From: Alphaproteobacteria bacterium
GTDB lineage: Bacteria; Pseudomonadota; Alphaproteobacteria; Rhizobiales; Xanthobacteraceae
Direction: 5' to 3'
NCBI GenBank assembly: GCA_009781045.1
Contig: WQYW01000004.1
Span: forward strand, 49 to 64,048
DNA length: 64,000 nucleotides
Each line of letters begins with the position of its first letter. The first letter of the stretch is position 1. The position numbers and the translations under genes are program-made. Below, one piece after another: positions 1 to 64,000 of this stretch. The notes under the pieces are model-generated. The model worked only from the letters and a program-made list of their open reading frames with translations, ran no database searches and was not told the origin of the DNA.

Positions 1-332
1 GTCTGGCCGCCCTCCCTGAAAAAACGCAGACTGGGGGATCGGCACCCGATGGAAGGGCCATTTGGAATCGCTGGTTGAGAAAGCCCCCTCTTGGGTTTCT
101 CGCTCGTTCATGTTAATTCAGGAAAATCATGGACTTCCGGAAAATTTTCGAACACTAGGGAATGCAGTGTGAACCGGCTTGCCGAATATTCGCTTGCGTC
201 CTGCAATGCTGTTGCCACCCCCTTTGGACAACCTTATCTGAGGGGGTGGTTTGCAGCGCAAAGACTCTGTTGCGACGCGACGGAAGGTTGCAACCGGCAC
301 AATAAAAAGAAACTGAAAGTGAGCTGATGACA

Positions 333-581
333 ATGGTGGCCGACCGCATTCAAAACCTCCAGGACACGTTCCTGAACCATGTTCGCAAAACCAAGACGCC
401 TCTGACGATCTTTCTGGTCAATGGCGTCAAACTGCAGGGGATTGTGACCTGGTTTGACAATTTCTGTCTTCTGCTGCGGCGGGATGGTCATTCGCAGCTG
501 GTCTACAAGCACGCGATCTCGACCATCATGCCGGGAGCCCCGATCCAGCTGTTCGAAGGCGGGGAGGATCAACCGGGCTGA
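333..581 (+). CDS. hfq: RNA chaperone Hfq
   Basis: [13 protein letters not shown]...[10 protein letters not shown]...FDNF...[13 protein letters not shown] is the Sm-fold Hfq signature; start placed at ATG 333 (alternative ATG 327). Confidence 0.98.
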
Positions 582-934
582 ACCAGGCCTGATCCCGATC
601 CGACAACGCTTCCAGCCATCAGGGGCCGAGTGGACGAGTGAATCGTCCCTGGGTCCCTATTTGTGCAGTCTGCACCATCGCAGCGCGGTTTGCGGGTCAC
701 TGGCGAGGAGGCCTCAGTGCCCGTGCCCGTGGGCTCAGAACCTTTCCTGCGCCTGAACCAGGTCCCGAGTATCGCAAACTCAGTGCCGGAAGTCCGGAAG
801 TCTGAGTGAAATCGGGGCAGGCCAGTCAGCCCCGGAAGACCTGCAACCACCACTGGCCGCGAAATTGACGCCATGGATCTGTGCCGACAAAGGCGGCCGG
901 CCTGGGCTTCCTGCACAGACTCACGCAGGACGGT

Positions 935-1198
935 TCAACTCGATGCGGTTTTCCAGCGTTCCAGGCGCTTCATGCCGCGGGTAAACAGCCAGGCCGAAAA
1001 CCGGTTATGGCCGGCTTCGATCATTTTCTTCCGGCAGGCTTCCTGGAATTCCCCGACCAACATGTCACCGCTGACAAAGGCTCCGTTCTCATAGCAATAG
1101 CTGCAATATTTCCGGCTCCTGGAACCGTCGGTCTCGGTCCCTCCGCCCTCGGGGTCCCTGTCCAACGGCATGCCGCAACTTTGACAGGATGTGCTCAT
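935..1198 (-). CDS. Zinc-ribbon domain protein (Zn_ribbon_2-like, 87 aa)
   Basis: 3' part of ORF 935..1780: MSTSCQSCGMPL...RSRKYCSYCYENGAF, with two CxxC pairs; purine-rich RBS (GAGGGGGAGGG) just upstream of ATG 1198. Confidence 0.85.
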   Translation of the reverse strand: MSTSCQSCGMPLDRDPEGGGTETDGSRSRKYCSYCYENGAFVSGDMLVGEFQEACRKKMIEAGHNRFSAWLFTRGMKRLERWKTASS

Positions 1199-1928
1199 GA
1201 AGCCCTCCCCCTCGTGAAACATTGGATGACAGAGCCATCTATTCCACGAATCGCAGAACAGGTCGCGTTCAAATTCACAGCGCAACTCAACGCGCATCCA
1301 GGCTGTTCCTGCTGCCCTGGTTCCTCTCTCCGCAACTGCAATATGCTGCTTTCCCGATCGCCGCCGCATCTCTGCAACGCCATGGCGCGTCATTTTTTTT
1401 GCGACCTGGCGCCGTTCTGTTCCAAGGGTGGCGTCACCCTGAGGCGGCCGGGTCGCCAGGTTGACACGGAACCGCAAAAAATACGCGTGGCCGTGGCAAT
1501 CGGTGACGACAGCCAGCCAGATCCTGCGCAGAAGGATGGCCAGCCCCGGGACCTGAATTCGACCGCCTTGAGCCTGCCCCGGGATCTTCTCTTCCCTGGG
1601 ATCTTCTCTTGGCCCCGTCAGACTCACGCTGGGCTCGAGGTGCGGGTCTGGATCTGTGGACTGGAGTTCGTCCCATTTGACGCCAGCGCCACAGGGGAGC
1701 CTCCAACTTCTGGCTGAGCCGCTGGCGACATCCTGAACTGTGTTCGAGAAAGTCTGGAATTTGTGAAGATTTTCGGTCAAACCGCAAGGAATCGTGACCG
1801 GAATCGGCTATTTCCGACTTCTGCTGTCCATCGCTGCTGGTTTAAAAGCACAGGTCTCAAGCATCATGTCCGGAGTTCCAATCCCGTTTTTGAGATCGGG
1901 GGAGCATCAACCGACCGAAGAGGATCGA

Positions 1929-3314
1929 TTGCAGTCGCAGAATCCCGATATTGGTCTTCCGTCAAAGGAGGGAGCGCAGGCCCGGGTGATCGTCGTCGGT
2001 CCCTATCTGCGTTCGGAAACCGCTAACATGCTGTCAGATGGCCATGTCCAGCGCCATTTTGACGCACGTCTGGACGAGGCCACAGGCCTGGCACGCGCCA
2101 TTGATCTCGACGTCGCCGCCTCGGTGATTGCGCAAGTGAGCCAGATCCGTCCTGCGACCTGGCTTGGCAAGGGCAAGGTTGAGGAACTGGGTGAGCTGAT
2201 CCTGGACCAGCGGGCCGAACTCGTGGTGATGGATTGTGCGCTGTCGCCAATCCAGCAGCGCAATCTCGAGAAAGCCTGGAACGTCAAGGTGGTCGACCGC
2301 ACCGGGCTGATCCTCGAAATCTTCGGCCGTCGCGCCAAGACCCGGGAAGGCACGCTCCAGGTTGAACTGGCCCATCTCAATTATCAGCGCAGCCGCCTGG
2401 TGCGTTCCTGGACCCATCTTGAGCGCCAGCGCGGCGGCTTCGGTTTCATGGGCGGCCCCGGCGAGACCCAGATCGAAGCCGACCGTCGCCTGATCAGCGA
2501 ACGAATCGCCAAGCTCGAAAACGAGCTGGAGAAAGTCCAGGCGACACGGCGGCTGCATCGTGCCGGCCGCCAGCGCGTGCCCTACCGCGTCATCGCGCTG
2601 GTCGGCTACACCAACGCCGGCAAATCGACCCTGTTCAACCGCCTGACCCGCGCCGATGTGCAGGCTGCCGACATGCTGTTTGCCACCCTCGATCCGACGC
2701 TGCGCGCCATCCAGCTGCCGCATGGCGGCAAGGTCATGCTCTCCGACACCGTGGGCTTCATCTCCAGCCTGCCGACCCAGCTGGTCGCGGCCTTCCGCGC
2801 TACACTGGAGGAGGTGCTGGAAGCCGATATCATTCTCCATGTGCGCGACATTGCCCATGAGGATGCCGAAGCCCAGCTCAGTGATGTCGGTGCCGTCCTT
2901 CGCCAGCTCGGCATTGATCCGGACGACGGCGCACGGATCATTGAGGTCTGGAACAAGATCGACCGCTTCGGCCCGGAAAAGCTTGAGGAATTGTCCAATA
3001 TTGCGGCCCGGCGTCCGCTTGACCACCCAGCGCTGATGGTGTCTGCAGTGACCGGGGAGGGCGTCGAGAGTTTACGCGTCACAATCGAGAACCGCCTCGC
3101 CGCGCGTCGCACCACGCTCAGTTTGACAATCGACGCCGCCGACGGTGCCGGGATCAGCTGGCTGCACCGCAATTGCGAGGTGCTGGCCAAGGAGCTGCAG
3201 GACGATCGTTTCGACATGACGGTGCGGGTCGACGAAACCAGGCGCGACATCGTCATCGCCCGCTTCCATGCCGAACCCGACTCCGGCTCCGATGCTGATT
3301 TTGAGCCCGCGTGA
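1929..3314 (+). CDS. hflX: Ribosome-splitting GTPase HflX
   Basis: GGPGETQIEADRR, G1 VGYTNAGKSTLFN, DxxG (SDTVGF), NKID; likely TTG start at 1929 after GAAGAGG (ORF track starts at 1794). Confidence 0.97.
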   Translation: MQSQNPDIGLPSKEGAQARVIVVGPYLRSETANMLSDGHVQRHFDARLDEATGLARAIDLDVAASVIAQVSQIRPATWLGKGKVEELGELILDQRAELVVMDCALSPIQQRNLEKAWNVKVVDRTGLILEIFGRRAKTREGTLQVELAHLNYQRSRLVRSWTHLERQRGGFGFMGGPGETQIEADRRLISERIAKLENELEKVQATRRLHRAGRQRVPYRVIALVGYTNAGKSTLFNRLTRADVQAADMLFATLDPTLRAIQLPHGGKVMLSDTVGFISSLPTQLVAAFRATLEEVLEADIILHVRDIAHEDAEAQLSDVGAVLRQLGIDPDDGARIIEVWNKIDRFGPEKLEELSNIAARRPLDHPALMVSAVTGEGVESLRVTIENRLAARRTTLSLTIDAADGAGISWLHRNCEVLAKELQDDRFDMTVRVDETRRDIVIARFHAEPDSGSDADFEPA

Positions 3315-3661
3315 TGATTCTGTGCCGAATCGACGGACTGCGCTTTCCCATGCCGAGCAAATGGCTTCACCCGAAGAACACCGGCTGGACCGACGTCGAT
3401 TACGACTTCGGCCTGCCGCAACCTGACGCCACGGCGCTGGCGCAAGCCCTCAACGCGGCCTGTCACGTTTTCTATTATCATGGCGGGGGCGGAATCTGGC
3501 AGAACCATCTGCATGGAAAGCAGCACTACGCCTCCCTGATCGCGGCGCAGATCAAAGCCCATCCCGGTCTCACGCACAGACTGCTGGCTTCGGGCGATCG
3601 CGTCATCCAGATGCTCACCTATCGCGCCGTCGAAATGCTGGAACACCCGGACGGTCGCTGA
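3311..3661 (+). CDS. Hypothetical protein (116 aa)
   Basis: GTGA overlap with the hflX stop (translational coupling) and high-GC3 codons; no recognisable family. Confidence 0.6.
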   Translation: MMILCRIDGLRFPMPSKWLHPKNTGWTDVDYDFGLPQPDATALAQALNAACHVFYYHGGGGIWQNHLHGKQHYASLIAAQIKAHPGLTHRLLASGDRVIQMLTYRAVEMLEHPDGR

Positions 3662-3939
3662 CCACAACTGACACGGCAACGCCTGTCCGTGTCACAGAAA
3701 TTCACCGCGCTTCACGCTCGCCTGGAAATCCGCAAAACCGTTCGAATGACAGACACAATTGTGCTGAGCCCCGCAACGTGCTACGCGTTCTGCTCTGTGC
3801 CAGACGTTGCCAGGTCGTCCGGCTAGCATGGCGGACAGGTTTGATGCCTGGAGCGCATGGCGCAAGCGTGGCGCGCGAGCGAACGGAACCACTGTGATGC
3901 GCGATACAGGATACAGAGTACAGGTTCCCGGGAGGCGTC

Positions 3940-4533
3940 ATGAGACCTGACCAGATTACCAGGTGGTTGATCATCCTGCTGGTGCTTTTCGTCACACCGC
4001 TGGTCCGGGCTGAGGACAAAATCACGACCCTGCAGGTCGCGGCTGATGGCTTCCCTGCGGGCCATGAAACGCCGGAGGGAGCTGCCGCCGACCTGGCCCG
4101 GGCGTTCATTCGGCACGATGTCCAGTTGTTCAACGCCACCTGCATCAAGCCATTCGCGGGCGGTGTATCGCGCCGGGAATATTCCGCCTTTCTCAAAGCG
4201 ACCGGTGACAGCATCCGGGAAGCGGCGCAACGCCAGGACGCGGTGGGACCAAAGGAACTCGTCAAGCTGTTCGCTGCCCGAAGCCTCAGCCAGAGCGGCC
4301 CGGCCTCGTACGGCTATGCCGTGTTCGGATTCCGGGATGTAAAATTCGTCGACGTCCTGGTCCTGCTGAAGAACGGCAGCAAATACAGAAATCGGACACT
4401 TGTTCTCAGGGACAAGACCGGCAAGTGGTATGCGCACCCGCTACCAGGATCGAGCCCGTTGTTGAGCGCCGGACTGAACGAAGAGTCCGAATCCACAACC
4501 GATTTCGGCAAAGTCTATAGGGTTCAGAAATAG
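3940..4533 (+). CDS. Exported hypothetical protein (197 aa)
   Basis: GGAGG RBS; N-terminal signal peptide ending LVRA; coherent globular composition. Confidence 0.75.
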   Translation: MRPDQITRWLIILLVLFVTPLVRAEDKITTLQVAADGFPAGHETPEGAAADLARAFIRHDVQLFNATCIKPFAGGVSRREYSAFLKATGDSIREAAQRQDAVGPKELVKLFAARSLSQSGPASYGYAVFGFRDVKFVDVLVLLKNGSKYRNRTLVLRDKTGKWYAHPLPGSSPLLSAGLNEESESTTDFGKVYRVQK

Positions 4534-4590
4534 GCGGCGTGCGGGTTTGCCGGATGGAGCGAAGCGCGAAACAATCGGAGAAGCCACTGA

Positions 4591-4854
4591 GGAGCGGCGG
4601 CGGTATTCAAACTCGTCGCGAGCTGTTATCCAGCTCGCGTTGGCACCGCCGCTGGACTGGTTGGTATGATGGGCGGGTTTGGTGCAGCGCTGTTGCCCTG
4701 GGCCTTCGGCTGGCTCTTTGTTGAGACCGGATTTTGGGCAAGTTGTTTCATGTTGCTGTGTGCCATGGCAGTTCTCTGTCTGCTCGTGCTGTTCGTCTCT
4801 CCCGGAGATGAGGACCGCACAAGAGCTGCGGCCGACGCTGTCTCCGTCAACTGA
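4591..4854 (+). pseudogene. C-terminal remnant of a NarK/NasA-type nitrate/nitrite MFS transporter
   Basis: In frame with ORF 4666: GAAAVFKLVASCYPARVGTAAGLVGMMGGFGAALLPWAFGWLFVETGFWASCFMLL resembles the last helices of NarK-family porters; in-frame TGA at 4588-4590 and no N-terminus. Confidence 0.65.
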
Positions 4855-4897
4855 ACCACGGGTGCAGCGCGGAAGTCGCGAAAATCAACTCGCGCAG

Positions 4898-5285
4898 TCA
4901 ATCCCAATCGACGGCTTTCAGGAGTTCCTCCGCCTTTCAGCTCCGCAGCCGTCAGGTCTTCTTCGGTCCAGATGGGCAGCCTGCGAAACGCCACCTTGGA
5001 CACCGTCTGCTTCGTGCCATCCGGAGCGCGCCGACAAGCGATTACCCAGCGAAAGACCGTGCCTTCCTTGACAAGGGGACGATCGTCGTCCTGGAGATCC
5101 GTGATACGAAAATCCGCCTCCTCGCCCTCAACCGTATCTCCTGTGGTGATGTCGAGCAGGCGCGCGGTGAACGTTTCAGCATGGATATCGGTGACATAGC
5201 CCTCCCACTCCTGCAACACCACCAAATCCGTCACCTCAGCTGGGTCTCGTTGATCACAGATCGGTCCTTTGCAACTTTCCTCCAT
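4898..5285 (-). pseudogene. Hypothetical protein with a +1 frameshift near its 3' end
   Basis: LQEWEGYV...FTARLLD...GTVFRWVI...VAFRRLPIW conserved-hypothetical-like pattern; RBS GAGGTGG right after the mazG stop. Removing one G near 4935 gives the compact end AELKAEELLKAVDWD* (TGA at 4898-4900). Confidence 0.6.
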
Positions 5286-5291
5286 ACCACC

Positions 5292-6116
5292 TCACTGCGG
5301 GGCACGCTTCTCGCTCTTGGCCTCGTTCCATAATGCATCCATTTCCGCCAATGTGGCCTCCGTCAGTACACGTCCCTGGGCCTCCAGCGCACGTTCGATA
5401 TAGGCAAAGCGCCGCTCGAACTTGGCATTGGTCAATCGCAGCGCGGTTTCCGGGTCGGCGCCGACGTGACGGGCGAGGTTGACGAGCGCGAACAGAATAT
5501 CACCGGTTTCTGCCGCCAGTTCGGCTGCGTCATTGCGATCAAGGGCAGCCTCGACCTCGTCGGTCTCTTCCCGGATCTTCTGCAGCACTGCACGCGGATC
5601 ATTCCAGTCGAAGCCGACGGTGGATGCCTTGCGCTGGAGTTCCATGGCCCGGGTCAAGGCCGGCTGCCCCGGCTTGATGCCGGCGAGAATTGAGCTGTCG
5701 GTGTCTGGTCCGGCAGGTCCGCGCGCCGTGCGCTCCGCCTTCTCCTCCGCCTTGATGCGCTCCCAGGCTTCCCGGACATCCTCCGCTTTGACCTTGCCGT
5801 CGCGGGCGAAGACATGGGGATGGCGGCGGATCATTTTCGTGGTGATCTTTTCCACGACATCGCCAAAGCTGAAGGCTCCCTGTTCCTCCGCCATGCGGGC
5901 ATGGAACACCACCTGCAACAGCAGGTCGCCAAGCTCCTCGCAGAGATCGACGAGATCGCCACGGCTGATGGCCTCGGCCACCTCATAGGCCTCCTCGATC
6001 GTATAGGGCGCGATGGTGGCAAAATTCTGCCGGAGATCCCAGGAGCAGCCGGTTTCGGGGGTGCGTAATGCCGCCATGATCTCAATCAATCGGGTGATGT
6101 CACGGGAGGGGGTCAT
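5292..6116 (-). CDS. mazG: Nucleoside triphosphate pyrophosphohydrolase MazG
   Basis: IMAALRTPETGCSWD, EEAYEV, EELGDLLLQVVFH, RRHPHVF and a second domain with ETGDILF: two-domain MazG. Confidence 0.97.
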   Translation of the reverse strand: MTPSRDITRLIEIMAALRTPETGCSWDLRQNFATIAPYTIEEAYEVAEAISRGDLVDLCEELGDLLLQVVFHARMAEEQGAFSFGDVVEKITTKMIRRHPHVFARDGKVKAEDVREAWERIKAEEKAERTARGPAGPDTDSSILAGIKPGQPALTRAMELQRKASTVGFDWNDPRAVLQKIREETDEVEAALDRNDAAELAAETGDILFALVNLARHVGADPETALRLTNAKFERRFAYIERALEAQGRVLTEATLAEMDALWNEAKSEKRAPQ

Positions 6117-6271
6117 GGAAAGTCACTCTGGCGGTTTTGAGGATAAAGGATCGGGCAGGGGTCAGGAATCAGGCCGTGCGGAACCCTGAGCCAGTCTGAG
6201 CCAACCCTCATATCCGGTTTGTTTTGTGGTGGCGATTGGCGGCCCCCGGCAACAGTGATAAAGCCGGGGGC

Positions 6272-7021
6272 ATGGACGAGAGATTTTCCCGGAAAGGCGC
6301 CCTGGTGCTGTTCTCGGGCGGCCAGGACTCTGCGACCTGTCTTGCCTGGGCACTGGAGCGCTTTGAACACGTCGAAACCCTGGGCTTCGACTATGGCCAG
6401 CGCCATGGCATCGAACTGGCGTGCCGGACCCGGCTCCTTGAGGGGTTCAAGGCCCTGCGCCCGGAATGGGCCTCACGGCTCGGTGACAGCCACACGCTCT
6501 CCGTGCCGACGCTGGCGGCAATCTCCGATACCGCGCTGACGCGCGAGGTCGCAATTGAGATGGGGGCCGACGGCCTGCCGACCAGCTTTGTCCCTGGACG
6601 CAATCTGGTGTTTCTGGTCTTCGCCGCGGCGCTGGCCTACCGGCGCGGCATTGGCCATATCGTCGGCGGCATGAGCGAAACCGACTATTCCGGCTATCCC
6701 GATTGTCGCGCCCACACCATTGAGGCCATGCAGGCCGCGCTGTCGCTCGGTATGGCACGCGAATTTCAACTCCATACCCCCCTGATGCGGATCGACAAAT
6801 CCGCAACCTGGCGGCTTGCCCAGGACATTGGCGGGCCCGCACTGGTTGAACTCATCCGCGAGGAATCCCACAGCTGTTATGTGGGAGACCGCGGCTCCAG
6901 GCATGATTGGGGCTATGGCTGTGGTGTCTGTCCGGCCTGCATCCTGCGCGCCAAAGGCTGGAGTGCCTATGCGACAGCGAGGGGCGCGCGCGGGGGGGGG
7001 AGGGCGCCTGACATCCGGTGA
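6272..7021 (+). CDS. queC: 7-cyano-7-deazaguanine synthase
   Basis: [10 protein letters not shown]-loop, FDYGQRH, FVPGRN, YPDCR, TPLM, and C-terminal Zn ligands SCY...CGVCPAC. Confidence 0.97.
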
Positions 7022-7652
7022 ACAGCTTTTTGAAAGACAGCCAGGGCCGGAACGACATCGGCTCCGAATCGGGATTGAACGCCAGGCGGAGGGCATAGGT
7101 CACATAGGCCGGAACCTCGCGTAAGGATGAATAGACATCAATCATACGGAAGACGGGCGGAAAGAGCCCGGAAGTCTGCGACACCCCGACCGCCTCGAAG
7201 GCAAGCTGCGCCCGCGGCAGATGGTAATACTGGGTCACCAGCATCACCCGCGACAGTCCGTGCTCTTTCATGTAACGCGCCGCATTGCGCGCGGTCGCAA
7301 GCGTGTTGTCCCCCTGGTTGTCGAGAATGAGGGCACCGGCTGGAACCCCACGGGCCAGGAGATAATCCTGCATTGCGTTGGTTTCATCGAGCCCCGGGCC
7401 ATCAATGCCGCCGCTGAGAAACAGGATCGGGCAGTTGCCGGCCTGAAAGCAGCGGAGCGCGACATCAAGACGCCCCGCCAGGGTTGCTTTCGGGGTGCCG
7501 TCGCTCTTGAGGCCGTTGCCGAAAACCACGGCAAAATCGCTCCTGTCATCGCCGACCCGCAACCCCTGGATGCTGATATAGACCGCCGCACAGACCCAGA
7601 GCACAGCCAGCACAAGGGCGGTTTTGAACAGTCTCGACAGAAAGCGGCGCAT
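6852..7652 (-). CDS. YdcF/ElyC/SanA (DUF218) family membrane-anchored protein
   Basis: N-terminal TM helix; [34 protein letters not shown]. The C-terminus runs into queC and depends on the G9 tract. Confidence 0.9.
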
Positions 7653-7868
7653 GAAAGGACAAGACCATCAGAAAGGGGCAGGGCGGGAACGATAATCCGT
7701 GAGGGAGCCAAGGGCTGTCGCATGCGCAGACAGTGAAGGGTTCTTCCCGGGGGCCAACGGACAGTGACAGGCAGCGCCTTCAGAAGTGCTCCCAAACCAG
7801 GAGCACCATGTCAAATCACGAAGAAGTCAGGCCCGGAAAGCGGGTCCTTTTCTTATGTTCGTTTTCGC

Positions 7869-8487
7869 TTATTTTTCCGGTTTCTCCAGCCAATAGCGCG
7901 CAAGTTCCTCCACCCCCGGATTTCAAACTCTCCGGATCGAATATCTCCGGATCAAGTAACTCCGCGCCTTCGTCAAACCAGTCGCAGTAGTCCTCCCGAT
8001 CCGGATGGTTCGGATCCCTGAACATCTCAAGGAGATGGTTGAAGCCATAGGCTCCACCTACATCTTCCGGCGGGCACCGCCCCTGCGCTTCAATCAGGCG
8101 GGGATAAAGAACACCCGGTTCGGGAGCAATCACCTTTTCAACCTTGATCCCATGCGTCCAGTTGTCGCCGAAGTCATAGATATATTCCCGCACTTTGATC
8201 TTGAAAGTGTCGAGCACTTCTTTGATCGTTGCGGTTTCGGCATTGATAAGATCACCAGCGACCCAGCCTTCGAGGTAAATGTCACCCCTCACTTTATTGA
8301 AGACATCCCGCCTTTTGTCGCGGCATCGGAACGCGTATAGGTGCGAATTGTCCCATCCAATAGCTCTCTGCAGCACGGGATGGAGCTGGGGAAGCGTGAT
8401 GTCACCGGGAAGCTCAAGGCGCCGGATGACCGGAGGTTCGACATCATGGAGCAGGACCAGAACACGGAGGATGGGCGCAGCACTCAT
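7869..8487 (-). pseudogene. pRiA4b ORF-3 family protein, copy 1, +1 frameshift near the C-terminus
   Basis: RRLELPGDITL..LH..LQ.AIGWDNSHL, YIYDFGDNW, GRCPPEDVGG. Removing one C from the C5 run at 7913-7917 gives LKSGVEELARYWLEKPEK*, which parallels copy 2. Confidence 0.8.
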
Positions 8488-8632
8488 CGTTGACCCTTGC
8501 GGAAAACCAGTTTTGTTGTGCAGCTGGTTCACGCTGCCTGCCACAAAACACACTGCCTGGCCCGATCCTCCGGAGGGCGAACAGTGCGCCTTCGTGGTCT
8601 GGGCGTGCCTTCATCTGAGCGATCAGATGCCG

Positions 8633-9508
8633 TCAGGTCCGGCGTCCTTTCTTTGGCGATGCCTTCTTCTTTGCGACAGGCTTCTTTTTCTTTGCGACGG
8701 GCTTCTTTCCAGCCGGAACCCTCTTCTTTGCCGCCGCTTTCTTTGCCGGCAGTTTCCGTGCTGGTGCCTTCTTCACACCCGCCTTTCTGGTACTGGCCTC
8801 CTTTGCCGGTGCCTTCCGGGCTTTCTTTGCGGCGACAGCTTTGGCTGCACGCGGCTTCTTCGCCAGAGACTTCGTGGCCGCCGTCGGGGCGGCCGAAGCC
8901 TCACTGGCGGCCGGATTCCCGGCCCTGGCTTTCTTTCCAGACCACCTCTGTGCGAGTGCCATGACGTCGAGCTTGAGGAGTTCCGGGTTGAAATTTTCCG
9001 GATCGAAATCCGCGTCGCCATACCACTCGACAAAATCGTCGTGCTGTGCGTGGTTGGGATCCTTGAGACCTTCCCGCAGGTCCGCGAAGCCCCAGGGGCC
9101 ACCGACATCCTCCGGCGGACAGCGCCCCTCGGCTTCAACCAGACGTGGATAAAGCACATCCGGCTCGGGCTCGATCTCCTTTCCAACCGCGATCGTATGT
9201 TCCCAATTGTCTCCGAAATCATAGGTATAGCGCAGCCGCCTGGCGCCGAATTCCTGCAGGACGTCGCCGAGCCTCACCTTGCTGGCATCGCGCAGGGTGT
9301 CAAAGCCGAATTCCGGCTGCGGAATTCCCCAGCCCAGATCGCCGCAGCTGATTTCGAACAGATGGCAGTTGTCCCAGCCGAATGCAGCCTGCAGCGTCAA
9401 GTGCAGCCGTTCGAGCGTGATGTCCGCCGGCACTTCAAGTCGCCGCGTGACCTTGGGCTTGACATCGTCAAGCGTGACTTTGAGACAAAGAATGGATGCA
9501 GCGCTCAT
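8633..9508 (-). CDS. pRiA4b ORF-3 family protein, copy 2, with a Lys/Ala-rich C-terminal tail
   Basis: Same motifs (FGWDNCHL, YTYDFGDNWEH, GRCPPEDVGG) followed by ~100 aa of K/A/P-rich sequence (PAKKAAAKK, KKKPVAKKK). Confidence 0.92.
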   Translation of the reverse strand: MSAASILCLKVTLDDVKPKVTRRLEVPADITLERLHLTLQAAFGWDNCHLFEISCGDLGWGIPQPEFGFDTLRDASKVRLGDVLQEFGARRLRYTYDFGDNWEHTIAVGKEIEPEPDVLYPRLVEAEGRCPPEDVGGPWGFADLREGLKDPNHAQHDDFVEWYGDADFDPENFNPELLKLDVMALAQRWSGKKARAGNPAASEASAAPTAATKSLAKKPRAAKAVAAKKARKAPAKEASTRKAGVKKAPARKLPAKKAAAKKRVPAGKKPVAKKKKPVAKKKASPKKGRRT

Positions 9509-9629
9509 GGGATGACACCTTATCTGGCAGCCACTCTACGTCTGCGCCGCTTTGGCGGTCAACCTCTGCCCGGCGAGAGCGGGGACACAACCGTCTTGAT
9601 GAAGTGGTGATTTTGAAAGTGCTACAGGG

Positions 9630-9664
9630 GACCACCACGGAAGCCGTTGGCGCGGTCTTTTTTT
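9630..9664 (+). terminator. Possible intrinsic terminator
   Basis: Imperfect GC stem (gacc...ccacgg-aag-ccgttgg...ggtc) followed by T7. Confidence 0.35.
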
Positions 9665-10510
9665 AATTGCAGCAAGATATTGATTGAGCAGTGTTTTTCT
9701 GATCACGATACGATCCGCGGGAAATGCCCAACAGGCTTTTGCAGGTTCGATCCGTCTCTTGAGCGATGCCGGGCTGCCCCGACAAAAACGCCTGAAATCT
9801 GTGGGACACCGAAATTGAGATGCGCGGATCTCTTGCCTCCACGGCTGCCGACAATGATGAAAGCACCGATTCTTGATTCTCTCATCAGGCTTGCGGGCAG
9901 ATCATCGTTCAAACGCGAAAGGAAACATGGAGCCCGGGCGAGGAACCAGACCACGATGGGGGGACCCGGGAGGTGCTGAAAGTCCGCCTGGCACGAATCG
10001 AATCATGCCGCAGTGGTGCCTTCGAATTTCACCCGGCCGTGGTTCGATCTGACCGCAAGTTCGTGAGCCCAGACCGGCGCCCCCCCTATTCGGTCGGAAT
10101 CACCCCGGGAAATCAAAGGCGGACGCCTGTTGGTGCGAGGTTTTCCCTCCACCCTGCAACGCCGTTCCAGGGTACGAGCGGTCCATGGTGTCGATCGCGT
10201 CATCGGTTGCGGTGCGGAAAGGATATGGTGTGACCGGGGAGGCGTGAGCTATATTCTGCATCGTTTTTGAATTCTGTCCCTGCCTGAGTTGAGGGGCCTT
10301 GCATGCGTTGGCCAATCCATCCGGTTTCTCTTGCGGGCGGGGATGGGGAGGCACGGAATCCGGTCCCGGAAGCAGCAAAGTCGTTGAAACCGGGCCCGGA
10401 TCGTCAGACAGGTGCGCGAAAGCACCAAACCGTGATGGATGGGCTTTGGCTTGAAGAGCCAAAGGGCATCGTTGGGAACCCGTGAAGCCTGGAGGTTGAA
10501 GGAAACGATC

Positions 10511-10963
10511 ATGACGACACCAACGAGTGGAGCTGCGCCGCTGTTTGAATTGCATTCCCCGGTTCGGTTCACGCACACCGATCCGGCCGCCTATGTGTTT
10601 TTTCCGCGCTACTTTGAGATGCTCCAGGCGGTTATCGAGGAATGGTTCACCCAGGCCCTGGATCAACGCTACGCCGACCTTATCATCAACCGTCGGCTGG
10701 GCACGCCCACCGCCGCCACCCAATGCACCTTCATGAAACCATCGCGGCTTGGGGACGTGGTGACCATTGCCGCCAGACTGGAACACATTGGCAATTCGTC
10801 ATTCCGCATCCGCTTCTTCGGCAGATGTGAGGGTGAGAAGCGCCTCGAAGCCGTGTCCACGCTGGTGATGATCAGTCTCGGTGACGGCTCGCCACAGCCA
10901 ATTCCCGCCGACCTGAGGACGAAAATGGAGGCCTATCAGGCCGCCACATCCGACAATGGCTGA
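10511..10963 (+). CDS. Acyl-CoA thioesterase (4HBT/hot-dog family), copy 1
   Basis: VRFTHTDPAAYVFFPRYFEM motif; RBS GGAGG/GAAGG upstream of ATG 10511. Confidence 0.92.
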   Translation: MTTPTSGAAPLFELHSPVRFTHTDPAAYVFFPRYFEMLQAVIEEWFTQALDQRYADLIINRRLGTPTAATQCTFMKPSRLGDVVTIAARLEHIGNSSFRIRFFGRCEGEKRLEAVSTLVMISLGDGSPQPIPADLRTKMEAYQAATSDNG

Positions 10964-12244
10964 CGCTTGCGCAACCCGATTCATGCGGACGGGTGCGCGC
11001 GCAACGGTCCCAGCACGGTTTCCACGACAGCCAGCGCTGCGATGACCATGCCATCGTGCACCCTCGTTGCTGGCTCTGCGAAGTATTGCTGGCAGCTGCC
11101 TCTCTGACACGCTATGGCGTGTGCAGAGATTCTGTGCGGCGTTTTTGGAGCGGTGGCGACGACGGCGCTTTTTGGGCCAGGCCTCAGCTGTCGTCTCCAA
11201 AGACAGCGATCGTCCTTGTTGACGGCCGCCGCGTCAGATTCAAGGTGGACTGCGATCCCGGCCTCGGCCCTTGCTGCCGCACTCATTTCCCGTTTCTGGA
11301 GCAGCGGCGGTACTGAGGGGCATCGCCGTTCATTATCGAAATCGTGTTGGCGGCGCAGCTGGATTCGTCACCATGACGGCCATGCCTGGAAGAATTCCAT
11401 CGGCACACGCGCACGTGTCTCGTCTGCTTTCAGTTTCAGCCTTTCCGCTCAACCGTCTCGTCCTTTTCCGGGTAGGCATCGGATGCCGTGCGGTCGGTTC
11501 GTGGTGCGTTCGGTCCGTGGCGTGGAGCGCCCGACGCGATGTGGCGGCAAGGCGGAGTGAAGGATGCTGCGAGGAAACACCCGGCGGCTAAGAACGATAA
11601 TGCCGAAAACGGGGTCGGCGACCAGAAGATGCCGATCCTTGCGATTCTGCACAATGATCCGGAAAGGCGCCTCTACCCTCTACCGGGCAGACCGCGCAGC
11701 TGCGCCAGGCGGTGTTGCTGTGATCAGGTTTCACAGGCCATGAAATGGGCAAAGCGTGCCGTACGCCGCAGCCGAGAGGCGCCTTGGCAATGCGAAGCCT
11801 CTTTCGACACGCTGCGGCAACTCCCGGTTTCAGTGCAGCGATAATGACTTTCCATCCTTTATCCGCGGGAGTGGATGGCGAAGTTGGCAAGGGGGGATAA
11901 CATCGCTTACGCGCCGACATCAAAGGAATTAAATCATATAAAGCCGGGACAATTTCACCGCCGGGAATCACGGGTTCCTGCCGGGGGCCGGTCGACGTCT
12001 CCGAAATACAGCCTCAACGTGTATCGCGAATACAGTGCTAGCAAGGCGAGTATTCTGGAGAGAAATTGACCGAAAAAGCTGCACCCGACATCACACCCGA
12101 CCTGTGAGGGTCTTGACGATTTCGCCGGAGTCCGGATTCTTGCAAAAAGGAAAGACGTTGACCAACCAAAATACAAAGTACCTGATCGAAATTATGGGGG
12201 TTTGGTTTAATGAACAACTGATCTGAATTTGATGTTTTCACTTT

Positions 12245-13027
12245 GTGGGGGCAAAGGTGAGCAAGCTTCAGGCGGCATGGCAGGTGAGGGAAGGCCAGTG
12301 GAAGCCTGGCCCGGACCTCCCAGAGTGTGCGGGATCCGAGGGTGACCACCCGCAGGCAATGCGGGCCCTGAGGAGGGTTTCGGTCGTGTATTCCGGCCAG
12401 CGGTTGGGAGTGGCTGCAGCGCGGCCATTGCCGACGCTGGGGTTTGCGCTTTCCGAGAGCCGCAAGCGCTCTCAGCTGCCGCCGAAGACGGGGCCGCGGG
12501 TGCTGCTGCAGCAGGGACCCGTCGCTCCCTTCTTGAGGCATCTTCAGTATTTCCTTGAGAAGAATGGCTTCGACACGTGGCTTATCTGCTTCAACGCAGG
12601 CGACAGGCGGTTTCCGGCACGGGAAAATGATCCGGTCTGCCACGACGACATCGCGGCCTGGCCAGGCTGGCTGCGCAATCTGCTTGTCGTGGAAGGCATC
12701 GACCACATTGTCCTGTTTGGCGCAGAGCGTCCTGTTCACAACATCGCCCGCGAGCTGGCCTCTTCGCTCGGCATTGACGTCGTGTCGCTGGAGGAAGGGT
12801 ATGTCCACCCCGGTTTTGTGACGGTCGAGCGCGGGGGTAATAACTGGACGTCGCCGATCGCCGGGGAGGGCCATGCGCTTTTCCTCGCCGGAACCTTCAT
12901 GATGCGTGACAAGGACGTGATTTACGTTGCCAATCACCCCACCGCCGAACTCGGCACATTCCTGTCGACCATCGTTTCTCCAGTTGTGGGTGCAGCTGAG
13001 CGGATAGAGACTGCGGGCGCATGGTGA
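12245..13027 (+). pseudogene. Chimeric remnant: KpsS-like N-terminal half fused to the C-terminus of a Wza/KpsD-type export protein
   Basis: RVLLQQGPVAPF...IVLFGAERPVH...SLEEGYVHPGFVTVERGGNN is KpsS-like; after ~12865 it switches to FLAGTFMMRDKDVIYVANHPTAELGTFL, typical of the end of capsule export lipoproteins. Confidence 0.65.
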
Positions 13028-15129
13028 TGATTTCCACCCATTCTGTCGATCGCGGCAGCGCGGATTTCCGCAGGCACACCACTGCTGTCCCGCAGGCGGA
13101 TGCGTCCGCAAGGATTGCCCTGACCTCCGGCAGGCTGGAACGGATTCCAAACCTTGAAGAGTTTCTGGGGCAGAGGGCGGAATTTGCCAGCAGGATCCGG
13201 TCGCAGCACACTGCGGTAGCCGGCTGGGGTGCGAAGCCCTCCGGCTTGCGTGCGCGCGCGATGGCGGGGGCAAACCTGCCGTTTATGCTGCTCGAAGACG
13301 GCTTTCTGAGGTCTGTCGGGCGCAGCGATCCGCCGCTGTCCCTGGTGGTGGACGATCTCGGTATCTATTACGACGCGACCGGACCGTCGCGCCTGGAGAA
13401 GCTCATCGCGGAGCCGCTGACGGAAGCAGAGAACCTGCGCGCCGGAAAGTTGATGGCACTCTGGCGCGACGGGCGAGTTTCGAAATATAACCACGCCCGC
13501 GATTATGACGGCGCACTGCCGCCCCGCTTTGTCCTGGTCTGCGATCAGACCTATGGCGATGCCTCGGTTGCCGGCGGTTTGGCCGACCATGAGAGCTTTC
13601 AGCGAATGCTTGATGCGGCACTCGCAGAAAATCCGGATTGCACCGTGCTCGTCAAAACCCATCCCGACATCATCACACGCAACAAACGCGGCTATTTCGA
13701 GCGCGCCGGACTGCAGCGCAATCCACGGGCAAGGATCATCGCCGAGGCCTGTCATCCGGTCCGGCTGATCGAGGAAGCAGAGGCCGTCTATGTCGTGACG
13801 TCACAGATCGGCTTTGAGGCCCTGATCCGGGGAAAACCCACGCGCTGCTTTGGCATGCCGTTCTATGCCGGCTGGGGGTTGACCTGCGACGAATTGCCGT
13901 TCCCGGAGCGCCGCGGCAGGGCTACCCTGGCACAGGTGGTCCACGCCGCGCTGGTTTCCTATCCCCGCTATGTCGATCCCGAAACGGGGAGACGCAGTGA
14001 TGCCGAAAAGGCGATCACCTTTATCGCCCGGCAACGCCAAATGCGGGAGCGTTTTGCACCCCGTGTCTACGCCCTGGGCTTTTCGCGCTGGAAGCGGCCG
14101 ATCCTGAAACGCTTCCTGTCCGGGTCGGAGGTCCGCTTTGAGCGCCGCGCAAGCCGGATCCCGCCAAATTCCACCGTCGTGCTGTGGGGAAGCCACGTGC
14201 CTCAATTGCCCGAAGGGACGAGGACGATACGTATCGAGGATGGCTTTCTGAGGTCGGTCGGACTGGGCGCAGAGCTTGCCCAGCCGCTGTCCTGGGTCTG
14301 TGACGACCTCGGGATCTATTACGACGCATCAAAGCCCTCCCGGCTCGAAGACATCCTTGCCAATGTAAAATTCGACGCAGCCACCCTGGAGCGCGCCGCC
14401 AGCTTACGCAAACGGATCCTGGAAGCAGGGCTGACCAAATATAATGCCGACACCGCAGCCTGGCAGCGCCCCAGAGGAACCAGGCGGGTGATCCTCGTCC
14501 CGGGGCAGGTCGAGACCGATGCTTCAATCCGCTATGGTACAGCGGCGATCCAGACCAACCTCGACCTCCTGCGCGCTGTCCGCGCCGCCAACCCTGATTC
14601 CTACATCGTCTACAAACCCCATCCCGATATTGTCGCAGGCTTGCGCAAGCCCGGAGAGACCGAGAACAGCGTCCCTCCATTCTGCAACGAAATTGTCGTC
14701 GCAGCCGACATGGCGCGGCTGCTGGACAAGGTCGATGAGGTTCACACCCTGACCTCGCTCACCGGCTTCGAGGCGCTGATGCGGGACGTGCCGGTGACGT
14801 GTTATGGACGCCCTTTCTATGCGGGTTGGGGCCTCACCCGGGACATGACCGTCGTTCCACGGCGGCAACGCCAGCTTGATCTCGACGCTCTGCTGGCGGC
14901 GAGCCTGATTCTCTATCCGACCTATGTCAGTCGCTCGACCGGGGTCTTTGCCACGCCGGAGCAGGCAACAGCCGAACTTATCGGCTGGCGCAACCGCGGT
15001 CCCGGAAAACCATCGCGGTGGCGGCAGGCCTGGCGCGCCTTCCTGCGGTTGGGCCAACTGTTCCCGTCCCGTCACCATATGGGCGGACTTACGTTCATGC
15101 CTCGTGGTAACAGTCATGTCCGAAGATAG
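13021..15129 (+). CDS. kpsC: Capsular polysaccharide beta-Kdo transferase KpsC
   Basis: Two tandem domains, each with EDGFLRS, D..GIYYDA, K.HPD, TS..GFEAL and YAGWGLT. Confidence 0.93.
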   Translation: MVMISTHSVDRGSADFRRHTTAVPQADASARIALTSGRLERIPNLEEFLGQRAEFASRIRSQHTAVAGWGAKPSGLRARAMAGANLPFMLLEDGFLRSVGRSDPPLSLVVDDLGIYYDATGPSRLEKLIAEPLTEAENLRAGKLMALWRDGRVSKYNHARDYDGALPPRFVLVCDQTYGDASVAGGLADHESFQRMLDAALAENPDCTVLVKTHPDIITRNKRGYFERAGLQRNPRARIIAEACHPVRLIEEAEAVYVVTSQIGFEALIRGKPTRCFGMPFYAGWGLTCDELPFPERRGRATLAQVVHAALVSYPRYVDPETGRRSDAEKAITFIARQRQMRERFAPRVYALGFSRWKRPILKRFLSGSEVRFERRASRIPPNSTVVLWGSHVPQLPEGTRTIRIEDGFLRSVGLGAELAQPLSWVCDDLGIYYDASKPSRLEDILANVKFDAATLERAASLRKRILEAGLTKYNADTAAWQRPRGTRRVILVPGQVETDASIRYGTAAIQTNLDLLRAVRAANPDSYIVYKPHPDIVAGLRKPGETENSVPPFCNEIVVAADMARLLDKVDEVHTLTSLTGFEALMRDVPVTCYGRPFYAGWGLTRDMTVVPRRQRQLDLDALLAASLILYPTYVSRSTGVFATPEQATAELIGWRNRGPGKPSRWRQAWRAFLRLGQLFPSRHHMGGLTFMPRGNSHVRR

Positions 15130-16147
15130 TCTCGCCAAGCAGCCTCCCGAAGCCAGGCCCAAGGCACCGACACCGGATCTGGTCATGCCCAAGCTGGTAC
15201 CGTTAGCCGGCAAACCCGGATGAAATTGCGCTGACACCGGCGGGTGTGGACGCCGTTCGCCCCCAGAAGCGGCGCCGCCGAATCCTGACGATCTCCTTCG
15301 TACTCTGCGTCATCCTCCCCTTCATCTTCGGGACGTTCCATTACGTACGCCTTCATGGCATCCGACCGTTACGTTGCCGGGGCCGCTTTTGCGGTGCAAA
15401 GCATCACAGGCAGCGGAGGCGTCAATCGTCAATCTCCAGGGTTCGTTCACAGGCCTCGCCAACACCGGTTCCACCAATTCGGATTCTTACATCCTGCTGA
15501 AGTTCCTCAAAAGCCGCGACATGGTGGAGCGCCTCGAGAAAGACATGGAATTCCGGGCCGCCTGCGGTGCCGAGAAGGCCGACAGGATCTCCCGCCTTGG
15601 TTCCGATCAGGATATTGAACTTGTCGTGGAGTACTGGGAAAAACGTGTAGAGACAAACTTCGACTGCGACAATGCATCGGGAATTATCCCATTCGACGTC
15701 GAAGCTTTCAGCACAGACGGTGCCAGGAAGATTGCCGACAGAGTCCTGGCACACAGCAGGGAAATGGTGAATAGGCTGTCGGAAGAAGCCCGACGCAATG
15801 CCGTATCTTACGCAGAAGGAGAAGTTGCGCGGGCAGAAAAGAGGCTGCGTGACATCTTTGAACAGGTCCGCACGTTCCGGGCCAGGGAGCAGGCGATCGA
15901 CCCGGCCGCGCTGGCCAAGGCCCAGATTATTGCCGGCCTCGACAAGCAGCTTGCGGAAACACAGGCTCGTATCGCAGTTATCGAAGGCTCCGTCGAGGAG
16001 AATTCACCCGCGCTGCGCAACCTCCGCCGTCAGAGAGAAGCACTCAAACGACAGATCGGCGAGGAAAGCGCTGAAGTCTCAAAAAATTCTCGGAGGGGAC
16101 ATACCCCAGCCCTCTCCGACCTGCTGGCCGTTTACCAAATCATCTGA
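15116..16147 (+). pseudogene. KpsE-like capsule export inner-membrane protein, multiply frameshifted and 3'-truncated
   Basis: Pieces in three frames join as MSEDSLAK...KPDEIALTP...RRILTISFVLCVILP...ASDRYVAGAAFAV...DSYILLKFLKSRDMVERL...AEGEVARAEKRL...IDPAA; the second TM helix is missing because the helicase stop (16140) abuts it. Confidence 0.8.
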
Positions 16148-19100
16148 GTTGCTTATAGCCTTTGCGGGTTTTCTCCAAAGTGAGTTTTTCGGCCTCGGCT
16201 TTGGCACGCTCCTTGCTGTCGAAAGTCTTGACCAGGCGTTGTGCCCTGGCGCCGACGCGACCGAATTCAATGACCACGTCACAGCCGTCAATGCCGATGT
16301 GCCAGAACCGCGGGGAGGTCCCCTCGACCATCTGCAACTCGTTCATCTTCAGGGGGGGCGGCATCTCCGGTGGCGGAGCGGCAGGCGCATGGGTGGCGGC
16401 CGGACGTGGCGAGGAACCGTGACGCGGCGTTCGGGGGCTAAAGGGGACGCTGTCTGGATAGGGGTTGGGATCAAGCAGGTCCCAGCTGGAACGCTTGAGT
16501 TCGGTCTCGATGCGGGCAATGGTCTGGTCTTTGGCGCGCAGCCAGGTGGCGACGGGGACATCCAACACCCGCCAGCCGAAGCTACGCAGCACGGTCGGCC
16601 GGAAGACAAAACGCTCTTCGACATCCCCTGGCTCGACACTGCGGTCGAGCAGGATGGCCAGCGCATAACCGCTGCCGTCCTGCCCGACAATGGCGAGATC
16701 GCAGCGGAAACTGGCGCCACCGACATATTCGTGAACGGTATGACCACGCGAGCGCAATTCTTCCGCAAGAGCGGTGCGCACCGGATCGTCAGGTGCCTCA
16801 AGACCAAAGGTCTCGGCCGCCTGCGGGCTCAGCGTGGTCAGAACCGTCTTCGCATGGTCGAGGGCGCCGCTTGATTGGGCATTGGCGAAGGCAAGAAAAT
16901 TGCGCAGCGCCCGGGCGCCGTCGTTGTGGGTGTTGGTGATCGCCTCGGGGCCAATGGTCGAGATGATTGCCATGTGGCGACGGGCGCGGCTGAAGATGAC
17001 GTTGAGGCGCTTTTCGCCGCCGCGCTGGTTGATGGGACCGAAATTCATCGCCATCCGCCCGTCGCGGCCCGGCGCATAACAGACGCTCATCAGGATGATG
17101 TCGCGCTCATCGCCCTGAACGTTTTCCAGATTCTTGACGAACAGGCCGTTGAACTGGCCGTCATCCTCGCGGACATATTCCTGTTCCAGCGCCGTCGCGA
17201 AGGTCGGGTTGTCGGCTGCCAATCGCTCCAGGGCACTGCTGATCTCGCCCTGCTGCGCCTCCGAGAAGGCGACCACACCCAGACTGAGGCCGGTGTCCCG
17301 GGTCAGCAATTCCCGAACCATACCGGCAATATAGCGCGCTTCAGGGACATTGATGCGCTGCTCATAAACCCCGTCTTTGATGCGATGGGTGGTGATCGGC
17401 GACCTGAGAAGCCGCTCGACGCCCGCCGCCATGGCGTCGTCATCCCTGGAAGACGATGGTGCGGCCGCAATGTCGCCAGAGGGCAGGGCGCGATCGGGAA
17501 TGGTCACCAGCTGGCCGTTGTAGAAGGCGGCGTTGGAGAAGCTGATCAGGGACTCGAAGCGGCTGCGGTAATGCCAGGCCAGCAGGGTTGCGGGCAGGTT
17601 CTGGGCCGCCTGGTTGAGCAGGCTCCCGGCACCGAGCGAAATGGCGATCTGCTGACCATCCTCCTCGGCGATCACCTCGGTGTCCTCGTCGTCAAGCGCC
17701 GCAGAGAAGAAGCTCGTCGGGGGCAACTGCATTTCGTCGCCGACGATGATGACCTGGTCCGCGCGGCACAGAGCCGGCACCGCTTCCTCGACCGGGATCT
17801 GGCTGGCCTCGTCAAAGATCACGACGTCGAAGAGATCAGTCTGCAGCGGCAAGGTGTCGGAAACCGACAGTGGGCTCATCAGCCAGATCGGCTTTAAGTC
17901 GTTGACCACATTGCCGCAATCACCGCCCGAAAGTTCCCGGATCGAACGATAGCGCATGCTTTTGCCGAATTCATGCTCCAGTTCGCGGCGGCCGCCGGCA
18001 TAGCGTTTCTTGAATCCTCGCCCCTGATCGTCAAGCATCGACAGCGACAGCTCGGATAGGCGGACATGATCGCGGAAATTATGCTGCAGCACCGCGCGCA
18101 CCACGTCCGAATTCGAGCTGCGCAGACGGGTCTGCGCCGTCTCTGCCTTGCGGGTCAGGCCCATCAGACGGTCGATATCGAAGCGCTTGATCTCGGGGTT
18201 GGCGCGCTCAATGCCGCCAATCGCTTCATCGACGACGAGCGCCTCCAGCGCCGGCAAGGGCAGCGCAATCGAGCGCAAGGTCGCGGAGAAACGCGGCTCC
18301 GCCCGATGGATTTTGGCAAGGAAGGGAAGAAGGTCGGGAAGATCCTCCAGGCTCTCGCGCAGGTCACGCAGCAATGTGCCAAGCTGTTCAAGGGTCAGCT
18401 GGTCCGCGTCGATGCCATCGCGGATGGTCTGTGACAGCCGGCGCAGGGTCGGTGCCTGTTCTGCTGCCTGCGACAGGGCTGCCGCGCCATCGCGCGAGGC
18501 GCGCACCTCCTTCATCATGCGCACCACCGCTCGCGGCGGCTGCCCCCGGAGCTGTTTGCGCAAGGCATTGAAGGCTTCAAGGCTCGGAATCGCCATCCTT
18601 TGTTCGATGGTGCCGACTTTTGCCTCCCGGGCGGCATCGGCTTCATGGCGCTTGTCGAGAACCTCAAGAACAGAGGTGATCGTGGGCACAATATTGTGGG
18701 CGCTGAAGTCGTAACGTTCCCTCACCAGTCGGCTCAGCCGGCGCCAGTTGCCGTCGAAGAACCGGAAAAAGCTGTGCTCCTTCACGCGCGCCAGAGCCAG
18801 CGCCGCCCGGGTATCGGCGGGCGACAGTGCGTCAGCGGACCAGTGAATGGCGCGCTCTGCGGCTTTGTGGCACTTGTTGTTCAACGCCTTGAGTTCGGCG
18901 AGATCAAGATCCAGCGTCTTTGATGCGCGGGAGCCGGGATTGAGGACATCAAGGAAGCGGGAAAGACCGGTCGCACACATCTCTTCGGCCATGGCCAGGA
19001 CCACCAGCGCGTCCGTGATCCCCGTCTCAGGCGTGATCAGAGAGTTCGCCTGCAGGGCGTGATCAAGCCTGGCGAGATGCTCTTCGGCCTCGTCAATGAT

Positions 19101-21617
19101 CGCTTCAAGAGCGGCATACGGGGTCTCACTGACGAGGACCGCGCTATTGATCCGAGAGAAGGGGTGTTCGGCCAGACTGGGTGCTTTCGAACAGTCGCTG
19201 AGCGCTCGCATGGTCTGTTGTGCCAGCGACCGGTTTGCATCCCAGGTGGAGAGCGAAGGCAGAAGTTCGCGCTGGCGGATGGCAATGTGATCCGCGACAG
19301 GCGGCAGGGCAGCGGCGCGCCGGACAAGGTCGCGGATGTTCAAAGCATTCGTTCCGCTTTCTGACCTGCCGACGACCGCATCATAGGCGGCAATCGCCGA
19401 TATCTGGGCCTCCAATGCGGCAACACTGGTGCTGCGAATGCCGCGCTGTCGCTCCAGCGCATCCTCGGTGTGTCCCCAGTGTTCGTAGTGTTTCTTCAGA
19501 TCAAGGATGAATTCTTTCTTGTCTTCCTGTGAATCGTGGATGATGCAGGCCAGTCCGTCGAGTCCGGACTGGGCCAGACGGTGGAACACGACATCCAGCG
19601 CGGCGCGCTTTTCGCAGACGAACAGCACGCGCTTGCCGCGCGCGGCGTAATCGGCGATCAGATTGGTGATGGTCTGCGACTTGCCCGTCCCCGGAGGTCC
19701 CTGGATGACGAAGCTGCGGCCGCTGCGGGCAAGAGCAATCGCAGCGTCCTGGGTGGTATCGGAAGCGACCACATTCCACTTGTCGGCCTGCGGGATTGGC
19801 GGCGGCGCTTCCTGGACAAAGGGACGCGGCTCGATCGAGAATATGCCGTCGAAAGCGTTGAGATCGCCGGATTTGTCGATCAGTTCCGCGAAATCGCGCA
19901 CCAGCGACATTTTCCGGTAGTTCAGATTGGCCAGCGTCACCTGGGTGAGGTCGATTTCCCAGGAAAAGCGATGCCCGGCATCGCCTCCGACATGGATGGT
20001 CATGGCCTCGTTCGGGGCCGCGATATGGCTGGCGGAAGGTGCCAGCGAACCGCCTGCGGCCATGCGCTGGGGTAGCGGCGAGGGTTTGACCAATTTCTCA
20101 AACAGAGCGTGGCCGAGCGGACGATAATCGTCGCGGGCATAGCTGAAGTCGACGCGCGAGGTCGCCGTCTGCCGGGTCTGGCCGCGGCGACGCCTGAAGG
20201 CATTGACCCGCTGTACCGCCTTTTGCAGGATGAGGCGGATCTGGGGACGGTCCTGCAATTCGAGCCGGACACCGGGTTCGCTGGTCCGGATCTGTCGGGC
20301 CAGTTCGGCATGGACGTCGCCAATTGTGGTAGTGGTCAGATCAACATGCTCGGGCAGCTGAATGTCATAGAGCTGGCGCAAGGTATGGCGCAGAGCCGGG
20401 TTCAACTCTGCAATCGGGTCTGTGCAGCGCATCACATACTGGTCGCGCACCCCTTTGGCTTTGGTGAGTTCGACCGGGAGCCATAACAGCGGCGAGACGA
20501 TGCGCTGTTCCGGTGCCTCCTTGAGATTGTGCCAGCGCAGAAAACCGATGATCAGCCGCAACTGGTTGAAACCATATTCGGCGCGGTCGCGCCGCGCATC
20601 CTGGAGAATCTTGTCGAGCGCCGAGGGCAGATGGGGCTGGTCCTCGAAACGCAGCCACTTGTTGAGTGCGATCGCCTTGCCGGAAAGGACGTCGGCAATG
20701 AACTGCCCGCGCCAGGTGCAGAGCTGGTCGGCGCGCACCGATTCGATACGCATGACGATCGGAATCGAGGCCTCCGTCATATTGACGCTGCCCTGCGTCG
20801 TCCGGAAATAGATCAGGCGATTGCGCCGCGACAGATCAAACAGGCGATCGCGCAGATGGGACAACACCGCGGTGCGGCGGTTCTTCCCCTCCGTCACACT
20901 GGTGAGAATGCGCTCCACATCGAGATCGGCGGGCTGGTCGCGATAGGTTTCAAGACGTGTGGCGAGAGACGCGACATTGGTGGCGCGATCATGACGGATC
21001 AGCGCCGTGGCATCGACGATAATCGAGGCCAGAACCGGATGCAGACCGGGCTGCAGGACGAAGAGATTACTGTGATGAAGGGAGAAGCTTTCTATTGAAT
21101 CGGGGTCGCGGGGATCAAAACCGCAGGCAAGAGACGCAAGGATCATGCCGACCACGTAGACGTCGGTGATCTCATCGTGATGCCCAAGTTCGATTTCCCA
21201 GCTGTGCAGGTCGGGCAGATAAAGCGGCCTGGTGATCGTCGTGCCGTTGTCGCCGGCGCTGCGCAGGTCCTCAATCTCCCGGCCGCTTCCCTCATCCACA
21301 GTGACGCGGTATTCCCCGACCACCTTCAGCGCCGAGCGCGGCTGGGGCTGCACACGATTGATCTCCGTCCGGTTCGATACCGGTTCCATGCCGGCCTCGT
21401 CACGCAGGACAAGGCGGCCGTCGGGGGTCTGCGTAACATCACGCAGTCCAAGCCGTGCCACACGACCGCGCTGATGCAGGGCCGCGACCTGCCGCATCAG
21501 GGGCAACATGGCATGGATCACGTCTTCGGTCGGCAGAAAGGGGGGATTTCCGGCATAATAGTCGCCGAGCAGTCTCAGTTCCGGTTGCGGCTCTTGCGCG
21601 ATGACATCTTCCACCAT
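16140..21617 (-). CDS. 1825-aa multidomain protein: kinase-like N-terminus, DUF4011, SF1 (Upf1-like) helicase, Vsr/MTES_1575-like domain, C-terminal WGR domain
   Basis: TDVYVVGMIL (kinase subdomain IX-like); LFDLSRRNRLI (DUF4011); QGPPGTGKSQT, FDEASQ, VGDEMQLPP, HYRS, VQGDERD, RLNVIFSRAR (SF1); FRCDLAIV...GWRVL; FWHIGIDGCDVVIEFGRVG...EKTRKGY (WGR). Confidence 0.92.
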   Translation of the reverse strand: MVEDVIAQEPQPELRLLGDYYAGNPPFLPTEDVIHAMLPLMRQVAALHQRGRVARLGLRDVTQTPDGRLVLRDEAGMEPVSNRTEINRVQPQPRSALKVVGEYRVTVDEGSGREIEDLRSAGDNGTTITRPLYLPDLHSWEIELGHHDEITDVYVVGMILASLACGFDPRDPDSIESFSLHHSNLFVLQPGLHPVLASIIVDATALIRHDRATNVASLATRLETYRDQPADLDVERILTSVTEGKNRRTAVLSHLRDRLFDLSRRNRLIYFRTTQGSVNMTEASIPIVMRIESVRADQLCTWRGQFIADVLSGKAIALNKWLRFEDQPHLPSALDKILQDARRDRAEYGFNQLRLIIGFLRWHNLKEAPEQRIVSPLLWLPVELTKAKGVRDQYVMRCTDPIAELNPALRHTLRQLYDIQLPEHVDLTTTTIGDVHAELARQIRTSEPGVRLELQDRPQIRLILQKAVQRVNAFRRRRGQTRQTATSRVDFSYARDDYRPLGHALFEKLVKPSPLPQRMAAGGSLAPSASHIAAPNEAMTIHVGGDAGHRFSWEIDLTQVTLANLNYRKMSLVRDFAELIDKSGDLNAFDGIFSIEPRPFVQEAPPPIPQADKWNVVASDTTQDAAIALARSGRSFVIQGPPGTGKSQTITNLIADYAARGKRVLFVCEKRAALDVVFHRLAQSGLDGLACIIHDSQEDKKEFILDLKKHYEHWGHTEDALERQRGIRSTSVAALEAQISAIAAYDAVVGRSESGTNALNIRDLVRRAAALPPVADHIAIRQRELLPSLSTWDANRSLAQQTMRALSDCSKAPSLAEHPFSRINSAVLVSETPYAALEAIIDEAEEHLARLDHALQANSLITPETGITDALVVLAMAEEMCATGLSRFLDVLNPGSRASKTLDLDLAELKALNNKCHKAAERAIHWSADALSPADTRAALALARVKEHSFFRFFDGNWRRLSRLVRERYDFSAHNIVPTITSVLEVLDKRHEADAAREAKVGTIEQRMAIPSLEAFNALRKQLRGQPPRAVVRMMKEVRASRDGAAALSQAAEQAPTLRRLSQTIRDGIDADQLTLEQLGTLLRDLRESLEDLPDLLPFLAKIHRAEPRFSATLRSIALPLPALEALVVDEAIGGIERANPEIKRFDIDRLMGLTRKAETAQTRLRSSNSDVVRAVLQHNFRDHVRLSELSLSMLDDQGRGFKKRYAGGRRELEHEFGKSMRYRSIRELSGGDCGNVVNDLKPIWLMSPLSVSDTLPLQTDLFDVVIFDEASQIPVEEAVPALCRADQVIIVGDEMQLPPTSFFSAALDDEDTEVIAEEDGQQIAISLGAGSLLNQAAQNLPATLLAWHYRSRFESLISFSNAAFYNGQLVTIPDRALPSGDIAAAPSSSRDDDAMAAGVERLLRSPITTHRIKDGVYEQRINVPEARYIAGMVRELLTRDTGLSLGVVAFSEAQQGEISSALERLAADNPTFATALEQEYVREDDGQFNGLFVKNLENVQGDERDIILMSVCYAPGRDGRMAMNFGPINQRGGEKRLNVIFSRARRHMAIISTIGPEAITNTHNDGARALRNFLAFANAQSSGALDHAKTVLTTLSPQAAETFGLEAPDDPVRTALAEELRSRGHTVHEYVGGASFRCDLAIVGQDGSGYALAILLDRSVEPGDVEERFVFRPTVLRSFGWRVLDVPVATWLRAKDQTIARIETELKRSSWDLLDPNPYPDSVPFSPRTPRHGSSPRPAATHAPAAPPPEMPPPLKMNELQMVEGTSPRFWHIGIDGCDVVIEFGRVGARAQRLVKTFDSKERAKAEAEKLTLEKTRKGYKQLR

Positions 21618-21618
21618 T

Positions 21619-22800
21619 TCACGCCGCCTCCCGGGACGCTGCCATCAGGCGGTCCACCATCCGCTTCGTCCAGTTCAGATTGCGCCGCAGCGCCTGTCTG
21701 AACAGGTCGAGGGCACCGATCTCTTGCACGATCTTCAACCCCGCTGCCATCACCACATCGCGTGCGTCGGGGTCGGCCATGGCACAATCACAGATCAGGG
21801 CGATGAAATACTGTCGGGTGGGATCGTCGATCTTCCCGGCGGCAATGCGGGCCAGATCGAGCGGCTCTTCGTCGCGGGCAAAGTCGGCAAAAAAGCGCAG
21901 GATCTGGGTGAGGACGGCCGCGCTCTCGTCTGCCGGAACGTCCTGGAGCAGGCGGGCGAAGAAGCCGCGCGTCATGCCGGTGAGTTCGCACTGGCGCAAC
22001 AGATCCAGCGATTCAATCGACAGGGGGCCCTTGAGCCGCTGTTCCAGCCAGTCCTCCAGCGCCTCGTCCGAACGCCACCACAAGTCGAGGGCGCGGGCGC
22101 GCAGGAAAGTCTCCGGATGCGAGACGCCTTCCGAAGTCGCCGTGCGGGCCTCCAGTTCTTCGGCCTGGCGCAGATAGGCATCGGGGTCGACCGTACCGAT
22201 CCCGGTCATGATCTTGACCAGGACCGAGATCGCAGGCGCGATCTCGCCAGCCGCCAGTGCAGCGCCACGATCGGCATAAAGTTCCGTATGCAGGCTTAAA
22301 AGCCGTGCGGTCTCCCGATGGGATGCGGTCGCCTCCGGATCGGACAGGGCGTGATCGAGGATGCGGCTGCAATGGTGAAAATCGCCCCCATCGACGCTCC
22401 ATAGCCGGTAATGGGCGAGTTCATGCCCCATCAGCGCCAGCAATTCGCGGGGCGACAGTTTCTCCAGCACCGGCCCGTAGAAGATCAGGTGAATTTCGCC
22501 CGGGATATAGCACAGCGACGCATTCATGGTGCCGTCATTGGCTTGGTAAAGCGTGGCCGGCGCCTCGATCTCAAGCGCAGCCATGGCGGCGTGGAGCGCC
22601 TCGAAAGCCGCCGGATGGGCTCCCGGTTCGAGGCGATAGGTCTGGCGCAGCATCGAATCGCGCATCCCGGCGATTTCCTGGCGCGCCTGTTCCGACTGCG
22701 CCCAGGCCCACACTTCGGGTTCGGCGGATTTCCCGTACTCAACAAGATCAAACTGATATTTCAATGGCTTGAGGTAACGGGCTGGGGTCGGCAAGTCCAT
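21619..22800 (-). CDS. M48-family zinc metallopeptidase
   Basis: NAS...LLALMGHELAH (HEXXH) and downstream TELYADR third ligand; its stop is 1 nt before the helicase ATG. Confidence 0.9.
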   Translation of the reverse strand: MDLPTPARYLKPLKYQFDLVEYGKSAEPEVWAWAQSEQARQEIAGMRDSMLRQTYRLEPGAHPAAFEALHAAMAALEIEAPATLYQANDGTMNASLCYIPGEIHLIFYGPVLEKLSPRELLALMGHELAHYRLWSVDGGDFHHCSRILDHALSDPEATASHRETARLLSLHTELYADRGAALAAGEIAPAISVLVKIMTGIGTVDPDAYLRQAEELEARTATSEGVSHPETFLRARALDLWWRSDEALEDWLEQRLKGPLSIESLDLLRQCELTGMTRGFFARLLQDVPADESAAVLTQILRFFADFARDEEPLDLARIAAGKIDDPTRQYFIALICDCAMADPDARDVVMAAGLKIVQEIGALDLFRQALRRNLNWTKRMVDRLMAASREAA

Positions 22801-23177
22801 GCGGGAAAAATCCGGTTCGAAAGCGGTTGGGCTCAGCAGCTGTGGTGCCAGCACTGCAGGCAGCGACAATTTTTCACCAATGCCATCCGTTGGCGCAACG
22901 ATTCGCAGGAGTTTTTGGAAGGCTAATTGCGCCGTCCTACCATCTTACCGCCATGACCATATACGAAGTCCTGGTGGGAACCAAGGCGCGAATGAAACAC
23001 AGGATCCGACTTCATCATCTGCCGTGACCGTGACTCGATGTTGCCCGCAATCCCAATTCACTCGAACAGATGTGAAGGCTCCGGGTTTGAGTGGAACCGC
23101 GGGGAGTGCGGCGTGCTGGCATTGGAAGCTGCGTTCGTGCTAACCCTCGCCCAACATGTGGTGAGACCTTGGCGAGG

Positions 23178-24209
23178 ATGAGCATGAGGCAATGGAGAAT
23201 CGGGTTTGCCGCTGCCCTGGCTTTGCTCCTGGTGCCGATGATGGTCAGTGGCTCCCATGCTCTCGTCCTGCGCCCGAAACCGGAGAATTTCAAGCTGGAG
23301 GCAGGACTGCCGCCCAAGCCTGCCGATGTTCCGACGCTCATCCAGCGAGCCCGGGATTCAATTGCCAGGGACCGCCCGACCCTTCAGGACGACATCGACA
23401 ACCTTTTTATCGCGCTGCTGCGAAGCCGCGACAGCGTGGATCACTACAATCTCGTGGCGGCCATCGGGGAAATCGGCGACATCCGGTACGGAACCTCTCC
23501 GGTCAGGGTCAAGAATTATGTGCGGCAGCTTGTTCTCATCGTCCTTCCCAGACTGCCGGCTGACGTGCAGAGTCACGCTGGAACCGTCTGGAGCCGGTTG
23601 TTCCCCTCCAGGAAATTGATGGAACGCGAGATCGGTATCGTCGCTCCGGCCAACCGGGTGGAGGAAGAGGAGGGGCTTGCGGTCCTGCGCGCCCGCGGTG
23701 TTGGCGTCTCCTATGACACCCTGAAGGATGCGCTCACCACCGGCGATCTGCAGCTCACCCAGGCGCTGCTCCAGGCCGGCCTGAACGTCGATAAGGCCAA
23801 CATTGAGAGTACCTACGATGTGGTCTGGTCATCTCTGCACAGCGCCTGTAGTGATCCGACCATTCCCGCAGACTGGATCAACGGGGTCATCGATCGTCTG
23901 GTCGAATATGGCTATCCCATCGCCCATGTTGACAGCTTTCAGCATACGATACTTTTTCAGCTTGTTTCCGAATGCTCCGGCGCGGTGGTGGGGCACATCG
24001 CAGATCTCGGGGCTCCGGTCGACCTGCGTGACCCGAACGGAGTCACGGCCCTCGAAATGGCGCTGGGGCGCGATCGGTTTGAGGCCGCCGACGCGCTCCT
24101 GGAGCGCGGTGCGCGCCTGAGCCCCAGCGCGGCCAAACGTACGCTGCTTTTCCCGCGGCAGGATTCCCGGCGTGCGGGTTACGTCCAACGCGCCACCGAA
24201 GCAGAATGA
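23178..24209 (+). CDS. Secreted ankyrin-repeat protein 1
   Basis: Signal peptide MSMRQWRIGFAAALALLL...SHA; ankyrin-like GD...ALLQAGLNV and DPNGVTALEMAL...ADALLERGA. Confidence 0.85.
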   Translation: MSMRQWRIGFAAALALLLVPMMVSGSHALVLRPKPENFKLEAGLPPKPADVPTLIQRARDSIARDRPTLQDDIDNLFIALLRSRDSVDHYNLVAAIGEIGDIRYGTSPVRVKNYVRQLVLIVLPRLPADVQSHAGTVWSRLFPSRKLMEREIGIVAPANRVEEEEGLAVLRARGVGVSYDTLKDALTTGDLQLTQALLQAGLNVDKANIESTYDVVWSSLHSACSDPTIPADWINGVIDRLVEYGYPIAHVDSFQHTILFQLVSECSGAVVGHIADLGAPVDLRDPNGVTALEMALGRDRFEAADALLERGARLSPSAAKRTLLFPRQDSRRAGYVQRATEAE

Positions 24210-24272
24210 AGACGTGCCAACGAGTCGCGCCTTACCCGCCCCACCTTCATTTTCCACGCAGGATCTGAACGC

Positions 24273-25376
24273 ATGAACCGTGCTTCCCTTACACCGTTTC
24301 GCATCTGCTCTCTGGTCTTGTTGTGCTTTGGCGTTCACCTTGGTTCAATCTCCACAGCGCAGGCGCAGAGTTCCGAACAGCTTATCGCCAGGGCGTTCAA
24401 ATCCATCCGGACGAACCAGCCGAGCGCGGTGAATGATATCTCGATGCTGATCACGACCCTGCGCAAGAGCCGCACGATGTCCGAGCAGACGGAGTTGATT
24501 GAAGCGCTGCGAGAGATGGGAGACACGCAGGGCTCCAGCCCGCAGAAGATCAAAGACTATCTCAAGGATATCATGCCGCTTGCGCTGCTCGATGTCCTTC
24601 GCAGTCGGGCCGATGGGCGCGTACGCGGGCAGGCATTGATGAGCCTGCGCAGCTTCGGACCGGCAGACGATCTTCTCGACGAAGCGATTGCAACAGCCGA
24701 GAAAGACAGCAGCCCTGACCGTGACTATGTCCATGAACAGGCCAGCCTGCTCAGTCAATGGAAACGGGACGGCAAACCTGCAGTCGCCGCGCCGGCGAAA
24801 GCAGGCGCCACCGATCCTGTCAGGCGGAGGAATGCCGAAGAATACCTGCGAAAGAACGATAAAGAGGTGGCCTATTTCACGCTCGCTGATGCGGTGGCGA
24901 AGCTCGACGAAGACGAGGTTGATGCGCTGCTCGATGCGGGATTACGGCTTGCTGATGTCCATCTTCCCGCTGCAAATCAGGCTGTTGCAGGTGGCCTGAA
25001 TGTGGCATGCCTCGATGAGAGCGTCTCACCTGACAAAATCGGTGACATCCTTCAGCGCCTGCTCAAACAGGGTTTTCGCATGGACATTCGTGATGAAAAT
25101 GGCAACGAGCTTGTCATGAACACGATCCAGTCATGTCCGACTCCGGTGATTGCCCGGCTGATCAATCTCGGTGCCAGACCGGATCCCACCAACAACCAGA
25201 ACACCACACCGCTCGAAATGGCAATTATAAGCGCCAAATGGGACTTGGCGCGAATCCTGGTTGATCACGGAGCCGGGATGAGCAAGGAACAGGTGGACAG
25301 GATGTTCATGGAACTGCCCGAAGATCCGGAGCAACTGGATCTGCTCAAGCGAGCCATGAAGAACAAGCTAAAGTGA
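24273..25376 (+). CDS. Secreted ankyrin-repeat protein 2 with an N-terminal helical (HEAT-like) domain
   Basis: Signal peptide ending AQA; DENGNELVM, NNQNTTPLEMAI...ARILVDHGA; alignable by eye with neighbours. Confidence 0.85.
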   Translation: MNRASLTPFRICSLVLLCFGVHLGSISTAQAQSSEQLIARAFKSIRTNQPSAVNDISMLITTLRKSRTMSEQTELIEALREMGDTQGSSPQKIKDYLKDIMPLALLDVLRSRADGRVRGQALMSLRSFGPADDLLDEAIATAEKDSSPDRDYVHEQASLLSQWKRDGKPAVAAPAKAGATDPVRRRNAEEYLRKNDKEVAYFTLADAVAKLDEDEVDALLDAGLRLADVHLPAANQAVAGGLNVACLDESVSPDKIGDILQRLLKQGFRMDIRDENGNELVMNTIQSCPTPVIARLINLGARPDPTNNQNTTPLEMAIISAKWDLARILVDHGAGMSKEQVDRMFMELPEDPEQLDLLKRAMKNKLK

Positions 25377-25414
25377 GCGAACCAGCAGAGCAATCCAGGA
25401 AAGGGAGAATTTGC

Positions 25415-26053
25415 GTGAGATTACTCTATCTTTTGATTATGGTGGCCATAGGGTGCGGTGCTGCCAGCGCACAGACGGAAGATTTTTACAAGCCGAAGAT
25501 GACCAAGGCCGAGGCGGTCGCCTATCTCGAAGACGCCGGGGTTGATCTGTTGCCGGACAATCTGCCCGGGAGGATCCTGAGCGGAGACGCCGACGGGGTT
25601 GAGGCCATGATCGTGGCCGGCATTGATCTGAAGGCAAAAGGCTCGTTGCCACAGTCACCGCTGCAGCTCGCCGCTCAAAGCTGTACCCGTGGAGCGCATG
25701 TCAAGCCGGCCGACACGCTGCGCATGATTGATCTGCTTCTGGGCGGCGGAGTTGATCCGAACCACGACGGCATGGCGGGTCTGACCGCCCTCATCCTTGC
25801 GGCGCAGCAGCAGTGCCCGCCCATCGTCATCAAACATCTGCTGGCAGGGGGCGCCAAGCTTGAGCAGCGGACACCGCAAGGCTTCACGGCGCTCAGTATG
25901 GCTTTGATCGTTGCCAATTTCGACGCGGCAGAAACCTTGATTGAGGCGGGAGCGAGGCTCAGTCCAGAAGCGGGCAGGAAATTCCTCACCGGGACCAAGG
26001 ACGACAACCCCCGGCTGGTAGAACTTATCGGGCGTGCCACGGCTGGAAAGTGA
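25415..26053 (+). CDS. Secreted ankyrin-repeat protein 3
   Basis: GTG start after GGGAGA; signal peptide ending ASA; QSPLQLAA, GLTALILAA, GFTALSMAL...AETLIEAGA. Confidence 0.88.
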   Translation: MRLLYLLIMVAIGCGAASAQTEDFYKPKMTKAEAVAYLEDAGVDLLPDNLPGRILSGDADGVEAMIVAGIDLKAKGSLPQSPLQLAAQSCTRGAHVKPADTLRMIDLLLGGGVDPNHDGMAGLTALILAAQQQCPPIVIKHLLAGGAKLEQRTPQGFTALSMALIVANFDAAETLIEAGARLSPEAGRKFLTGTKDDNPRLVELIGRATAGK

Positions 26054-26250
26054 GCGCGGTGTGACCGCCGTCGACAGCGACAGAGGCGATAGGGGCGGGG
26101 GTCAATACCGCTGTCCTTGTTCGCCGCCTTCCTGACGCGAACACCAGGCAGCATTCCCAGGCACTCTGTAAGAAAGAGTTCGATGGCCGGATGAAGAGGG
26201 AATGCTTTGGAGGATTGGCGGCGCCCTCTGCAATGAGGTAAACGATCGTC

Positions 26251-26660
26251 ATGGAGAACATTTCGCGAATCGAGAGCAGTCTCGTAGTCGTCAGCCGCAA
26301 GGTTGGGGTGTCTACATATGACTTCGATTTCGATCTCAATTTCTCCTGTGTCCATCCCTGCCAGTTTCGGGATGGCGAAACCTGCGTCATGAGAATCGGT
26401 GCGGTCCCGCGCTACGCGCAGGAATATGAAGACAGAAAGGCCATCGGCCTGCGCCTCGTTAACTCCCCAGAGGAGCATTTCAGGGCCAGTGAGCTGGACG
26501 GATGGTATCTGCCGGATCTGCGATCTTACCCCGACAACACGTGTTTTCGAGGCATTTCCGCCGCGTGGTGACGTCGAGCGCGAATTTGGCTGGCCGGTCT
26601 TCGTCAAGGGGTCTCGCCACACCAGCAGGCATCGGTGGCGGAATAGTCGCATCAAACACC
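26251..26660 (+). pseudogene. Truncated, frameshifted ATP-grasp (R2K-like) protein
   Basis: RIGAV..Y...Y....GLRLVNSPEEHFRASELDGWY continues in another frame as DLTPTTRVFEAFP...FGWPVFVKGSRHTSRH, then homology is lost. Confidence 0.55.
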
Positions 26661-26937
26661 GCCCGCGTGGTCTTTTGCCGAAAACCTGTGGCTCTTCCGG
26701 CTCCCTGAAAGACTGAAGCGGCCAGAACGGTCGGTTCCATTCCGTCTGGCACGAGGCTGCCGTTCGCTGCCACAATTCGGGGAACCCGTCTTTCCCGAGA
26801 ACCGGCCCGGGTCCGTGAGGCTTTTGCGTGCGCGGCACCTTGCAGATTGTTGACAGATAAATATCTTAGAAAAGAGCCAATTCCATGGCGCAGACTCCAT
26901 GTTTTCAGCTAAGCCGTTTGAACAAAAGGGAAAAGTC

Positions 26938-29265
26938 ATGAAGATCGTTTGCATCGGCGGTGGCCCGGCGGGCCTCTATTTCGGGCTTCTGATGAAGAAG
27001 CTCAATCCCGTGCACGACATCACTGTGGTGGAGCGCAACAAACCCTACGACACATTCGGCTGGGGCGTGGTGTTCTCCGACGCCACCATGGACAATATGC
27101 GGGCGTGGGACAGGGGGACGGCCGACGAGATCCAGGAAGCCTTCAACCACTGGGACGATATCGAGCTGCGGTTCAAGGGGCGTACCATCCGTTCCGGCGG
27201 TCATGGCTTTGTCGGCATCGGTCGCAAGAAGCTCCTCAACATCCTCCAGGAACATTGTGAGAAGGCCGGCGTCAAACTGGTTTTCGAGACCGAGGTGGAT
27301 TCCGACACCGAATACCCCGATGCCGACCTGATCATCGCCAGCGACGGCATTTTCTCCAAGATCCGCGGCAGGTACCAGGACACATTCAAGCCCGACATCG
27401 TCGTGCGCCCGAATCGCTACATCTGGCTCGGCACCAACAAGCTCTATGACGCCTTCACGTTCGACTTCCGCAAGACCGAACACGGCTGGTTCCAGGCCCA
27501 TATCTACAAGTTTGACGACCAGACCACGACCTTCATCGTCGAATGCCCCGAGCAGGTCTGGAAGGCACACGGTCTGGACCAGGCCGACCAGCAGCAGTCG
27601 ATCGACTTCTGCCAGAAGCTTTTCAACGAGGGCAATCTCAACGGCGCCAGGCTGATGACCAATGCACGCCATCTGCGCGGATCGGCATGGCTCAATTTCC
27701 AGCGCGTGGTCTGCGACCAGTGGTGGCTCAGGAACGAGAATGGCAGCCATGTGGTGCTTATGGGGGACGCGGTACACACAGCGCATTTCGCCATCGGGTC
27801 GGGCACCAAGCTGGCATTCGAGGACGCCATTGAACTCACCCGGCAGTTCCAGCTTCTGGGCGATGGCCCCGGGAAGATCACGCAGGTGCTCACCGCCTAT
27901 CAGGATGCGCGCCGGATCGAGACGCTGCGGCTGCAGAATGCGGCGTGGAACGCCATGGAATGGTTCGAGGTCTGCGGAGCGCGCTATTGCGACCAGCTCG
28001 AGCCTGAACAGTTCATGTATTCGATGCTGACCCGCAGCCAGCGCATTTCCCACGAAAACCTGCGTCTGCGAGACAAGGCCTGGCTGGATGGCTATGAGCG
28101 CTGGTTTGCCAGGCGGGCAGGGGTTGCGGTCAGCGATGGCGAGCGCGCGCCGCCGCCGATGTTCACGCCCCTCACGCTGCGTGGCCTGACGCTGAAGAAC
28201 CGCATTGTGGTGTCGCCGATGGCACAATATTCCGCCACAGAAGGCGTTGTCGGCGATTATCATCTGATGCATCTGGGCGCCCGGGCAATGGGTGGCGCGG
28301 CCCTGGTGTTTGCGGAGATGACAGCCATCAGCGCCGAAGCCCGCATCACCCCCGGATGTCCCGGGCTTTACAGGCCTGAGCATACCGCCGCCTTCAAGCG
28401 TATCGCGGACTGGATCCACGCCAATACCGATGCCCGATTCGGCATCCAGATCGGCCATGCCGGTGCCAAGGGATCGACGCGCCCTGGCTGGGACGGCATC
28501 GATCTGCCGCTTGAGTCCGGGAACTGGCCGCTGATCTCGGCTTCGCCCCAGCAATATGTCGAGGGGGTGAGCCAGCGGGCGCGGGAAATGACGCTTTCGG
28601 ACATGGACCTGGTCAAGACCCAGTTTGTCGCCGCAACCCGTGCCGCAGCCGAGGCCAGCGTCGACTGGCTCGAACTCCATTGCGCCCACGGCTATCTGCT
28701 GTCGAGCTTCATTTCGCCCCTCACCAACCAGCGCGGCGACGAATACGGTGGTTCCCTCGCCAACCGCCTGCGCTATCCGCTCGAGGTGTTCGAGGCCGTG
28801 CGCGCGGCCTGGCCGAAGGACCGGCCGATGTCGGTGCGGATCTCGGCGCATGACTGGGTGGAAGGCGGCATCCTGTCGGGTGATGCGGTGGAGATCGCGA
28901 AGGCCTTCAAGGCCGCTGGCGCCGATGTCATCGACGTCTCTTCCGGCCAGGTGAGCCGGAAGGAAAACCCGGTCTATGGCCGCATGTTCCAGACGCCATT
29001 TGCCGATCGCGTGCGCCAGGAAGCCGGCATTGCCACCATGGCGGTGGGGGCGATCAGCGAGGCCGATCATGCCAACAGCATCCTCGCCGCCGGCCGGGCG
29101 GATCTTTGCGTTGTCGGCCGGCCGCATCTGGCCAATCCGGCCTGGACCCTGACCGAGGCCGCCAGGATCGGTTTCGAAGCCGTCACCTGGCCAAGGCAAT
29201 ACCGGGCGGCCAAGTTCCAGCTGGAGAGCAGCTTCGCGCGCGAAAAAGCGGCCGCCAGGAAGTGA
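26938..29265 (+). CDS. Bifunctional salicylyl-CoA 5-hydroxylase / anthraniloyl-CoA monooxygenase-reductase (FAD monooxygenase + OYE-like flavin oxidoreductase)
   Basis: [35 protein letters not shown]; second domain [37 protein letters not shown]. Confidence 0.95.
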
Positions 29266-29492
29266 TGTGAGGGGGCAGCCGCCGCGTAATCGCGGCCGCT
29301 GCCCCCCGTGCGTCCAATTGTTACGCATGGCGTGCGGAATTCCCTCGTTGGCTCCTCACATTGCAAGCCGGGGCGTGCGCGGGTGTCGCCGGGGGCTGCC
29401 CTCACATGGGGCGTTCAATGCGCGGTGCGCCTGCCGGGCGCAATTCTGTCGCCCATCTTCCGGAATTTCAGGGAACAAGAGGTTGAAGGACC

Positions 29493-29945
29493 ATGACGAC
29501 CCAACAGAATGGAATTGCGCCGCTTTTCGAATTGCACTCCCAGGTCCGGTTCACGCACACCGATCCCGCCGCCTATGTCTTCTTTCCGCGCTATTTTGAG
29601 ATGCTCCAGGCGGTCATCGAGGAATGGTTCACCCAGGCACTGGACCAGAAATTTGCCGACCTCATCATCCACCATCGGCTGGGCACCCCCACCGCAACGA
29701 CGCAATGCACATTCATGAAACCGTCGCGACTGGGCGACGTTGTCACCATTGCTGCCAAGCTCGAACACATCGGCAATTCGTCATTCCGCCTGCGCTTCTT
29801 CGGCAGCTGTGACGGCGAAAAACGCCTTGAAGCCGTGTCCACGCTGGTCCTGATCAGCCTCAATGACGGCTCTCCGCAGCGCATTCCCGACGATCTGCGC
29901 AGAAAAATGCAGGCCTATCAGGCGGCAACATCCCCAAACGGGTGA
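29493..29945 (+). CDS. Acyl-CoA thioesterase (4HBT family), copy 2
   Basis: Same motif as copy 1; the two proteins are near-collinear and identical over long stretches. Confidence 0.93.
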   Translation: MTTQQNGIAPLFELHSQVRFTHTDPAAYVFFPRYFEMLQAVIEEWFTQALDQKFADLIIHHRLGTPTATTQCTFMKPSRLGDVVTIAAKLEHIGNSSFRLRFFGSCDGEKRLEAVSTLVLISLNDGSPQRIPDDLRRKMQAYQAATSPNG

Positions 29946-30051
29946 GGAGGCTGCATCCAGAAGTTGACCCACAGGAGTTGAAAGACATGGCCCCATCTGG
30001 CAGAAAGGGTGTGACCGTGCAGAGACACCTGACATTTCCGGGACACATGTT

Positions 30052-30495
30052 GTGAACGCGTTGATCAAACGGGGGAACCGTAAAACCTCGTGCCGCCAGC
30101 CGGTGGCCCTGATGGTTGCGGCCATGGTCCTTTTCGGCGCGCCCGGCGTCGCTCAGGCAATCGATTCGGGCATGCCCTCCCTGCTCGACGGCTACGCCAA
30201 ACCCAGCAACCCACCCGAGAAGGATCCGTCTTCCGTGGAGGATGCGGTTGCACGGTTGACTGCGAAACTTTCCGAAAAAGAGGTAAAGGTCCTTTGCGAG
30301 ATCAAAGAGGATGAACTGATCCGCTACCATATGACCCTGGGGGCCTACATCCGGAACAGTTTCGGTCTGTGGGGCAGGAACAAGGATTTGCTGCGCTCGG
30401 CATGCGGCGAGAAATACTGTCATCCGGACGATGCCTCGACGGTCATCATCCAGCATCTGTGGAAGAGCCTGCAGGAACACAGTTGCAACAAATGA
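30052..30495 (+). CDS. Exported protein, DUF6794-like
   Basis: Signal-like N-terminus (true start may be ~30111); YHMTLGAYIRNSFGLWG...HPDDASTVII motif. Confidence 0.65.
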   Translation: MNALIKRGNRKTSCRQPVALMVAAMVLFGAPGVAQAIDSGMPSLLDGYAKPSNPPEKDPSSVEDAVARLTAKLSEKEVKVLCEIKEDELIRYHMTLGAYIRNSFGLWGRNKDLLRSACGEKYCHPDDASTVIIQHLWKSLQEHSCNK

Positions 30496-30549
30496 GTGTT
30501 GCGCGTGCCAGTGGCAATCCGCGCGTGGTGATCGCGATGCTGTGAGCGA

Positions 30550-31850
30550 TCAGGATCTGGAACGGAAGCTGTCCGGGAGATGTTCTCTCAGAAATTCCAG
30601 CGCGGCCTTGCGGTCGAGGTCGTCCGCGCCGCCGGCACTGTCGGAGGTGAGCAGACAGGCGGCACACGCCTTTTCGCAGCCCGGCGTCTGGCAATCAAGG
30701 ATCTGCCCGGCTCGAAGGAGGACGGGCATGAACAGATGATCCAGGGATACTGCAAAGCCAGCACCGCCAGTGGCGCGATCGAATAGAAACAGCGACACAG
30801 GTGCCCCAGGCTCCATCTGGCGGACTGCAAATCCCATCTCATCACCGAGTTCCTGGGCCAGGGCCTCGCGCAATGCGACAACCAGTGCTTTTGCGGCCGC
30901 TCGCCGGATCGCAGGCTGGAGCTGGAGTTCGAAAACGTCGGTGGTGATTTCGCGACCGAGGGCCAGATTGCGCCTGATGCTGAAGGGGTGGTCGTTGCCC
31001 GGACAGATCTCGATGTGCTTGCGTTATCGCAGTGGCTTGTGATCGACAAGGATGGGCTGGGGGGCCGACCCGCTATTGTCACAATCTGCAATCTGCTTCC
31101 GCGCGGCCGCACTCGAGGCAGATGGCATAGCCGTGGCCGCCTGAACCGCCGCGATTGGAGTAATAGACCAGACCCTCGCGGGAACAGCGGTAACGGCCAA
31201 GTTCGGGCAGTGGCAAAATCTGCCAGCTGAGCTGGCGTGTCGAAACGACGGGATCCTCTGGCGGAATATAGGACAGGGTATTGGTGTCGGCATGGGCACG
31301 GACCCGAGGATCCACCGAAAAGCCGGCAGGGCGCAGGAACTCCTGGGAAGACAGGCCCTGTCCGCCGCAAATCGGGCAACACTCAAGTCGAGCGCCGCGT
31401 CTTGTGTCGCTGGCGCCGCACTGCCGGCAGGTCCAGAAGAAGCGCAGGCTCTGCACTTCGGCGACATTTTCTTCGTTCGCTGGGCGTTTCCAGTTCAGGG
31501 TCACCCCGGCCGACTTTTGGACGAGCCCGTCAAGGACAACCTCCGATCCCGGCGCATAGTCGCGGATCGCCAGATCGAGCGAACGCTGTGGGCCTGAGGT
31601 TCGGAACTGACGCGAGCCATCGGGCGCAACGTCCTGCGGCGACTTGAATTCCTGCCCCGGCAGGAAGGATACGACATCACATACGTTTGAGTTCCACCAT
31701 CATCCGCGACTTGCCCGCCTCGCGGACGCCTTCGTCCTTTGCAAGAGCGACCAGTCCCTGCCATTCCCCGACAAAGCCGGCTGAAAGTTCGGCGATGGCT
31801 TTTCGGGTCTCCTCGACCAAGACCGCTCTCGCCCTCCAGCACCGAGCGAC
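30550..31850 (-). pseudogene. C-terminal fragments of a large DEAD/DEAH helicase with DUF1998 (DruE-like)
   Basis: Frame-hopping pieces: KAIAELSAGF...ELKRM; DVVSFLPGQE...RSLDLAIRDYAPGSEVVLDG...GVTLNW; CRQCG...CPICG; YAICLECGRAE; LFDRATGGAGFA...CQTPGCEKACAACLL. Confidence 0.75.
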
Positions 31851-31959
31851 GGGTCAGTGTCGTGATGGCTTCGGTGGTGGCGCCAAGCGGGAGTTGACGA
31901 CCCTGGGACTGCAATATTGGCTACGTCCGCTGCGAACCGACGCCCATAGTCGCCGCTTT

Positions 31960-32280
31960 CTCCTCACCGTGGCGACCACGATGGAAATGGGCGTCGACAT
32001 TGGTTCGGTGTCTTCGGTGATGATGACCAACGTGCCGCCCTCGATTGCCAATTACCGCCAGCGCGCCGCCCGTCGCGGCCAGGCGGTCGCGCTGGCCTTC
32101 ACCTTCTGCGAAGACCGACCGCTCGACAGCGAGACATTCCGTGACCCTCAGGCCTATCTGCAACGCAGCCTTGCGGCACCGAGAGTGACGCTGAGCAGTC
32201 GGCCGATCGTGCAGCGTCACGTCAACGACCAGTGGAGAAATTCATCGCCTGGCTGGCGCGTGGCACAACAAGGAACGTGA
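31960..32280 (+). pseudogene. Helicase C-terminal (motifs V-VI) fragment of the same helicase family, on the opposite strand
   Basis: ATTMEMGVDIGSVSSVMMTNVPPSIANYRQR...RRGQ...FCEDRPLD...RPIVQRHVN; motif VI is partly deleted. Confidence 0.8.
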
Positions 32281-32711
32281 TCCGGGATGGCGCGGAACAG
32301 ATCGGGGGCTGGGATCGTCCCTGCGCAGCGAGGTCGATGCGGAATCGCGCCGGAACCACTCCGCACGATAGGCCACGAAGAGGGCACCGGAATGCGTGTC
32401 CGGCTGAGTGAGGCGATCCACGCCCATATTGCGAAGGATTGATCCTGCCTGATCATATTCGCCATCGGCCATTCGGTAGCGATAGAGCGCTTCCGTCTAT
32501 CGCGGCAATCACGGAGCCACGTTCGGACACTGCCGGATCACTTTCGCAAAACCTGTCGTCCAGACGCTGCTGGGAGGGGGAACTGTGGACAACCTTGGAA
32601 ATCTGCCCGCGATCCCCGCCAGAATTGCGAGAAACTTCCTTTTTAATCAACAACATACCGCTCAATTCCCAGTTCAGCCGTTTTGGGGCTGGCCTTTTTG
32701 GTGACAAATTC

Positions 32712-32777
32712 GCACCAATGTGGAACCTTTTTTGTTCGCACCAATTTGGTGCTTTTCTTTGCGCACCAATTTGGTAA
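32712..32777. promoter_or_regulatory. Three 15-bp operator-like palindromes upstream of the repressor
   Basis: GCACCAATGTGGAAC (32712), GCACCAATTTGGTGC (32738, perfect dyad), GCACCAATTTGGTAA (32763); starts spaced 26 and 25 bp. Confidence 0.75.
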
Positions 32778-32789
32778 CATCCCGAGATC

Positions 32790-33440
32790 GTGAAAAAATA
32801 CAAATATCCAAATGGCTTAGCTGCGGTGCTCGAGTCGGTGGACAGGAATCCAACCTGGCTTGCCAGGCAACTGGATACGTCGCGGCAGAATGTCGCCCGC
32901 TGGGCGCAAGGCGAGCGCAAGCTGACCGTCGAATGGGCGAAGAAAATTGCCCCAATCCTGAATACGACGCCGGACCGACTCCTCCTGGTGGCTGTGGGGG
33001 AAAATCTGCCGCTCCCGAAAGTGCTGGTTCCGGTTGCCAGCGGTCTCATCCACCGGACGGGTGACCTCAATTTCCCGATCTATTCGGCCGCGCAGGGTGG
33101 CGATGGCTTTGATGTTGTCAGCGCCGATGTGATGGAATGGATCAGGACCCCGGGAAAAGTTGCCGGCGTGCCTGGCGCCTACGGGATTCTGATCCGGGGG
33201 ACGTCCATGATCCCGAGGTTTGAGCCCGGCGAAATTGCGCTGGTACACCCACGACGGCCACCTGAGAATAATGCAGAGGTGGTTCTGTATCATGGCGAAG
33301 GCAACACCAGGGCATTGATCAGGCGGCTGGTCACTGTCGACGATATTCAATATCGCCTTGAACAGTTCAATCCGCCGAAGATTTTCAGCGTGGAAAGGAT
33401 TGCGTGGCCGACTTGCCATCTGGTTGTCGGAAGATTCTGA
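32790..33440 (+). CDS. Phage cI/LexA-like repressor (XRE HTH + S24 peptidase)
   Basis: LARQLDTSRQNVARWAQGER helix-turn-helix; AAQGG cleavage-site-like loop; IRGTSMIPRFEPGE S24 serine motif. Confidence 0.92.
   Translation: MKKYKYPNGLAAVLESVDRNPTWLARQLDTSRQNVARWAQGERKLTVEWAKKIAPILNTTPDRLLLVAVGENLPLPKVLVPVASGLIHRTGDLNFPIYSAAQGGDGFDVVSADVMEWIRTPGKVAGVPGAYGILIRGTSMIPRFEPGEIALVHPRRPPENNAEVVLYHGEGNTRALIRRLVTVDDIQYRLEQFNPPKIFSVERIAWPTCHLVVGRF
33225..33325 (+). repeat. ~100-bp segment of the repressor gene, repeated in inverted orientation at 34735..34838
   Basis: ccggcgaaattgcgctggtacacccacgacggccacctgagaataat...catggcgaaggcaac matches the reverse complement of 34735..34838 with small indels. Confidence 0.9.
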
Positions 33441-33665
33441 ATGCCTCAAAGACCTTCCGGCCTGCCGCCGGTCGCGCCAGGGGCCTCTGTCTATTGCCGG
33501 CATTTTCCCTCGGCGGTCTCCAAGGGAGAGGTGAGGGGATGGCCAGCCCACAGGGGCCCGATCTGTGGTGGTCGGGCACAGTCTGCCGTCTTCTGCGATA
33601 CTTGGCCCATTCTGAGACCGCTTCAGAATCAATCAGTTCTCTCGAAATTTCACTTACGGCACTTA

Positions 33666-33694
33666 TTGCATTTGCGTCACTTATGGGTTATCGT
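33666..33694 (+). promoter_or_regulatory. Putative sigma70 promoter for the excisionase-like/PIN pair
   Basis: TTGCAT-N17-TATCGT, overlapped by repeated CACTTA motifs. Confidence 0.4.
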
Positions 33695-33719
33695 GTCGGC
33701 AAAAGAGGGACTGCTCGAT

Positions 33720-34175
33720 ATGAACGTGCCCACCTATTGCCAACCGCAGGCTACCCCGATGGATGCGGCGCTAGCCGACATATCCCGTCGAGTGCTGTCC
33801 GATGTCGCCTGCGACAAGCATCCACTGGTATTATGTGTTCGAGACGCCGGGCAGGACAAGGTTGTCAAGCTTCCCGCCAGCGCCGTTTCGCTGCTTCTCG
33901 GAATTCTTGAAGCAATGGCCGCTGGTCGAGGAATAACTGTCGTAGCAGATGATGCTGAACTCACCACCGTGCAAGCGGCGGATGCGCTCAACGTCTCGCG
34001 CACATTCCTGATCAACCTTCTGGAGACAGGAATCATCGCACACCGCAAGGTAGGGACTCACCGGCGCATTCGTCTGCAAGACGTAATGGCCTACAAAGAG
34101 CGAATTGACCGTGAACGCGAAGCTACCCTTGATGTTCTCGTTCGCGAAGCCCAGGAGCAGAACATGGGATATTGA
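33720..34175 (+). CDS. Excisionase-family HTH DNA-binding protein (putative antitoxin)
   Basis: RBS AGAGGG; ELTTVQAADALNVSRTFLINLLE...HRKVGTHRRIRLQDV. Confidence 0.9.
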   Translation: MNVPTYCQPQATPMDAALADISRRVLSDVACDKHPLVLCVRDAGQDKVVKLPASAVSLLLGILEAMAAGRGITVVADDAELTTVQAADALNVSRTFLINLLETGIIAHRKVGTHRRIRLQDVMAYKERIDREREATLDVLVREAQEQNMGY

Positions 34176-34177
34176 GA

Positions 34178-34625
34178 ATGATCCGTTGCAAGGCTCTGCT
34201 TGATGCCAATGTCCTTTACCCAGCGCCGTTGCGCGACCTTCTCATGCAGCTCTCTGTGGCCGATTTGTTCGTGGCGAGGTGATTATCATCACCTAATTCC
34301 CTCTCTCTCACCTTGCCAGATCCAGATGACAGGCATGTTCTCGCAGCTGCCATCGTGGGGCGCTGCGATGTAATCGCAACGCAAAATCTCAAGCATTTTC
34401 CTGACGCTACCCTTGCGTTCTACGGTATCAAGGCGCAGCATCCTGACAACTTCCTGGTCGCCCTGTTTCAGGGCGCACCCACTGCATTTTGCCAGGCAAG
34501 TAGCCACAGTCCGCGCGCGTCTCGTCTCACCGCCATATGGTGTCGGAGACTACTTAAATGCTCTGTTGCGCCAAGGGCTTATGGGCACTGTCGCAGAATT
34601 GGCCCCGTTTTCAGATCTACTTTGA
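34178..34625 (+). pseudogene. PIN-domain (VapC-like) toxin, inactivated
   Basis: LLDANVLYPAPLRDLLM, then TGA (~34280), an internal deletion, LPDPDDRHVLAAAI...TQNLKHFP...HPDNFL, and a frameshift near 34498. Confidence 0.85.
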
Positions 34626-34734
34626 CCATTGGGAAATGCATCATCTGGGGATCGGCGGCGGTAGCCAACAGAGGTGAGGGCAGCCAGAAGCACAGAAGCC
34701 AGAAGAGGTGGATCAAGACGCCGGCCGTTGCCTG

Positions 34735-34875
34735 CCTGAATCAATGCCCTGTTGCCTTCGCCATGACACCGAACCACCTCTGCATTATTCATTATTCTCA
34801 GGTGGCCGTCGTGGGTGTACCAGCGCAATTTCGCCGGCTGGTACAATATATTGCCGGCATTTTCTCGGCGGTCTC
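34735..34875. repeat. Patchwork copy: inverted 33225..33325 plus direct copy of 33492..33520
   Basis: 34849..34875 tattgccggcattttctcggcggtctc versus 33492..33520 (2-bp difference), adjoining the inverted copy. Confidence 0.85.
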
Positions 34876-35003
34876 AGCCTTGGCGCGATCCAGGTCAGCG
34901 ACCGCGGAGAACGGACCAGAAAGGGAGGGCATCATAGCTGGGGTGAAGGAGGGGGGGCTGGCAGATTTTCTGAATTCTCGTCGGTCACCCGCGGCATATC
35001 GAC

Positions 35004-35381
35004 TCACTTCACACGATCGACATTCTGCCGCAGCCATTGGCTCAAATGCTCAAAATCGAACGTCCCGGCGGCATAGAGACCAAGGACAAAATCCTCCGTC
35101 TCGTTGACGTTTGCCGCCAACGGGGCGCCATTGATGACCAGGAAGGTATAGGTCACCGCAAACGCAGTCCGCTTATTGCCATCGATAAACGGATGGTTCT
35201 GCGACAGACTTTCCCACAGTGCGGCCGCCTCCTCAATCAGGTCGGCATAGTACCCGGTCTGTGGCCGAAAGAGGGCCGCTTCCAACAATCCGCGATCCCG
35301 GACGCCGGCCGAGCCGCCATAGCGCTCGATCTGGTCATCATGGATGGACAGCACCTCAATGACGGTGAGGTAGTCCATCAT
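35004..35381 (-). CDS. Fic/Doc (death-on-curing) family toxin
   Basis: GVRDRGLLEAAL.RP and HPFIDGNKRTA Fic motif; 4-nt overlap with the upstream gene. Confidence 0.95.
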   Translation of the reverse strand: MMDYLTVIEVLSIHDDQIERYGGSAGVRDRGLLEAALFRPQTGYYADLIEEAAALWESLSQNHPFIDGNKRTAFAVTYTFLVINGAPLAANVNETEDFVLGLYAAGTFDFEHLSQWLRQNVDRVK

Positions 35382-35608
35382 TCAGCCAGCTTCTTGTAGA
35401 GCGAGCCAAACGTCTCGTGGCTGGTCTGGTAGGCTGCCATAACATGCTGCCGCGGCCGACCTTGCTTCCGCTTTTCGATCAGGTCAGCCAAGGCTTCGTC
35501 GACCAGCGCTTGAAGCTGTCGGCCTTCGGATTGGGCCATATCCCGTACAGTGCGCAGGATCTTCGAATCGACCTGGGTGGCGAATTTCTCGCGGGCCTGG
35601 GCTGCCAT
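35378..35608 (-). CDS. Putative RHH-type antitoxin
   Basis: 76 aa, KFATQVD...LQALVDEALADLIE; immediately upstream of and coupled to the doc-like toxin. Confidence 0.85.
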   Translation of the reverse strand: MAAQAREKFATQVDSKILRTVRDMAQSEGRQLQALVDEALADLIEKRKQGRPRQHVMAAYQTSHETFGSLYKKLAE

Positions 35609-35632
35609 CGGGCGTCTCCTGTTTGCCAGCGC

Positions 35633-35662
35633 ATCATGTCATGATTTGTCATGAAACGTCAA
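35633..35662 (-). promoter_or_regulatory. TA promoter/operator
   Basis: TTGACG -35 on the minus strand (35657-35662); tandem TGTCATGA repeats (35637, 35647) each contain the TCATGA palindrome. Confidence 0.55.
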
Positions 35663-36191
35663 GTTTCCCCCGGCTGGCTCAGAAATAATTGCCATTTTTC
35701 TCTGCGGGGAGCCTCACAATGCGCGGGATCATCGATCCAGATCTCAGGATCTGTGGGCCAGGCCGAGCCCAACGCACTCGCGCGCACCCGCCATGGCGGT
35801 GGATCGTCGCCAGTAGGGCCGGTCGCCGAAGAACGCGTCCATATCCAGGACCCGTCCCATAACTGATTCGCATAAGGCATGTTATGGAACATATCTTGGG
35901 GCTGGTGGGCCGCCAGAAGCCAAAATGCCCCGCCTGCGTTTTGCCGACGCGCCGCCAAAGACGGGAGATCGGACAAAGGCATCGCCCTGTTGTTCCCAAG
36001 GCCCCCAGGAGCTGGCCCCAACAAGAGCCGGCCGTGTGCCCCAGCCGAGGAAGACACGGAGCGGATTGCTGGGTGGCCCCAACCCAGCCCCTGCGCATTG
36101 TGATGGATGATGGTTTTCACGTCACACCGGAGGCCGTCGCCCGTGCACCCTATCTGTCTGGCCCGCTGGTCATCCTGGCAACCTTGCCATT

Positions 36192-36231
36192 TGAGATTCT
36201 AGAGCGGCTGATGAGATTCTAGAGCGGCTGA
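36192..36231. repeat. Exact 20-bp tandem duplication
   Basis: tgagattctagagcggctga twice. Confidence 0.95.
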
Positions 36232-36743
36232 CGGAACGACAGATGGAGCGAGCTATCTGTTAGGTATCGGTTTCTCGTGTCACCATGATCTGTCATCACC
36301 CTCGAGTTCAGATCCTCAGATGCAGACAGAGGATCGCTGATCTTGGCATTCCGAGATTTAGGCTGTGGGTCGATGTCGGGAGAACGGGGATCGGGACCAA
36401 AGTGGTTGCTGCCACCCTCCTTGGGAACAGGTTTGACGAAGGCGGGCACAACGGCAAAGAGAAAAGGGAACAGAAGGAACGAGGATAGTATATACCCATC
36501 CACTGGTGTTCGCGTCGTGGACGCGGCGAAGATGACTGGTGTCAGCATTTCTGGCCCATGCCGGTATAGCATGTCACAGCCCCACTGCACGATTGGAGGG
36601 AACACGAAACAGGAGAGAAACATGTGAACCACGAGAAAAATTCCGTAGGCCATGCGACGCACCCGGCCTCGAAATTTGAAGACATTGCGGTATCCATCGA
36701 AGACATATCCGAACAGCGATGACACGATCAGCCTTGCTGGCAT
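36219..36743 (-). pseudogene. DUF805 (YhaH-like) membrane protein, probably internally deleted
   Basis: FKFRGRVRRMAYGIF and GSNHFGPDP motifs are present but the central RRLHD motif is absent. Confidence 0.5.
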
Positions 36744-37144
36744 AGGGATGACTTTCACACAGAACCCAGGAGTCTTGAACCTGAATCCGGGAGTTGGAAG
36801 GCAGAGTGTCGTCGGCAACCATTGTTGAAACCCACGATTTAAGCCGCCTCCCCCTTCACCGAACGGTTCCTTGGTTTGAAATATAGGTTGCCTGTGGCCA
36901 TGGCTTTGATCCATCTGAATCAGCCAACAACGTCGGCGCATGCCCTCATATCCGAAATGAAATTCATGGCATCCTCTGACTCGCCCGATGACTGAGAATG
37001 CTGTTGGAAAAGATCTAGACTCTGTTCCCATTGATGGTGGCCGTGTCGGTGTGTTTCTCGACAATGCGCACACCATGCCGACAAGGTGGCCGCATGGCTG
37101 GGCCAGCCTGGTCCACGGAAAAATTGTACTTCGTTCTCTCGTCT

Positions 37145-37330
37145 CGTCTCCACCTGAATCCGAGTGAGCGGTGAGCGGGCTATGGGGAGTGATGCACAAG
37201 AACCTCACTCAGAGCAGGTGCTATGGCACCTTCAGGGAACTCGCCGACCCGATATTGGGGTTCTTGCGCCATGAGGTCACTCCGTGTCATCAACCCGGAA
37301 AAATTTCGGGTGGTGACGGTGACACAGGAA
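37145..37330 (+). mobile_element. IS630-family transposase C-terminal remnant
   Basis: HLNP.ERLWGVMHKNLT...CY.TFRE...ILGFLRHEV and a terminal RVINPEKFRVV across frames. Confidence 0.7.
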
Positions 37331-37571
37331 ACGGATTGCTGCGATGCACAAAATTGCACATAGCACAGCTGTGCACGGTTCATGGCGCCCGACGAAATCA
37401 CTGACGCAGGAGATCTCCCGCCATTTTCGGGTTTTCATCTGAACGGAGATCGCCCAATTTTTTCAAAAATCGAATGACCGCAGTCAACGGGCTCATTGCC
37501 GCCGCAAAGTCGTGGCCGATGCATGAGTGTTGTCGCATGCCGCAGTCCAGCGGAATGCCCTCCCCCTTTGA

Positions 37572-38655
37572 ATGCGGGAGGTTCATGAAGCGCTGCTTGC
37601 CTATTTCCGCGCCTTGAGCCTTGATCCTGAATTCGGATCCGCGGTGAAGAACGCGCTTGCCGCCCTCGCCAACTGGTCGGTGGAGCTGTCCCAGGCGAAG
37701 AAGTGGGAGGACGCGCTGGAGGTGGTCACCACGGAATGGGGCAAGAGCGCATTCGGGCAGGCAGGCGTCACCGGAGTGGCGCAGGCGGCACGCGCGGTCG
37801 CGGCCAGGTTTCCAGGCATGCCGGACCTCAATGAAACGGCTGCCAACCAGGTCAATAACGCTGTCATCAAGCAGGTGGACAGCGGTGAGTTCGCAGCAGC
37901 GCTCCTCTTTCTGGATGAAGCCAGGCCGCTATTCAGGCAGGACAAGCTTCGATCGTTGCAGGAATACGCCTACGACCACTGGGCAAAGCGACGGATGGCT
38001 GCGAAGGATTGGAGCGGTGGGGGCGGATGTCTATGTGAAGGTTATTGCGGTCGTGGGCGCAAGCGATCTTCTGAAAGGCAATATCCGCTATCTCGCGCAG
38101 GAATGGGGCAAGAACGCATTCGAGGAGGCAGGCGTCACCGGAGTGGCGCAGGCGGCACGCGCGGTCGCGGAAAAATTTCCAGACATGCCGGAACTGAATG
38201 AGACCGCTGCCAATCAGGTCAATAACGCTGTCGTCAAGCAGGTGGAGAGCGGCGAGTTTGCGGCGTGCCTCCGTTTCCTGGATGATGCCAAGCCGCTATT
38301 CAAGCAGGACAAATTTCGGTCGCTGAAGGAATACGCCTACGATCACTGGGCGAAGCAGCGGATGGCTGCGAAGGATTGGAGCGCAGGGGCGGATGTTTAT
38401 GTGAAAGCGATCGCGGTCCTGGGCACCAGCAATCTGCTGAAAACCAAGTGGTGGCGGCTGTCGACCTGGCCGCGCAGCGTTTTGCGGTTGGGCCGGTGCC
38501 GATCCCGGTCGGCACCATGGCTTCCGGTGCGGTGAACGAAGCGGTGCGGACGGGGCAACACGAAGGCGCGCTTTCTCTGCTTGGGCGTGTCTCGTCTCAC
38601 CTTTCGAAGGACGAAACGCGTCCGCTCTTCGAACTCGTCTACAACCGATGGGTGG
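37572..38655 (+). pseudogene. TPR-like helical repeat protein remnant with a 122-aa internal duplication
   Basis: EWGK..F..AGVTGVAQAARAVA..FP.MP.LNETAANQVNNAV.KQV occurs at 37734 and 38101 (367 bp apart = 122 codons + 1 extra base near 38020); no credible N-terminus. Confidence 0.8.
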
Positions 38656-39283
38656 TGCCAAGACAAGCACCGATCTGTGCCAACAGCCCGGCTGGTCGCG
38701 AATGCGTGCCAGATTGCCTCAGGACAACATTCCAGGATGATCCTTGAAACGAAAGGAACGAAAATTCCTGTTCTTTGAAATTTTTGCATGATTGCTTCCC
38801 GCGGAAGGAAACAAATGAACCCTTTGATGCGCCAGGAGCAGCATGGAACACCGGGCCTGATCTGGCGTTTGTACTCGCCTGCGGGGTGATGTGGCATGGG
38901 AAGGCCGTCGTCTTCCTGACTGGGCCGGCACAGTTCTGGCGTCTTTGCGCAGTGCAGCATGAAAAGACAGTCGCCACCGCCAAGATATCGTTTCCAATTC
39001 CTGTGCTCTTGATGAATAAAACCGCTGGATGGCGCACGCTGTGGTGGCATTACACGCCAGCCCGGTTGGGCCAATTTCATGGCACAGGTCGACGAAGGGA
39101 TCCCATCTCCAACACCCACGTAAATGACAATCGCTGCTGCCGCTCACCCTGTTCCGCTGGCGCGATGCCAGGGCATAAAGCCCCCGCGTTGCCGGCGATC
39201 GCGCGACCGGGATACCGGCACCGACCGCTCCATGGATTTCAACACCTGTTTCAGATCTTCGAGCTTTCCAAGGGAGATTACCG

Positions 39284-40930
39284 ATGACGGAGAGGCAGAA
39301 CCAGTACAACACCGGACTGGACAAGACGGACGCCAACTACGTGCCGCTCACACCCTTGAGCTTCATCGCGCGCAGCGCCACCGTCTATCCCAACCACGTC
39401 AGCGCCGTCTATGAAGGCCGCAGCTACACCTGGCGCCAGACCTACACCCGCTGCCGGCGCTTTGCTTCCTATCTCCACGACAAGGGCATCGGCGTTGGCG
39501 ACACCGTAGCCGCCATGCTGCCGAACCTGCCGGCGATGAACGAGCTGCATTTCGCGGTGCCGATGGCTGGTGCCGTTCTCAATGCGCTCAATATCCGCCT
39601 CGATGCTCCGTCCATTGCCTTCCAGCTTGACCATGGCGGAGCCAGGATCATCCTGGTCGATCCCGAGTTCGCCCATATCATCACGGAGGCTCTCAATCTC
39701 ATGACCGGGCCCAGGCCCTTCGTCATCGACGTTGACGATCCCGCGTTCAAGGGCGGCAAACAGATCGGGGAGATCGAGTATGAAGCGGCGCTGGCCCATG
39801 GCGACCCCAACTTCACCATGATCCGCCCCCAGGACGAGTGGGACGCGATTGCGCTGGGATATACATCCGGCACCACGGGCAACCCCAAAGGCGTCGTCAC
39901 CCACCATCGCGGCGCCTATCTCAATGCGGTCAGCAATATCCTTGCCAGCAATCTCGGGCCGCATCCGGTCTATCTCTGGACCCTGCCCATGTTCCACTGC
40001 AATGGCTGGTGCTTCCCCTGGACCATCGCGGCCGCCGCCGGTGTCAATGTCTGCCTGCGCAAGGTTGAGCCGACCAAGATTTTCCAGCTCATCAAGGAAT
40101 TCGGCGTCACCCATATGTGCGGGGCACCCATCGTCTACAATGCGCTGACCAATGCACCCGACGCTCCGAAAGAGCCAGGCCGCATTGTGGTCGGCCTGGT
40201 CGCCGGTGCGCCGCCGCCGGTTGCCGTGATCGAAGGCGCCGAGCGCATCGGCATCAAGATCTCCCATGTCTACGGCCTCACCGAAGTCTACGGCCCGGCC
40301 TCGGTCTGCGCCGAGCAGCCCGGCTGGGACGCGCTGTCACCGAGTGAACGCGCCCGCATGAAGCGTCGACAGGGTGTCCCCTACCCGCTCCAGGAGGCGG
40401 TCACGGTGCTCGATCCGATGAGCATGCAGGAGGTCCCGCATGATGGCGAAACCATCGGTGAGGTGATGTTCCGCGGCAATATCGTGATGAAGGGCTATCT
40501 CAAGAACCCCAACGAAACCAAAGCATCCTTCCGGGGCGGCTGGTTCCATACCGGCGACCTTGGCGTGGTCGACCAGGACGGCTATGTCATAATCAAGGAT
40601 CGCTCCAAGGACATCATCATCTCCGGCGGCGAGAATATTTCCTCGGTCGAGGTCGAGGACGTACTGTTCCGCCACCCCTCGGTTCTGTTTGCCGCCGTGG
40701 TGGCCAAGCCGGATCCGAAATGGGGTGAGGTGCCTTGCGCCTTCGTCGAACTGAAAGAGGGTGCCACCACGACCGAGGAAGAGCTGATCGCCTTCTGCCG
40801 TGCCAGTCTGTCGGGCTTCAAGACCCCTAAATCCGTGGTGTTCGGACCAATCCCGAAAACCTCGACAGGGAAAATCCAGAAGTTCCAGCTGCGCAAGGAC
40901 GCCGGCTCCGCAACCGCGATTACCGGGTAG
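39284..40930 (+). CDS. Acyl-CoA synthetase (AMP-binding family)
   Basis: YTSGTTGNPKG, YGLTE, GWFHTGD, DRSKDIIISGGENIS, PKTSTGKIQK. Confidence 0.97.
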   Translation: MTERQNQYNTGLDKTDANYVPLTPLSFIARSATVYPNHVSAVYEGRSYTWRQTYTRCRRFASYLHDKGIGVGDTVAAMLPNLPAMNELHFAVPMAGAVLNALNIRLDAPSIAFQLDHGGARIILVDPEFAHIITEALNLMTGPRPFVIDVDDPAFKGGKQIGEIEYEAALAHGDPNFTMIRPQDEWDAIALGYTSGTTGNPKGVVTHHRGAYLNAVSNILASNLGPHPVYLWTLPMFHCNGWCFPWTIAAAAGVNVCLRKVEPTKIFQLIKEFGVTHMCGAPIVYNALTNAPDAPKEPGRIVVGLVAGAPPPVAVIEGAERIGIKISHVYGLTEVYGPASVCAEQPGWDALSPSERARMKRRQGVPYPLQEAVTVLDPMSMQEVPHDGETIGEVMFRGNIVMKGYLKNPNETKASFRGGWFHTGDLGVVDQDGYVIIKDRSKDIIISGGENISSVEVEDVLFRHPSVLFAAVVAKPDPKWGEVPCAFVELKEGATTTEEELIAFCRASLSGFKTPKSVVFGPIPKTSTGKIQKFQLRKDAGSATAITG

Positions 40931-41729
40931 ACGCAGGCACCTCGATGCGCATGCCGTTAAAGGCGGGTTCCACGCCTTCCGGCAGCGAGCGCCGCAACTC
41001 TTCGTAATCGACGTCGGCGGTCATATTGGTGATAATCGCGCGCTTCGGCCTGAAGCGCGCGATCCACTCCAGGGCCTGGGCGATCGATAAATGGGTCGGA
41101 TGGCTGGTGTAGCGCAGCCCGTCCACGATCCAGAGGTCGAGATTTTCCAGCGCCGCAAAACTTTCCGGAGGAATGTCGTTGACGTCAGGGGTATAGGCAG
41201 CGTTTCCGATGCGGTAGCCGAGCGCCGGGATCCGGCCATGCTGCACGGCGAAGGCCAGAACCGGCACCCCGCCCCCCGGCCCCATCACTGTCTCATGCTC
41301 ACCAGCCTCAATGCCGTGGCGGGTAAGAATCGGCGGATAGGCGCTGCCCTCCGGGCAGATGAAGCAATAGGAGAACCGCGCCATGATATCGGTAGCGGTC
41401 GACTGGTTGAAGTAGACCGGAATGCAGCGTTTCATAGAGAGCACGACCGAGCGCAGATCGTCCATGCCGTGGGTCTGGTCGGCATGTTCATGGGTCAGGA
41501 AGACGGCGTCGATGTGATCGACATTGGTCGCCAGCAGCTGCTCGCGCAGATCCGGTGAAGTGTCGATCACCACCCGCGTGGTGCCGGAATCGGCGACCCG
41601 CTCGATCATCAGCGAGCAGCGGCGACGGCGATTCTTCGGATTATTGGGATCGCAGACCCCCCAGCCCAGTGCGGGGCGGGGCACCCCCGCCGATGAGCCA
41701 CAGCCCAGGATGGTCAGCGCCAGTGTCAT
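40920..41729 (-). CDS. MBL-fold metallo-hydrolase (PhnP/YycJ-like)
   Basis: ILGCGSSAGVP, THEHADQTHG, AYTPD; TGATG coupling to tatD. Confidence 0.95.
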   Translation of the reverse strand: MTLALTILGCGSSAGVPRPALGWGVCDPNNPKNRRRRCSLMIERVADSGTTRVVIDTSPDLREQLLATNVDHIDAVFLTHEHADQTHGMDDLRSVVLSMKRCIPVYFNQSTATDIMARFSYCFICPEGSAYPPILTRHGIEAGEHETVMGPGGGVPVLAFAVQHGRIPALGYRIGNAAYTPDVNDIPPESFAALENLDLWIVDGLRYTSHPTHLSIAQALEWIARFRPKRAIITNMTADVDYEELRRSLPEGVEPAFNGMRIEVPASTR

Positions 41730-42544
41730 CACGCGGCCTGGGGTACCCGGGAAAACAGCCGGAAGAAATTTTCGGTGGTGGTCCGCGAAATTTCTGCCAG
41801 CGAAACGCCCCGCACCTCGGCCAGCACCCGTGCCACCTCGACGACATAAGCCGGTTCATTGCGCTTGCCGCGGAATTTCTCGGGTGCGAGATAGGGCGAA
41901 TCGGTCTCCACCAGGATGCGGTCCGAAGGCAGTTCGGCTGCAATTTCACGCAACCGGTCGGAAGCCCTGAAGGTCAGGATGCCGGTAAAGGAGATCGTCA
42001 GGCCAAGTGCCACTGCCCTGAGCGCCAGTTCCCGGCCTCCGGTGAAACAGTGGATCAGGGCGCGAAACGGCCCCTTCCCCATCTCCTCCTCGAGAATGCG
42101 GATACAGTCGTCATCGGCATCGCGGGTGTGGATGATGAGCGGCAACCCGGTCGCCCGGGCGGCAGTGATATGGGCACGAAACCCGCGTGCCTGCGCCTCC
42201 GGCGTGCCGAATTTGTGGAAATAGTCGAGCCCGGCCTCGCCAAAGGCCACAATCTTGGGATGGCGACGGGAAGCCGCGATCAGTTCGTCCGGGGTTATGC
42301 CGTCCTCCTCATCGGCGTGGTGGGGATGGGTCCCGACTGAGCAGTAGACATTGTCGAAACGATCCACGATCGCAAGCAGCGCATCCAGCCGCCGCACCCG
42401 CGTCGACACCGAAACCATGCGGCCGACGCCCGCGGCCGCCGCGCGCGCGACGATGCCGTCGACATCGGCGGCAAATTTCGGGAACTCGAGGTGGCAATGG
42501 CTGTCGACCAGCATCACCGCATCCATCTTCTGATCCATCGTCAC
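41729..42544 (-). CDS. tatD: TatD-family hydrolase
   Basis: [35 protein letters not shown]. Confidence 0.96.
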
Positions 42545-44592
42545 AAAACCTGCGTCTTCGGCTCCACGTAACGGGGAAAGGCCGGTGTTGGAGCCGGAAA
42601 CTGTGTCCCCGGCGCGATGCGCACGCTCCCGCCGAGCATGCCGAAGTGACGCTCGTCGGCACCGATCCCGAGACTGTCGAGCAATTTACCCGCCCCCAGA
42701 GGCACCACCGGCTGGGCCAGGATCGCGATCTGGCGCACCACTTCGGCGGTGACATAGAGCACCGTCTTCTGCCGGGCCGGATCGGTTTTCGCCAGCGCCC
42801 AGGGCGCCTGATTGGCGAAATAGCGGTTGGCTTCGGCCACCGTCGCCCACACCACATTCAGCCACTGATGAATCTGCTGGGTCGCCATGGCCTCGCGCGA
42901 CAGCGCGATCATGGCGTCGGCCTGCGCCAGCATGGCTTCGTCGGCCTCGGAAAATTCCCCTGGCTCAGGCAGCCCACCGTCATATTGCTTGCCGATCATC
43001 GACAGCGAGCGCTGTGCGAGATTGCCAAGATCATTGGCGAGATCGGCATTGGTGCGGGTGACAATGGCCTCATGGTTGCAGTGACCATCCTGCCCGAACG
43101 GCATCTCACGCAGGAAGAAATAGCGCAGCTGGTCGACGCCATACTGATCGGCGAGATCAAAGGGATCGACGACATTGCCGGTCGTCTTCGACATCTTCTC
43201 GCCCCGACTGAGCAGGAAGCCATGGGCGAAAACCCGCTTCGGCAACGGCAGGCCAGCCGACATCAGGAAGGCCGGCCAATACACCGTATGAAACTTGATG
43301 ATGTCCTTGCCGATAATATGCACGTCGGCCGGCCAGAAATTCCAGTTGCCGTCGTTTTCGTCCGGGAATCCGATGCCCGTGAGATAGTTGGTGAGGGCAT
43401 CAACCCAGACATACATCACATGGTCTTTGCTCTCCGGCACCTTGACGCCCCAGTCGAAGGTGGTGCGGGAGATCGACAGGTCCCGCAGACCGCGCCTGAC
43501 GAAACTGAGAACCTCGCTGCGTCCCGAGTCCGGCCCTATAAAGTCCGGATGCTCTTCATAGAGCTTGAGCAAACGATGCTGGTAGGCTGAGAGGCGGAAG
43601 AAATAGCTCTCTTCCTCGACCCACTCCACCGGCGTATTCTGGTCTCCCCCCCGCCGCACGCCATCGGCGTCGACATGGGTTTCATCCTCTTTGTAATAGG
43701 CCTCGTCACGCACCGAGTACCAGCCGGCATAACTGTCGAGATAGATGTCGCCATTGGCCTGCATGCGCTGCCAGACCTCCTGGGTGGCACGATGATGCTG
43801 CTCCTCCGTGGTGCGGATGAAGCGGTCAAAGGAGACATGGAGGCGCTCGTCCATGTCGCGGAAACGGGCGGTGTTGCGGGCCGAAAGTGCCGCCGGCGTC
43901 AATCCCTCGGCTTGCGCGGTCTTGATCATTTTCAGACCGTGCTCGTCGGTTCCCGTCAGGAAGAAGACGTCCTTGCCGTCGAGCCGCGCGAAGCGCGCCA
44001 GCGCGTCGGTTGCGACCGCCTCATAGGCGTGACCGATATGGGGATTGCCATTCGGGTAGGCGATGGCTGTGGTGATGTAGAAGGAATTGGGGCGGCGACA
44101 AACTGTTCCCGCCGGCGTTCCCGCTGCGCTTTGCGACAGAGTGCGCACCGCTCCCCGTGGCGCTGCAGACGTGCGCGGAGTGCTGGCGGTGGCCTTGGTC
44201 CTGACAACGGTCGTCGACCGGCGGCTGGCACCCCGGGGAGCTGTCTGGCGCGAGGTTGATCGGGTACTGGTCCTGGTCGCCGCAGCCTTGGTCGCCCTGG
44301 TCGTACCGCGTGCTGCGGTCTTGCCCGCAGCCGCCTTGCGGCCGGTCGCAGCTTTTCTGGCCGTTGTCTTCGCCGCTTTGGCCGCCTTCGACCGCGCTGG
44401 CCGACCCGAGACCTTCTTCGCCGAGGCCTTCCGTGACACTGCCTTGGCGGCCTTCTGTGCCGGAGGCTTCCTTTTTGCTGCAACCTTTTTCTTCGCGGCG
44501 CCCTTCTTTGCGGACGCTTTCTTGCGTGAGACGCCGGCAGCTGTTTTGCCGGCTGTCTTGCGTTTAACGGTTTTCTTAGCGCGCGTTGCCAC
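42541..44592 (-). CDS. metG: Methionine--tRNA ligase with a basic N-terminal extension
   Basis: [17 protein letters not shown] (HIGH), TGTDEHG, YVWVDAL, GKDI, KMSKT; start GTG 44592 or 44595 after AAAGGA; ~165 aa K/A/R/T-rich N-terminus. Confidence 0.96.
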
Positions 44593-44749
44593 CACGAATT
44601 CCTTTGCAGCTGGAAAAATGTCAGAACCGGTCAAACCTGCCCCAGATGAAGCTGAACGCGAACCAGACGGCTCCAGGATCAAGACCGGCTCATTGGCTCA
44701 AACCTGTCGGGCAGACTTGATGTCGGGAAAAATCGAGCGAGGCTTTTCC

Positions 44750-45811
44750 TCAATCTGCGTGCTGAACCGCCTGCGCAAGCCAGCCGAAGACCGAAAGAAT
44801 CAGCGGCTTCCGGTCCAGATTATAGGCTTCGACGTCACGCGCGGCGCGGACGATCTTTTCCCATACCTCCGCCAGCCGTGCAAGATGGGGCAGTTTTTCA
44901 TTGGTACAGTCACTGAGCTGCCCAGTGATCCAGCGCTCGATGCCGTCAACAAAGACAGCAAGCGCCGCCCGGTCGGCGCTGCCGAGGCTGTCCCCCAAGG
45001 CATGCATCTCTGCGCCATCGACCTGCGGCAGCCTGGCGAGCAAAGCCGCGACGCGCTGCTGCAGCTCCAGGGCACCTCCGCCCATCAGGGTCAGTGCCTG
45101 GGCGACACGCCCCTCTGAGGCCTCGGCTGCGTCCCGCAGATGTGGATCGTTGGCATCCAGCGCTGCCGCGGTCGCCGCCGCTCGAATCACATCCGGCACC
45201 AAAAGCGGCCGCAGGCGAAGCCTGCGACAGCGCGATTTGATCGTTGCCAGAGCACGTGCGGGGGAGTTGCTGACCAGGAGGAACAGGGATCGCCGCGGTG
45301 GCTCCTCAAGCGCCTTGAGCAGCGCATTGGCCGCGTTGTCATTGAGTTCATCAACCGTATCAACGATGCAGACCCGCCATCCCTCGCCAGAAGCGGTGGC
45401 TCCGAAGAAGGGAATTACCCCACGGCTCTCTTCCACCCGGATCACCGTGTAGAGTTCACCGGTTTTCTTCTTCTCGTTCTCGACCCGCTCGATCGCCAGC
45501 AGCGCGCCATGTGCGCCGGACGCCACCTGATGCGCCACTGGGTGATTCGGATCAACCGCCAGGGATTCAGCCCGTTGCACCGCAGGCGAAGAGGGCTCGC
45601 CATGGGCGAGCACGAAGCGCGCCATCCGATAGGCCAGCGTCGCTTTGCCAATGCCTTGCGGCCCTTCTATCAGCCAGGCATGGGCAATGCGGCCGCTGCG
45701 GTAGGCGTCGAGCATCATGGTCTCGGCATCACCATGACCGAACAGACAGTCTGTCTGCCGCGGAAGCCTGATCGAAAGGGCAGGCTCGCTCTTCTTGCGG
45801 GGAGCTTTCAA
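44750..45811 (-). CDS. holB: DNA polymerase III subunit delta'
   Basis: HAWLIEGPQGIGKATLAY, CIVDTVDELNDNAANALLKALEEPP, TIKSRC; overlaps the tmk stop. Confidence 0.96.
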   Translation of the reverse strand: MKAPRKKSEPALSIRLPRQTDCLFGHGDAETMMLDAYRSGRIAHAWLIEGPQGIGKATLAYRMARFVLAHGEPSSPAVQRAESLAVDPNHPVAHQVASGAHGALLAIERVENEKKKTGELYTVIRVEESRGVIPFFGATASGEGWRVCIVDTVDELNDNAANALLKALEEPPRRSLFLLVSNSPARALATIKSRCRRLRLRPLLVPDVIRAAATAAALDANDPHLRDAAEASEGRVAQALTLMGGGALELQQRVAALLARLPQVDGAEMHALGDSLGSADRAALAVFVDGIERWITGQLSDCTNEKLPHLARLAEVWEKIVRAARDVEAYNLDRKPLILSVFGWLAQAVQHAD

Positions 45812-48468
45812 GGGCCGACCTCCGCGGGCACCGCTTCAGCCCTCTCTGCCACCTGCACCTCTTTGGCTTTCCCGGCCGTGGGCTCCTCATTGGCCTTCTC
45901 AGCGGCAGGCACCTCTTTGGCCTGCCCGGCCACGGGCACTTCGCCATCCTTCCCATCTGCGGGAACTTCAACGGCCTTCTCAACCGTGGGGACTTCTTCG
46001 GGCTTGTCGGTCACAGGCCCCTCGTCCGCCTTCCCGGAAGCGGGCACCTCACCGGCCTTCTCCGCCAGGGGCGCCTCTTCGGCCTTTTCGGTCACCTGCG
46101 CCTGTTCGGGCATCCCGGCAACGGGCACTCCGCCATCTTTCCCATCTGCGGGAACTTCAACGGCCTTCTCAACCGTGGGGACCTCTTCGGGCTTGTCGGT
46201 CACAGGCCCCTCGTCCGCCTTCCCGGAAGCGGGCACCTCACCAGCCTTCTCAACCGTGGGCGCTTCTTCGGCCTTTTCGGTCACCTGCGCCTGTTCGGGC
46301 ATCCCGGCAACGGGCACTTCGCCCTCGTTCCTGACTGCGGGAACTTCAACGGCCTTCTCAACCGTGGGGACCTCTTCGGGCTTGTCGGTCACAGGCCTCT
46401 CGTCCGCCTTCCCGGAAGCGGGCACCTCACCGGCCTTCTCAACCGCGGGCGCCTCTTCGGGCTTTTTGGTCACCTGCGCCTGTTCGGGCTTGTCGGTCAC
46501 AGGCCCCTCACCTGCCTTCCCGGTTTCCTGCTCCTCGACGGCCTGCTCGGCCACCTGATTGGTGGGGTTGCCGTCCGGTCCTTCCGGGCTGATTTTGATT
46601 GGAAGACGTTCTTGCACCAGCTCCCAGACGCGTTCGGCAACCGCCTCGGCGCTGTCGCTGGCATCGACCAGGGCACAGCGCCCAGGCTCTTCTGCGGCAA
46701 TGCTGCGAAAGGCATAGCGCAAGCGCTGGTGGAATTCGGCATCCTCGGCCTCGAAGCGGTCCGGAGTGTCTTTGCCACGGCGTGCGGTAGCACGCTGCAA
46801 TCCGATTTCGACCGGAAGGTCCAGAACGATCGTGAGATCCGGCTTCAGATCCCCGATCGTGACCCGTTGGAGCGATTCAATGAGGTCCGTGGACACCCGC
46901 CCAAGGCTGCCCTGATAGGCCCGCGTCGAGTCAGAGAAGCGATCGCACAGAACCCAGCTTCCTGCTTCCAGGGCTGGCAGGATAACCTGATGGACATGAT
47001 CGTCCCGCGCCGCCGCGAACAACAGCGCCTCAGCCTCCGGCCCGAACTGCTTTCCTACCCCTGAGAGCAGTACATGGCGCATGATTTCCGCTCCGGCGGA
47101 ACCACCAGGTTCACGGGTGGTGACAGTCCTGTATCCGGCGGCGTTCAGTCGATCAGCAAGTATCCTGATCTGGGTCGACTTGCCGGTCCCCTCGCCCCCC
47201 TCAAAGGTGATGAATGGCGCACGCGCCGGCTTGTCGTCTGGTTTTTTTCTCGTCAAGGCAGAGCGAATGGTCGAGGGAAGTCTGCGCAGGCTGTCTTTGA
47301 CACTGCGGAGCACCAGAAAAGATCGAAGCTTCGCGCGCCTTTTGGTTCGAGCCGCCTGCCGCCGCAATCTTTTCTGGATCCGCCTGCGCCGCCTGTTGAT
47401 GCGGCGGATCACCACAGCAGATCGCATCATCGCCTGTCTGGTGGTGCGTGCCAGCTGCCGCCGCAACCGTTGCTGAAGCCGCCGGCGCTTTCTGTTGATT
47501 CTGCGGAGTACCAGAGCAGATCGAAGCATCAGGCGTTGGGAAGCTCGAGCCACCTGCCGGGCCACCCGAACAGATCGAAACACCAAACGTCGAACGGTTC
47601 GCGCCAACTGCCGGCGCAACCGTTGCTGAAGCCGCCGGCGCCTTCTGTTGATGCGGCGGAGCACCAGAGCAGATCGAAGCATCAGATGTCGGGCGATTCG
47701 TGCCAGATGCTGGGCTGTCAGAGCGGTTCGGCGTCTTGTGCGCCGGGCGGTTCGGGCCAACTGGCGCTGCAGCCTTTCCCGGATCCGCCATTCCTTGCGC
47801 TTGCGGTTGATGGCCTGGGCCGTCAGAGCAGTTCGGCGTCTTGTGCGCCGGACGGTTCGGGCCAACTGGCGCTGCAGCCTTTCCCGGATCCGCCATTCCT
47901 TGCGCTTGCGGTTGATGGCCTGGGCCGTCAGAGCCGTTCGACGCCTTGTGCGCCGGGCGGTGCGTGCCAGTTGCCGCTGCAGTCTTTCCCCGATCCGCCA
48001 CTCCTGACGTTTGTGGTTGATGGCCTGGGTCGTCAGAACAATTCGACGCCTTGTGCGCCGGGCGGTGCGTGCCAGTTGTCGCTGCAGTCTTTCCCCGATC
48101 CTCCACTCCTGGCGTTTGCGGTTGATGGCCTGGGTCGTCAGAACAGTTCGACGGCTTGTGCGTCGGGCAGTTCGCGCCAGATTTCGCTGCAGTCTTTCCC
48201 CGATCCGCCATTCCTTGCGCTTGCGGTTGATTGCCCGGGCCACCACAGCAGTTCGACGCTTCGTGCGCCGGGCGGCTCGTGCCAGTTCGATGCGCCTCTG
48301 CCGGATGCTGCGGGCTACCAGAACAGATCGAAGCATCAAACGCCGGGTGGTTCGAGCCACCTGGTGCCGCCATGCTGACGGGATCCGCCATTGGGTGCGC
48401 AGTTTGTTGATGGCGTCGAGCATCCTGGAAAAACTGCGCTTGAGCGTGTCTGGAAAAGTTGATGGCAT
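45808..48468 (-). CDS. tmk: Thymidylate kinase with long N-terminal Arg-rich and C-terminal acidic repeat extensions
   Basis: Core at 46601..47214: FITFEGGEGTGKST, REPGG, LCDRF.DST.AYQG, PDLTIVLD, DRFE. The frame is open from the dacA stop to holB (ATG 48468; TTG 48480 alternative). Confidence 0.93.
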   Translation of the reverse strand: MPSTFPDTLKRSFSRMLDAINKLRTQWRIPSAWRHQVARTTRRLMLRSVLVARSIRQRRIELARAARRTKRRTAVVARAINRKRKEWRIGERLQRNLARTARRTSRRTVLTTQAINRKRQEWRIGERLQRQLARTARRTRRRIVLTTQAINHKRQEWRIGERLQRQLARTARRTRRRTALTAQAINRKRKEWRIRERLQRQLARTVRRTRRRTALTAQAINRKRKEWRIRERLQRQLARTARRTRRRTALTAQHLARIARHLMLRSALVLRRINRRRRRLQQRLRRQLARTVRRLVFRSVRVARQVARASQRLMLRSALVLRRINRKRRRLQQRLRRQLARTTRQAMMRSAVVIRRINRRRRRIQKRLRRQAARTKRRAKLRSFLVLRSVKDSLRRLPSTIRSALTRKKPDDKPARAPFITFEGGEGTGKSTQIRILADRLNAAGYRTVTTREPGGSAGAEIMRHVLLSGVGKQFGPEAEALLFAAARDDHVHQVILPALEAGSWVLCDRFSDSTRAYQGSLGRVSTDLIESLQRVTIGDLKPDLTIVLDLPVEIGLQRATARRGKDTPDRFEAEDAEFHQRLRYAFRSIAAEEPGRCALVDASDSAEAVAERVWELVQERLPIKISPEGPDGNPTNQVAEQAVEEQETGKAGEGPVTDKPEQAQVTKKPEEAPAVEKAGEVPASGKADERPVTDKPEEVPTVEKAVEVPAVRNEGEVPVAGMPEQAQVTEKAEEAPTVEKAGEVPASGKADEGPVTDKPEEVPTVEKAVEVPADGKDGGVPVAGMPEQAQVTEKAEEAPLAEKAGEVPASGKADEGPVTDKPEEVPTVEKAVEVPADGKDGEVPVAGQAKEVPAAEKANEEPTAGKAKEVQVAERAEAVPAEVGP
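45900..46510 (-). repeat. 189-bp x ~3 tandem repeat (63 aa; 7 x 9-aa subrepeats) in the tmk 3' extension
   Basis: gggaacttcaacggccttc recurs at 45961, 46150 and 46339; Lys falls every 9 residues. Confidence 0.95.
47340..48300 (-). repeat. 105-bp x 5 tandem repeat (35 aa) plus ~3 diverged units in the tmk 5' extension
   Basis: ctggcgctgcagcc at 47761 and 47866; unit TALTAQAINRKRKEWRIRERLQRQLARTVRRTRRR. Confidence 0.95.
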
Positions 48469-48480
48469 TGGCGGCAACAA

Positions 48481-49725
48481 TCAGAACCTGCTGATTCCGG
48501 CGTGGAAGGTTCCGACCACAAGCTCGCTGATGCCATCGATCGCACGGCTCAAAGTTGATCCGGTGCCGATGCTCTCGGCCGCGTAAAGCGGCGTCTCCAC
48601 TGCGAGATTGCCGGCGCGCAGGATCCTGACCATCCCGATCGGCTGCCCCTCCTGAATCGGCGCCTGCACCGGCCCCTTGTAGACGATGCGCGCGGTCAAA
48701 CGCTCACCGCCGGTCTTGCGCACCATCACCGCAACCGGTGTATGGCTGGCGAGCTTGACCCAGCCGTTGTCGCCACCAAAGACACGCGCATAGCCCAGCA
48801 CCTGATCGGGATTGAACATGGTCCTGGTTTCAAAGCTGCGAAAGCCCCACTCCAGCATCTTCTTGGCCTCCGATGCGCGGTCCTCGGGACTTTCGAGGCC
48901 ATTGACGACAACAATGAGGCGGACGCCATTCTGCACCGCCGACCCAGCCATGCCATAGCCCCCGTCATTGGTGAAGCCGGTCTTGACCCCGTCGGCCGAC
49001 TCCATCGAGTTCAAGAGTGGATTGCGATTGAACTGACGAATCTTGTTCCAGGTGAACTCCTTTTCGCCGAAGATTTTGTAGAAATCCGGGTGCTCAAGGA
49101 TGATGTGGCGCGCCAGCTGCGCCAGTTCCCGGACCGTCATCTTGTTGCCGGGGTCCGGCAGGCCGTTTGAATTGGCAAAAGTCGATTTCACCAGGCCCAG
49201 CCCACGGGCCCGTTTGGTCATAAAATTGGCGGCGAAGGCGGCCTCACTGCCGGCCAGCCCCTCGGCAAGTGCGATACAGGCATCGTTCCCGCTCGGGATG
49301 ATCGCTCCATGAAGCAGATCACTCACCGACACCTTGCTGTTGATGGCGGCAAACATTGTCGATCCACGCGAGGGAGCCCCCCCTCTCCTCCAGGCATTTT
49401 CACTGATCCGATATTCGTCAGTCGGTTTGATCTCGCCTTTCTGGATGGCATCAAAGAAGACCTCTGCGGTCATCATCTTCATCATGCTGGAAGGGGGACG
49501 CAGCTGATCGGCGTTTTTCTCAAACAAAACCGCTCCGCTGGAGGCCTCGATCAGGATCGCGGTCGGGGCGTCACCCTCGAACCCACCGTCTTCCTTCTTG
49601 GCCCCTTGAACACTCTGATTGGCGGCATGAAGCACTCCCGCCCAGCCCAGGCCCGCTGCAACGCAAAGCGCAAGAAGCCCCGGCAGCAGCCGGCTGCGGT
49701 GGATGGATGATCGTTCGAATGCCAT
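48481..49725 (-). CDS. D-alanyl-D-alanine carboxypeptidase (PBP5/6 family)
   Basis: PSSMMK (SxxK), SGND (SxN), KTG triad; N-terminal signal/TM segment. Confidence 0.96.
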   Translation of the reverse strand: MAFERSSIHRSRLLPGLLALCVAAGLGWAGVLHAANQSVQGAKKEDGGFEGDAPTAILIEASSGAVLFEKNADQLRPPSSMMKMMTAEVFFDAIQKGEIKPTDEYRISENAWRRGGAPSRGSTMFAAINSKVSVSDLLHGAIIPSGNDACIALAEGLAGSEAAFAANFMTKRARGLGLVKSTFANSNGLPDPGNKMTVRELAQLARHIILEHPDFYKIFGEKEFTWNKIRQFNRNPLLNSMESADGVKTGFTNDGGYGMAGSAVQNGVRLIVVVNGLESPEDRASEAKKMLEWGFRSFETRTMFNPDQVLGYARVFGGDNGWVKLASHTPVAVMVRKTGGERLTARIVYKGPVQAPIQEGQPIGMVRILRAGNLAVETPLYAAESIGTGSTLSRAIDGISELVVGTFHAGISRF

Positions 49726-49857
49726 GGCCTGTGCCTTGAGCCGCAACCGGGTAAATAATGCAGAAGATGCGCCTTTTTAACCGCAGATGTCCCGAGCCGA
49801 TAGCAAAATCCGGCGACAGAACAAGGGACAAGAGACCGTGCCCTGAATCCTGGGGGC

Positions 49858-50718
49858 TCAATACAGCCCGTGCCCCACCGCCGGATCGGCTGGCCTCGAA
49901 TCGACCGGGGCAAAAGCGCTGACGGGTCTCACTGCCTGCCTTGTATCCCCGCCATGGGACGTTGTGCTGCCGCTGTCGCGAACCTCGCCCGCCTGGCGGC
50001 CGCGACTGATGTTGTCATCGGCCAGGCGGTTGCGCGTCGGCAGCACACCAATCCGCTTCGGCGCTTCAGGCAGGAAAGGCCGGCTGGCCGCAATCCGCAC
50101 CATGGAGGGTGCCGGAGCCGGAGTGCCGGTGCGCAGGGTTGCCATCAGCTGGCGGTCGTCCGACCCCTCAAGGGGGGCGCGGCCGACATATTCGACCCTC
50201 ACCCTGGCCACACCGTGGTTCTTGAAATCCAGCAGTTCGGCCGTCTTGTGGGAAACATCGATCACCCGATCGCCATGATAGGGGCCGCGATCGTTAATCC
50301 GCACGATCACCGACCTGCCATTGCCGAGATTTGTCACCCGGGCATAAGAGGGCATCGGCAGGGTGGTATGAGCGGCGGAAATCGAGCCCATGTCGAACAC
50401 CTCCCCGTTGGCGGTCAGGCGCCCATGAAAATCATCGCCGTACCAGGATGCCAGCCCTTCCACCCGATAATTGGGGTTTTCTTCCGGCACATAGGTCCGC
50501 CCTGCCACGACATAGGGCTTGCCGACCCGATAGGTGCCCCCGCCCTTGGGGATGGGATCGGCCGTATCCACCACCTTGGCGCTGGAGGTCACGCCATATT
50601 TGGGATCCACATGTTCGATCAGGTTGCTCGCAGCACAACCGGCCAGAGCCAGACACCCCGCTGCCACACCCATCCCCCGGGCCACCCGCAACAGCCTGTT
50701 TGAGTCCGCAACACCCAT
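49858..50718 (-). CDS. rlpA: Septal ring lytic transglycosylase RlpA family lipoprotein
   Basis: Lipobox LAGC; GLASWYG, TANGE, AAHTTLP, VRINDRGPY, IDVS. Confidence 0.95.
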   Translation of the reverse strand: MGVADSNRLLRVARGMGVAAGCLALAGCAASNLIEHVDPKYGVTSSAKVVDTADPIPKGGGTYRVGKPYVVAGRTYVPEENPNYRVEGLASWYGDDFHGRLTANGEVFDMGSISAAHTTLPMPSYARVTNLGNGRSVIVRINDRGPYHGDRVIDVSHKTAELLDFKNHGVARVRVEYVGRAPLEGSDDRQLMATLRTGTPAPAPSMVRIAASRPFLPEAPKRIGVLPTRNRLADDNISRGRQAGEVRDSGSTTSHGGDTRQAVRPVSAFAPVDSRPADPAVGHGLY

Positions 50719-51059
50719 CCGCCGCCCCTGTGTGTCGTTGCCCCCCATTCCCAGCGGAAATCCGCCCCGAAAGGGCCCTGTCGCGACCACGACAAACGCA
50801 GAACGATGGCGCTACCGAAACACGGCGGAAATGAGGAACGCCGCCACATACCGCCACAAAGATAGACGAAAGCTGAATAAAGTGTGGCTTTTGGGTGGCC
50901 GCAAATGGCGTTTTTCCTTGGGTCTGCCACAGTCTGTTGCGCCAAATCCTCACCCCCCTCCTTTGTTTTTTCTGTCACTGGAATCCTTTTGACTGTGCAG
51001 GGCGTAGCGCGTTTTCTGGCTGCGAGGGCATCAATCAAGTGATTTCGTGGAAGTTTCAG

Positions 51060-51149
51060 ATGGTTGAAACAGTCTCGGTTCTGATGGGTTTGGTAAGCGT
51101 CGGCATCTTCTTGGCCCATGCTTTCGAAGGGTACCACACGCGCGCCTGA
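51060..51149 (+). CDS. Small hydrophobic protein (29 aa)
   Basis: MVETVSVLMGLVSVGIFLAHAFEGYHTRA: single TM-like helix; below the ORF track cutoff. Confidence 0.45.
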   Translation: MVETVSVLMGLVSVGIFLAHAFEGYHTRA

Positions 51150-51641
51150 AGCCCCTTGAGTGGCAGGGTTTACGTGTGGCGTGACGGATCAACTTTGACA
51201 ACAGAAAGCGTTCGGAAACCAGCCAATCCGTTTTTTGTATTGCGTACGCGAGCGGCCGATATTTGATGCGCAACGATGATCTGGTCGTGATGAAAACGGC
51301 TTAGCCTTTTTACGGGCTGGGCCGTTTCAGCTTTTCGGGCACCTGATTCGCCGACATCCGATTGCCTGGTGAGATCCGGCAACAGCAGTTGCGGGACAGG
51401 GAGAGAAGGCGGTGGTTCCCCTCCGTCCGAATGCGTCTTTTGCATACTTCAAGGATCCGGTCCTTGTCTCGCGTCGAGCTGTCGGCACAGCTCGGGACCT
51501 CTTTTCCGGTCTCCGTCCCCGCCGCAAAACCAGGTCTCAAGAGCTTGACATCACACATCGATATCCGCATTGGGGGGCTCCCAATCCGCCAGGGCTGACG
51601 AAGCCGGAAAACAGATCCTCAAGTAATGGGTGCTGCGCGAA

Positions 51642-52208
51642 ATGACCCCTGAACCAAAAAAATCCAAAAGCTTTGGTCCGGCCCCGCGCCTTCGCGCCCT
51701 CCCCATGATCATTTTCGGGTCGCGCTGGCTTCAGCTGCCGCTTTACCTCGGTCTGATCATTACGCAATTCGTCTATATCGTTCTGTTCGGCAAGGAACTC
51801 TGGCACCTGGTCTCCCACGCCTGGGACTCGAACGAGCAGCAGATCATGATGAGCGTCCTGGCCCTGATCGACGTGGTCATGATCTCGAACCTCCTCGTCA
51901 TGGTGATCGTCGGTGGCTACGAAACCTTCGTCTCCAGGCTCGATCTGCAGGGCCACCCGGACGAGCCGGAATGGCTTGGCCATGTCAATGCCAGCGTCCT
52001 CAAGGTCAAGCTTGCCATGGCCATCATCGGCATCTCCTCGGTGGCGCTGCTGCGCACCTTCATTGAGGCCGGCCATCTCGGGTCCGATCGCACCACCTAC
52101 ACCGAGCATGGCGTGATGTGGCAGGTCCTGATCCATATCACCTTCATCCTGTCCGCCATCGGCATCGCCTATGTGGACAAGCTGAACGTCGGCGGATCAC
52201 ATAAATAG
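51642..52208 (+). CDS. TIGR00645/UPF0114 (YqhA-like) membrane protein
   Basis: IFGSRWLQLPLY, VLALID..MISNLL.MV..GGYETFVSRL, LKVKLA..IIGISS. Confidence 0.93.
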   Translation: MTPEPKKSKSFGPAPRLRALPMIIFGSRWLQLPLYLGLIITQFVYIVLFGKELWHLVSHAWDSNEQQIMMSVLALIDVVMISNLLVMVIVGGYETFVSRLDLQGHPDEPEWLGHVNASVLKVKLAMAIIGISSVALLRTFIEAGHLGSDRTTYTEHGVMWQVLIHITFILSAIGIAYVDKLNVGGSHK

Positions 52209-52434
52209 GCAGAACGCGCTGCAACGGCGCCCGCGCGGCGGGCCGTGGCGGAGAGATCGTGCCGGGGAGCGGAGACATCCCCCCTGCCCGCCACGTCGTG
52301 GAGGGCGGCTGCGAGGCTGTGACAGGCACCGTCGCAACGAATCAAAGCACATTCGATGTTCGATGGGGTATGGACATACCGGAGCGGCTCGGCTTCCGTC
52401 CCCGCATTTCATGGCCATCACGCAAGATCTCTCT

Positions 52435-53244
52435 ATGGAAAACGACAAAGTTCGCAACATTCGCGCCGCTGCCGAGCGGGGAGACGCAACCGCCCAGAAA
52501 CGATTGGCTGACAGATATGCCAAAGGTCGGGGCGTCGTTCAGGATGATGCGCAGGCAGCGGTGTGGTACAACATGGCCGCTGAGCAAGGAGACGTGGACG
52601 CCCAGATCAGCCTCGGCCATATGTATGTGGACGGCCGTGGCGTTGAGTTTGACGATGAACAGGCTGTCGCATGGTTTCTCAGGGCTGCCGGCCAAGGGAA
52701 CGCTCAGGCGCAATACATTATCGGTGCGGCTTACGAAGAAGGCCGTGGCGTGGAGCGCGACGATGCGCAGGCCCTTGTCTGGTACCACATGGCCGCCGAG
52801 CAGGGATATGCTTTGGCACAACTCGAACTCGCCAATTCCTACTCAAAACAGGCTCTTGCGTGGTACCGCAAGGCGGCCGAGCGCGGGCTCGCACTTGCCC
52901 AATTCGCCCTTGGCGAAATGTACGCGAATGGCTGTCATGTTGCCCAGGACCATAATAAGGCCGTCGCATGGTACCACAGGGCCGCTGCGCAAGGCGACGT
53001 GGTCGCCCAGTTCAAGCTCGGCTTGGCCTACAATACCGGCCGGGGCGTAAAGCAGGACCATGGCGAAGCCGCGATCTGGTTTCGCAAGGCTGCGGAACAG
53101 GGCCTCGCGAGAGCGCAATATTTTCTCGGCACGATGTACCGTGTCGGCAGAGGGGTTCCCAGAGACGAGGCGCAGGCCACGTTCTGGCTGCACAAAGTCG
53201 CCGATCATCCCGGTTTCGTTCCCCCCGTCGAAGCACCGGAGTGA
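52435..53244 (+). CDS. Sel1-repeat protein
   Basis: About 7 repeats of AAEQG...AQ..LG.MY..G.GV..D...A..W; start at 52435 inferred. Confidence 0.92.
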   Translation: MENDKVRNIRAAAERGDATAQKRLADRYAKGRGVVQDDAQAAVWYNMAAEQGDVDAQISLGHMYVDGRGVEFDDEQAVAWFLRAAGQGNAQAQYIIGAAYEEGRGVERDDAQALVWYHMAAEQGYALAQLELANSYSKQALAWYRKAAERGLALAQFALGEMYANGCHVAQDHNKAVAWYHRAAAQGDVVAQFKLGLAYNTGRGVKQDHGEAAIWFRKAAEQGLARAQYFLGTMYRVGRGVPRDEAQATFWLHKVADHPGFVPPVEAPE

Positions 53245-53499
53245 AGCTCCGCAACTCCCAGCATGGAGATCGTGCGTTTTCCTTCCAGCTTTGGAGTTTC
53301 CGAGGGCGGCATGACCGCAGCAATGTATGGTACCGGGGCGATCCGCCCCCTCCCCCAGTCTCTCCACAATACTGTCGCTCAGATTAGGGATTGTACATTT
53401 CCCCGGCCCGGTTCCTTCCCGCCTCGTTATCCAAACAGTGGTGCAGACTTTCGACGCTTTGGTGCGTGCCGCATGGCACGATTGCCGGCCAGGCCGCCG

Positions 53500-53674
53500 A
53501 GGCATACCCACGCCAGCCAGCTGATTAATGCTGGCGTGGATATTATGACGATTTCCAAGCGGCTCGGGTGCCCAAGCCTCCAAGCCCGACGTCACCTTGC
53601 GCATCTATGCCCACCTGTTTAGGAAAGACGATGGCAAAGCGGCAGCAGCGATCAATGCTGCGCTAAGTCGGTGA
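53500..53674 (+). pseudogene. Tyrosine integrase C-terminal remnant
   Basis: RHTHASQLINAGVDIMTISKRLG / PDVTLRIYAHLF with a frameshift; ends 70 bp before a tRNA 5'-half copy. Confidence 0.85.
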
Positions 53675-53743
53675 GCTGTTGGGTGCCGATTTCACGTTTC
53701 GTTCCTTCGGGGGCATCATATAAATACTTGAAAAGATTGAACT

Positions 53744-53782
53744 GGAAGGGTGGCCGAGTGGTTTAAGGCACCGGTCTTGAAA
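53744..53782 (+). repeat. att site: 39-bp copy of the tRNA-Ser 5' half
   Basis: ggaagggtggccgagtggtttaaggcaccggtcttgaaa is identical to 60451..60489 and stops in the anticodon loop. Confidence 0.97.
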
Positions 53783-55288
53783 TTCGGTTGCGGCAGTCCG
53801 TTCCTGTATTGTCTTGTCCCGATTGGACCGATTTTCTACGGATTTTGCCCGATTTTGCGTCCTTTTGGTTGGCCCAGTCGCTCCGGTTGATGGAAATCCC
53901 GGGGAGTTGGGTAGCAAAATGGTAGCAGCGGAGAGAAAATGGCAGCAGCACGTTCTCACGCTGTTCTCTGCACATTTTCAACGACTTCGCGCTTGGTCTT
54001 GACGTGATCGCAGCAAGCCGGATTGATCGGCCTGCCCTGCCTTGGGGTAGGACCGTGGAGCAAACCCAAGGCTTCCCGCGATAAGGCGTTCAACCCCGTT
54101 GGCAGGCCGTCGACCCGATCAAGACCAACGACCCGACCGATCAGGGCGGCGATGACACGGTGACCAGGGCCAGCCGATCAACCGCAGCAGGCGGCGGCCA
54201 AGTCAACAAACCAGCCCGTCCAGTCAACAACCCAGGTCGCCAAGTCGGTCCCTGATGCGGCACCCAGACTGCCGCGCGGAAGCCGCTGGCGTGCCATCCG
54301 GGTAAACCAAAGCCAAGCCAGCCGTGCACCGGGCAAACCCGCCCGGGCCCGGCAAGCGGCCACAAGCGGGCCGCAGAAAGCGCTGGTGCGGTTAGGCGGC
54401 CGCTGCCCCCGCCAATCCCCGTGCCACGTCCATCCTTGGCGCGCCCGCCCGCCAAGTTCACCGGGGGTTTGCCCCATGGTGGCACAAACCCCAAACTGCT
54501 CATCCTGCCGCGCTCCGTTGAGCCCGGACGACAGCATCCGCGGCGGTGCAGCCTCGACATCGGTCTGGGGAAACGCCAGAGCGCCAAACGCTTTGGCCGT
54601 GACGCCTGACGGGGGGCAAGCTGCCAGGCGGCCGCTCGCAAATCGATGCCGTTGCCATCACACGCCACGGCTCACCCCAACCGGCAGGCGATTCGCTCCC
54701 TCCCGGACACAGAGTTCACCGATATCGAGAGACGATCTATTGCGATCCTTGACGCGGGTCCTCCACGGTTGACGCCTGTGGGTGGTGAAGGCGTGGACAA
54801 TTTGAGGAAGCGGCCAGCTCAGCCCGCAGCCGAGTCGCAGCCGGCCCCGGCGGCGGTGTCAACGCCGCAAGCCGCCGTCCCACAGAGGCGGATTGGCGCG
54901 CCATGGTGGTGCGTTGGCCGAAAGGGCCAGGCCTCATGTGCGGGATCAATGATTTGCGCTCGCCAAATCCGGCTAGCGCAAAAGTCCAGCCCCTCTTGCG
55001 TACCATTGACGACGGCGACCACAGGCGTTCTAATCGGGAACGCCCGCCGACCTGTCATGCGCGGGCTGAACCCTTACTGCTGCCATTGACCGGGAACGCA
55101 CGATCCACGGTGCAGGCCTCGACGTGGGTCTGGGGAAACGCCAACACGTCCAGCGCCTGTGCTGCAAAACAGGACTCCTTGCCGTTAACGGCAAATTGGG
55201 CCAATTCGTTCAGGATCGATAGCGAATGGCCCCGCCGTTCAGCTAAAGGGGCGTTGCGGGTACCCGTGGGGTGGAGAAAAGGATTGAA

Positions 55289-56074
55289 ATGCGCGCCAAA
55301 TACAGGAATCCGCCCATCAATGAGGTGATTGTCGGGGCGTATTTTGATCAGCCGATCATGCCGCTGCACTCGGAGCACGTCGGTCTTTTCTGGTCGCAGG
55401 TACGAGACACATTCCCAACCATCCGGCAACAGCCTGAATTAGCTCCCCCAGCGCTGAATTTTTCATTTCAGCTTGGGATTACCGATGAAACCTATCCGAT
55501 GCCGCGCTTCTGGTTATCGTCGGAAGATGGCGCCACCGTTGTCCAGATTCAGAAGAATGCCTTCCTGCTAAACTGGCGAAAGCGGGCTGATGCTTACCCG
55601 CATTTCGACAACGTCAAAGGTCTGTTTGACAAATATTTTTACCTCTTCTCGACCTTTGTCCGGTCCGAACTGAAAATTGACACAATCAATATCCAAACGG
55701 CAGAACTCACCTATAGCAATCTCATCGAGCACGGCAGCTATTGGACCGGCCCGCTGGATACCGCCCGGGTACTCCCTTCATTTGCGATTCTGGACGTTGG
55801 CGCCCCGGCCACGGGGGCGCCCGATTTCAACTATCTGACTTCCTACCAACTTGCCCCCGACCTGAAACTCCAGGTGTCCGCCCGAACTGGCCGCAAGGCG
55901 ATGAACGCCAGCGAGTCGGTATTGGTGTTCGATCTGCGGGCCATCGGGGCAATGGGCACCGCGAATACGAGCCAAGCCGACCAATGGTACGATCGCGCTC
56001 ATGAGACAATAGGCAGTTGCTTTGACGCGATGACGAGTCCAGATATCCAACGCAACTATTGGGAAAGGGAGTGA
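55289..56074 (+). CDS. TIGR04255-family protein
   Basis: YRNPPINEVIV...F, PRFWL.SEDG..VVQIQ...F..NWRK...YPHF, ELTY.NLI, DRAHE pattern. Confidence 0.85.
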   Translation: MRAKYRNPPINEVIVGAYFDQPIMPLHSEHVGLFWSQVRDTFPTIRQQPELAPPALNFSFQLGITDETYPMPRFWLSSEDGATVVQIQKNAFLLNWRKRADAYPHFDNVKGLFDKYFYLFSTFVRSELKIDTINIQTAELTYSNLIEHGSYWTGPLDTARVLPSFAILDVGAPATGAPDFNYLTSYQLAPDLKLQVSARTGRKAMNASESVLVFDLRAIGAMGTANTSQADQWYDRAHETIGSCFDAMTSPDIQRNYWERE

Positions 56075-56080
56075 TTTTGC

Positions 56081-56656
56081 ATGGCGTTCGACTCGGCGAC
56101 TGCCTTTGCCCCACCTCTACCCATGGCTCTGCATGAGCCCGCGGGCCGGCGTGGCAGCGGGCGGGCGTCCCCCCGCCACCGCAGCTTCCAAACCAGTGTC
56201 GCCTCCAATTTCAGCGAGACAGCTTCTGAAGTCGTTGCACCAACCATAAATGGCTTCACCGCTCGCTGTCCCGAGATGGCCGAGCAATCCAGCCCTGCAA
56301 CGATGGTTCACGAACTCATTGGACGAATCCAGTTTCTGGCGGTCGAAGCTGAAATTGACAAGGTGCCGTTCTCCGTCGCCTCCTGTGACGACTTCATTAG
56401 CTTTCTTGTAGAAGCGAATCCAAAGGTCCGCCCGTCATTGTTCCTCAATGATAACGGCAATTTGCGTGCGCTGTGGCGCAACAATGCGCGTGAGCAAATA
56501 GGACTTCAGTTTCTCGGAGGAGGAAATATTGAATTCGTCATTTTCAAGCGTCGTCCAGGAGCCGATAAGTTGGCCAGCGCTGCCGGCACAGATACAAAGC
56601 CGAATATCATGGCTCACATCAAGGCCAGTGGGGCGCTCGGTCTTCTGATGGCATGA
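56081..56656 (+). CDS. Hypothetical protein (low-complexity N-terminus, globular C-terminus)
   Basis: Starts 6 nt after the previous stop; PSLFLNDNGNLRALW...IGLQFLGGG.IEFVIF beta-rich domain. Confidence 0.8.
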   Translation: MAFDSATAFAPPLPMALHEPAGRRGSGRASPRHRSFQTSVASNFSETASEVVAPTINGFTARCPEMAEQSSPATMVHELIGRIQFLAVEAEIDKVPFSVASCDDFISFLVEANPKVRPSLFLNDNGNLRALWRNNAREQIGLQFLGGGNIEFVIFKRRPGADKLASAAGTDTKPNIMAHIKASGALGLLMA

Positions 56657-57117
56657 CGGATAAACTACCTCAAAGCGGATCGGCCATCCCTGATGATCAC
56701 CACGTCATCAGGTATGTCGGCGGGCGGCACGTTGATGGCGACGTTATCAACGGGGAAGCATTTCTGACGAAGCCTCAAGAGGATGCGCCGTCGGTCAATT
56801 GGGTGGAATATTTTGATCCGCCAATTGATAACCAAGTGCAGGGTGTCAGATCAGCAGCGCGGTTGCAGTACGGCAAAACGGGAAAACTCGTAAGATTGAA
56901 TGTCGGCGCAACCAGGGATTATGTGCGGGAGAATTCACCGGACGGTCTTCAGTTGTCTTTTGTCAGCGATCCTTTGCCAGCCCACGAAAAGTTTGGACCT
57001 GATCCCTCACACGCATTGATACGTGGTGTGCCGGTAACAGATTCCGCAGATGCTGCGCTCATAAAAGATTTGATTGCTAATTGCGTACTTCAGCCATTCT
57101 ATGCCGCTGTTCCGTAG
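56653..57117 (+). CDS. Hypothetical protein, possible ADP-ribosyltransferase-like fold
   Basis: ATGA overlap with the upstream gene; VIRYV...AF...PSVNW...DPSHALIRG. The fold call is inference. Confidence 0.75.
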   Translation: MTDKLPQSGSAIPDDHHVIRYVGGRHVDGDVINGEAFLTKPQEDAPSVNWVEYFDPPIDNQVQGVRSAARLQYGKTGKLVRLNVGATRDYVRENSPDGLQLSFVSDPLPAHEKFGPDPSHALIRGVPVTDSADAALIKDLIANCVLQPFYAAVP

Positions 57118-57131
57118 GCCGGCCATCGGCA

Positions 57132-57615
57132 TCACCGAGCCTCATCCGAGCACGTCGCAGCCCGGGCGCAGCGGACCTTCATGCATCGGCGATAATCCCA
57201 CGGGTTGACGAACGAGCCCGCGTGGATGCCCTGCGGGGCCGCCGCTGCGGCCCGCTGGTTCGCCGAATATCGAATATCGGCCACGGGAATATCGTGGCCA
57301 GTCGAGCGCGTGCCCTTGTGTGACCAACCACGCACCCATGTCGGTGCCGGCAATGGCAGGTCGCGACCGAGCGTTCCCGGTTGGCGTGCACGTCACGGCC
57401 GGCCAGAGCCAGCGCTGCCCTTTGGCCGCACCAGTATGCCTTGCTGTCGACGCCGTGGCACAACCGCTCTCGGGCGCGTCGATCCCGTCAAGCCGAATGT
57501 GGGTGCCCTGGATTTCCAGCGTGTCGCCATCGATTACCGAGGCTTGACCGACAAGGCCCCCGGCTGATGCCTGGGCCGCCGCCAGGGCCGCCCAGGCGAC
57601 CGCGGCAAGGATCAT
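57132..57615 (-). pseudogene. Thermonuclease (SNase-like) family, frameshifted and deleted
   Basis: Signal peptide, VIDGDTLEI..THIRLDGIDAPES, DMGAWLVTQGHALDWPRYS, GIHAGSFVNPWDYRR spread over frames. Confidence 0.85.
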
Positions 57616-58269
57616 GGTGGCGTGCTTGCGTGGATTCTTCCATTCGCCGCCCCTGCTGTTGTTGGCAATCGTCTGTTGCTCCCGCGCGAAGGCCTGCGCC
57701 TGTGCAGCGCTTCCTCGGTCGACAGCCGGCCGTTGATCGTTGGTCGAACCCCGGTCCGGGTTGTCGTCGTGGTAGAAGAACCGGCTTACGCGTGAACCTC
57801 CTTGGCGGAATGCTTGACGAGCCTCAGTTGCCCAAGGACGGGTGGACGAATTTTCGGTCGGCGATATCAATCACGTCGGAATCCCGGACTCGGTCCCATT
57901 GGATCGGCGGGGTCGTATTCCGGCGAAAATATACTATGATCACGTCTGCTTCACCCTGATTGCCGCGCTTGTCAGAGAACGTGTCAGTCGCGGTAATCTT
58001 CACGCTCGAAACCTTCGGGAATTGCGAGAAAACAGATGGAACAATCTGCTTAGTTCCACACCGGCGTACCGCCGACCCCCTTGAATGAAACTGGTAGCTG
58101 GTCCTCCGCCGGTCACCGATCTGTCTGATCTCGCCAGTTCAAATTGGAGCGCTTTCCTGAGCGCGACACTGCCGCGGACTCGATTTATGAACATCCTCAG
58201 CATTCATTAACCCATTTCCTGTCTCAATTTCGGGCTGCTGGTACAGAGGTCGATTTCTCAATGGTGCAC

Positions 58270-58410
58270 AAAAGCCTGTTTCTTAGCTGGACTCGGGGAG
58301 CCTGGATCACCCCCATTGGAGCCAAGGGCCGCAAGGCCCCGGAGCACGCTTTCTAGATTTCTTCTACCACAGGCATCCCCACGCTGGCAGCGCCAACTTT
58401 TGTCGAGGAG
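58270..58410 (+). ncRNA. Candidate IS110 bridge RNA region
   Basis: Non-coding left end with hairpins including gggcc-GCAA-ggccc (GNRA loop); location fits IS110-group bridge RNAs. Structure not computed. Confidence 0.45.
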
Positions 58411-58414
58411 CGAG

Positions 58415-59689
58415 ATGGATATCCTGTACGATCGAGTGGCTGGACTGGATCTTCATAAGTAGTCAGTCGTAGCCTGCGTTCGAGTGACGGTGAGCGGGAA
58501 AGTTGAACGGGAGTGCCGGACGTTTGGCACGACCACAGACGACCTGACCGCGTTGCTCTGTTGGCTGAAGAAAAGTCGATGTACCCACGTTGCGATGGAG
58601 GCGACCGGAGTATGCTGGAAGCCGGTCTGGAAGATCCTCAGTGACGGAGATTTTGAGCTTCTCGTGGCGAATGCGGCGCACATAAAGAATGTTCCCGGCC
58701 GCAAGACCGACGTGAACGACGCAACGTGGATTGCCAACCTGATGGCCTGCGGATTGATAAAGGCAAGTTTTGTTCCGCACGAAAAACTTGAGGAATTGCG
58801 AACGCTTGTGCGCACGCGTAAGCAGTTTACACGGAACCAGACGCAACAGTGCCAACGCATTCAGAAGACGTTAACAGAAGCCAACATCACGCTGGATTCG
58901 GTGGTAACTGATATCATGGGGGTGAGCGCGCGGCGGATCATCAGCGCCATGATTGACGGCGAAACGAACCCGCAGAAGCTTGCGGCTTTCGCCACAACAC
59001 GTCTCAAGGCCTCGCCGGAGGAACTCCAGGCTGCACTGCACGGTCGGCTGACGGACCTCCACCGTTACCTCCTCAAGCTCTACACAGAGATTTGGGACGT
59101 CCTGCAGGTTAAGCTGGTTGATATCGACAAGCGGATCGATAGCCAGCTGGATTTTCTCGATCAGGATGCAGTTGCGAACGAGATGCCTCCCTGTCGTGTT
59201 TTGATCGATCTGCTGAAGACCATTCCGGGCATCAGCACGCTATCGGCGACTGTAGTCCTCTCCGAGATCGGCACCGACATGAGCCGGTTTCCGACGGCTG
59301 GCCACCTTGTTTCCTGGGCTGGACTGTGCCCAGGGCAAAATGAGAGCGTTGGCAAACGCAAGTCCACGCGTTTGCGTAAGGGCGCGCCCTGGCTGAAGAC
59401 GTGCCTGGTTCAGTGCGCATGGGCTGCGGCAAGGAAAAAGAACAGCTATTTGCGCGCCCAGTTCCATCGAATTAGGAGCAAACGCGGCTCCAACAAGGCC
59501 GCTTGCGCGGTCGCCGCTTCAATCCTCACCGCAACCTACCATATGTTGAAGAAGGGCACTGAATATCAGGATCTTGGCGAGGATTACTTCGATCGTCGTA
59601 CGACCATGGTCAAGGTTAACTATCTTGTGGCCAAGCTGGCGAAGCTCGGCTTTTCCGTCACGATCGAGCCTGTTGCGGAGGCAGCCTGA
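58415..59689 (+). pseudogene. IS110 transposase with an in-frame TAG at codon 16
   Basis: MDILYDRVAGLDLHK*SVVAC...VAMEATGVCWKP...GRKTDVNDA (DEDD RuvC-like), TIPGI, WAGLCPGQNESVGK; stop at 58460-58462; RBS GAGGAG. Confidence 0.92.
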
Positions 59690-59819
59690 CAAAGCGCTCG
59701 GTTACCTTGGCTCAGGGCTGCCTTGTTTGGAGCACGCCCGAGTGCCCCGGGTGCCTGCTGCCCGTCCTTGACGCAGAACCGGCGGTCTCGCCTGGGGCAC
59801 GCGCGGGTGCCTGCTGCAC

Positions 59820-60381
59820 CTTCTCGGCAATCTTGTGCGGGTTGCGACGAGGCGAAATCACAGCGTTGCGATGGCGGTCGGTCAATCTGGACGCTGGACA
59901 GTTGGCCGTTGTCGCATCCACCGAGCAAACGGACGCAGGGACGATACGGGAGAAGGAGTGCAAGAGCGGCAAAAGCCGAACGGTCGCCCTGCCCGCTCTT
60001 GCGATCGAGGAGCTGCGCCGGTGGCGGGTCGCTCAGGCCGAGGAGCTTCTGCGGCTCGGTGTCCGGGTTGACGATGACTGGCACGTGATCACGAAGACGG
60101 ATGGGGAGCCGATCCAGCCCCGCAGCTTGACGCACGTCATGTCCGACTTTCTCAAGGAATGGGGCGTCACCCTGCACGGACTCCGACACGCGCACGCCTC
60201 GCACCTGCTCGCGGCCAAGGTTCACCCCAAGGTGGTCCAGGAGCGCCTGGGTCACTCCTCGATTGCCATCACTCTCGACATTTACAGCCATTTGCTGCCG
60301 AATATGCAGGGCGAAGCCGCTGCGGCGGTTGACGAAGCACTGCGGGCCGCCATAAACAAGCGCTCCGAAAACATTGGGTAG
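59820..60381 (+). pseudogene. Tyrosine integrase, N-terminally truncated
   Basis: CGLRRGEI, KSGKSR, LHGLRHAHAS, VQERLGHSS, TLDIYSH: catalytic R-K-H-R-H-Y set present; no N-terminal domains. Confidence 0.9.
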
Positions 60382-60450
60382 CAAAAGGGTAGCAAAGGCA
60401 CATTTTCTCGCCTCGCGACATCTAAAAGAACTAAATGTTTTCAAGGGCTT

Positions 60451-60540
60451 GGAAGGGTGGCCGAGTGGTTTAAGGCACCGGTCTTGAAAACCGGCGTGCC
60501 CGCAAGGGTACCGTGGGTTCGAATCCCACCCCTTCCGCCA
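60451..60540 (+). tRNA. tRNA-Ser (anticodon TGA)
   Basis: 90 nt; acceptor GGAAGGG/CCCTTCC, anticodon stem CCGGT-CTTGAAA-ACCGG, long variable arm, GGTTCGAATCC, encoded CCA. Confidence 0.98.
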
Positions 60541-60724
60541 AGTCCTCGTTTTGTGCTCGTTCGTGACCGTCCACCCACGTCCATTTCATCTAATGAAAAT
60601 GTATGGGCGCTAGTCACTTAACCTCCGCATCGGGTTATCGTTGTCCGCCAAAGCTCACCCTCAGCCGCGTTTTTGACGTGGGGTGAGACGTGGGTTTAGG
60701 CGGACACCTTTTTGGGACAAAACC

Positions 60725-61887
60725 ATGGGAGATCTCACAGCCATCCGGGTAAAAAACGCGAAGCCTGGCGAAAAGCTGTCTGACGGTGGCGGCTTGCGCC
60801 TCGACGTGGACCGGAACGGGAACGGTGCCTGGATCTTCCGGTTCAGGTCGCCCGTCACAGGCAAAGAGCGCTTCATGGGGCTCGGTCCCCTCAGCGATGT
60901 GTCACTGGCGCAGGCACGGGAGGCCGCCACAGCAGCCCGGGCTGCCGTCCGTGAGGGATATGACCCGATTGAAGACCGGAACGCCAGGCGAGCGGAAGCC
61001 AGGGCCGAGGCATCCCGTGCGGTGACATTCCAGGAATACGCGGAGCGCTTCATCGGCGGCAAAGAGGCCGGATGGAAAAACGAAAAACACCGCCAGCAAT
61101 GGCGAAACAGTCTGCGGGACTACGCCATGCCACACATGGGACACTTACCGATTGCCGACGTGGATACGGAGGCCGTGCTTAGGGCACTGCGGCCTGTTTG
61201 GGCAGAAAAGCCGGAAACGGCACGGAGGGTGCGCGGGAGAATCGAGGCGATCCTGAACGGTGCCAAGGCGGAAGGGCTGCGCACGGAAGAAAACCCCGCC
61301 CTTTGGCGCGGCCACCTCGACCAAATCCTTGCTCGGCGCCGCAAGTCGGATGTGGAGCATCACGCTGCTTTGCCCTACGCCGAAATGCCGACGTTCTGGC
61401 AATCGCTCGCCAGCGACGCCAGCCATGCGGCGCAAATGCTGCGCTTTATCATCCTGACGGCGGCATCGGCGAAGTTGCGGGAATGGTCGAGGCCGCTGAT
61501 GTGGTCGGTGATACCTGGACTGTGCCGGCGCCTCGCATGAAGGCCGATCGGCCCCATGTCGTTCCGTTGACCGCTGCAGCGAAGGCTTGCTTGCCCACAC
61601 CGCGTGTTTCCGACGTTTCGTCGGCCAAATGCATCGCGCGCCACACCACGTCCCCAGCGACCACGCACGGTTTCCGCTCAACGTTTCGCGATTGGGCTGG
61701 CGACTGTACGCAATTCCCGCGCGAGGTAGCGGAGATGGCCCTTGCCCATGTGGTCGGTGACGAGATCGAGGCCGCGTACCGGCGCGCGACTGCGCTCGCA
61801 AAGCGCCGCCAACTCATGGAGCAATGGGCCAGCTATCTCAACGCGCCCCGAGAGAGTGGGCGCGTGCTGCAATTCAACGAAGCGTGA
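60725..61887 (+). pseudogene. P4-like integrase (Arm-DNA-binding domain), frameshifted at the catalytic Arg
   Basis: LSDGGGLRL...WIFRF...GLG..VSLAQAR; NPALWRGHL; the TAARSGE motif is broken at ~61462; RMKA, HGFRSTFRDW, LAH, AAYRR follow in another frame. Confidence 0.92.
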
Positions 61888-62099
61888 ACCCGCTGGGAAA
61901 TTTTCAAAAATCTTCTGGATTCCCTTCGTGTTGATGGTGGATGCGGCCCAAAAGCACGCGCTCCAGTCTCCACCGTCATCAGTCATCATGGCAATCCAGT
62001 CATATCAAACGGAGTAAGGGCCGAGTTGGCCACTACGGACTTGGTCATCCCATGGCTTACGCTCGCGCGGTTCATTGATTTTGGTGGGGATAGACTGCG

Positions 62100-62260
62100 G
62101 TCCCGCTTCTCGCCATCGGTGGCCGGCGCGCCATCAAGGTGCTTGCAGCGCCATTTGTACAGAAGCGCTGCGTTGATCCGATAGTGGGCCGCCAACGCCA
62201 GTATCGACAGCTCCAGACCGCAAGGTGGGAAACCGCTTTTCTTCGCATGATGTCCTCTCG
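62100..62260 (-). mobile_element. Transposase HTH remnant (IS66 TnpA / IS3 OrfA-like)
   Basis: SILALAAHYRINAALLYKWR resembles the VARRYGINANLLFKWR helix-turn-helix. Confidence 0.45.
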
Positions 62261-62559
62261 CGACGCGAATCACTTCTTGCCCTGGCGGAGGGGACACTTC
62301 AACGTGGAGCGAACATGCGCGCTTATCGCTCCAATCCAACACCTTACTACTTTTCAACACCGACTAGACATGGAAATTGAATACTGTTTTCAGCCTTGAG
62401 AGGGCAAGTAATTACGTGCTGTGCAGTTTGAAACCGTCCGTCACTGCCCGTGATTATCCAGCAAACTCAACGGCTTAGATTTTTGACATCCTCTCTTGTC
62501 CACCTGTGCGCAAGTGTGCTTATTTGACGGATATTCGACAAGATGGTCATGGTTCAACG

Positions 62560-63912
62560 ATGTCGAAGACCCTCATTGAGGCCCAAATCACCACCGCCAA
62601 GGCACGTTCCAAACTGGAACTCGGCGTCCACTGGCGTCTCCTTGATGCAGAAGCGCACCTTGGATACCGCAAAGGAAAACGGAGCGGTGTCTGGATTTTC
62701 CGTTGGCGCAATCACCGCGAAGACGGAAAGTACAGGCAATCCGCCATCGGTATCGCCAACGATATCAACGATAAGCCGACCGATGGCGCTCTGACCTTCG
62801 AGCAGGCTCGGAAGGCTGCCGAAGAGGCCGTCCTCCGTGCCAGAACTGAGACCGCAGCGCTGGCAACAGGTCCCGCCCCAACCGTCAGGTCAGCTATTGA
62901 ATTCTACATCGGCGAACGTGATTCCCGAGAGAAGCGACGAACAGGTCGTGACGTTCAAGCCGATGTCGGCAGTAAACTACGGCGTTACGTTCTCGGTCAA
63001 GCCAAACGCGGAAGTCAGACACCCACCACGGCTGCTCCATTGGCAGCCATTCCACTACACGCATTAAGGGAGCAAGACCTTCGGGCGTGGCGCGAGATGC
63101 TGCCGGACACGTTAAAACACACAACAAAGCATCGCCTTATTAACGATTTGAAAGCAGCCCTCAATACTGCATGGAGTCGCCTTTCCCAAAGCCACAAGGA
63201 ACTCAACCCTACGTTTCCTACCATCGTGAAGGATGGCTTCAAGGCCGAACGCATCGACGACGACGACAACACGTCCATTGCTCGCGAGAACCAAATCCTC
63301 ACGGACGACCAGATCTCCGTCATATTGCATTCAACGCGTGTGGTCGATGAGGAACAGGGATATGATGGCGACCTTTATCGAATTGTCCTCTGCTTGGCCG
63401 CCACCGGCGCCCGGCACGCGCAACTCAGGCGTATGCGAGTGGGCGACATACAACCAAACGAACGTCGTCTCATCGTACCTGCTTCATTTAAAGGGCGCGG
63501 TGGCAACGGCGGCTCCATACCGATTCCTGTGGGAGACGACGTGATTGAAGCGCTGCTGCCATCAATCATAGGACGTCCGGCCGATGCACCACTATTCCTG
63601 CGATGGAGATATCAGCAGGAGCCGGGCACAGGTACGTGGCGAAAGTCGACGCGCGGCAAGTTGAAGAAGTCTGAACTCATACGTCCGTGGCGTGCCATTA
63701 GAGAGCACTGCGGTATGCCAAATGTCATTCCCTATGCTCTGCGACACTCAAGCATAGTCCGCTGTCTCCGGGCGGGACTTCCGATCCAGCACGTCGCAAA
63801 ACTGCACAACACCTCAGTCAAAATGATTGAGCAACACTACGCAAAATTCATTGCGACAGCCTTGGAAGACCTCGCAAGGCGTGCCATCGTTCCCCTCGTC
63901 AGAGAAGACTGA
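62560..63912 (+). CDS. Tyrosine recombinase/integrase, apparently intact
   Basis: HWR..D...HLGYRK N-terminal arm; ATGARHAQL, SFKG, YALRHSSI, LHNTS, HYAK; IHF-like site ACTCAACGGCTTA upstream (~62464). Confidence 0.92.
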   Translation: MSKTLIEAQITTAKARSKLELGVHWRLLDAEAHLGYRKGKRSGVWIFRWRNHREDGKYRQSAIGIANDINDKPTDGALTFEQARKAAEEAVLRARTETAALATGPAPTVRSAIEFYIGERDSREKRRTGRDVQADVGSKLRRYVLGQAKRGSQTPTTAAPLAAIPLHALREQDLRAWREMLPDTLKHTTKHRLINDLKAALNTAWSRLSQSHKELNPTFPTIVKDGFKAERIDDDDNTSIARENQILTDDQISVILHSTRVVDEEQGYDGDLYRIVLCLAATGARHAQLRRMRVGDIQPNERRLIVPASFKGRGGNGGSIPIPVGDDVIEALLPSIIGRPADAPLFLRWRYQQEPGTGTWRKSTRGKLKKSELIRPWRAIREHCGMPNVIPYALRHSSIVRCLRAGLPIQHVAKLHNTSVKMIEQHYAKFIATALEDLARRAIVPLVRED

Positions 63913-63918
63913 GCGGAT

Positions 63919-63993
63919 ATGCTCGCTCTGCTTGCGATTGCCGCCATAACGCTTCCGATTGCATCATGGTTCTTTCGCAACAGACTGCTTTGA
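63919..63993 (+). CDS. Possible 24-aa hydrophobic peptide
   Basis: MLALLAIAAITLPIASWFFRNRLL, 6 nt after the integrase stop and followed by an RBS-like GGAAGGA. Confidence 0.3.
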   Translation: MLALLAIAAITLPIASWFFRNRLL

Positions 63994-64000
63994 GGAAGGA

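What the first reader, a model, noticed from the sequence alone, without database searches (positions are those of the whole stretch)
45808..48468. Thymidylate kinase flanked by a protamine-like poly-Arg repeat domain and an acidic repeat domain
Seen: one uninterrupted frame from the dacA stop to holB encodes ~418 aa of Arg-rich repeats, an intact ~205-aa Tmk core and ~264 aa of acidic repeats. The Arg-rich part has five 35-aa units (12 R + 2 K + 2 E in the unit counted) plus ~3 diverged units. The acidic part has 63-aa units (15 D/E versus 6 K) built from 9-aa subrepeats. The Arg frame has strongly G/C-ending codons and keeps frame across all units, which argues it is the translated one. Established: Tmk is normally ~210 aa, essential and dimeric, and sits directly between dacA and holB in this operon. 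Inference: oppositely charged arms could form an autoinhibitory or condensate-forming switch, or tether dTDP synthesis to the nucleoid, ribosomes or polyphosphate. Repeat number may be variable. I know of no described Tmk with this architecture.
Basis: partly seen in the sequence, partly recalled or inferred. Interest (0 to 1): 0.9.

Follow-up and report, generated by a model that had tools for sequence, protein, structure and literature searches.

The report
Thymidylate kinase with two repeat-built charged tails
In one uncultured Bradyrhizobium lineage, the only thymidylate kinase gene has gained an arginine-rich repeat array in front and an acidic repeat array behind, making an ~890-residue reading frame with no relative in public data; whether the arginine part is translated, and what either tail does, is still unproven.

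Summary
Window 45808-48480 (minus strand) is one open frame of 890 codons: 408 Arg-rich codons (126 R, net +128), an intact 227-aa Tmk core, and a 255-aa acidic tail.

- **Relatives:** Eighty Bradyrhizobium loci have a compact tmk. The dacA stop lies 38-46 nt before FITFEGG (here 1266 nt), and FITFEGG-to-stop is 212-216 aa (here 468).
- **Reality:** A second assembly (ENA contig, L098) has both arrays base for base, minus exactly one 105-nt unit. The arrays are therefore real and vary in frame.
- **Acidic tail:** It must be translated, because no stop follows the core.
- **Arg arm:** It is probably translated. All 13 units keep the frame. Substitutions between units are 35 synonymous to 34 non-synonymous against 32% synonymous expected (p=0.0008), and this holds in that frame only. 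The start abuts the dacA stop, as in relatives.
- **Against:** Codon usage in the arm is atypical, with many rare CGA and AGA codons. A TTG at 47256 sits exactly where the ancestral ATG was, in the least structured stretch of the gene, so a shorter 482-aa isoform is plausible.

The Arg domain has no homologue among 1.84 billion proteins. Acidic tails on Tmk recur independently elsewhere. Function is inferred only.

The parts
48481..49746 (-). dacA (D-Ala-D-Ala carboxypeptidase). Its TGA stop (48481-48483) is in the same frame as the long tmk ORF and directly abuts it.
   Evidence: Pfam Peptidase_S11 + PBP5_C; junction sequence
45808..48480 (-). Long tmk reading frame: 890 codons plus stop, 100.9 kDa, pI 11.5.
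   Evidence: identical in the ENA contig L098 except for one 105-nt unit
48466..48480 (-). Candidate start codons at the dacA junction: TTG 48480, TTG 48477, ATG 48468. There is a weak SD-like AGCAGG (duplex -4.6 kcal/mol) and low local RNA structure.
   Evidence: relatives place the tmk ATG 1-2 nt after the dacA stop
48283..48465 (-). Diverged leading units (aa 6-66). They include an INKLRTQWRI variant of the unit motif and a 25-aa unit.
47758..48282 (-). Five 35-aa (105-nt) Arg-rich units (aa 67-241), consensus ARTARRTRRRTALTAQAINRKRKEWRIRERLQRQL. One unit is absent from the second assembly.
47257..47757 (-). Older Arg-rich units (aa 242-408): 18, 33, 18, 33, 33 and 32 aa, all in the same register.
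47254..47256 (-). In-frame TTG (codon 409) at the exact position of the ancestral tmk ATG, 14 codons before FITFEGG. It is a possible internal start giving a 482-aa protein. It has no SD (+0.4 kcal/mol) but sits in the least structured window of the ORF.
46576..47253 (-). Tmk catalytic core (aa 410-635) with P-loop EGGEGTGKST, TREPGG, DRFSDSTRAYQG and a LID region RATARRGKDTPDRFE.
   Evidence: Pfam PF02223 E 3e-44; PDB thymidylate kinases E 4e-42; 71% mean identity to Bradyrhizobium Tmk
45811..46575 (-). Acidic E/A/V/P/K-rich tail (aa 636-890; 48 E, 12 D, 24 K, 31 P). It contains three 63-aa units (45925-46491), each built of seven 9-aa sub-repeats.
   Evidence: the codon model clearly favours this frame; AlphaFold2 predicts disorder
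45808..45823 (-). tmk TGA (45808-45810) overlapping the holB TTG start (45809-45811), preceded by a strong GGAGG SD (45819-45823) encoded in the last codons of the acidic tail.
   Evidence: duplex -10.7 kcal/mol
44750..45811 (-). holB (DNA polymerase III delta').
   Evidence: Pfam DNA_pol3_delta2; the exact protein is in public collections on two contigs

Best explanation
This is the single, intact tmk gene of a deep-branching, metagenome-derived Bradyrhizobium. Two lineage-specific tandem-repeat arrays have grown at the two tight gene junctions that flank tmk.

Shown: the arrays are real, in frame, unique to this lineage, and vary in unit number.

Shown by sequence logic: the acidic tail is always made together with the kinase, because no stop separates them. 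holB now carries its own strong SD inside the end of that tail.

Inferred, most likely: translation starts at the dacA stop, as it does in relatives where dacA and tmk are 1-2 nt apart. The Arg-rich array is then read as an N-terminal extension of about 400 residues, giving a protein of about 100 kDa. Selection has kept that frame open and partly conserved its amino-acid sequence. A second, shorter isoform (482 aa) from the retained ancestral start position (TTG 47256) is plausible.

Inferred, weakly: the N-terminal arm is a long amphipathic, polycationic alpha-helix that sticks non-specifically to polyanions such as RNA, DNA, polyphosphate or acidic membrane. The disordered acidic tail mainly keeps the protein soluble or partly shields the arm. 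The kinase chemistry itself is unchanged.
For: **Reality of the arrays.** The ENA contig L098 is identical over the whole ORF apart from a clean 105-nt deletion. Only 2 SNPs occur in 10.5 kb of flanks.

**Uniqueness.**
- 80 of 80 relatives have FITF-to-stop of 212-216 aa.
- 77 of 77 have 38-46 nt from the dacA stop to FITF.
- The Arg array gives no match in 150 genomes of the genus, genome contigs, metagenome contigs, or elsewhere in its own genome.
- It gives only 2 spurious hits among 1.84e9 proteins.

**Essential gene.** There is one tmk in the genome, and its core is intact.

**Arg frame is coding.**
- Substitutions between units are 35 synonymous and 34 non-synonymous against 32% synonymous expected (p=0.0008). 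The other five frames are not significant.
- pN/pS is 0.34 and 0.52, the lowest of the six frames in both unit families.
- All 13 units and every unit-length variant (35, 33, 32, 26, 25 and 18 aa) keep the frame.
- There is no stop, although 114 of 408 codons are one step from one.
- Of 122 tandem arrays in this genome, 108 have periods that are multiples of 3.
- The array RNA folds less stably than 97 of 100 shuffles (z +1.89), and there is no Rfam hit.

**Start site.** The junction has a weak SD (-4.6 kcal/mol), and the internal TTG has none (+0.4). No promoter-like site lies in the region.

**Structure.** AlphaFold2 on the single sequence gives helix for residues 9-399 (pLDDT about 50-70) and a disordered tail. 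Hydrophobic periodicity peaks at 100 degrees per residue.

**C-terminal tail.** The codon model gives 0.27 bits per codon and clearly favours this frame.
Against: - Codon usage of the Arg array is atypical. It scores -0.07 bits per codon against 0.20-0.36 for neighbouring genes. Its synonymous-usage score is below the 1st percentile of the genome's genes. It has 26 CGA and 11 AGA among 126 Arg codons.
- In the diverged half, the codon model slightly prefers another frame.
- The gene caller used for the ENA contig chose that other frame and a truncated Tmk.
- Comparison between the 35-aa and 33-aa unit families shows no frame-specific constraint.
- The TTG at 47256 matches the ancestral start position and sits in the least structured 50-nt window of the ORF (-4.2 kcal/mol).
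- The AlphaFold2 model has low confidence (mean pLDDT 48.6).
- Nothing tests function.
Confidence: 0.58

Rival explanations
1. Only the 482-aa protein (core plus acidic tail) is made, starting at TTG 47256. The Arg-rich array is an untranslated minisatellite spacer between dacA and tmk whose open frame is fortuitous.
For: - The TTG aligns exactly with the ancestral ATG.
- It lies in the least structured window of the ORF, with an A-rich start region.
- Codon usage in the array is atypical and rich in rare Arg codons.
- A second minus-strand frame is also stop-free and two plus-strand frames have only 2-3 stops, so stop-avoidance is only p~0.05.
- A +128 polycation could be costly to the cell.
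Against: - There is a frame-specific excess of synonymous change (p=0.0008).
- Every indel between units is a multiple of 3.
- There is no SD at this TTG and no promoter-like site.
- Relatives rely on a 1-2-nt dacA-tmk junction. That junction is conserved at the upstream start, not here.
- The array RNA is unstructured, as coding RNA tends to be.
Confidence: 0.27
2. The array encodes a separate protein in the other open minus-strand frame (47201..48391, 396 aa, Pro/Gly/Ala/Thr-rich), as called on the ENA contig, and tmk starts downstream.
For: That frame is stop-free. A gene caller picked it on L098 as a 355-aa gene. The codon model prefers it in the diverged half of the array.
Against: - In that frame, substitutions are 13 synonymous to 56 non-synonymous (p=0.98), and pN/pS is 1.4-1.5.
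- The companion call truncates Tmk to start after its P-loop (at Met59 counted from codon 409), which would kill the only tmk.
- Its synonymous-codon score is the second lowest of the six frames (-0.16).
Confidence: 0.04
3. The arrays are assembly or binning artefacts, or the gene is a decaying pseudogene.
For: The genome is a 307-contig draft. Many 'long Tmk' entries in databases are frameshift or gene-call artefacts. Read-level checks were unavailable.
Against: - A second assembly, with a different contig length and 2 flank SNPs, reproduces both arrays exactly, minus one unit.
- The units are 6-12% diverged, which assemblers do not invent.
- The core is intact and is the only tmk in the genome.
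- The tails share no similarity with neighbouring genes.
Confidence: 0.04

Closest known systems
Canonical Bradyrhizobium / alphaproteobacterial Tmk (228-230 aa) in the rlpA-dacA-tmk-holB-metG-tatD cluster
   Same: Same synteny and the same catalytic motifs. The core is 65-73% identical. The start abuts the dacA stop, and the stop overlaps the holB start.
   Different: This gene has +1222 nt before the core and +762 nt after it. Both ancestral ATGs (tmk and holB) are TTG here, and holB has gained a strong SD.
Uncharacterised alphaproteobacterial Tmk with a ~215-aa acidic C-terminal tail (P0122, three JGI metagenome samples)
   Same: Same gene order. The tail is acidic and rich in E, V, P and A, and it runs up to the holB start.
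   Different: The tails share no sequence similarity (E 0.45). P0122 has no N-terminal extension, and its tail is not built of long tandem units. The two tails have independent origins.
Actinobacterial MFS-Tmk fusions with a short acidic repeat tail (P0004, P0005)
   Same: A Tmk core followed by GEVPASG-type acidic repeats.
   Different: The N-terminal partner is a membrane transporter domain (PF07690), not an Arg-rich repeat. The lineage is unrelated.
Basic N-terminal appendages on aminoacyl-tRNA synthetases, including the Lys/Ala-rich ~200-aa extension on MetRS in this same operon
   Same: A polycationic low-complexity extension on a housekeeping enzyme. The MetRS extension is also present in relatives L002 and L009. 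From general knowledge, such tails enhance non-specific tRNA binding.
   Different: The MetRS tail is Lys/Ala-rich, non-repetitive and shared across the genus. The Tmk arm is Arg-rich, built of 33-35-aa units, predicted helical, and specific to this lineage.
Arginine-rich motif (ARM) peptides such as those of HIV Rev or lambda N (recalled from general knowledge; not tested here)
   Same: Short helical stretches of the RRxRRR...W/ERxR type resemble the unit motif, which suggests nucleic-acid binding.
   Different: There is no homology. ARMs are single 10-20-aa motifs, not a ~400-aa array, and no binding has been tested here.

Membership tests
Thymidylate kinase (dTMP kinase, PF02223) | Domain match above the curated threshold | tested here: met
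   PF02223 scores 151 bits against a cutoff of 27, over aa 426-617. PDB Tmk chains match at E 4e-42.
Thymidylate kinase (dTMP kinase, PF02223) | P-loop GxxGxGK[ST], DR[YF] motif and an Arg-bearing LID region | tested here: met
   EGGEGTGKST, CDRFSDSTRAYQG and RATARRGKDTPDRFE are aligned to 3uwo.
Thymidylate kinase (dTMP kinase, PF02223) | Conserved position between dacA and holB; sole copy in the genome | tested here: met
Thymidylate kinase (dTMP kinase, PF02223) | dTMP-to-dTDP kinase activity of the long protein | not testable with these tools
   Needs an enzyme assay or complementation.
Coding tandem repeat with variable unit number (in-frame VNTR) | Period a multiple of 3 and frame kept across all units | tested here: met
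   Periods are 105, 99, 189 and 27 nt. All 13 units sit in one register.
Coding tandem repeat with variable unit number (in-frame VNTR) | Unit-number difference between near-identical genomes | tested here: met
   L098 lacks exactly one 105-nt unit and shows no other difference in the ORF. It is unknown whether this is a true polymorphism or an assembler path choice.
Coding tandem repeat with variable unit number (in-frame VNTR) | Protein-level constraint in the proposed frame | tested here: met
   This holds for the Arg array within unit families (p=0.0008). It does not hold between unit families or for the acidic units, where substitutions look neutral.
Arginine-rich nucleic-acid-binding domains (ARM / protamine-like) | Sequence homology to a described family | tested here: not met
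   No significant Pfam or PDB hit (best E 0.37 and 0.18, chance-level) and no real homologue in 1.84e9 proteins.
Arginine-rich nucleic-acid-binding domains (ARM / protamine-like) | Binding to RNA, DNA or polyphosphate | not testable with these tools
   Only composition (31% Arg, net +128) and predicted amphipathic helix are available.
Frameshift or gene-call fusion artefact (as in dacA-tmk or tmk-holB 'long Tmk' database entries) | Extension is the neighbouring gene read out of frame | tested here: not met
   The tails have no DNA or protein similarity to any other part of the genome. They are reproduced in a second assembly. The artefact examples are P0002, P0025, P0030 and P0036.

The most novel reading that the evidence does not exclude
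A ~400-residue polycationic, amphipathic-helical domain arose de novo by tandem amplification at a translationally coupled gene junction. An insertion there could survive only as an in-frame ORF, because the essential tmk depends on ribosomes arriving from dacA. The domain has since acquired a function: tethering dTDP synthesis to RNA, DNA, polyphosphate or membrane, or driving condensates. That function would be tuned by unit-number variation and buffered by an independently born acidic tail.
Probability: 0.2. Interest if true: 0.8.

Novelty: new variant of a known kind. Interest (0 to 1): 0.55.

Why it matters
Tmk is a small, essential and highly conserved enzyme. Its gene sits in one of the tightest operon junctions in alphaproteobacteria. 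Here it has quadrupled in length through two recent repeat expansions while keeping an intact core.

If the Arg arm is translated, this is a clean natural case of domain birth on an essential enzyme. The ancestral state is known, the repeat units can be ordered by divergence, there is a measurable selection signal, and the unit number is polymorphic.

It would also be a test case for how translational coupling constrains what can be inserted between genes, and for what a +128 helical arm does to a soluble kinase.

Practically, it also shows that automatic gene calling mis-splits this locus, producing a Tmk without its P-loop.

Tried and rejected
- **Structured RNA or riboswitch in the array:** no Rfam hit at E<=1. 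The array folds less stably than 97 of 100 shuffles.
- **Mobile or dispersed repeat:** no other copy in the genome by blastn or tblastn.
- **Homology of either tail to known families:** no significant hit in Pfam or PDB (best E 0.07-0.37, chance-level). The two phmmer hits (P0007, P0008) are unrelated repeat proteins.
- **Other five reading frames:** none shows a synonymous excess.
- **Codon-usage models:** inconclusive for the Arg array.
- **35-aa versus 33-aa unit families:** saturated and uninformative.
- **Internal promoter scan:** none found.
- **Public annotation of the locus:** 19 candidate products were looked up by exact sequence and none is in the collection. The neighbours holB and dacA are present.
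- **Searches for further alleles in metagenome contigs:** nothing found.
- **Genus-wide searches:** two failed on the server and were replaced.


Full report
**What is there.** On the minus strand the window carries the usual alphaproteobacterial cluster rlpA-dacA-tmk-holB-metG. Between the dacA stop (TGA 48481-48483) and the holB start (TTG 45811) lies one uninterrupted frame of 890 codons, 45808-48480.

Pfam recognises only a thymidylate kinase domain, at residues 426-617 (E 3e-44). The core aligns to solved bacterial Tmk structures at E 4e-42, with an intact P-loop, DRF motif and LID region. It is the only tmk in the 5.5-Mb draft genome.

In front of the core are 408 codons with 126 Arg (net charge +128). 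Behind it are 255 codons with 60 Asp/Glu and 31 Pro (net -33). Tandem Repeats Finder reports 105-nt x 5.5 and 99-nt x 2.2 arrays in front, and a 189-nt x 3 array with 27-nt sub-periods behind.

At the protein level the whole N-terminal part resolves into 13 units in one register, with consensus ARTxRRxxxRxALVxRxINRxRxRIxxRLxRQL. Their lengths are 35, 33, 32, 26, 25 and 18 aa.

However, an exact-sequence look-up of holB led to a second, independently assembled contig (ENA ERZ27257292, 125,635 bp).

- Over the tmk frame it is identical to the window except for a clean deletion of one 105-nt unit, which gives 855 codons.
- The 10.5 kb of flanks differ at two SNPs.
- Both arrays are therefore reproducible, and the unit number differs in frame between two near-identical populations. 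It could also be that an assembler chose one of two co-existing alleles.
- An artefact or pseudogene reading is unlikely.

**How unusual is it?** The genus is Bradyrhizobium (record titles).

- In 80 related loci, the distance from the dacA stop to the FITFEGG codons is 38-46 nt (77 of 77 measurable; here 1266 nt).
- In the same loci, FITFEGG-to-stop is 212-216 aa (80 of 80; here 468 aa).
- The Arg array has no counterpart in 150 genomes of the genus, in 32 million genome contigs, in the metagenome contigs, or elsewhere in its own genome.
- Among 1.84 billion protein representatives there are only two hits, both unrelated repeat proteins.
- Pfam and PDB give no significant hit for either tail.

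Most 'long Tmk' proteins in the databases turned out to be frameshift fusions with dacA or holB, or over-extended starts. There are genuine exceptions:

- P0122, an alphaproteobacterial Tmk seen in three metagenome samples in the same gene order, carries an unrelated ~215-aa acidic tail.
- The actinobacterial MFS-Tmk fusion P0004 ends in a GEVPASG-type acidic repeat tail.

Acidic C-terminal tails on Tmk therefore recur. The Arg-rich N-terminal array does not.

**Is the acidic tail translated?** Yes, by sequence logic. No stop separates it from the core. The codon model clearly favours this frame (0.27 bits per codon, like neighbouring genes). Substitutions between its three 63-aa units look neutral in every frame, so the units are young or little constrained. 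The last codons of the tail encode a strong GGAGG, 7 nt before the holB TTG (duplex -10.7 kcal/mol).

**Is the Arg arm translated?** This is the crux, and the evidence is mixed but leans towards yes.

For translation:
- Substitution events between units are 35 synonymous to 34 non-synonymous in the Arg frame, against 32% synonymous expected (p=0.0008). The other five frames show no excess.
- Nei-Gojobori pN/pS is 0.34 for the 35-aa units and 0.52 for the 33-aa units, the lowest of six frames in both sets.
- Every length difference between units is a whole number of codons.
- No stop has arisen, although 114 of 408 codons are one mutation from a stop (p~0.05).
- In this genome, 108 of 122 tandem arrays have periods divisible by three.
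- In all 11 relatives examined, the tmk ATG follows the dacA stop by 1-2 nt. Here a TTG follows it directly, with a weak SD-like AGCAGG (-4.6 kcal/mol). The internal TTG has no SD (+0.4), and no promoter-like site was found.
- The array RNA is less structured than shuffled controls (z +1.89) and matches no Rfam family.
- The predicted product looks like a protein. AlphaFold2 gives helix from residue 9 to 399 (pLDDT about 50-70). Hydrophobic periodicity peaks at exactly 100 degrees per residue.

Against translation:
- Codon usage is atypical, at -0.07 bits per codon, with 26 CGA and 11 AGA among 126 Arg codons. GC3 is 0.68 against a genome mean of 0.77.
- In the older half of the array the codon model slightly prefers another frame. 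The gene caller behind the ENA record chose that frame, together with a Tmk truncated after its P-loop.
- However, that other frame shows 13 synonymous to 56 non-synonymous changes and pN/pS above 1, so I reject it as a gene.
- Comparison between the two unit families is saturated and uninformative.
- Codon 409 is a TTG that aligns exactly with the ancestral ATG, 14 codons before FITFEGG. It lies in the least structured 50-nt window of the whole ORF (-4.2 kcal/mol).
- A shorter 482-aa isoform is therefore plausible, and exclusive use of this start cannot be excluded.

**Most likely history and mechanism.** Two minisatellite-like expansions occurred at the two tight junctions of tmk. The more diverged units lie toward both ends of the N-terminal array and the most uniform ones (the five 35-aa units) between them.

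Relatives appear to translate tmk by ribosomes that have just terminated on dacA. An insertion at that junction could then persist only as an in-frame, stop-free extension, which fits what is seen.

I therefore take the main product to be a protein of about 100 kDa. It would consist of a long cationic amphipathic helix, a normal Tmk core, and a disordered acidic tail, possibly accompanied by a ~52-kDa form.

Any role of the arm is inference from composition only. Candidate partners are RNA, DNA, polyphosphate or acidic membrane.

**Comparison with the known.** The core is a bona fide Tmk. The architecture is a new variant of a known theme: a housekeeping enzyme with low-complexity charged appendages. 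The MetRS encoded two genes downstream has a Lys/Ala-rich N-terminal extension that is also present in relatives. I found no paper describing a Tmk with such tails.

**Verdict.** Translation of the Arg arm is probable (about 0.6). Function is unknown and only inferred. The interest is moderate: this is a striking and well-delimited case of repeat-driven growth of an essential enzyme. So far it is known from only one lineage, seen in two assemblies, with no expression data.

Noticed in passing
window 44080-44682 (-), metG N-terminus; also L002 1-541 and L009 2-361: MetRS carries a ~200-aa Lys/Ala/Arg/Thr-rich N-terminal extension before the HIGH domain. Comparable K/A-rich extensions precede metG in Bradyrhizobium relatives. 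The alphaproteobacterium that encodes P0122 has a 515-aa MetRS without one.
   Followed up: partly
window 45808-45823 and 47254-47256: Both ancestral ATG starts at the tmk junctions are TTG in this lineage (tmk position 47256; holB, where ATGA has become TTGA). holB has gained a canonical GGAGG SD inside the end of the acidic tail.
   Followed up: partly
window 48478-48483: dacA and the long tmk frame are in the same reading frame, separated by a single TGA. Read-through of that codon would fuse DacA to the Arg arm.
   Followed up: no
L098 3544-4611 and 4730-6004: Automatic gene calls on the ENA contig split the locus into a 355-aa ORF in a non-selected frame and a 424-aa Tmk that starts after the P-loop. 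This is almost certainly a mis-annotation.
   Followed up: yes
L013-L015 (JGI metagenomes), gene 3001-4275: An unrelated alphaproteobacterium has a 424-aa Tmk with a ~215-aa acidic, Pro/Glu/Ala-rich C-terminal tail ending at the holB start. It is identical in three samples.
   Followed up: partly
P0004 (JGI) and P0005 (Streptomyces sp. URMC 126): These are actinobacterial fusions of an MFS transporter domain with Tmk. P0004 ends in a short acidic GEVPASG-type repeat tail.
   Followed up: no
genome contigs C190:5954-6454 and C27:25661-25925: Two paralogous ~1000-aa proteins have very regular Ala/Glu/Lys/Arg-rich coiled-coil-like repeats, one with a 99-nt unit x 5 at 95% identity. The N-terminal domains were not identified.
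   Followed up: no
genome contig C44:30803-33938: A long array with a constant ~36-nt element alternating with variable ~30-nt stretches (TRF reports a 198-nt period) looks like a CRISPR array.
   Followed up: no
genome contig C1:45850-46332: A protein of about 650 aa with a hydrophobic signal-like N-terminus has sixteen 10-aa DKDKDHGKWS/T repeats.
   Followed up: no
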